Assembly (NCBI GenBank): GCA_046485285.1
Contig: JAWOHE010000001.1
Coordinates: forward strand, 1-27,234
DNA length: 27,234 bases
Direction: 5' to 3'
From: a bacterium
GTDB lineage: Bacteria > Hydrothermota > Tepidihabitantia > Tepidihabitantales > Tepidihabitantaceae
Part shown: positions 1 through 27,234 of the stretch, piece after piece
Numbering within the stretch: the first letter of the stretch is position 1
How the letters are laid out: every line of letters starts with the position of its first letter
Program-made: the position numbers and the translations under genes
Notes under the pieces: model-generated
What the model saw: only the letters and a program-made list of their open reading frames with translations
Told to the model about the DNA's origin: nothing
Databases searched by the model: none

Positions 1-842
1 CTCGTGTCTATCTCCCAGTGGCCGGATTCGTGCGCAGTATCATCCTTGACCCAGGTCGACTCGACACGCGAACTCGCCCACTTCGGCGTGTAGCACAGTA
101 TGAGATACGGCTTGATGCCCCGGTCCCTGAGGGCGAACATCGCGGTGTCATACCTGCCCGCGAAGTTGAAGCCGCCCCCTGATTCAGGCTGTAGCGACTC
201 CCACTCCAGACCTTCTCGCGCCCACCCGATTCCGACTGCCGCGGCCGAGTCCGACCAGGCATCCCAGCCCTCCACGGGATTAGCGCCCTGCCGCCAGTCC
301 CTCCACATCGCCAACTGGAACAGATGCGAGCCGAACAGATTGTTCTCGGTCCGGGCGATGCCGTAGACCCGCAATGCCAGGTCGCTGGTGTCCGGGACGC
401 CGGGTGCGGTCAGACTTCCGTGCGGATACGGGTCGGTCGGGTCGTAGGCGAAGGAAATCGGCGCGCCGCCTTCCCGGGTGAATGTGGCGGTAAGCGTCCG
501 TCCGCGGGTTAGTTTTGCATCAGTCATCTCCAGGTCGAAATGAACCCAACCCCACATTCTTTGCGCGGGAACATTGAGCTTCGATGCAATTTCCGTATTG
601 CCGTCTTTGATGACGACATGATATCTCCCGCCTGAGAACGTATCTCCGACCCAAAGACTGACTTCCGTCAACGAATCCGCCACGTTGATGAAGGTCTGGG
701 AGATTTGGTTATTGGGCGGTACGGAATCGGTCAACCCGATGTAGTTGCGATACGGGACTACTTCATAGAATTTCATCCCGGCCAATAGTATTGTCGGTGC
801 TATCAATCCTATCAGCACCGCCAGTGCTGACTTTCGAATCAT
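1..842 (-). CDS. Secreted glycoside hydrolase-like protein (GH-A clan, GH5/GH39-like TIM-barrel start), 3' end outside window
   Basis: Not in the ORF track because it has no stop in the window. I translated it by hand: ATG at 842 after an AGGAGG SD, MIRKSALAVLIGLIAPTILLAG (signal peptide), open for 280 codons to the window edge. Includes AAAVGIGWAREGLEWESLQPESGGGFNFAGRYDTAMFALRDRGIKPYLILCYTPKWASS, a pattern typical of the first strands of GH-A barrels. Confidence 0.7.
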   Translation of the reverse strand, partial: MIRKSALAVLIGLIAPTILLAGMKFYEVVPYRNYIGLTDSVPPNNQISQTFINVADSLTEVSLWVGDTFSGGRYHVVIKDGNTEIASKLNVPAQRMWGWVHFDLEMTDAKLTRGRTLTATFTREGGAPISFAYDPTDPYPHGSLTAPGVPDTSDLALRVYGIARTENNLFGSHLFQLAMWRDWRQGANPVEGWDAWSDSAAAVGIGWAREGLEWESLQPESGGGFNFAGRYDTAMFALRDRGIKPYLILCYTPKWASSRVESTWVKDDTAHESGHWEIDT

Positions 843-862
843 CTGAACCTCCTTATGGGTTC

Positions 863-3103
863 TTACTTTTTCACGAACTTGTATGTCTCTCGTCTGTCCG
901 GCAGGTCAAGCCTGAGGAAGTAAACCCCCGGGCTCATGCCGCCAAGGTCGAGCGTTGCGCTTCTGCCACTGTACCGGGCTTTGCCCCGGCTATACAACAC
1001 CTCCCTTCCCGCCGCATCATACACGGCGATAGCCACGACTGCGCTTTCCTGCACCTTGATATTCAGCCACCGCCCGGCCGGATTCGGCGTTACCAAAGGT
1101 CCGGTTGCGGGCGGATGGTCCGGCCAGCCATCTGCCATACCGGTCGGCACGGTCTCGAATATGCTTATACCGGCATCTCTGACAGCCACATAAATATGAG
1201 GGTCGTTCCAATGTAATCGGCCTCCGGTCCATGGCAGAGGATGATATGCGAGCACCTGCATATTGTGCGGGTCTGCGATATTGGCCAACCGCAGACCATC
1301 GGAACAAGATAGATATGCCAGCGTGTCAACGACAACGACATCATAAACCATCCGGCCAAAGGTCAGTGAGTCTACCGGGTGCGGCGATGTCGGGTCCCGG
1401 ACATTCCAGACATGCAGGCCGACCGCGGCCAGGTAGGCCAGGTTATCTTTGACAAAGGCGTTCCATGTTCCAAGAGGAATGGAGCCAATGATAATAGGCA
1501 GGGTCGGGTCGCTCACGTTGATGACCGAAAGCGGATAGGTCGAAACGTAGGCCAGCGTATTCTGCAGGTGCATGCCATAAGAGTACTCCGGCAGCCTCAC
1601 CTCTCCTACCACCCGCGGCTCCCGGGGCCGGGCAACGTTGAAGATGTGAAACTCACCGTCAATGGCGACATAAAGCAGACTATCCCGTAGAACCATGCTT
1701 TTCGGGCGATTGGGAAGGTCATACCCTCCGGCCATACGCGGATTCGTAGGTTCCGTAACGTCGACAGAGCGGAGATTCGGCCGCCCCCAGTCCACGAAAG
1801 CGAAGCTGTCTCTGGCTACGACCGAATGCTGTGTTACTCTTTCGGTATTCGCCGTGTCAATACCACCAATCCAGTAAGGCCGGGTCGGTTCGGTCACATC
1901 TAACACTACCAAGCCCGCTCCGCCGCTGGAAACATATGCCGTTCCGCCATCCAGCGACAGGTCACGGCTTATGCCGACCCGTAGCGCCACCGTGTCAACA
2001 ACCGGTTGATTGAGATTGCCGGTATTGATGATATACGTCCCACCCAGGTCGTCGGCAACAATGGCAAACCGTCCGGCACTGCTACCCCAGACCCCAAAGT
2101 TCTGACCAATGGTCGCACACGAACCGAGTACAACCGGGCTTGCGCTGTTGCTGATGCTCAGTATGCGGAACTCGTGCCCGCCGGTGTAGTAACCCGACAG
2201 GAACGCCAGCGAGTCATCGAGGTGTATTTCGTAACCACCGCAGCTGTCCAGTCGAGAGAGTATCCGCATCGCGGCCGGGTCCGCTATGTCGAGTAGCGTA
2301 AGTCGCAGCCATTCCGGTTGGTTGAGGTCATATTGGGTCACGAGGCAGGTATTGCCCCGGGCAGCGACACTGAGAATGTTGCCTCCCCAGGTACCGACTC
2401 GGTACGGCGATGCCGGGTTACTCACGTCAATCGCATCGAGACCATGACGGTTGGCCAGGAACGCAGTATTCCCGGCTACCGATACCGACGTACCGATGTC
2501 CTGTGACGCTCCAAGCAGCCGCGGGTCTGCTGGGTCGGCTACGCTGTAGACCTTGAACGAGTCGTGACCGACGGTATAGACCAGAGTATCCTTCACATCA
2601 AACCCGAGCAGGTCTGTCGCGATATTGGACCGATGGACCGGGCGCAAAGGGTCGGAGATATTGTACGTCTCCAGACCATCCGCTAAAAGGAACAGCAACG
2701 AGTCCCTGACCTGCACCTGCGACACAAGGTAGTTGCAGTTAATGTCGGCCAGAACATCAAGCCGGAGCCCCCCTGAACGGCGTAAACGCAGCAGACTTGC
2801 ACCGGAACCCCGGGCAAGCACTATGATAGTGTCGTTCGGTGTGGCGCGTACATCGACATCGAAAACCGGGCCATAGGACCAACGCCCAACGCAGATAAGA
2901 GTTTCCGCTTCCGGCATGTTGCCGGGGCGTTGATACATGCCCTCAAGCCCACGGTCCTGCAACCAGAGGTAGCGAAGCCTTGGAGGAATCCTTGAGAGCG
3001 AATCCATCACCGCCTCATGCGCGGCGAAGTCGGCCATCCGGCCCTGTCCGAACGCGAGGCAGAGCATTCCCACCAACCCGAGAAGAACCGCTGTCATTCT
3101 CAT
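863..3103 (-). CDS. Secreted LVIVD-repeat (beta-propeller-like) protein with T9SS type A-like C-terminal sorting domain
   Basis: N-terminal signal peptide; many 'AYV...GLxxxDVSNPxxP' LVIVD-type repeats; C-terminus TPNPA...VYDAAGREV...LGGMSPGVYFLRL...YKFVKK. Confidence 0.85.
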   Translation of the reverse strand: MRMTAVLLGLVGMLCLAFGQGRMADFAAHEAVMDSLSRIPPRLRYLWLQDRGLEGMYQRPGNMPEAETLICVGRWSYGPVFDVDVRATPNDTIIVLARGSGASLLRLRRSGGLRLDVLADINCNYLVSQVQVRDSLLFLLADGLETYNISDPLRPVHRSNIATDLLGFDVKDTLVYTVGHDSFKVYSVADPADPRLLGASQDIGTSVSVAGNTAFLANRHGLDAIDVSNPASPYRVGTWGGNILSVAARGNTCLVTQYDLNQPEWLRLTLLDIADPAAMRILSRLDSCGGYEIHLDDSLAFLSGYYTGGHEFRILSISNSASPVVLGSCATIGQNFGVWGSSAGRFAIVADDLGGTYIINTGNLNQPVVDTVALRVGISRDLSLDGGTAYVSSGGAGLVVLDVTEPTRPYWIGGIDTANTERVTQHSVVARDSFAFVDWGRPNLRSVDVTEPTNPRMAGGYDLPNRPKSMVLRDSLLYVAIDGEFHIFNVARPREPRVVGEVRLPEYSYGMHLQNTLAYVSTYPLSVINVSDPTLPIIIGSIPLGTWNAFVKDNLAYLAAVGLHVWNVRDPTSPHPVDSLTFGRMVYDVVVVDTLAYLSCSDGLRLANIADPHNMQVLAYHPLPWTGGRLHWNDPHIYVAVRDAGISIFETVPTGMADGWPDHPPATGPLVTPNPAGRWLNIKVQESAVVAIAVYDAAGREVLYSRGKARYSGRSATLDLGGMSPGVYFLRLDLPDRRETYKFVKK

Positions 3104-3109
3104 GCTGTC

Positions 3110-3137
3110 ATTGTCGGCCTGACTCCGCCGCCGTCAA
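3110..3137 (-). promoter_or_regulatory. sigma70-type promoter for the LVIVD gene (leaderless arrangement)
   Basis: Minus strand TTGACG-16 nt-GACAAT, then 6 nt, then ATG at 3103. Confidence 0.55.
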
Positions 3138-3211
3138 GCGAATCCTGCCCCGCGTGTCAATACTCAGTATCGACTTCCCCGGCCCCCGGGCTGTCCGGGA
3201 AAGGAGCCGGT

Positions 3212-3409
3212 CTACTCCACCAGCACCTGCCGGCTGGATTCGCCGGTGTCCTGCCTGCGGACGAAGTACACACCCCGGGCAAGGTGCCGGACGTCATTCT
3301 CGCCGGGCTGGAGCAGGGCGACCCTGCGGCCGTCCGGCGCGTACAGCCCGACGCCCTCGGTCCCGGCGAGATGCACCGAGTACCGCGCCGGGTTGGGCCG
3401 GAGCACCAC
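3212..3409 (-). pseudogene. Stand-alone/remnant T9SS-like C-terminal domain (65 aa) without cargo
   Basis: VLRPNPARYSVHLAG...GLYAPDGRRVALLQPGENDVRHLARGVYFVR...RQVLVE has the PNP, YxxxGRxV, LxxGVYFVR and terminal beta-strand CTD motifs. In-frame TGA lies 5 codons upstream; no signal peptide or SD. Confidence 0.65.
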
Positions 3410-3472
3410 GGTCGGGAAACATCATAGACGGCCCGACCCCGCGCCGGCTCCGCGGCTCCCCTTCGCGGGGAT

Positions 3473-3500
3473 TTGACAGCCGGGTGCGCTGGGCTACAAT
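3473..3500 (+). promoter_or_regulatory. sigma70 promoter of tRNA-Met
   Basis: TTGACA (3473-3478)-16 nt-TACAAT (3495-3500), ending 8 nt before the tRNA 5' end. Confidence 0.8.
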
Positions 3501-3508
3501 CACCGTCC

Positions 3509-3582
3509 GGCGGCGTAGCTCAGATGGCCAGAGCTGGAGAATCATAATCTCTGAGTCAGGGGTTCGAGTCCCTTCGCCGCCA
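3509..3582 (+). tRNA. tRNA-Met (CAT), most likely elongator; CCA not encoded
   Basis: Acceptor GGCGGCG/CGCCGCC, D-arm GCTC/GAGC, anticodon arm GGAGA-ATCATAA-TCTCT, T-arm AGGGG-TTCGAGT-CCCTT, discriminator A followed by CTA. G1-C72 pairing and no GGG/CCC anticodon stem argue against initiator; Ile2 is not fully excluded. Confidence 0.93.
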
Positions 3583-3705
3583 CTAGCTTGACAACCTGCC
3601 GAGCGCCAGGCTGCGGCGGCACCCGCCGGGGGTGCCTGCCCGCCGTTGCTGACCGCCGAGCCGGGCGGGCCGCGAGTCCCGCCCTCGTTCCCGCAAGGAG
3701 GCAAT

Positions 3706-4635
3706 ATGGGTCTTGAGGACAAGAAGTCCGACTTCATCTGGATGAACGGCAACTACGTTCCGTGGGCCGAGGCCCGCATCCACATCTGCTCGCACGTCAT
3801 CCACTACGGCACCGGGGTCTTCGAGGGCATCCGCTGCTACAAGACCCCTTCCGGCCCGGCGATCTTCCGGATGCAGGAGCACACCGAGCGGCTGTTCAAC
3901 TCGGCCCGGATCTACCGGATGGACATCCCGTTCACCCAGGAACAGGTCAACCAGGCGATGCAGGACCTCATCCGCAAAAACCGCCACGAGGAGTGCTACG
4001 TCCGCCCGATCGTCTACCGGGGCTACAACGAGCTGGGCGTCAACCCGTTCAACTGCCCGGTCGACATCGCGCTCATCACCTGGTACTGGGGCAAGTACCT
4101 CGGCCCGGAGGCGCTCGAGCAGGGCGTCGACGTGATGGTCTCGTCGTGGAACCGGATGGCGCCGAACACCTTCCCGGCGATGGCCAAGACCTGCGCCAAC
4201 TACATGAACTCCCAGCTCATCAAGATGGAGGCCATCAGGTACGGGTTCGTCGAGGGAATCGCGCTCGACGTCCACGGTTTCCTGAGCGAGGGCTCGGGCG
4301 AGAACCTGTTCGTCGTCCGCAAGGGCGTCATCCATACCCCGCCGCTCCACGCGACGATCCTGCCCGGCATCACCCGCGACACAATCATCACCCTCGCCCG
4401 CGAGCTCGGCATCCCGGTCGTCGAGACAATGATGCTCCGCGAGATGCTCTACATCGCCGACGAGGTGTTCTTCACCGGCAGCGCCGCCGAGGTCACCCCG
4501 ATCAGGAGCGTCGACAAGATCCCGGTCGGCTCGGGACGGTGCGGGCCGATCACCAAGCGGCTCCAGGACGCCTTCTTCGCGGTCATCGAGGAGCGCGCCG
4601 AGGACCGGCACGGCTGGCTGACCCGCGTCGGCTGA
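3706..4635 (+). CDS. ilvE: Branched-chain amino acid aminotransferase
   Basis: AAGGAGG SD then ATG 3706; motifs [20 protein letters not shown] (PLP lysine), [26 protein letters not shown]. Confidence 0.96.
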
Positions 4636-4636
4636 G

Positions 4637-5101
4637 ATGCGGATCGCCCTCGGCGCCGACCACCGCGGCTTCGAGCTCAAGGAGCGGCTGATGCGCCGGC
4701 TGGCCGCCGACGGCCACGAGGTCGCCGACCTCGGTACCGGCTCGAGCGCGAGCTGCGACTACCCCGAGTTCGCCTGCGCCGTCGCGCTGGCGGTCGCCCG
4801 CGGCCGGGCCGAGCGCGGCATCCTCGTCTGCTCGACCGGCATCGGGATGTCGATCGCCGCCAACCGCGTGCCCGGCGTCCGGGCCGCGCTCTGCTCCGGC
4901 CCGAAGCTGGCCGAGCTCTCGCGCCGGCACAACGACTCCAACGTCCTCTGCCTCGGCGCGGACTTCACCCCGGCCGGGACCGCGGTGAGGACCGCCCGGC
5001 GCTGGCTGGCGGCTGAGTTCGAGGGCGGGCGTCACGCCCGGCGGGTCCGCAAGCTCGAGGGTTGCCGCCCGGCTACCGGGACAGCGCGTAGAACGAGATG
5101 A
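4637..5101 (+). CDS. rpiB: Ribose-5-phosphate isomerase B
   Basis: GADHRG, DYP, CSTGIGMSIAANR, RHNDSNVLCLG, FEGGRHARR motifs. 3' end overlaps the convergent SLBB gene by 29 nt. Confidence 0.95.
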   Translation: MRIALGADHRGFELKERLMRRLAADGHEVADLGTGSSASCDYPEFACAVALAVARGRAERGILVCSTGIGMSIAANRVPGVRAALCSGPKLAELSRRHNDSNVLCLGADFTPAGTAVRTARRWLAAEFEGGRHARRVRKLEGCRPATGTARRTR

Positions 5102-6425
5102 TCACCGACGCCACCGGGATACCGATGGCGCTGATGATCGAGACGTAGTCCTGCCACCAGCGCAGGGCGACCCGCGGAACCACGATCCGGTCGCCCGGGT
5201 CGACCGTCGGGTCGTCTCTCAGCGATAACCGCCGCCCGTCGCGGATGAGGTGCGCGCCCCGCATCGTGGCGTAGTGGGTCGGCCCGCTCGCCTGGCCGAT
5301 GTAGTCGCTCGCCCGCAGGTTCGGCGTGTAGAGGAAGGCGCCCGGGCTCTGGACCTCACCCTCGACGTAGACCAGGGTGTTTATCGGCGGGATGACCAGG
5401 ATGTCCGAGTTCATCAGCGGCAGGTTCTGCGCCGAGTCCGCCTGGAACAGGATCGCGTGCAGGTCAACCGGCATCCGCTTCCGCGCGCCCCTGCCGCCGA
5501 GAATTATGCGGTCGACGTAGCAGTAGGCGAGGTCGGCCCACGGCGTGATGCCGCCGGCCTTGCGGATCATATCGAAGACGCGGTCGCCCGGCTCGAGCTC
5601 GTAGATGCCCTCGCTGATTCGCTCCTTCTCGGTCGTCAGCGCCGAGGTCCTCAGCCGGTAGCTGCCGCGCCCGAACACCGCGCCCTTGACGGTCACCAGG
5701 CCCTCGACCGGCGGCACGAAGATCACGTCGCCCGACTCGACGAACGGATTCGCCATCAGGTCACCCTCGGTCTCGAACCGGCCGATGTCCGCGACCGCGT
5801 GCAGCCGTCCGCCCCGGATGACGTGGATCCGCGACCGCGAGCCGAGCGGCGCCAGCCCGCCGGCCTTGGCGACGAGCTGGGACACGCGCTCGACCGATGA
5901 CGCGTTGTATGCGCCGGCATACTGGACCTCGCCGGTGACGAAGATGATCCCCGAGCGCAGGCCCAGGAGCGTCAGCTTCACCTCGGTGTCCCGGAAGTAG
6001 CGCTTCATCACGCAGGCCAGCGTGTCCTGCGCCCGCTGCATCGTCAGCCCGCTGATTCTTACTGCGTCGACGACGTTGCCCACCTCGTCCGGGAGCGCGC
6101 GGTCGGCCACGAATGGCGACATTCCCGGCGGCATGTTAACGGTGACCTTGCCCTCGTAGGTCACGAACGACCGGTAGGAGTACGTCACCGGCCCGCTCAC
6201 GGTCACCAGCAGCTCGTCGCCCGGCATCAGGATGTACTCCTCGGAGATTATCGGGCTCTCGACCCCGACCAGCGCCTGGCTGCCCGCCGACCGGCCGGCG
6301 GCCGCGGACTGGCCGTCCTGCGCCGCGGCGGCCGCGACCAGCGCCAGCGCGGCCGCGAGGGCCGGGCCGAACGCCAACCGCCGGGTCCGGGCCCGGCGCG
6401 GGAAGCGGATCATCGGCCGTATCAT
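5073..6425 (-). CDS. Polysaccharide export / SLBB-domain protein (Wza/KpsD-like)
   Basis: Signal-like hydrophobic N-terminus, YILMPGDELLVTVSG export domain, repeated VxGEV/VKGAV...AGG SLBB repeats, C-terminal hydrophobic helix. Start set at ATG 6425 from the promoter position; ATG 6413 is the alternative. Confidence 0.85.
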   Translation of the reverse strand: MIRPMIRFPRRARTRRLAFGPALAAALALVAAAAAQDGQSAAAGRSAGSQALVGVESPIISEEYILMPGDELLVTVSGPVTYSYRSFVTYEGKVTVNMPPGMSPFVADRALPDEVGNVVDAVRISGLTMQRAQDTLACVMKRYFRDTEVKLTLLGLRSGIIFVTGEVQYAGAYNASSVERVSQLVAKAGGLAPLGSRSRIHVIRGGRLHAVADIGRFETEGDLMANPFVESGDVIFVPPVEGLVTVKGAVFGRGSYRLRTSALTTEKERISEGIYELEPGDRVFDMIRKAGGITPWADLAYCYVDRIILGGRGARKRMPVDLHAILFQADSAQNLPLMNSDILVIPPINTLVYVEGEVQSPGAFLYTPNLRASDYIGQASGPTHYATMRGAHLIRDGRRLSLRDDPTVDPGDRIVVPRVALRWWQDYVSIISAIGIPVASVIISFYALSR

Positions 6426-6432
6426 TGCGGCC

Positions 6433-6461
6433 ATTCTAGGAACGCAAGCGCCGGCTGTCAA
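6433..6461 (-). promoter_or_regulatory. sigma70 promoter for the SLBB gene (leaderless arrangement)
   Basis: Minus strand TTGACA-17 nt-TAGAAT-7 nt-ATG(6425). Confidence 0.75.
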
Positions 6462-8851
6462 TCGCGGGCCGGTGCGAGCTGGACGAGCAGGCTCGCGAGC
6501 TTCAGCCCGGCCACCACCCCGCACGCCCATCCCAGCCCGGCGACCGGCACCGCCAGCATCGGAACGGCGAGGATGCCGGCGAGCCCGCCGGCCAGGTCCG
6601 CGGCCGCGAGCCGGCCGATGCGGCGGCGGACCGCCATCCCGCCCGGCGCCGACGCGGCGACCGGGAACTGGTAGCCCAGCGCGCACCCGGCGAGCGTGAG
6701 CAGCGGGAACTGGACCCAGCCGGGAGGGATCCGGCCGGCCGGTACGACGACCAGCGCGGCCGCGACCAGCGCGACCTCCGCCGCCAGGAAGCCGCGCCTG
6801 AGGTCAAACCACGAAGTCACGCATGCCGGGCAAACCACGAAGGCACAAAGAGTGGTTCTTGGGTTCGGACCCCAGCGTCTTCTGTCTTCGTGTCTTGGTG
6901 TCGAATCCGAATCTGTGTCTTGGTGTCTTCGTGTTTCGTCCGGTGTCCCTCTCCCTCTTGGTGTTGAATCCGGCGCCCCGCCCCGGGCCGCGCGGCTGAC
7001 CGCCGCCGCGCCCAGCCGCCCGCCCAGCACGGTCCCGGACATGAAGCAGGCCAGGAGCAGGACGACACCGGCATAGAGCGCCCCGGTCGCGGCCTGGAAG
7101 GCGAACATCGCGACCGTCACGAGCGCGCTGCCCGCGAAACCGGAAGTCGCCACCGCCAGCGTCCGCCGCCCGGCCTCGCCGCGGCGCGACGCCAGGAGAA
7201 TCGCCACAAGCAGGATGACAAGCGTGGCCGCGAGCGCGGGACTGGAGGCCCGGCGCAGCAGGTCCCCGGGATCCGGGCCCGAAAGGCCGGCCTCGCGCGC
7301 CCGGTGGGCGACCGCGAGGAAGAGACCGCGCGGGTGCGCGTCGGTGCTCAGGCACGAGGTCCTGTCCCCGCACCAGCCCGGCCCGGCCGCGGCCGCCAGC
7401 TCGCGCTCGAGCCGCTCGCCGCGGAATCGGTCGAGGAGCCGGGTAAGACCGGCCGAATCGAGGACCAGGCCGCCGGCCGCGCCATCCCGGTGCCAGCCTG
7501 CGAGCCGCGCGCCCGCGTCCGGCGCGCCCGCCAGCGGCCCCGCGCCGGCCACCAGCACCGGCAGGTCGAGCGGTAGGACCGCTACCGTGTCGAACGCCTC
7601 CGCCATCGTCACCCGGCTCGACTGGTACAGCCGGGCCGCGGACCGGCCCGCGCCGGCCGTCAACCAGTCGAGCGGCACCGCGACGACCCCCCCGGTCCGA
7701 AGCCGGCGGCGGCAGAGGCGGAAGAACTCCACTGTCGCGAGCCGGCTCGCCGAAAGGCTCAGCGGTACCGGGCTCGGGCCGATGATGCAGTCGAATCGCT
7801 CCTCCGCCGCCCGGGCGAGGAACCGGCGCGGGTCGTCGTGCACGACCCTCACCCGCCCCTTGCCGGCCGACGGCCAGTCGGCGCCGGCCCCGACGATACG
7901 CTCCAGCAGCAGCCGGTCCTGTGCCACCAGCGTCAGCTCGGCGGCCGGCAGCTCGAGCAGCGGCGGTACGAACCCCGCGCCGCCCAGCACGAGCACGCTC
8001 TGCTGTTCGGCTGCCAGCAGGGCCGGCACGACCGCCGCCTGCTCCACGCCCAGCCGGTCCGCGGGCGGAAGTGCCGCCACCGCGACACCGTCCGAGACGA
8101 CCACCCGCTCGGCCTCGCGCGTCAGCGTCACGGTCTTGCCGAACGGGCTGTCGGCGACCTCCTCGACCCGGAAACCGGGCCAGGCCGCCTGCCAGGCCAG
8201 CCGCTCCGAGGCCCGCGCGGTCAGCGCCGCCGCGACCAGCGCGACCGCGGTGACGACGGCCGGCAGCCGGCGCATCCCGCCCGCGGCGGCCCCGGCCGCC
8301 AGCAGGGCGGCCCCGAAGCCGGCCACGACCGCCAGGCCGGGCGCGGCGGCGACCAGCGCCGCCGCGACGACCAGACCGCCGGCGGCGGCACCGAAACCCT
8401 CCCACGCATAGCCCTGCCCGACGCCGCCCGCACCGGCGGTGTCCGCGTGGCGGCCGCAAAACTCGACGAAGAGCCAACCATGCAACAGCGCCGGCAGCGC
8501 GGACACGAGCGCGGCAGCCCCGGCGACGGCCGCGGGCCCCGGCTGCTCGCCCGCCAGGAGGCCGAACAGCGGCCGCGTCAGCGTCGCGGCCGGAACCGCC
8601 AGCGCCGACAGCACCGCCACCGCAATGCCGGCCGCGGTCATCGCCCCGGGCCGGCCGGTTGCGCGGAAGCCGCCCGCCAGCCGCGCCCCCAGCGCCTCCA
8701 GGCCCAGCCAGGTCCCGAGCACGACCGCCGCCGTGAACTCGCTGCCGGCGTACGCGGCCATCAGCTCGCGCATCACGACCGCCTGCGCCGCCAGCCCCTG
8801 GCCGCCGAGGATGAACAACAGCGCCACCATCGGGCGGGCCTCGCGCGACAT
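6458..8851 (-). CDS. Membrane-fused spermidine synthase-like protein (N- and C-terminal TM domains flanking a degenerate SAM-binding-like domain)
   Basis: QAVVMRELMAAYAGSE N-terminal membrane motif, DSPFG, SVLVLGG, DDPRRFL, TVEFFRLCRRRLRTGGVV, STDAHP, FQAATGALY, ADLAGG. Matches the fused MFS/spermidine synthase architecture. Confidence 0.8.
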   Translation of the reverse strand: MSREARPMVALLFILGGQGLAAQAVVMRELMAAYAGSEFTAAVVLGTWLGLEALGARLAGGFRATGRPGAMTAAGIAVAVLSALAVPAATLTRPLFGLLAGEQPGPAAVAGAAALVSALPALLHGWLFVEFCGRHADTAGAGGVGQGYAWEGFGAAAGGLVVAAALVAAAPGLAVVAGFGAALLAAGAAAGGMRRLPAVVTAVALVAAALTARASERLAWQAAWPGFRVEEVADSPFGKTVTLTREAERVVVSDGVAVAALPPADRLGVEQAAVVPALLAAEQQSVLVLGGAGFVPPLLELPAAELTLVAQDRLLLERIVGAGADWPSAGKGRVRVVHDDPRRFLARAAEERFDCIIGPSPVPLSLSASRLATVEFFRLCRRRLRTGGVVAVPLDWLTAGAGRSAARLYQSSRVTMAEAFDTVAVLPLDLPVLVAGAGPLAGAPDAGARLAGWHRDGAAGGLVLDSAGLTRLLDRFRGERLERELAAAAGPGWCGDRTSCLSTDAHPRGLFLAVAHRAREAGLSGPDPGDLLRRASSPALAATLVILLVAILLASRRGEAGRRTLAVATSGFAGSALVTVAMFAFQAATGALYAGVVLLLACFMSGTVLGGRLGAAAVSRAARGGAPDSTPRGRGTPDETRRHQDTDSDSTPRHEDRRRWGPNPRTTLCAFVVCPACVTSWFDLRRGFLAAEVALVAAALVVVPAGRIPPGWVQFPLLTLAGCALGYQFPVAASAPGGMAVRRRIGRLAAADLAGGLAGILAVPMLAVPVAGLGWACGVVAGLKLASLLVQLAPARD
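6805..6972. repeat. REP-like palindromic repeat cluster inserted in frame in the spermidine-synthase-like gene
   Basis: AT-richer patch in very GC-rich coding DNA. CAAACCACGAAG at 6805 and 6831; complementary CTTCGTG/TCTTGGTG units at 6885-6936; TCTTGGTGTYGAATCCG at 6893 and 6956. Confidence 0.7.
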
Positions 8852-8857
8852 CAGAGC

Positions 8858-8885
8858 ATCCTATGCCGCCACCCGGCCGGGTCAA
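8858..8885 (-). promoter_or_regulatory. sigma70 promoter for the spermidine-synthase-like gene (leaderless arrangement)
   Basis: Minus strand TTGACC-16 nt-TAGGAT-6 nt-ATG(8851). Confidence 0.65.
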
Positions 8886-8891
8886 TCCGGC

Positions 8892-8919
8892 TTGACTCCC
8901 GGTGCCTCCGTGCTACCAT
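8892..8919 (+). promoter_or_regulatory. sigma70 promoter of the nikR-ABC operon
   Basis: TTGACT-16 nt-TACCAT with extended TG. Confidence 0.65.
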
Positions 8920-8936
8920 CGGCGAGAAAGTGACAC
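8910..8936. promoter_or_regulatory. Candidate NikR operator GTGCTAC-N13-GTGACAC
   Basis: Two 7-bp half sites 13 bp apart, each one mismatch from the GTGTTAC/GTAACAC dyad. They overlap the -10 box and the nikR GTG start. Confidence 0.6.
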
Positions 8937-9370
8937 GCGGAAGAACGACCCGTAGCGCCCTGGCTCCGACCGTCCGCTTCGGGGTATCGATGGAACCGGC
9001 CCTGCTCGCCCGGTTCGACCGGCTCCTCGACCGCAGCGGCTACTCCTGCCGGTCCGAGGCGCTCCGGGACCTCGTCCGGCGCCGCCTCGACGAGGACCGC
9101 CAGCGCGAAGAGGACAGCGACGTCGTCGGCACGGTCACGATCGTCTACGACCACGAACAGCACGACCTCGCCCACCGTCTGACCCACATCCAGCACGACC
9201 ACCACGCGACGGTCGTCGCCAACGTCCACGTCCACCTCGACCCGCAGAACTGCCTCGAGGTGCTCATCGTCCGGGGACGGTCGAGCCGGGTGCGCCGGCT
9301 GGCCGACGAGTTGATCGCGACCAAGGGCGTGCGCCACGGCCGCCTGAACCTGACAGCGGCCAGGGACTAG
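8930..9370 (+). CDS. nikR: Nickel-responsive transcriptional regulator NikR
   Basis: Ribbon-helix-helix VRFGVSM...RSEALRDLVR; ACT-like domain VGTVTIVYDH; metal ligands QH and HVHLDPQNCLE. This is the C-terminal part of ORF 7838..9370; GTG 8930 chosen as start. Confidence 0.93.
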   Translation: MTRGRTTRSALAPTVRFGVSMEPALLARFDRLLDRSGYSCRSEALRDLVRRRLDEDRQREEDSDVVGTVTIVYDHEQHDLAHRLTHIQHDHHATVVANVHVHLDPQNCLEVLIVRGRSSRVRRLADELIATKGVRHGRLNLTAARD

Positions 9371-10203
9371 TGACCGGTACCGGCGGCCACGACGCGGGTG
9401 TCTTCGTGCGGCGCCCGCTTGTCCTGCTCGCCGCCGTCCTGGCGCTGTCCGGACCGGGCTGCGGCGGGCGAAATCCCCGTCCGGTCGTCGTCGGCACCAC
9501 CGCGAACATCACGGCAGTCGTCGCCGCGGTCGCCGGCGACCGGGTCGAGAACGTCACCCTCGCCCCGGCCGGAATGTGCCCGGGCCACTTCGACGTCCGG
9601 CCGTCGCACGTCGCGGCCGCGGCCCGGGCCGACCTGATCATTCGCCAGGGCTGGGAGGAGTGGTTCGATGACCTGGCCCGGTCCCTGCCCGAACCGCGCC
9701 CCCGGGTCGTCACCGCCGCAACCGGCGGCAACTGGATGCTGCCCGAGGTCCACCGCCTGGCGGTCTTGGAGCTGGCCGGCCTGCTCGCCGGGCTCGACAC
9801 CGCACTTGCCGACACCTTCAAACTGAACGCCGGGCGCTACCTCGCCCGGGTCGACTCGGCGTCCCGGGCCGCCCGCGCGCTCCTCGCCGGCCGCTCCCTG
9901 CCGACCGCCATCGCCGCCGAACACCAGGCCCCGCTGCTGCGCTGGCTGGGCTTCCGCGTCGTCGCGACCTACGGCCGGCCCGAGGATTTCACTGCCCGCG
10001 AGCTGAGCCGTCTTGCCCGGGTCGGCATCGATTCGGCGGTCGGCCTGGTCGCAGACAACCTCCAGTCCGGGCCGGACGCCGGCGGGCCGCTCGCCGCCGC
10101 GTTCGGCGCCCGGCACGTCAACCTGACCAACTTCCCGCTCGAAGACGACTACCCGGCCACCCTGCTTGAGAGCGCCCGTACCATCGCCCGCCTGCTCGAG
10201 TGA
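9370..10203 (+). CDS. Metal ABC transporter substrate-binding lipoprotein (ZnuA/TroA family, divergent ligands)
   Basis: Lipoprotein-like signal (LLAAVLALSGPGC), VVVGTT...VAGDRVE, CPGHFDVRPS, ADLII..GWE. Start is GTG 9370 or GTG 9406. Confidence 0.85.
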   Translation: MTGTGGHDAGVFVRRPLVLLAAVLALSGPGCGGRNPRPVVVGTTANITAVVAAVAGDRVENVTLAPAGMCPGHFDVRPSHVAAAARADLIIRQGWEEWFDDLARSLPEPRPRVVTAATGGNWMLPEVHRLAVLELAGLLAGLDTALADTFKLNAGRYLARVDSASRAARALLAGRSLPTAIAAEHQAPLLRWLGFRVVATYGRPEDFTARELSRLARVGIDSAVGLVADNLQSGPDAGGPLAAAFGARHVNLTNFPLEDDYPATLLESARTIARLLE

Positions 10204-10237
10204 GCCGGCGGCAGTCGTGACGCAGGAGCCGCCGCCA

Positions 10238-10975
10238 ATGCCTCTGGCCGACTGCGCGGTCCGGCTCGACCGGGTCAGCGTTTCGTACTACGAGCACATC
10301 GCCCTGCGCGACGTTTCGCTCATCCTCCGCCGACGCGAGTTCGCGGCAATCATCGGGCCCAACGGCGCCGGCAAGACTACCCTGCTCACCGTTGTCAACG
10401 GCCTCGGCAACATCCGGGCCGGGAAGGTCGAGGTACTCGGCACCGGGCTCAGTCGGCGGACGGTGCGCGGCCTGCGCCGCCGAATCGGCTACGTTCCCCA
10501 GCACCTGAATGTTGATCCGCGCACGCCGCTTGACTGCCGCGAAGCGGTCCTGCTTGGCCGGGTCGGCCGGGCCGGGCTCCTGCGTCGGCTCTCGCCGGCC
10601 GATAACCGGGCGACCGAGCGCGCGCTCGAGATGACCGGGATGGCCGCGCTCGCCGACCGGCCGGTCGGCCACCTCTCGGGCGGCGAGGCCCAGAAGATCA
10701 ACCTCGCCCGGGCCCTCGCCCAGGAGCCGGAGATTCTCCTGCTCGACGAGCCCTTCGCCAACCTCGACCCGCACGCCGGGGACGAACTCGAGGCACTGGT
10801 CAGCGCCGCCCACGAGCAGTTCGCCCTCACCACCATTCTCGTCACCCATCGCGTTGACCGGCTGCCCGCGCCCTGCCGCCGGATAATCCTGATGAAACAG
10901 ACCCGGATCGTCTTCGACGGCGACCGGGCCGCGGCACTTGCCCCCGCGCGCGTCGCCGCGCTTTTCGCGGGATGA
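10238..10975 (+). CDS. Metal ABC transporter ATP-binding protein (ZnuC-like)
   Basis: GPNGAGKTT Walker A, IGYVPQ, LSGGE signature, LLLDEP, VTH; AGGAG SD before ATG 10238. Confidence 0.92.
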   Translation: MPLADCAVRLDRVSVSYYEHIALRDVSLILRRREFAAIIGPNGAGKTTLLTVVNGLGNIRAGKVEVLGTGLSRRTVRGLRRRIGYVPQHLNVDPRTPLDCREAVLLGRVGRAGLLRRLSPADNRATERALEMTGMAALADRPVGHLSGGEAQKINLARALAQEPEILLLDEPFANLDPHAGDELEALVSAAHEQFALTTILVTHRVDRLPAPCRRIILMKQTRIVFDGDRAAALAPARVAALFAG

Positions 10976-11769
10976 ACATCCCCGCCCTGCTGCCCTGGCA
11001 GATCGCCGCCGCGGTCCTCGGCGGCGGGGCCTGCGGCCTGGTCGGGGTCTGGGTGGTGCTGATGCGGATTCCGTTCGTCGGGGTGGCGATGTCCCACGCC
11101 GCGTTCGCCGGCGCGGTCTTCGGCCTGCTCGTCGGTGTCAACCCGCTCGTCGCCGCGACCGCCGCCTGCGTCCTCGCCTCGCTGCTGATCGGCCCGCTCG
11201 CCGAGCACTCCGACCTCGAACCCAACGTCTCGGTCGGCATCATCTTCTCGCTCGTGCTCGGCCTTGCCTTCCTCGGCATCGGGCTGATGCCCGGCCCGCG
11301 CACCGCCGCCTTGCGCTATGTCTGGGGAAGCATCCTGCTGGTGTCGGCCCGGGACGTCGTCGTGATGGCGGCGATGGCCGCGGTGGTCGTCGCTTTCCTG
11401 CTCCTGTTCTTCAAAGAAATCCGGGCCGTGCTCTACAACCGCGAGGTCGCCCGGGCGGTCGGGATCCCCGAGCGGCCGCTCTTCTACGCGATGCTCGTGC
11501 TCTGCGGGCTGACCGTCACCGCCAACCTCGACACCATCGGCGGCCTCCTGATCTTCAGCCTGATTGTCAACCCTCCTGCCGCCGCATTCCAGCTCACCTG
11601 GCGCCTGCGGACGATGTTCCTGCTCTCCGCCGCCTTCGGCATCGGGTCGTGCCTGGTCGGGCTGGGTGTGTCCTACCTCACCGACGCGCCCTCGGGCGCG
11701 GTCATCATCATCACCTCGAGCGCAGTCTTCGGGCTGACGCTTCTCTTCTCGCCCAAGCGCCGGCGCTGA
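10972..11769 (+). CDS. Metal ABC transporter permease (ABC-3/ZnuB-like)
   Basis: GVWVVLMRIPFVGVAMSHAAFAG, YVWGSIL, ARAVGIP, GGLLIFSLIVNP, DAPSGAVII. ATGA overlap with the ATPase stop. Confidence 0.92.
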   Translation: MNIPALLPWQIAAAVLGGGACGLVGVWVVLMRIPFVGVAMSHAAFAGAVFGLLVGVNPLVAATAACVLASLLIGPLAEHSDLEPNVSVGIIFSLVLGLAFLGIGLMPGPRTAALRYVWGSILLVSARDVVVMAAMAAVVVAFLLLFFKEIRAVLYNREVARAVGIPERPLFYAMLVLCGLTVTANLDTIGGLLIFSLIVNPPAAAFQLTWRLRTMFLLSAAFGIGSCLVGLGVSYLTDAPSGAVIIITSSAVFGLTLLFSPKRRR

Positions 11770-11790
11770 CCGCCGGACTCGCCCCGGCGG
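11770..11790. terminator. Hairpin filling the gap between convergent permease and pckA stops
   Basis: CCGCCGG-ACTCGCC-CCGGCGG; no U-tract. Confidence 0.4.
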
Positions 11791-13617
11791 CTACTTGCCC
11801 GGGCACTGCCGGGCGACGCCCGGCGCGATGCGCTTCGCGCCGTAGGCCCGGTCGAAGTGCGCGCAGAACTCGGCCGCGAGCCGGCGCGCCCGTTCGTCAT
11901 AGGCCTCCGGATCGGCCCAGGTCCCGCGCGGGTTGAGCAGGCCGGGGTCGGCGACGCCGGGACAGCTCTTTGGCACCCGGAGGTGAAACGTGCCATCCTC
12001 CGAGTACTCGACCCCGTCCAGCCCGCCCGCCAGCGCCGCCTCGACGATCTCGCGCGTCAGGCTGATGTCCATCCGCCGGCCGGTTCCGTACGGCCCGCCG
12101 GACCAGCCGGTGTTGACGAGGAAGACCCGCGACCCGTGGCGATCGAGCCGCTCGCCCAGCAGGCCGGCGTAGACGTCCGGGTTGCGGGGCATGAACGGGG
12201 CGCCGAAGAACCGCGAAAAGGTCGTCTTCGGTTCGACGATGCCGGTCTCGGTGCCGGCGAGCTTCGACGTGTAGCCCATCAGGAACCAGAGCATCGCCTG
12301 CTCGCGCGTCAGCCGGGCGACCGGCGGCAGGACGCCGTTGGCGTCGGCGGTCAGGAACAAGATCGTCTTCGGGTGACCGCCGACCGGCAGCGGCTTGATG
12401 TTCGTCAGGAACGACAGCGGGTACGACCCGCGCGAGTTGGGCGTGTAGCGCTCGTCGTCGAGGTCGAACCGCCCGTCGGGGTAGACCATCGCGTTCTCGA
12501 CTATCGCCCCGTGCTCGGCGGCCGGCGCGGCGTGGAAGCAGGCGTTCCAGATCTCCGGCTCCTTGTCGCGCCGCAGGTTGATGAGCTTGGCATAGCAGCC
12601 CTGCTCGAAGTTGGCGATGCCGGCGTCCGACCAGCCGTGCTCGTCGTCGCCGAGGAGCGCCCGGCGCGGGTCGGCCGACAGCGTCGTCTTGCCCGTGCCC
12701 GAGAGGCCGAGCAGCAGCGCGACGTCGCCCCCGGCGCTCTCGTTCGCCGCGCAGTGCAGCGGCAGGATGCCCTCCGCCGGCAGGTAGTAGTTCATCACCG
12801 TGAACCCGAGCTTCTTGACGCTCCCACCGTAGGCCGAGCCATAGACCACGCCCAGCCGCCGGTCCATATCCATCGCGATGACCATCGTCGAGGTGTGGCC
12901 GAGCCGCGGGTCCACCCTCAGCCGGCCGCGGTAGCGCTCCGGGTCGAGCTTGTCGTAGGGCAGGACGACCAGCGTGAAAGACCGGGCGGCGAAGCAGGAC
13001 CGGCCGATATCGGCCGGGACGGTGCGGTTCTGCGGAAGACCGGTGACGAAGTCCTTGCCGCGGCCCGGCCCCGGCAGGGGCCGGCTCTGCGGAAGACCGG
13101 TGACGAAGTCCTTGCCGCAGCCCGGCCCCGGGAGGGGCCGGCTCTGCGGAAGACCGGTGGCGAAGTCCTTGCCGCAGCCCGGCCCCGGGAGGGGCCGGAA
13201 CATGTTGTCAGTGAAGAGCGCAGTGAGCGCCCGGTCGGTCACGGTCCGGATCGGCAGTGCGTACGCCGGGTCGGCGCCGAGACAACGGTCGGTGACGTAC
13301 AGCCGCGGCTTGGCCGCGAGCGTCCCGAGCGCGTCATCGAGCACCATCGCCATCGTCTCCGGGTCGAGTGGGACGTTGTTGGGCGAGTCCCAGTCGATGG
13401 TGTCCTCGGACTCGGGCCGCCGGACGATGCAGGTGTCCTTCGGGCTTCGGCCGGTCGACTCGACAGGGGTCCAGGTCGCCAGAGCGCCGCAAGCCGCGAC
13501 CATCGCCTCCCGGCGTCGCTCCGCCTCGATGATGAGCACCCCGCGCCCGGGGTTCAGAAGGACATCACGGTGGTCCTGGAGCAGGGCATCGAGCCTGCCG
13601 ACGAAATCCCCGCTCAT
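11791..13617 (-). CDS. pckA: Phosphoenolpyruvate carboxykinase (ATP), with a 57-aa tandem-repeat insertion
   Basis: TGRSPKD, YGGSVKK, PLHCAAN, GLSGTGKTTLSAD, GDDEHGW, GCYAK, GYTSKLAGTE, LVNTGWSGG motifs. Confidence 0.95.
   Translation of the reverse strand: MSGDFVGRLDALLQDHRDVLLNPGRGVLIIEAERRREAMVAACGALATWTPVESTGRSPKDTCIVRRPESEDTIDWDSPNNVPLDPETMAMVLDDALGTLAAKPRLYVTDRCLGADPAYALPIRTVTDRALTALFTDNMFRPLPGPGCGKDFATGLPQSRPLPGPGCGKDFVTGLPQSRPLPGPGRGKDFVTGLPQNRTVPADIGRSCFAARSFTLVVLPYDKLDPERYRGRLRVDPRLGHTSTMVIAMDMDRRLGVVYGSAYGGSVKKLGFTVMNYYLPAEGILPLHCAANESAGGDVALLLGLSGTGKTTLSADPRRALLGDDEHGWSDAGIANFEQGCYAKLINLRRDKEPEIWNACFHAAPAAEHGAIVENAMVYPDGRFDLDDERYTPNSRGSYPLSFLTNIKPLPVGGHPKTILFLTADANGVLPPVARLTREQAMLWFLMGYTSKLAGTETGIVEPKTTFSRFFGAPFMPRNPDVYAGLLGERLDRHGSRVFLVNTGWSGGPYGTGRRMDISLTREIVEAALAGGLDGVEYSEDGTFHLRVPKSCPGVADPGLLNPRGTWADPEAYDERARRLAAEFCAHFDRAYGAKRIAPGVARQCPGK
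13025..13198. repeat. 3 x 57-bp tandem repeat inside pckA
   Basis: Units start at 13025, 13082 and 13139 and encode (R)PLPGPG[CR]GKDF[AV]TGLPQ[SN] three times. Confidence 0.95.
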
Positions 13618-16451
13618 CCCGCACTCCCCTTTCCCCCGCGCTGGCCGGTCCCCCGGCGCGTCGCGCCGGGAGTCCGCTCCGGAATCCTGATGGAGCTCTC
13701 CTTCTCCCCGCGCGGAAGGCGCGGCTTCCCGGCGGCCGGGGGCCGCCGGGGCGCCTCTATCGCCGCCTGCGCCGCGGCCAGCCGGGCGACCGGCACCCGG
13801 TACGGCGAACAGCTCACGTAGTCCATCCCGACATCATGGCAGAACCGCACCGACTCCGGGTCGCCGCCGTGCTCGCCGCAGATGCCGACCTTGAGGCCCG
13901 GTCGGGCCGCCCGGCCGCGCTCGACCGCGATTCGGACCAGCTCGCCGACCGCCGGAAGGTCCAGCGTTCCGAACGGATCGGCCCGCAGCAGCCGGCGCTC
14001 GAGGTAGTCGGGCAGGAACGCCCCGGCGTCGTCGCGCGAGAAGCCGAAGGTCATCTGGGTCAGGTCGTTGGTGCCGAACGAGAAGAACTCGGCCTCCCTC
14101 GCCATCTCGCCCGCGGTCAGCGCCGCACGCGGAATCTCGATCATCGTGCCGACCAGGTGTGGGATGAACTTGAGCCCGGCAGCCCGGCAGACCTCGTCGT
14201 GGACCCGGCTGATGATGACGTTCTGGTCGGCGAGCTCGCGCGCCTCGCAGGTCACCGGTACCATTATCTCCGGCCTGGGCCGGCGCTTCGCTTTGAGCAG
14301 TTCGGCCGCGGCTTCGAAGACTGCCCGGGCCTGCATCGTGGTGATTTCCGGGTAGCTGATTCCCAGCCTGACCCCGCGGTGGCCCATCATCGGGTTGGTC
14401 TCGTGCAGGGCCTCGCCCCGCCGGCGCACCTCGGCGGCGCTCACCCCGAGCGCGCGGGCGAGCTCGCGCTGTTTCTTCCCGTCGCGGGGCACGAACTCGT
14501 GGAGCGGCGGGTCGAGCAGGCGGACCGTCACCGGCAGGCCGTCCATCGCCGCGAGCGTCCCCTTCACCGTGTTCTTGACGTGGACGAAAAGCTTGTCGAG
14601 CGCGGCCGTGCGCTCCTTCGCGGTCCGGCTCAGGATCATCCGGCGCAGGAGGAACAGCGGCACGTCGCTGCCCTTGCCGTAGAACATGTGCTCGGTGCGG
14701 AACAGCCCGATTCCTTCCGCCCCGAGCCTGCGGGCCAGCGCCGCGTCCTCCGGGGTCTCGGCGTTGGTCCGGACGCGCAGCTGCCGGTGCCTGTCGGCCA
14801 GCCCCATGAACCTCTGGAACCGTGGTTGCTCGCTCGCGTCCATCATCGCCAGCCGGCCGGCATAGACCCGGCCCCGGCTGCCGTTCAGCGTCAGCCAGTC
14901 GCCGTCGCCGAACGCCCGGCCGCCGAAGCGCAGCCTCCGCCCGGCCGCGTTCACTTCCGCGCCCTTCGCGCCGACGATGCAGCACTTGCCCCAGCCCCGG
15001 GCAACCAGCGCGGCGTGCGAGGTCATCCCGCCCCGCGCGGTCAGGATGCCGGCCGCGGCCCGCATCCCGTCGATGTCCTCCGGGCTCGTCTCCTCACGGA
15101 CGAGGATGACCGGCTCACCCCGCTTCGCCCGCGCCACGGCGTCGGCCGCGGTGAACGCGACCCGCCCGGCCGCGCCGCCCGGGCCGGCCGGCAGGCCCTC
15201 GGCCAGGACGACCGCGCCCCTCTCGGCAGCCGGGTCGACGATCGGGTGCAGGAGCTCGTCGAGTTGTGCCGGCTTGACCCGGCCGAGCGCGACCCGCTCG
15301 TCAATCAGCTTCTCGGCCAGCATGTCCATCGCGATGTTGAGCGCGGCGACCCCGGTCCGCTTGCCGGTCCGGGTCTGGAGCATCCAGAGCCTGCCCCGCT
15401 CGATCGTGAACTCGAGGTCCTGCATGTCCCGGAAATGCTTCTCGAGCCGGCGGCGGTGGCGGTCGAGCTCCCGGTACAGGCCGGGCATCGCCTCTTCGAG
15501 CGTCTCCATCGCCTTGTTGCTGACGTTCCGGCTCGCCGCGTTCAGCGGGTTGGGCGTCCGGATCCCGGCGACGACGTCCTCACCCTGGGCATTGCGCAAC
15601 CACTCGCCGTAGAACTGCGCCGCCCCGGTCGCCGGGTTGCGGGTGAACGCGACCCCGGTCGCCGAGTCGGCCCCGAGGTTCCCGAACACCATCGCCTGGA
15701 TGTTCACCGCCGTGCCCCAGTCATCGGGCAGGCCTTCGATGCGCCGGTAGGACACCGCGCGACGGCCGTTCCAGCTCCGGAACACCGCCCGGACGCTGGC
15801 CAGTAGTTGCTTCATCGGGTCCTCGGGGAAGCCGCGGCCGAACGCGGCGCGGATGCGCCGCTCGAACTGCGCGCACAGCTTCCTGAGGTCGGCCGCGGTC
15901 AGCGCCGAGTCGTCCTCCCGGCCGGCCCGCTCCTTCGCCCGGCTCATCAGCGCCTCGAGCCGGCTCCGGATGCCACGCCCCTCGCCGGGCTCGATACCCT
16001 CGGCCTTCTCCATCACGACGTCCGCGTACATCGTCAGCAGCCGGCGGTAGGAATCGAACGCGAACCGCTCGTCGCCGCTCATCGCGGCGAGCCCGGGCAG
16101 GGTCCGCCCGGACAGCCCGATGTTGAGCACGGTCTCCATCATCCCGGGCATCGACGCCCGCGCGCCCGACCGGCAGGAAAGCAGGAGCGGTGCCTTCGCG
16201 TCCCCGAACCGCCGCCCCGCCGCCTTCTCGACGAACACGAGCCCCTGCCGGATTTCCCGCTCGAGCCCGGCCGGGAACCGGCCGGTCCGCATGAACTCAA
16301 CGCAGGCCGCGGTCGTGACCGTGAACCCGGGCGGCACCGGCAACCCGAGGCTGGCCATCTCGGCGAGGTTCGCGCCCTTGCCGCCGAGCAATTCCTTCAT
16401 CCCGGCCGAGCCGTCGGCCCTGCCGTCACCGAACCGATAGACAAACTTCAA
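13614..16451 (-). CDS. ppdK: Pyruvate, phosphate dikinase
   Basis: LLGGKGANLAEM, RSGARASMPGMM, NAQGEDVVAG, GGMTSHAA (phospho-His), GIGLFRTEHMF, GTNDLTQ, GICGEHGG. TTG start after an AAGGAGG SD; stop overlaps the pckA ATG. Confidence 0.97.
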   Translation of the reverse strand: MKFVYRFGDGRADGSAGMKELLGGKGANLAEMASLGLPVPPGFTVTTAACVEFMRTGRFPAGLEREIRQGLVFVEKAAGRRFGDAKAPLLLSCRSGARASMPGMMETVLNIGLSGRTLPGLAAMSGDERFAFDSYRRLLTMYADVVMEKAEGIEPGEGRGIRSRLEALMSRAKERAGREDDSALTAADLRKLCAQFERRIRAAFGRGFPEDPMKQLLASVRAVFRSWNGRRAVSYRRIEGLPDDWGTAVNIQAMVFGNLGADSATGVAFTRNPATGAAQFYGEWLRNAQGEDVVAGIRTPNPLNAASRNVSNKAMETLEEAMPGLYRELDRHRRRLEKHFRDMQDLEFTIERGRLWMLQTRTGKRTGVAALNIAMDMLAEKLIDERVALGRVKPAQLDELLHPIVDPAAERGAVVLAEGLPAGPGGAAGRVAFTAADAVARAKRGEPVILVREETSPEDIDGMRAAAGILTARGGMTSHAALVARGWGKCCIVGAKGAEVNAAGRRLRFGGRAFGDGDWLTLNGSRGRVYAGRLAMMDASEQPRFQRFMGLADRHRQLRVRTNAETPEDAALARRLGAEGIGLFRTEHMFYGKGSDVPLFLLRRMILSRTAKERTAALDKLFVHVKNTVKGTLAAMDGLPVTVRLLDPPLHEFVPRDGKKQRELARALGVSAAEVRRRGEALHETNPMMGHRGVRLGISYPEITTMQARAVFEAAAELLKAKRRPRPEIMVPVTCEARELADQNVIISRVHDEVCRAAGLKFIPHLVGTMIEIPRAALTAGEMAREAEFFSFGTNDLTQMTFGFSRDDAGAFLPDYLERRLLRADPFGTLDLPAVGELVRIAVERGRAARPGLKVGICGEHGGDPESVRFCHDVGMDYVSCSPYRVPVARLAAAQAAIEAPRRPPAAGKPRLPRGEKESSIRIPERTPGATRRGTGQRGGKGSAG

Positions 16452-16484
16452 CGGACCTCCTTGGGAAACGCGCCTTCAGCGGCG

Positions 16485-16715
16485 CTACTCGTCATTCGGC
16501 GCGAGGAAACCCTCGACCAGCTCGCGGGCGCGGTCGAGGTCGCTCTCCTCGACCAGCACCTCGCCCCAGTCCGGACGCATCACCCGGGCAATGCCATCGT
16601 AGGCCGGGATCTGGAAGGAGCGGACCAGCGCGGGCACGCCGCTCTGGACGAGCAGGTCGCGGATCGAGTTGGCCATCAGCTCGTCCTGGGCGCGGTAGAC
16701 CGACTTCATAGCCAC
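16485..16715 (-). CDS. DUF2007-like small protein (putative signal-transducing protein)
   Basis: MKSVYRAQDELMANSIRDLLVQSGVPALV...GEVLVEESDLDRARELVEGF is the typical DUF2007 pattern. Start is GTG 16715 (leaderless position) or ATG 16709. Confidence 0.75.
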   Translation of the reverse strand: MAMKSVYRAQDELMANSIRDLLVQSGVPALVRSFQIPAYDGIARVMRPDWGEVLVEESDLDRARELVEGFLAPNDE

Positions 16716-16722
16716 GGCCCCG

Positions 16723-16751
16723 AGTATAGCCCGCCGCGCGGCCGGGGTCAA
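16723..16751 (-). promoter_or_regulatory. sigma70 promoter for DUF2007-ppdK-pckA
   Basis: Minus strand TTGACC-17 nt-TATACT-7 nt-GTG(16715). Confidence 0.7.
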
Positions 16752-16761
16752 CGCGGCCGGG

Positions 16762-16789
16762 TTGACACTCCCGACCGCACCACTATCAT
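16762..16789 (+). promoter_or_regulatory. sigma70 promoter for the HD-glyQ operon
   Basis: TTGACA-16 nt-TATCAT, back to back with the divergent promoter. Confidence 0.7.
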
Positions 16790-16859
16790 CACTCCGCTCG
16801 ATGATTGGCCCGATGGCAAGACCGCGGCAGTCGCCTGCCGATACCCCGGGGAGGTCCGC

Positions 16860-17405
16860 GTGACGCGCGAAGAAGCCTGGACGCTGGTCCGGGAGAAGGT
16901 CGGGAACCGCAATCTGCAGAAGCACATGCTCGCGACCGAGGCCTGCCTGCGCGCCCTTGCCGCGCGGTTCGGCGCCGACGCGGAAAGCTGGGGGCTCGCC
17001 GGCCTCGTCCACGACCTCGATTACGAGGAAACCGCCCGCGACCCGGCCCGCCACGGCATCGTCGCGGCCGCCGAGCTCGCCGCCCGCGGCGTCGCCGACG
17101 AGGTCGTCAACGCGGTCAAGGCTCACGCCGGCAACGCGCCGGTCGCGACCGACCTCGACCGGGCCCTCTTCGCGGTCGACCCGATCACCGGGCTCATCGT
17201 CGCCGCCGCGCTGATGCACCCGGATAAGAGGCTCGCCGGCCTCGACACCGAATTTGTCCTCCGCCGCTACCGCGAGAAGAAGTTCGCCGCCGGTGCCAGC
17301 CGGGAGCAGATCGCCACCTGCGCGAACCTCGGCCTCACCCTCGAGGAATTCACCGCCGCCTGCCTCGACGCGATGAAGGGCGCCGCGGCCGAGCTCGGCC
17401 TCTGA
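16860..17405 (+). CDS. HD/HDIG-domain metal-dependent phosphohydrolase
   Basis: GGAGG SD then GTG 16860; TREEAWTLV...KHMLATEA...WGLAGLVHDLDYE...HG...AH...LFAVDPITG...KKFAAGASRE. Confidence 0.88.
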   Translation: MTREEAWTLVREKVGNRNLQKHMLATEACLRALAARFGADAESWGLAGLVHDLDYEETARDPARHGIVAAAELAARGVADEVVNAVKAHAGNAPVATDLDRALFAVDPITGLIVAAALMHPDKRLAGLDTEFVLRRYREKKFAAGASREQIATCANLGLTLEEFTAACLDAMKGAAAELGL

Positions 17406-17409
17406 CGCG

Positions 17410-18282
17410 ATGGCCGCCGGACCCTCACCGCTCGCGCTCCAGGACATCATTCTCCGCCTTCAGCAGTACTGGGCCGGCCGCGGCTGCGCGGTCCTCTCGC
17501 CCTACAACTCCGAGGTCGGCGCCGGCACCTTCAACCCGGCGACCTTCATCCGCGTCCTCGACTCCCGGCCCTGGAACGTCGTCTACTGCGAGCCCTCCCA
17601 GCGCCCGCGCGACGGCCGCTACGCGAAGAACCCGCTCCGTGTCCAGCAGTTCTGGCAGCTTCAGGTCGTCCTCAAGCCCGCGCCCGCCGACGTCCAGGAC
17701 CAGTACCTCGGGAGCCTCGAAGCCATCGGCATCGACCTCGCCAAGAACGACGTCCGCTTCATCGAGGACGACTGGAAGTCGCCGACCCTCGGTGCCTGGG
17801 GCCTCGGCTGGCAGGTCGACCTCAACGGCATCGAAATCACCCAGTTCACCTACTTCCAGCAGTGCGGCTCGGTCGACCTCAAGGTCATCCCGGTCGAGAT
17901 AACCTACGGGCTCGAGCGCATCGCGATGTTCGTCCAGGGAGTCGAGAGCATCTTCGACGTCCGCTGGAACGAGCATCTCAGCTGGGGCGACATCTACCGC
18001 CAGAACGAAGAGGAATTCTGCGCCTACAACTTCGAGCACGCCGATACCAGCCTGCTCGCCGGGCTCTTCGACCGCTTCGAGGCCGAGGCCCGGCGCCTGC
18101 TCGGGCTCGGGCTTGTCTACCCCGGCTACCACCACGTCGTCAAGTGCTCGCACTGTTTCAACCTGCTCGAGGCCCGCGGCGCGATCAGCGTCTCCGAGCG
18201 CGAGAACTACATCGGCCGCGTCCGCCGGCTCGCCCGGCTCGCGGCGACGACCTGCCTCGCCAAGGCCGACCCGCCCGCCTGA
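17410..18282 (+). CDS. glyQ: Glycine--tRNA ligase alpha subunit
   Basis: EVGAGTFNPATF, RPRDGRY, QVVLKP, RFIEDDWKSPTLGAWGLGW, EITQFTYFQQ, EITYGLERIAM, KCSHCFNLLEARGAISVSER. Confidence 0.95.
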   Translation: MAAGPSPLALQDIILRLQQYWAGRGCAVLSPYNSEVGAGTFNPATFIRVLDSRPWNVVYCEPSQRPRDGRYAKNPLRVQQFWQLQVVLKPAPADVQDQYLGSLEAIGIDLAKNDVRFIEDDWKSPTLGAWGLGWQVDLNGIEITQFTYFQQCGSVDLKVIPVEITYGLERIAMFVQGVESIFDVRWNEHLSWGDIYRQNEEEFCAYNFEHADTSLLAGLFDRFEAEARRLLGLGLVYPGYHHVVKCSHCFNLLEARGAISVSERENYIGRVRRLARLAATTCLAKADPPA

Positions 18283-18302
18283 GGCCCGGCGCGGAGGCCG
18301 CG

Positions 18303-19529
18303 ATCGACGACATCATCATCTCCCCCGGGCTGGCCGACCGGGTCATCGAGCTCCGGCGCTGGTTCCACGCCCACCCGGAGCCCTCCGGCGAGGAGCGGGA
18401 AACGCAGGCAAAGGTGCTGGCCGAGCTCGCCGCGCTCGGCATCGAGCACCGGCCCGCCGGCCGCACTGGCGTCATCGCGACCGTCCGCGGCCGCGCCGCG
18501 CGTCCCTGCATCGCCCTCCGCGCGGACCTCGACGCCCTCCGCATCCCGGAGGCCGAGACCGGCCTGAACGCCGGCTACCGCTCGCGCAACGAGGGAGTCT
18601 CCCATGCCTGCGGCCACGACGGCCACGTCGCGATGCTGCTCGGCGCGGCCCGCTGGCTCGAGGAGCGCCGGCAGGAACTGCCCGGCAGCGTCAGGCTGAT
18701 ATTCCAGCCCGCCGAGGAGGCGCCGCCCGGCGGCGCGACCGCGATGATCGCCGACGGCTGCCTCGACGGCGTCGACGCGGCCTTCGGCGTCCACCTCGTC
18801 GGCCACCTCGACTGCGGCCTCGTCGCGGTCAGACCCGGCCCGTTCATGGCCAGCCCCTACACTTGGACCGTGACCGTCCGCGGCCGCGCCGGCCACCATA
18901 TGGACCCGACGCTGTGCATCGACGCGCTCGCGCTCGCCGCACGCTTCGTAACCGAGGCGCCGGCAGTCGTCCGCGCCGCCCTGCCCGAGGGCGCCCGCTA
19001 CGTCCTCGGCTTCGGCACCTTCGAGTCCGGGACCCAGTACAACCAGACCCCGGACCGGGCCGTGGTCCGAGGCAGCTTCCGCGTCTTCGAGCCCGCCCAC
19101 GCCGAGGTCATCCTCGCCGCGCTCGTGAGCCTGCTCGCACGACTGCGGCAGGAGTTCGCCCGGCCCGGCATCCCCGGTCTGCCCGAGACGAAACTCGAAC
19201 TGCCCAGGGGCTACCCGGTGCTGGTCAACGACCCGGCCTTCACCCGCCGCGCCGCCCGGGTCCTGCGCCCGCACGTCCCGAAGCTCGACGACGACACGCC
19301 GCCCAGCCTCGGAGCCGAGGACTTCGCCGAGTACCTCTACCGCGTGCCCGGGCTCTTCGCCTTCCTCGGCGTCAGGAACCCGGCCAAGGGCATCACCGCG
19401 GTCAACCACGCCCCGGACTTCGACATCGACGAGGATGTCCTCGCCCTCGGCACCAGGGTCCTCATCCTCGTCGCCACCGGCTTCCTCGCGGACCCCGGCT
19501 CCTGGCTGGCCGCCCCCGGCGCCCGCTGA
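18303..19529 (+). CDS. M20 family amidohydrolase (M20D/Acy1-like); start codon non-canonical or uncertain
   Basis: LRRWFHAHPE, ALRADLDAL, HACGHDGH, FQPAEE, GAEDF, NHAPDFDIDE. GGAGG at 18293-18297 is followed by in-frame ATC at 18303; no nearby ATG/GTG/TTG. Confidence 0.88.
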   Translation: MDDIIISPGLADRVIELRRWFHAHPEPSGEERETQAKVLAELAALGIEHRPAGRTGVIATVRGRAARPCIALRADLDALRIPEAETGLNAGYRSRNEGVSHACGHDGHVAMLLGAARWLEERRQELPGSVRLIFQPAEEAPPGGATAMIADGCLDGVDAAFGVHLVGHLDCGLVAVRPGPFMASPYTWTVTVRGRAGHHMDPTLCIDALALAARFVTEAPAVVRAALPEGARYVLGFGTFESGTQYNQTPDRAVVRGSFRVFEPAHAEVILAALVSLLARLRQEFARPGIPGLPETKLELPRGYPVLVNDPAFTRRAARVLRPHVPKLDDDTPPSLGAEDFAEYLYRVPGLFAFLGVRNPAKGITAVNHAPDFDIDEDVLALGTRVLILVATGFLADPGSWLAAPGAR

Positions 19530-20263
19530 TGCGACCCCTCGCGCTCCTCATCATGCTCCTGTCCGCGACGCTCCTTGCGTCGGCGCCGACCGACTCGCTG
19601 CTGGCGCGCGCCCGCTGGCTCCACCACCATCGGCACCTCGACCGGTCGCATCTCGACTCCGCCCGGGTGATGCTCGAAGGGGTCCGCGCCGCCGAGCCGG
19701 CCAACGAATCCTGCCGCGTCTGGCTCGCCCGCGTCCTGCTCCAACTCGGCGACCGCGCCCGCACCCGCGCCGACAGCCTCAACTGGTACGTCCGCGCCCG
19801 CGCGGTCGCGAATACCCTGCGGCGGCGCTGGCCCCGCAACCCCGAAGGCCATCTCTGGTGGGGCAACGCCCAGGCCCGCATCGGCGAACAGCAGGGCGTC
19901 GTCCGGTCGCTCTTCATGCTCGGCGATATCAAGTCGGCTTTCCTGCGCGCGGTCCAACTCAAACCCGACCACGTCCTCGGGCTCTATGCCATCGGCCGGA
20001 TGTACTACGAACTGCCCGGCATCGCCGGCGGCGGGATCGACAAGGCCGAGGAATACTGGCTCCGCGCGCTGGCGCTCGAACCCGGCCTGACCCTGACGCG
20101 GATCAGCCTGGCCTGGGCGGCCGAGCGCCGCCGGGACTGGCCGAAGGCCCGGGAGCACGCCCGGTCGGTGCTCGCGACCGCCGATCCCTCCGAACCAGCC
20201 TCGTTCTTCGGCCACGACCGCCCGCACGCCCTCGCCCTGCTCGAACGCCTCAAGGACCGCTGA
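19529..20263 (+). CDS. Secreted TPR-like helical repeat protein
   Basis: TGATG overlap with the M20 stop; signal peptide MRPLALLIMLLSATLLASA; TPR-like segments PRNPEGHLWWG, RAVQLKPD, GRMYYELPGIAGG..DKAEEYWLRALALEP. Confidence 0.8.
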   Translation: MRPLALLIMLLSATLLASAPTDSLLARARWLHHHRHLDRSHLDSARVMLEGVRAAEPANESCRVWLARVLLQLGDRARTRADSLNWYVRARAVANTLRRRWPRNPEGHLWWGNAQARIGEQQGVVRSLFMLGDIKSAFLRAVQLKPDHVLGLYAIGRMYYELPGIAGGGIDKAEEYWLRALALEPGLTLTRISLAWAAERRRDWPKAREHARSVLATADPSEPASFFGHDRPHALALLERLKDR

Positions 20264-20294
20264 CCCGCGCCGGCTGGAATCCCGTTCCCCGGGA

Positions 20295-20303
20295 TGCTAT
20301 AAT
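20295..20303 (+). promoter_or_regulatory. Extended -10 promoter upstream of the M1 peptidase
   Basis: TGcTATAAT in a GC-rich intergenic region. Confidence 0.6.
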
Positions 20304-20368
20304 TACCGGTTCGGGGGCGCGCCAGCGCGACCCCGCCGTCAGCGAAGCCCGCAATCTGGAGGTGCTGT

Positions 20369-22369
20369 TTGCGACTGCTCGCCGTGATTCTGCTCTTCAC
20401 CGCCGCGGCCCTCGGCTACGTCCCCGGGCCCGAGACCCGCGAGGCCAAGTGGAACCTGCCCGGCCTCACCGCCCCGGAACTCGACGCCGAGTCAAGCCAC
20501 AGCTACGACGTCCGCCACTACGCGATCGACCTCGACCTGCCGATGACCTCGGGCGCGATGACCGCCCGCTGCGCCATCCGGTTCCGGAGCAGCGTCCCGG
20601 CCCTCGACAGCATCTTCCTCAACTTCGTCAGCCTGACCTGCGACTCGGTCAAGCTCGGCGCGGCCAGCCTGCGCTTCCAGGACTCCTACCAGTTCCTCAA
20701 CGTCTACCTCGACACGCCGCTCGCCGAGGGCGACTCGGCGACCATCGACATCTACTACCGCCGCGCCGCCGGCACCACCAACCGCGGCTTCTACTGGTAT
20801 CTCCAGGGCTCGGGCAACAACCGCAACCACACCGTCGCCTACTCAATAACCGAGCCCGAGGACTCCCGCTACTGGTTTCCCTGCTGGGACCAGCCCTGGG
20901 ACAAGGCCGAGGCCGGTTGCCAGGTCAACGTCACCGTGCCCGACAGCTTCACCGCCTGCGCCAACGGCCTGCTCGACAGCGTCACCACCGCGGCCGGCAA
21001 GAAGACCTTCTGGTGGACTCACCGCTACCCGGTCCCGACCTACCTCATCAACTTCGCGGCCAGCGTCTTCAGCCACTGGGTCCAGCACGCCCACGTCGGC
21101 GGCGGGGACTCGGTCCCGGTCCACAACTACGTCTGGCCCGAGGACTCGGCGGCCTCGGTCAATTCCTTCCGAAACGTCCCCGATATGGTCGAGTTCTTCT
21201 CGCGCGAGGACCGCTTCGGCCGCTACCCGTTCGAGGAAGAGAAGTACGGCCACGTCGCCGTCTACCCGTTCAGCTTCGGCGGAATGGAACACCAGACGAT
21301 GACGACCGTCCACCGCGCCTGGGTCATCTACGGCAGCGAGTCCGGCATAGCCCACGAACTCGCCCACATGTGGTACGGCGACTACATCACCTGCCACGAC
21401 TGGCGCGAAATCTGGCTCAACGAAGGCTCGGCCAGCTACCTGGATCCGCTCTGGTTCCACCACTTCTACGGCCGCGAGCAGTTCCTCGACGCGATGGCCG
21501 ACTACGCCGACGGCTACTTCCAGTCCGACGCCACCTACCGCCGCCCGCTCTACAACCCCGGCCTCGCCCGGCTCTTCGACTGGGGCCACACCTACTGCAA
21601 GGCCGCCTGGGTCAACCACATGACCCGCTACCTCCACGCCGACACCGTCTTTGCCAGCCCGGGAAGCTGGTTCGAGGCCGAGCGCGCCTGGGCCGACAGC
21701 TTCGCCTACGGCACCGGCACGACCCGCGAGCGCCAGGCCATCCACGAGCGCTGGCTCGGTCCCGGCCTCGACTGGTTCTACGACGAATGGGTCTTCATGG
21801 CCGGCTTCCCGGACTACGCCGTTAACTGGTTCGGCCGCGAGGGCGCCGACGGCTGGGAAATCGTCATCGACGTCGGCCAGGATAACGGCGCCCAGGCGCC
21901 TGACTGCTTCCACATGCCGGTCGAGGTCCTCGTCCGCCGCGAGTCCGGCGGCGACACCCTGCTCCACTGGGACATCGCCGCCAACCCCCAGCGCGACGTC
22001 TTCCCGCTCTCCGCCCGGCCCACCGGCATCGTCTTCGACCCCGGCAACTGGCTGCTCTGCCGCGTGAACATCACCAGCGGCATCGAGCACGAGCTCTCGC
22101 CCGCGGTCGGCGTCAGCCGGCCGGTCCTCCACGCCCCGGCCCCCAACCCCGCGCCCGGCCGCGCGACCCTGCGCTACAGCCTGCCCCACGCACAGGACGT
22201 CACCCTCGCGGTCCACGACGCGACCGGCCGGCTCGTCCGCACCCTCGCCCGGGGCCGCCACGAGGCCGGCCATCACTCCGCCCGGCTCGTGGAGCTGCCC
22301 GCCGGCGTCTACCTCGTCCGGCTCGCGGCCGGCCGCGCGACCGAGACCCGCAAGCTCGTCATCGAGTAG
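20369..22369 (+). CDS. Secreted M1 family zinc aminopeptidase with T9SS-like/FlgD-like C-terminal domain
   Basis: GGAGG SD with TTG start; signal peptide; YDVRHY, RYWFPCWD, GGMEH, HELAHMW-x-WLNEG (HEXXH-x18-E); CTD PNPAPG...HDATGRLV...LPAGVYLVRL...RKLVIE. Confidence 0.93.
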   Translation: MRLLAVILLFTAAALGYVPGPETREAKWNLPGLTAPELDAESSHSYDVRHYAIDLDLPMTSGAMTARCAIRFRSSVPALDSIFLNFVSLTCDSVKLGAASLRFQDSYQFLNVYLDTPLAEGDSATIDIYYRRAAGTTNRGFYWYLQGSGNNRNHTVAYSITEPEDSRYWFPCWDQPWDKAEAGCQVNVTVPDSFTACANGLLDSVTTAAGKKTFWWTHRYPVPTYLINFAASVFSHWVQHAHVGGGDSVPVHNYVWPEDSAASVNSFRNVPDMVEFFSREDRFGRYPFEEEKYGHVAVYPFSFGGMEHQTMTTVHRAWVIYGSESGIAHELAHMWYGDYITCHDWREIWLNEGSASYLDPLWFHHFYGREQFLDAMADYADGYFQSDATYRRPLYNPGLARLFDWGHTYCKAAWVNHMTRYLHADTVFASPGSWFEAERAWADSFAYGTGTTRERQAIHERWLGPGLDWFYDEWVFMAGFPDYAVNWFGREGADGWEIVIDVGQDNGAQAPDCFHMPVEVLVRRESGGDTLLHWDIAANPQRDVFPLSARPTGIVFDPGNWLLCRVNITSGIEHELSPAVGVSRPVLHAPAPNPAPGRATLRYSLPHAQDVTLAVHDATGRLVRTLARGRHEAGHHSARLVELPAGVYLVRLAAGRATETRKLVIE

Positions 22370-22370
22370 C
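22173..22370 (+). repeat. CTD-coding repeat copy 1 (copy 2 at 24989-25186)
   Basis: Hand alignment without gaps: 16 mismatches in 198 nt; the last 70 nt are identical. Confidence 0.9.
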
Positions 22371-22390
22371 GCGGCAGGACGTTCTTCCCC

Positions 22391-22417
22391 GCGGGGCCGG
22401 CAGGATGCCGGCCCCGC
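22391..22417. terminator. Strong GC hairpin after the M1 peptidase (terminator or REP-like)
   Basis: GCGGGGCCGGCA-GGA-TGCCGGCCCCGC. Confidence 0.5.
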
Positions 22418-22422
22418 CGCTA

Positions 22423-22450
22423 TTGACAGGATTCCGCGGCGGCCGACAAT
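22423..22450 (+). promoter_or_regulatory. sigma70-type promoter for the repeat protein
   Basis: TTGACA-16 nt-GACAAT; downstream AAGGAG SD and ATG 22492. Confidence 0.6.
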
Positions 22451-22491
22451 GTCTCGGCCCGAGGCCCTGCGCCCGGGCCAAAGGAGAAGAA

Positions 22492-25185
22492 ATGCGACGG
22501 CGCACCCTGCTCGCGTCCGCAGTGCTCGTCATGCTCGGTACGGCCGCGCTCGCGGCCGGCGCTCGCCCGCGCCCCCTGCCGCGCGCGCGCGGACAGGAGC
22601 GGCCCGGCCCGGTCCGACTCCTGTCCTTCGACCCGCGCGAGTGGCGCGACGCCCGGCTCGGACGCCTGCCCGCCCGCGCCGGCGAGCTCGACACCCTGCC
22701 CGAGTTCCGGCTCGACACCATCCGGGTCTTCGGACCGTCACCGGCCGAGGACCTGCCGAGCGGCATCGCCGCCGGCACCGCCAACTGCCTCGCGGTCTGG
22801 ACCGCCTACAGCGGCCTCGCCGAAATCAAGGCCGCCCGGCTGACCAACGAGGGCGCGGTCATCGACTCGACCGGCTTCCGGGTCTCGCCCGCGGGCAGCG
22901 AGTGCTACCTGCCCGCGGCCGCCTTCGACGGCGCCAACTGGCTAGTCGCCTGGATGCAGCTCGACAGCCTGAGCTTCGTCCCGGCCATCCACGCCGCCCG
23001 GGTCTCGCCCGACGGCACCGTCCCCGACCCGCAGGGCATCCCGGTCGCGACCGGCGACTGGGATAAGTCCGTGCCCGCGGTCGGCTTCGACGGCACCAAC
23101 TGGCTCGTCGCCTGGACCGACTTCCGCTCCGGCGGTGAGGCGGATGTCTACGCCGCCCGGGTCACGCCCGCCGGCACCGTCCTCGACCCGGCCGGCATCG
23201 CGGTCAGCGCCGCGACCGGCAACCAGGCCACCTGGCGCGGCATCGCCACTGACGGCGCCAACAGCCTCATCGCCTGGCACGACGACCGCAACGGCGACTT
23301 CGACGTCTACGCCGCCCGCATCACACCGGCCGGCACTGTCCTCGACCCGTCCGGCATCCGGGTGACCGCCCAGTCCGCCGAGCAGGGCCTTGCCTGCGCC
23401 GCATTCGACGGCGCGAACTACCTCGTGACCTGGCTCGACGACCGCGCCGTGCCCGAGGAAATGCAGGTATTCTGCGCCCGGCTGACACCTTCCGGCACGG
23501 TCCTCGACACCGCCGGCATCCTCGTCTCCGGCCAACCGGCCGGCTTCGGGCTCGACCTCACCTTCGGTGGCGGCAACTACCTCGCGTGCTGGTCCGACCA
23601 CCGGGGCGGGATGGCCGACAACGCCTACGCCGCCCGCATCACGCCCGCCGGCACCGTCCTCGACCCCTCCGGCATCCCGCTCTCGCCCGGCGACGAGTAC
23701 TGGCAGGACGGGCCCGCGGTCTGCTTCGCGGCCGGCGCCTATCTCGCGGTCTGGCCCGACTACCGCAACGGCAACGCCGACGCCTACGCCGCGCGGGTCC
23801 TCGCCGACGGCACGGTCCCGGACTCGGCCCGGCTCGTGACCTGGGGCTGGTCGAGCCCGTACCAGCAGACCCCGGCCGTGGCCTTCGACGGCACCAACTG
23901 GCTCGCCGTCTGGATGGACGGCCGCGACGACTGGCCCGGCATCTACGGCACGCGCGTCACCCCCGCCGGCACGGTTCTCGACCCGCAGGGTATCGCCATC
24001 GCCACCGGCGGCCAGTACTCGCCCGCCCTCTCATTCGACGGCACCAACTACCTCGTCGCCTGGGAGGAGGCAACCGAGCAGCGCTTCGGCATCTGCGCCG
24101 CCCGGGTCAGCCCGGCCGGCACCGTCCTCGAGCCGCAGGGCATCCCGATAACCAGCGGCGTCGACTACGAGACCGGCCCGGCGGTCGCCTTCGACGGCAC
24201 CAACTGGCTCGTCGCCTGGACCGCGATGGACGAACAGCTCAAATCGGAAATCCGGGCCGCCCGGGTCACCCCGGCCGGCACCGTCCTCGCCACCGTGGTC
24301 GTCAGCTCGAACGAAGGGTTCCTCGGCAACCCCGTGGTCGCCGCCGGGCCCGACCACTGGCTCGTCGCCTGGGACGACGACCGCGACAACAACCGGGTCT
24401 TCGAGGTCTACGCCGCGCGGGTCTCGCCCGACGGCACCGTCCTCGACCCGCAGGGCATCCCGGTCGCGACCGGCGACTACGACCGCCGCGACGTCGCGGT
24501 CGCCTCGGACGGCACGAACTGGCTCGTCGCATGGGCGCACGACCCGGACGGCAGCTACTGGTTCGACATCTACGCCGCCCGGGTCAGCCCGGCCGGCACC
24601 GTCCTCGACCCGCAGGGCATCCGGGTGATGGCGACCCCCGAGGACCAGTACTCGCCCGACGTCGCCTTCAACGGCCACGCCTTCCAGCTCGCCTGGCAGG
24701 ACAACCCCTGGGTCACCGGCGAAATCCGCGGCGGCCGGGTCAGCTCGGCCGGCACGGTCCTCGACCCCGGCGGCGTCCCGCTCGTCAGCGGCCCGCTCCC
24801 GCGCTTCGAGCCGCGCCTGAGCCCGGACTGCGGCCTGCTCGTCTTCGCCGGCTACGTCCCGGACGTCGGCACCCAGAAGGCCCTCGCCGCGCTGATGCCC
24901 CCGGCCGCGGTCGCCGACCGGCCTGCCCCGCGCCTCGCGCTCGGGCTCGGCGTCCGGCCCAGCCCGGCCCGCGGCCCGGTCACTGTCAGCTACAGCCTGC
25001 CCAACGCACAGGAAGTCACCCTCGCGGTCCACGACGTCGCCGGCCGGCTCGTCCGTACCCTCGCCCGCGGCCGCCACGAGCCCGGCCCTCACACCGCCCG
25101 GCTCGCCGGCCTCCCTGCCGGCGTCTACCTCGTCCGGCTCGCGGCCGGCCGCGCGACCGAGACCCGCAAGCTCGTCATCGAGTAG
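22492..25185 (+). CDS. Secreted ~14-repeat (PAVAFDGTNWLVAW...YAARVTPAGTVLDPQGI) propeller-like protein with T9SS-like CTD
   Basis: Signal peptide MRRRTLLASAVLVMLGTAALA; 13 clear plus one degenerate ~52-aa repeats; CTD ending LPAGVYLVRLAAGRATETRKLVIE. Confidence 0.88.
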   Translation: MRRRTLLASAVLVMLGTAALAAGARPRPLPRARGQERPGPVRLLSFDPREWRDARLGRLPARAGELDTLPEFRLDTIRVFGPSPAEDLPSGIAAGTANCLAVWTAYSGLAEIKAARLTNEGAVIDSTGFRVSPAGSECYLPAAAFDGANWLVAWMQLDSLSFVPAIHAARVSPDGTVPDPQGIPVATGDWDKSVPAVGFDGTNWLVAWTDFRSGGEADVYAARVTPAGTVLDPAGIAVSAATGNQATWRGIATDGANSLIAWHDDRNGDFDVYAARITPAGTVLDPSGIRVTAQSAEQGLACAAFDGANYLVTWLDDRAVPEEMQVFCARLTPSGTVLDTAGILVSGQPAGFGLDLTFGGGNYLACWSDHRGGMADNAYAARITPAGTVLDPSGIPLSPGDEYWQDGPAVCFAAGAYLAVWPDYRNGNADAYAARVLADGTVPDSARLVTWGWSSPYQQTPAVAFDGTNWLAVWMDGRDDWPGIYGTRVTPAGTVLDPQGIAIATGGQYSPALSFDGTNYLVAWEEATEQRFGICAARVSPAGTVLEPQGIPITSGVDYETGPAVAFDGTNWLVAWTAMDEQLKSEIRAARVTPAGTVLATVVVSSNEGFLGNPVVAAGPDHWLVAWDDDRDNNRVFEVYAARVSPDGTVLDPQGIPVATGDYDRRDVAVASDGTNWLVAWAHDPDGSYWFDIYAARVSPAGTVLDPQGIRVMATPEDQYSPDVAFNGHAFQLAWQDNPWVTGEIRGGRVSSAGTVLDPGGVPLVSGPLPRFEPRLSPDCGLLVFAGYVPDVGTQKALAALMPPAAVADRPAPRLALGLGVRPSPARGPVTVSYSLPNAQEVTLAVHDVAGRLVRTLARGRHEPGPHTARLAGLPAGVYLVRLAAGRATETRKLVIE

Positions 25186-25186
25186 C
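24989..25186 (+). repeat. CTD-coding repeat copy 2 (copy 1 at 22173-22370)
   Basis: Same alignment as copy 1, offset 2816 bp. Confidence 0.9.
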
Positions 25187-25199
25187 CGGCGCGCCTGTC

Positions 25200-25240
25200 A
25201 CCCCTCCCCGCCGTCCCGGCCCGGGGCGGCGGGTGAGGGT
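25200..25240. terminator. GC hairpin after the repeat protein
   Basis: CCCGCCGTCCC...GGGGCGGCGGG core, extended imperfectly by ACCC/GGGT; no U-tract. Confidence 0.35.
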
Positions 25241-25243
25241 CTA

Positions 25244-25271
25244 TTGACACTTCCCGGATTCGGCCTAGACT
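25244..25271 (+). promoter_or_regulatory. sigma70 promoter for the PIN gene (leaderless arrangement)
   Basis: TTGACA-16 nt-TAGACT-7 nt-ATG(25279). Confidence 0.72.
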
Positions 25272-25278
25272 GGCTGCA

Positions 25279-25923
25279 ATGAACCCTATCCGGACCGACA
25301 CCGCGCCCGACCGGCCGCGCCTGATGCTGGTCGACTTCGAGAACGTCCCCCAGGTCGAACTCAGCCGTCTCGACCAGAGCTTCCGCATCATCATCTTCGT
25401 CGGCGCGAGCCAGAAGAGCGTCCCCATCGAGCTCGTCACCATCGCCCAGAAGCTCGGCAACCGCGTCGAGTGGCAGAAAGTCTCCGGCGACGGCCGCAAC
25501 GCGCTCGACTTCTTCATCGCCTGGCAGCTCGGCCGGGTCTACGAGAAATCCCCACGGCCCGAGTGCTTCATCCTCTCCAAGGACAAGGGCTTCGACCCCC
25601 TGCTCAAGCACCTCAACGCCAACGGCCTCAAGTGCCGCCGCGTCGCCAGCCTCCACGAACTCGGCCCGGCCGCGGTTTCGGCCGCCGCCCAGCCCCAGCC
25701 GGCCCAGCCGGCCGGCGAATCGCCCAACGTCAAGCGCGTCGTCGAGATGCTCGGCAAGGTCGAAAAGCGCTCCCGGCCGCGCAAGCGCCGCACCCTCGCC
25801 CAGGCAATCTCCGCCCTGTTCCAGAAGAAACTCACCCGGCAGGAGATTGACGGCATCATCGACACCCTCTTCGCCCGGCAACTCATCTCCGAACAGCACA
25901 ACATCGTCACCTACAACTTCTAG
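25279..25923 (+). CDS. PIN-domain protein (PIN7/NYN-like) with C-terminal helical/winged-helix-like domain
   Basis: LVDFENV, GRNALDFFIAWQLG, ILSKDKGFDPL acidic PIN motifs; C-terminal RPRKRRTL...IIDTLFARQLI...VTY. Confidence 0.85.
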   Translation: MNPIRTDTAPDRPRLMLVDFENVPQVELSRLDQSFRIIIFVGASQKSVPIELVTIAQKLGNRVEWQKVSGDGRNALDFFIAWQLGRVYEKSPRPECFILSKDKGFDPLLKHLNANGLKCRRVASLHELGPAAVSAAAQPQPAQPAGESPNVKRVVEMLGKVEKRSRPRKRRTLAQAISALFQKKLTRQEIDGIIDTLFARQLISEQHNIVTYNF

Positions 25924-26272
25924 ACCCTGCCCTCAGCCTGCCCGCGGCTCCGCGACCACGCCGGGCCGATCCCGGCCTCGCCGGCCAGCTCCTTAAGCGT
26001 CCGGATGCCCCGCTCGATGACCCCGTTGTCTTCCGGGCAGTGCGGCCGGCTGCGACGCGCCACGATGCCCTGCCCGGCCAGAAAGCGCCGGAATTCCGCG
26101 CTCTTGAAGGCCGGCCCGTTGTCGGTCCGCACCTGGGGCACTCCAAGCTTCTCGCGCGGGCTGTACACCCGCCGTGCCGACCGCGGTCCTTCAATCATCT
26201 TCACCTCGCTACACCATCACAACCCTCCATGAATCCAACGCCAATTCTGTCCCACTTTCTGTGAACATCTCA
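25920..26272 (-). mobile_element. Internally deleted IS3-family remnant
   Basis: Candidate left IR TGAGATGTTCACAGAAAGTGGGACAG (26272-26247). OrfA-like start RRVYSPREKL is fused to the rve-core tail VRTDNGPAF...PEDNGVIER.IRTLK. No first catalytic Asp and no right IR seen. Confidence 0.75.
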
Positions 26273-26530
26273 ATAGGAGAACAACACCGGCTTAAACGCC
26301 TGCAACAGCCCGGCTCCCTGCCCGTCAGCCAGACACGCGAGGCCGGGCCCGGCCCCCTGCCACAATGCCCGCAGGCTCAGACCCGTACCATGACCCGCCG
26401 CACCCGCACAATCTCCAATCGCCTATGTTAGTCAAAACTAACGGTCACAGTATTGCGAAGACCGTCCTAACCGATTGATAAACCGAGGCTTCATTCACCT
26501 TTGAATTTACCCCCTCCCCCATACCCGGTA

Positions 26531-26638
26531 TTACTCCCCCAGTAACTCCGGGGGTTACTCCGGGAGTAACTCCCGGGGTTACTCCGGGGGTTACTCCGGG
26601 GGTTACTGGGGGAGTTACTCCCGGGGTTACTCCCGGGG
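26531..26638. repeat. 9 x 12-bp quasi-palindromic tandem array (T[TA]ACTCC[CG]GGGG)
   Basis: Units at 26531, 26543, 26555, 26567, 26579, 26591, 26603, 26615 and 26627. Contains a perfect inverted pair ACTCCCCCAGTAAC / GTTACTGGGGGAGT. Confidence 0.9.
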
Positions 26639-27234
26639 GTGTCGATCAGCTCGGCCGGCACGCCCGATGCGTCGAGCGACTTCGGCTTGGAAGCAGCGAT
26701 GTGCATGGCGATGTCGCGTGCCAGCGCTTCGTCGCCGGTGACGTCGACCAGCACGCCGATCTTGTTGCCGTGGATGTAGCTGGCGAACTTGCCCTGCGCG
26801 TCTAGGCGGGCGAAGCGGCGCACCGACATGTTCTCGCCGATCTTGCCGACCAGCTCGGTGCGGAAGGCTTCAACCGTGGTGCCGCCGTAAGGCAGCGCCG
26901 ACAGCGCGGCGACGTCGGCCGGGTTCTGGTTCAGCACCATGTCGGCCAGCGCCTTCGACAGCGCGAGGAAATCCTCATTCTTGGCGACGAAGTCGGTTTC
27001 GCAGTTGACTTCCACCATGGCGGCGGACTTGCCGTCGGCGGAAATGGCGATGGTCACCACGCCCTCGGCGGCGACGCGGCCAGCGCTCTTGGCGGCCTTG
27101 TTGCCGAAACGAACGCGCAGGATTTCCTCGGCCTTGTCCATGTCGCCGCCGGCTTCGGTCAGCGCTTTCTTGCAGTCCATCATCGGTGCGTCGGTTTTCT
27201 CGCGCAGGTCCTTGACCATGCTTGCAGTAATTTC
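26638..27234 (-). CDS. tsf: Elongation factor Ts, partial: start just outside the window, C-terminus cut at the repeat array
   Basis: [75 protein letters not shown]. Homology stops at GVPAELIDT; the frame reads through the repeats to a stop at 26491. Confidence 0.9.

Follow-up and report, generated by a model that had tools for sequence, protein, structure and literature searches.

The operon that we describe here places an ABC importer, whose binding protein has the ZnuA fold but a rebuilt metal pocket, behind the gene of the nickel sensor NikR, and it is in our judgement quite probably a NikR-repressed nickel importer that would feed [NiFe]-hydrogenases. By database naming it would be a zinc importer, though it is wired to a nickel sensor. 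The operon lies on the plus strand of the window, by which we mean the whole analysed stretch of 27,234 nucleotides, and it consists of nikR followed by the genes of the binding protein (SBP), an ABC ATPase and an ABC-3 permease. We infer nickel as the substrate, the identity of its ligands and the repression itself from evidence that is comparative throughout. The features are the following:

8892-8919, plus strand: sigma-70-like promoter of the operon, by consensus match (TTGACT, 16 nt, TG-extended TACCAT)
8910-8936, plus strand: predicted NikR operator, GTGCTAC-N13-GTGACAC, overlapping the -10 hexamer and the GTG start of nikR
8930-9370, plus strand: nikR, nickel-responsive ribbon-helix-helix repressor of 146 aa, by domain and equivalog matches
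9370-10203, plus strand: SBP gene, ZnuA-fold (cluster A-I) lipoprotein of 277 aa with the CPGH site
10238-10975, plus strand: ABC ATPase, in a frame open from TTG 10166, with its likely start at ATG 10238 behind AGGAG at 10223
10972-11769, plus strand: ABC-3 family permease of 265 aa, its ATG overlapping the ATPase stop

The gene content and the motifs reported by a sequence-only reading of this DNA were all confirmed in the sequence. In particular, the coupling of nikR to the SBP gene that it had pointed out is real: the last base of the nikR stop codon TAG (9368-9370) is the first base of the GTG at 9370, which gives a TAGTG overlap. An alternative SBP start, the GTG at 9406, leads to a typical signal peptide ('MRRPLVLL...GC') with Cys31 as the lipoprotein cysteine of the lipobox. 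For the ATPase, ATG 10238, with the AGGAG ahead of it, is more likely the start than TTG 10166. These start codon alternatives leave the operon unchanged. The ATPase (ABC_tran, 110.3 bits, 1.5e-31) and the permease (ABC-3, PF00950, 171.7 bits, 2.8e-50), encoded beside the binding protein, make up the gene set of a Mn/Zn/Fe-chelate ABC importer. The permease is 58-86% identical to those of the WOR-3-labelled loci L001-L019, and its FecCD match (15.8 bits) falls under the 26.5-bit cut-off. This is not the NikABCDE composition, as there is one permease and one ATPase, with PF01297 and ABC-3 as the only binding protein and permease families, and no family-5 binding protein. Neither CbiM/NikM (PF01891), the membrane protein that captures the substrate in ECF nickel/cobalt transporters, nor an ECF T-component or S-component is found in the operon, and Rfam detects one tRNA and no riboswitch in the window.

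The regulator carries both expected domains, the N-terminal ribbon-helix-helix (RHH_1, 22.5 bits against a Pfam cut-off of 20.5) and the C-terminal, ACT-like NikR_C (110.8 bits against 22), and it matches the NCBIfam NikR equivalog NF003381 with 181.3 bits (cut-off 105). Ahead of the RHH strand 'VRFGVSM', its GTG is the only in-frame codon that is a canonical start. We take the high-affinity nickel site to be His76', His87, His89 and Cys95 in E. coli numbering, and H76, H87, H89 and C95 are invariant columns when E. coli NikR, that of the window and three relatives are aligned. By its equivalog score and these four kept ligands, the window NikR is, at the level of its sequence, an orthodox one. 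The alternative raised earlier, of a NikR paralogue that senses another metal, is disfavoured because all four nickel ligands are kept and the operator is of the published GTGTTAC-N13-GTAACAC type.

This operator deserves particular attention. The published NikR consensus is GTGTTAC-[N13/14]-GTAACAC, according to the cited extract of PMC545781, and the box of the window differs from it at 2 positions. A two-fold symmetric site with a 13-14 bp spacer, close to a promoter, is what one expects of a NikR operator, and such a site is found at 8910-8936. The pattern occurs once in the window and never in 100 shuffles; in the whole 2.34-Mb assembly the same site is its sole match, and a control pattern has 0. 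The region from 8750 to 11900 holds two promoter-like sites when 0.1 are expected (50 shuffles, consensus matches), and the second of these, at 8885-8858, stands back to back with the operon promoter and would serve a minus-strand gene.

The operator and the linkage to nikR extend to relatives of this system, which are numerous: the confirmed loci in species-representative genomes number at least 559, and there are 856 matching cluster representatives. Our set of related loci comprises 80 loci from many phyla, of which 58 have at least 2.6 kb of upstream sequence and 70 can be evaluated for operator boxes. The expectation that SBPs of the CPGH type are linked to nikR in other genomes was borne out in 30 of the 80 loci, and in 26 of the 58 with long upstream sequence. 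A TonB-dependent receptor, which among NCBIfam models comes nearest to those for B12, heme and siderophore receptors, precedes the SBP gene in 42 of the 80, and 35 have in addition a SAM methyltransferase, in some cases as a fusion with the permease. FmdE-domain proteins are also recurrent partners of the CPGH systems. Boxes with at most two mismatches were observed 27 times in the 80 loci, against 3.3 in shuffles, and perfect boxes 11 times, against 0; only these were counted, as boxes with three mismatches are mostly noise (62 observed, 47.5 in shuffles). Twenty-three of the 27 boxes stand at operon fronts, which is to say where nikR or the receptor gene begins, and the receptor-first loci without upstream nikR have such a box at the front in 7 of 9 cases. 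Among the nikR-first loci, 11 of 27 have no such box close to nikR: L006 and L013, which belong to these 11, have one about 600 nt further upstream, and the closest relative, L001, is nikR-first and has none anywhere in the locus.

Not all relatives are connected to NikR. Almost half of the evaluable loci (34/70) start with the SBP gene and lack both nikR and any box within three mismatches of the consensus, and NikR is absent from 4 of the 5 genomes with such loci that were tested, including a Moorella thermoacetica record. Because of these NikR-less loci and genomes, we do not claim nickel specificity for the whole family; judging from sequence comparison, cobalt may be the substrate in its NikR-less branches. 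Control of the NikR-less loci by a cobalamin riboswitch was considered as a general rule and rejected, as Rfam finds one in 1 of 14 loci, at 4.6 kb upstream in L052.

The binding protein is where this system departs most clearly from its fold family. Its match to Pfam ZnuA (PF01297) reaches only 58.2 bits (cut-off 29), and it matches no NCBIfam equivalog, the best being AztC with 27 bits against a cut-off of 350. The AlphaFold2 model (pLDDT 93.7) nevertheless has the cluster A-I architecture of two alpha/beta lobes and one long helix, the linking span being 125-172 with helices at 125-142 and 144-172. Foldseek aligns it to ZnuA, PsaA and YfeA (1pq4, 1psz, 5uxs) with TM-scores of about 0.72-0.77 and 15-20% identity. 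The best PDB sequence match has 25 bits with the single protein and 71 bits with a profile. All sequence and Foldseek matches in the PDB are canonical Mn/Zn/Fe proteins, with no solved structure of the CPGH subfamily among them, and the matches in the ESM Atlas are generic 'Zn/Mn family' clusters and nothing further.

The three motifs that the sequence-only reading had singled out are present as described, namely M69-C70-P71-G72-H73-F74-D75, G119-G120-N121-W122-M123 and A182-A183-E184-H185-Q186. The Cys-Pro pair C70-P71 is invariant in all 123 aligned relatives, and H73 is kept in at least 90% of them. The four canonical cluster A-I ligands (His, His, His/Glu, Asp/Glu) are, by contrast, lost or variable: the His of the first, DPH loop aligns with G72 and that of DPHxW with G120; the third aligns with H185, in a position that varies across the family, as does E184; and the fourth, Asp/Glu, falls on N254 or in an adjoining deletion. 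The His-rich loop of zinc-specific ZnuA is absent from the translation, and the model has no long low-confidence loop past residue 35. C70, H73, M123, Q186, Q232 and N254 would cluster, judging from their loop positions. The pocket offers only two obvious conserved protein ligands, which leaves room for a complex, or something else, as the actual ligand.

We then examined how these systems are distributed in a phylum sample of 201 genomes, 42 of which carry an SBP of the CPGH type. NikR was found in 39 of the 42 carriers and in 47 of the 159 non-carriers, and CbiM/NikM in none of the carriers and 41 of the non-carriers, all as raw counts that ignore kinship. Of the 86 NikR-positive genomes, 39 have the CPGH system only, 32 CbiM only, 15 neither and 0 both, which means that the NikMNQO-type and CPGH systems alternate. 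By coordinates read by eye, nikR is found upstream of the SBP gene, no more than about 2.5 kb away, in 16 of the 42 carriers, and beside CbiM in 21 of the 32 NikR-positive CbiM genomes. A co-occurrence with [NiFe]-hydrogenases had been proposed as a check, and a hydrogenase match is indeed present in 40 of the 42 carriers, again without regard to kinship. The linkage to nikR, the operators at operon fronts and the exclusion of CbiM/NikM together support the idea, already put forward in that reading, of a Zn/Mn-family ABC system re-specialised for nickel through a Cys-His site.

The genome of the window itself (88% complete) encodes the large subunits of two [NiFe]-hydrogenases, with RxCGxC and DPCxxC motifs, and a search for CbiM, NiCoT and HupE/UreJ found none of the three. 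It has a ZIP-family transporter that is available for zinc. The SBP of the window is the sole PF01297 protein of this assembly, so on gene content the operon may still make some contribution to the uptake of zinc or manganese. No orthologue of the TonB-dependent receptor of related operons was found elsewhere in the genome, where the search returned weak plug-domain matches (31-32% identity over 143-176 residues) within larger receptors.

The operon would then be connected to the nickel status of the cell in the following way. When nickel is scarce, apo-NikR would stay off the promoter, and NikR, SBP, ATPase and permease would be made. The SBP would be a lipid-anchored, periplasmic protein with the ZnuA/PsaA fold and its rebuilt pocket, in which Cys70 and His73 of the first ligand loop are the probable Ni(II) ligands, possibly assisted by Met123 and Asp75, with an invariant amide shell formed by N121, Q186, N230, Q232 and N254 around the site. 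The pocket could take up the bare ion or a small nickel complex, and the SBP would pass the nickel to the permease, ATP hydrolysis powering its inward transport towards the two [NiFe]-hydrogenases. When nickel suffices, Ni-NikR would sit on GTGCTAC-N13-GTGACAC, over the -10 hexamer and the start codon, and turn the operon off.

What exactly is captured can be read in other ways. The SBP might bind not free Ni(II) but a pre-formed nickel chelate, some other thiophilic species, for instance Cu(I), or a small sulfur-containing cofactor, with Cys70 and His73 completing the coordination and the amide shell binding the organic part. The presence of only two conserved ligand-like side chains amid many invariant Asn and Gln fits this, as do the receptors of 42 of the 80 relatives, with their B12, heme and siderophore models, and the methyltransferases of 35 loci, some of them permease-fused. 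Moreover, complexes of the Ni-(His)2 type are what NikA and NiuB bind. We nonetheless find this reading unlikely, since the receptor has been lost from the window and its genome, and the operon has no methyltransferase, yet the three transporter genes are intact; to our knowledge, ABC-3 permeases transport ions and not chelates.

Cobalt uptake, or indiscriminate uptake of nickel and cobalt as in the Cbi/NikMNQO and NiCoT families, appears more doubtful still and is in our view improbable. Co(II) can bind thiolate-imidazole sites, many of the NikR-less carriers are Firmicutes and Chloroflexi by their record titles, the Moorella locus L059 adjoins FecCD-type chelate transporters, and L052 has its cobalamin riboswitch on the same strand. 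That riboswitch, however, lies 4.6 kb away and the other 13 of the 14 loci have none, while the window is under NikR control with a predicted NikR operator, and it is specifically among NikR-positive genomes that the alternation with CbiM is seen. That the operon still imports zinc or manganese, with its NikR homologue sensing that metal, is very improbable: zinc sensing by a NikR homologue was proposed for MTH603-606 (PMC3087415, in the portion cited), the SBP is the sole ZnuA-family binding protein of its genome and its relatives are named 'zinc ABC transporter substrate-binding protein' in public records, but those names are automatic, a ZIP transporter is present, three canonical ligand positions are lost or variable with the first replaced by Cys-Pro-Gly-His, NikR keeps H76, H87, H89 and C95 and a nickel-type operator, and the component excluded by the CPGH system, CbiM/NikM, is one for nickel and cobalt and not for zinc.

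A nickel importer of this kind resembles several known systems without coinciding with any. In E. coli, NikR represses the nikABCDE importer (PMC2667541, in the extract cited), and the window shares with it the regulator family, the four nickel ligands and the encoding of the regulator in a cluster with a binding-protein-dependent ABC importer. However, the binding protein NikA and the permeases NikBC are all of the peptide type, whereas the window has the ZnuA-fold PF01297 protein and the ABC-3 permease; nikR is the last gene in E. coli and the first here, and the half-sites are GTATGAT in E. coli, going by the cited extract of PMC545781, and of the GTGTTAC type in the window. The ECF-type NikMNQO/NikKMLQO systems, predicted by Rodionov et al. 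2004 to be under NikR in delta-proteobacteria (same extract, PMC545781), have in common with the window the operator consensus GTGTTAC-N13/14-GTAACAC and the place next to nikR; the window differs in that a periplasmic lipoprotein with another fold captures the substrate. ZnuABC, PsaABC, MntABC and TroABCD share the SBP fold and the permease and ATPase families, but they are regulated by Zur, MntR, Fur or TroR instead of NikR, and the window has the Cys-Pro-Gly-His loop in place of the canonical ligands and no His-rich loop.

Helicobacter combines a non-NikA ABC importer, NiuBDE, with nickel-regulated TonB-dependent receptors, FrpB4 and FecA3, as the 42 receptor-bearing relatives would. NiuB and NiuD are of the CeuE/FecCD (cluster A-II) type, unlike the window, whose permease matches FecCD below cut-off and which has no receptor. 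The NikR-regulated FrpB4 and FecA3 are listed as nickel transporters in the cited part of PMC11247825. The nearest precedent in gene order is Methanothermobacter, where nikR adjoins a Znu-type ABC system (MTH603-606; Kaster et al. 2011, PMC3087415), although in the cited part of that report NikR is suggested as a zinc sensor and a change in the binding site is not described. In our archaeal-seeded homologue search, with 1538 matches at E<=1e-10 among 8000 candidates, no methanogen is named in the best 120.

No description of a CPGH-type importer class was found in the literature searched, and one may be mentioned elsewhere. In their cited extracts, the nickel surveys cover NikABCDE-type, Nik/CbiMNQO, NiCoT, HupE/UreJ-type and TonB-dependent systems and no Znu-type one (PMC2667541, PMC11247825). 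We lean towards the view that ABC systems with a ZnuA fold and a CPGH pocket constitute another major class among the nickel importers of prokaryotes, one that would be widespread in anaerobic and candidate phyla, would replace NikMNQO under the same NikR operator and would use a thiolate-based nickel site to which the solved binding proteins offer no parallel; its partners, the TonB-dependent receptor, the SAM methyltransferase and the FmdE-domain proteins, would then point to an unexplored intracellular handover of nickel or of a nickel complex. Nickel is used by hydrogenases, CO dehydrogenase/acetyl-CoA synthase, urease and methyl-coenzyme M reductase, and because these enzymes need it, surveys of nickel use depend on the importers being recognised. 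If this view is true, thousands of 'zinc ABC transporter' genes are misannotated, many anaerobes that seem to have no nickel importer do have one, and the ZnuA fold gains a thiolate-based site that would make it a test case for rewired metal selectivity.

We most likely face a nickel importer autorepressed by NikR. Regulatory and comparative evidence leads us to infer its metal, the residues that hold it and its repression. Gene calls and domain searches place four plus-strand genes head to tail in the window, between two minus-strand genes:

6458-8851, minus strand: MFS/spermidine-synthase-like fused gene, divergent upstream flank
8930-9370, plus strand: nikR, with RHH and NikR_C domains (NCBIfam NikR equivalog, 181 bits for a cut-off of 105)
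9370-10203, plus strand: ZnuA-fold binding protein (SBP; PF01297, 58 bits; no NCBIfam equivalog match)
ORF open from 10166, likely start ATG 10238 after AGGAG, plus strand: ABC ATPase
10972-11769, plus strand: ABC-3 permease
11791-13617, minus strand: PEP carboxykinase gene, convergent downstream flank

The TAG of nikR and the GTG that opens the SBP ORF have their G in common; an alternative start at GTG 9406 would give a more typical lipoprotein signal peptide. Among the matches listed, the nearest relatives with a name come from metagenome-assembled genomes that carry the label candidate division WOR-3. The PEP carboxykinase gene contains a 57-nt unit repeated 3.2 times with 93% matches (13014-13198), which adds three in-frame 19-residue repeats (PLPGPGCGKDF.TGLPQ.R); the orthologue in the related locus L007 is without them (551 aa vs 608 aa in the window). 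At the other end of the window, G+C is 0.57-0.58 in positions 1-3000 vs 0.66-0.77 in the remainder, and a tRNA gene (3509-3582) lies near this change, which may mark an island boundary.

The regulator is, by its sequence, an orthodox NikR with an orthodox predicted operator. H76, H87, H89 and C95, which we take to be the high-affinity nickel site, are all invariant in an alignment that includes the window NikR and E. coli NikR (annotated K-12 record). A sigma-70-like promoter (TTGACT, 16 nt, TG-extended TACCAT; 8892-8919) lies in the 78-bp intergenic region, and the predicted operator GTGCTAC-N13-GTGACAC (8910-8936) overlaps the start codon of nikR as well as the -10 element of this promoter. 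In excerpts of PMC545781, a NikR signal GTGTTAC-[N13/14]-GTAACAC was derived for delta-proteobacteria, and the variants GTgACAC and GTGccAC appear in its Table 4. The predicted operator of the window is this signal, read against a delta-proteobacterial consensus. A degenerate operator pattern matches once in the window vs none in 100 shuffles, and this match is the single one in the 2.34-Mb assembly, where the reversed control pattern gives 0. Thus, the operon is the only predicted target of NikR at this stringency; the assembly has one NikR_C match.

The three SBP motifs quoted in the sequence-only reading were located at residues 69-75, 119-123 and 182-186. Canonical ligand positions, whose numbering we assume except for PsaA E205 and D280, were placed by profile alignment to solved proteins.

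Canonical ligands and their counterparts in the SBP
His of the first 'DPH' loop: aligns with G72; C70 takes the place of the Asp, and H73 follows G72 directly
His of 'DPHxW': aligns with G120; the Trp is retained as W122
Third ligand (Glu in PsaA type, His in AdcAII type): E184/H185, which differ between family members (E/D/S/R/K/N and H/R/Q/M/Y); the adjacent Q186 does not vary
Fourth ligand (Asp or Glu): lost in a deletion adjoining N254-F255-P256

The titles of PDB entries support E205 and D280 as PsaA ligands. An AlphaFold2 model built from a 123-sequence alignment is confident (pLDDT 93.7), and the solved folds closest to it are those of ZnuA, YfeA, PsaA and MntC (TM about 0.72-0.77, identity only 15-20%); structure comparisons returned no solved structure for any member of the subfamily. 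C70, P71, P125 and N230 are invariant in the same alignment, while H73, D75, G120, D229, Q232, S233, N254, F255 and P256 are conserved at 90% or more. Judging from their location in the four ligand-bearing loops of the canonical fold, the conserved residues probably line one pocket. The parts of the operon are structurally members of the Mn/Zn/Fe-chelate ABC family, but the SBP does not carry the ligands that define this family.

This SBP belongs, on sequence grounds, to a large subfamily of its own. A word-indexed search gave 107 relatives, and an exhaustive one, cut at E<=1e-3, gave 856 cluster representatives, of which 74 also pass E<=1e-30. The Cys-Pro-Gly-His (CPGH) motif is present in 222 of 253 retrieved homologues, and full-length homologues without it mostly have CPAH, CPSH or CPGQ. 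Species-representative genomes scanned with a pattern yielded at least 600 matching stretches; at least 559 of them were confirmed, and the 80 best were analysed as loci. In 35 of these 80, the transporter has as a partner a class-I SAM methyltransferase (Methyltransf_11/25; about 200 residues) that stays under the cut-off of every NCBIfam model. It is either a separate gene (L020:8265-8900, L059:8480-9073, L044:5157-5765) or fused to the permease C-terminus (L025:7540-9021, L069, L080), and it is not present in the window or in the WOR-3-labelled L001-L019. Proteins with FmdE (5 loci) and TrmO_N domains (4 loci) recurrently adjoin the transporter as well (L062:8413-8829 and L046:5263-5724 are examples from these two groups).

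The expected co-occurrence of CPGH-type SBPs with nikR in other genomes held in 30 of these best 80 loci; a TonB-dependent receptor of 600 residues (Plug plus barrel) is found in 42, and both in 29. Where at least 2.6 kb upstream is available (n=58), the counts are 26, 34 and 25. The usual order is nikR, receptor, SBP, ATPase, permease. All 726,563 bases of the 80 loci were scanned for operator boxes with block shuffles as controls, giving 11 boxes without mismatch (shuffle mean 0), 21 with up to one (0.19), 27 with up to two (3.3) and 62 with up to three (47.5); boxes were therefore limited to two mismatches. Of these 27, 23 lie in the stretch from 250 nt before to 40 nt within the beginning of nikR or the receptor gene, two (L006, L013) about 600 nt upstream of nikR, and the final two elsewhere. 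In L013, the box at 3032 precedes two small membrane-protein ORFs (3072-3673; 112 and 91 aa; motifs VEHIAHQE and VDHILGYEGG) that stand ahead of nikR, with a similar position in L006; these are possibly extra components of a nickel operon. Of the evaluable loci, 16 of 27 that are nikR-first, 7 of 9 that are receptor-first and none of 34 that are SBP-first have such a box close to where the operon begins; L001, the closest relative among the matches listed, has no recognisable box. The SBP-first loci are mostly from Firmicutes and Chloroflexi, with some WOR-3-labelled records, and NikR was not found anywhere in 4 of 5 genomes tested from this group; about half of the best 80 loci are without a NikR link. 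In one NikR-less carrier, a Moorella thermoacetica record (L059:1-5700), a FecCD-type chelate ABC transporter lies immediately upstream of the system, together with several binding proteins, O-methyltransferase-like ORFs and an ORF of 256 residues without NCBIfam match.

The window operon lacks the receptor, and a search of the rest of the assembly (88% complete) turned up no orthologue. All that L001 retains of it, between nikR and the SBP gene (1076-1564), is an in-frame stub of 163 residues, in which residues 24-94 of the L007 receptor (the plug start) run into residues 526-607 (the last barrel strands); in L008 nikR abuts the SBP gene as in the window. The lineage has therefore lost the receptor but retained the inner-membrane transporter. 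In this same 88% complete assembly, a search for CbiM, NiCoT and HupE/UreJ found none of the three; this SBP is its only PF01297 protein. A ZIP-family transporter is present and could supply zinc. Two [NiFe]-hydrogenase large subunits are encoded, with RxCGxC and DPCxxC motifs.

NikR would repress its own operon, and the lipoprotein SBP would catch nickel through Cys70 and His73. The SBP might rather bind a chelate or another thiophilic ligand: clear conserved protein ligands number only two and the receptor is frequent among relatives, which would suit a nickel complex. Cobalt as the substrate has in its favor a riboswitch in 1 of 14 loci, a distant one. A zinc-sensing NikR homologue, as proposed in the excerpted text of a 2011 note on Methanothermobacter (PMC3087415), the one related published statement, is contradicted by the ligand loss in the SBP and the retained nickel site in NikR. 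As a nickel importer under NikR, the operon is predicted to work like nikR-nikABCDE and nikR-nikMNQO, yet it is a member of neither family. Full-text searches and the excerpts consulted describe neither a Znu-type nickel importer controlled by NikR nor a CPGH site; an earlier mention is possible.

Co-occurrence was also counted across the phylum, sampled as 201 genomes including the window's own. The subfamily profile was used at E<=1e-30, canonical binding proteins reaching only about 1e-18 with it. CPGH-type SBPs were matched in 42 genomes (hereafter carriers), CbiM/NikM, the membrane component of ECF nickel/cobalt transporters, in 41, the [NiFe]-hydrogenase large subunit in 149, and NikR_C above cut-off in 86, four weak matches being discarded. 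The proposed association with NikR is seen (39/42 carriers vs 47/159 non-carriers), and 40 of the 42 have a [NiFe]-hydrogenase match; CbiM is in 0/42 carriers vs 41/159 others. All these are raw counts that ignore kinship. Coordinates judged by eye put nikR upstream of the SBP gene, on its strand and no more than about 2.5 kb away, in 16 of 42 carriers, and next to CbiM in 21 of the 32 genomes that have NikR and CbiM. Among the 86 NikR-positive genomes, 39 have only the CPGH system, 32 only CbiM, none both and 15 neither. The taxonomic families f6 and f14 each include CPGH-type as well as CbiM-type genomes, and the switch between systems therefore occurred more than once. This pattern is as expected if both systems fill one role and answer to one regulator.
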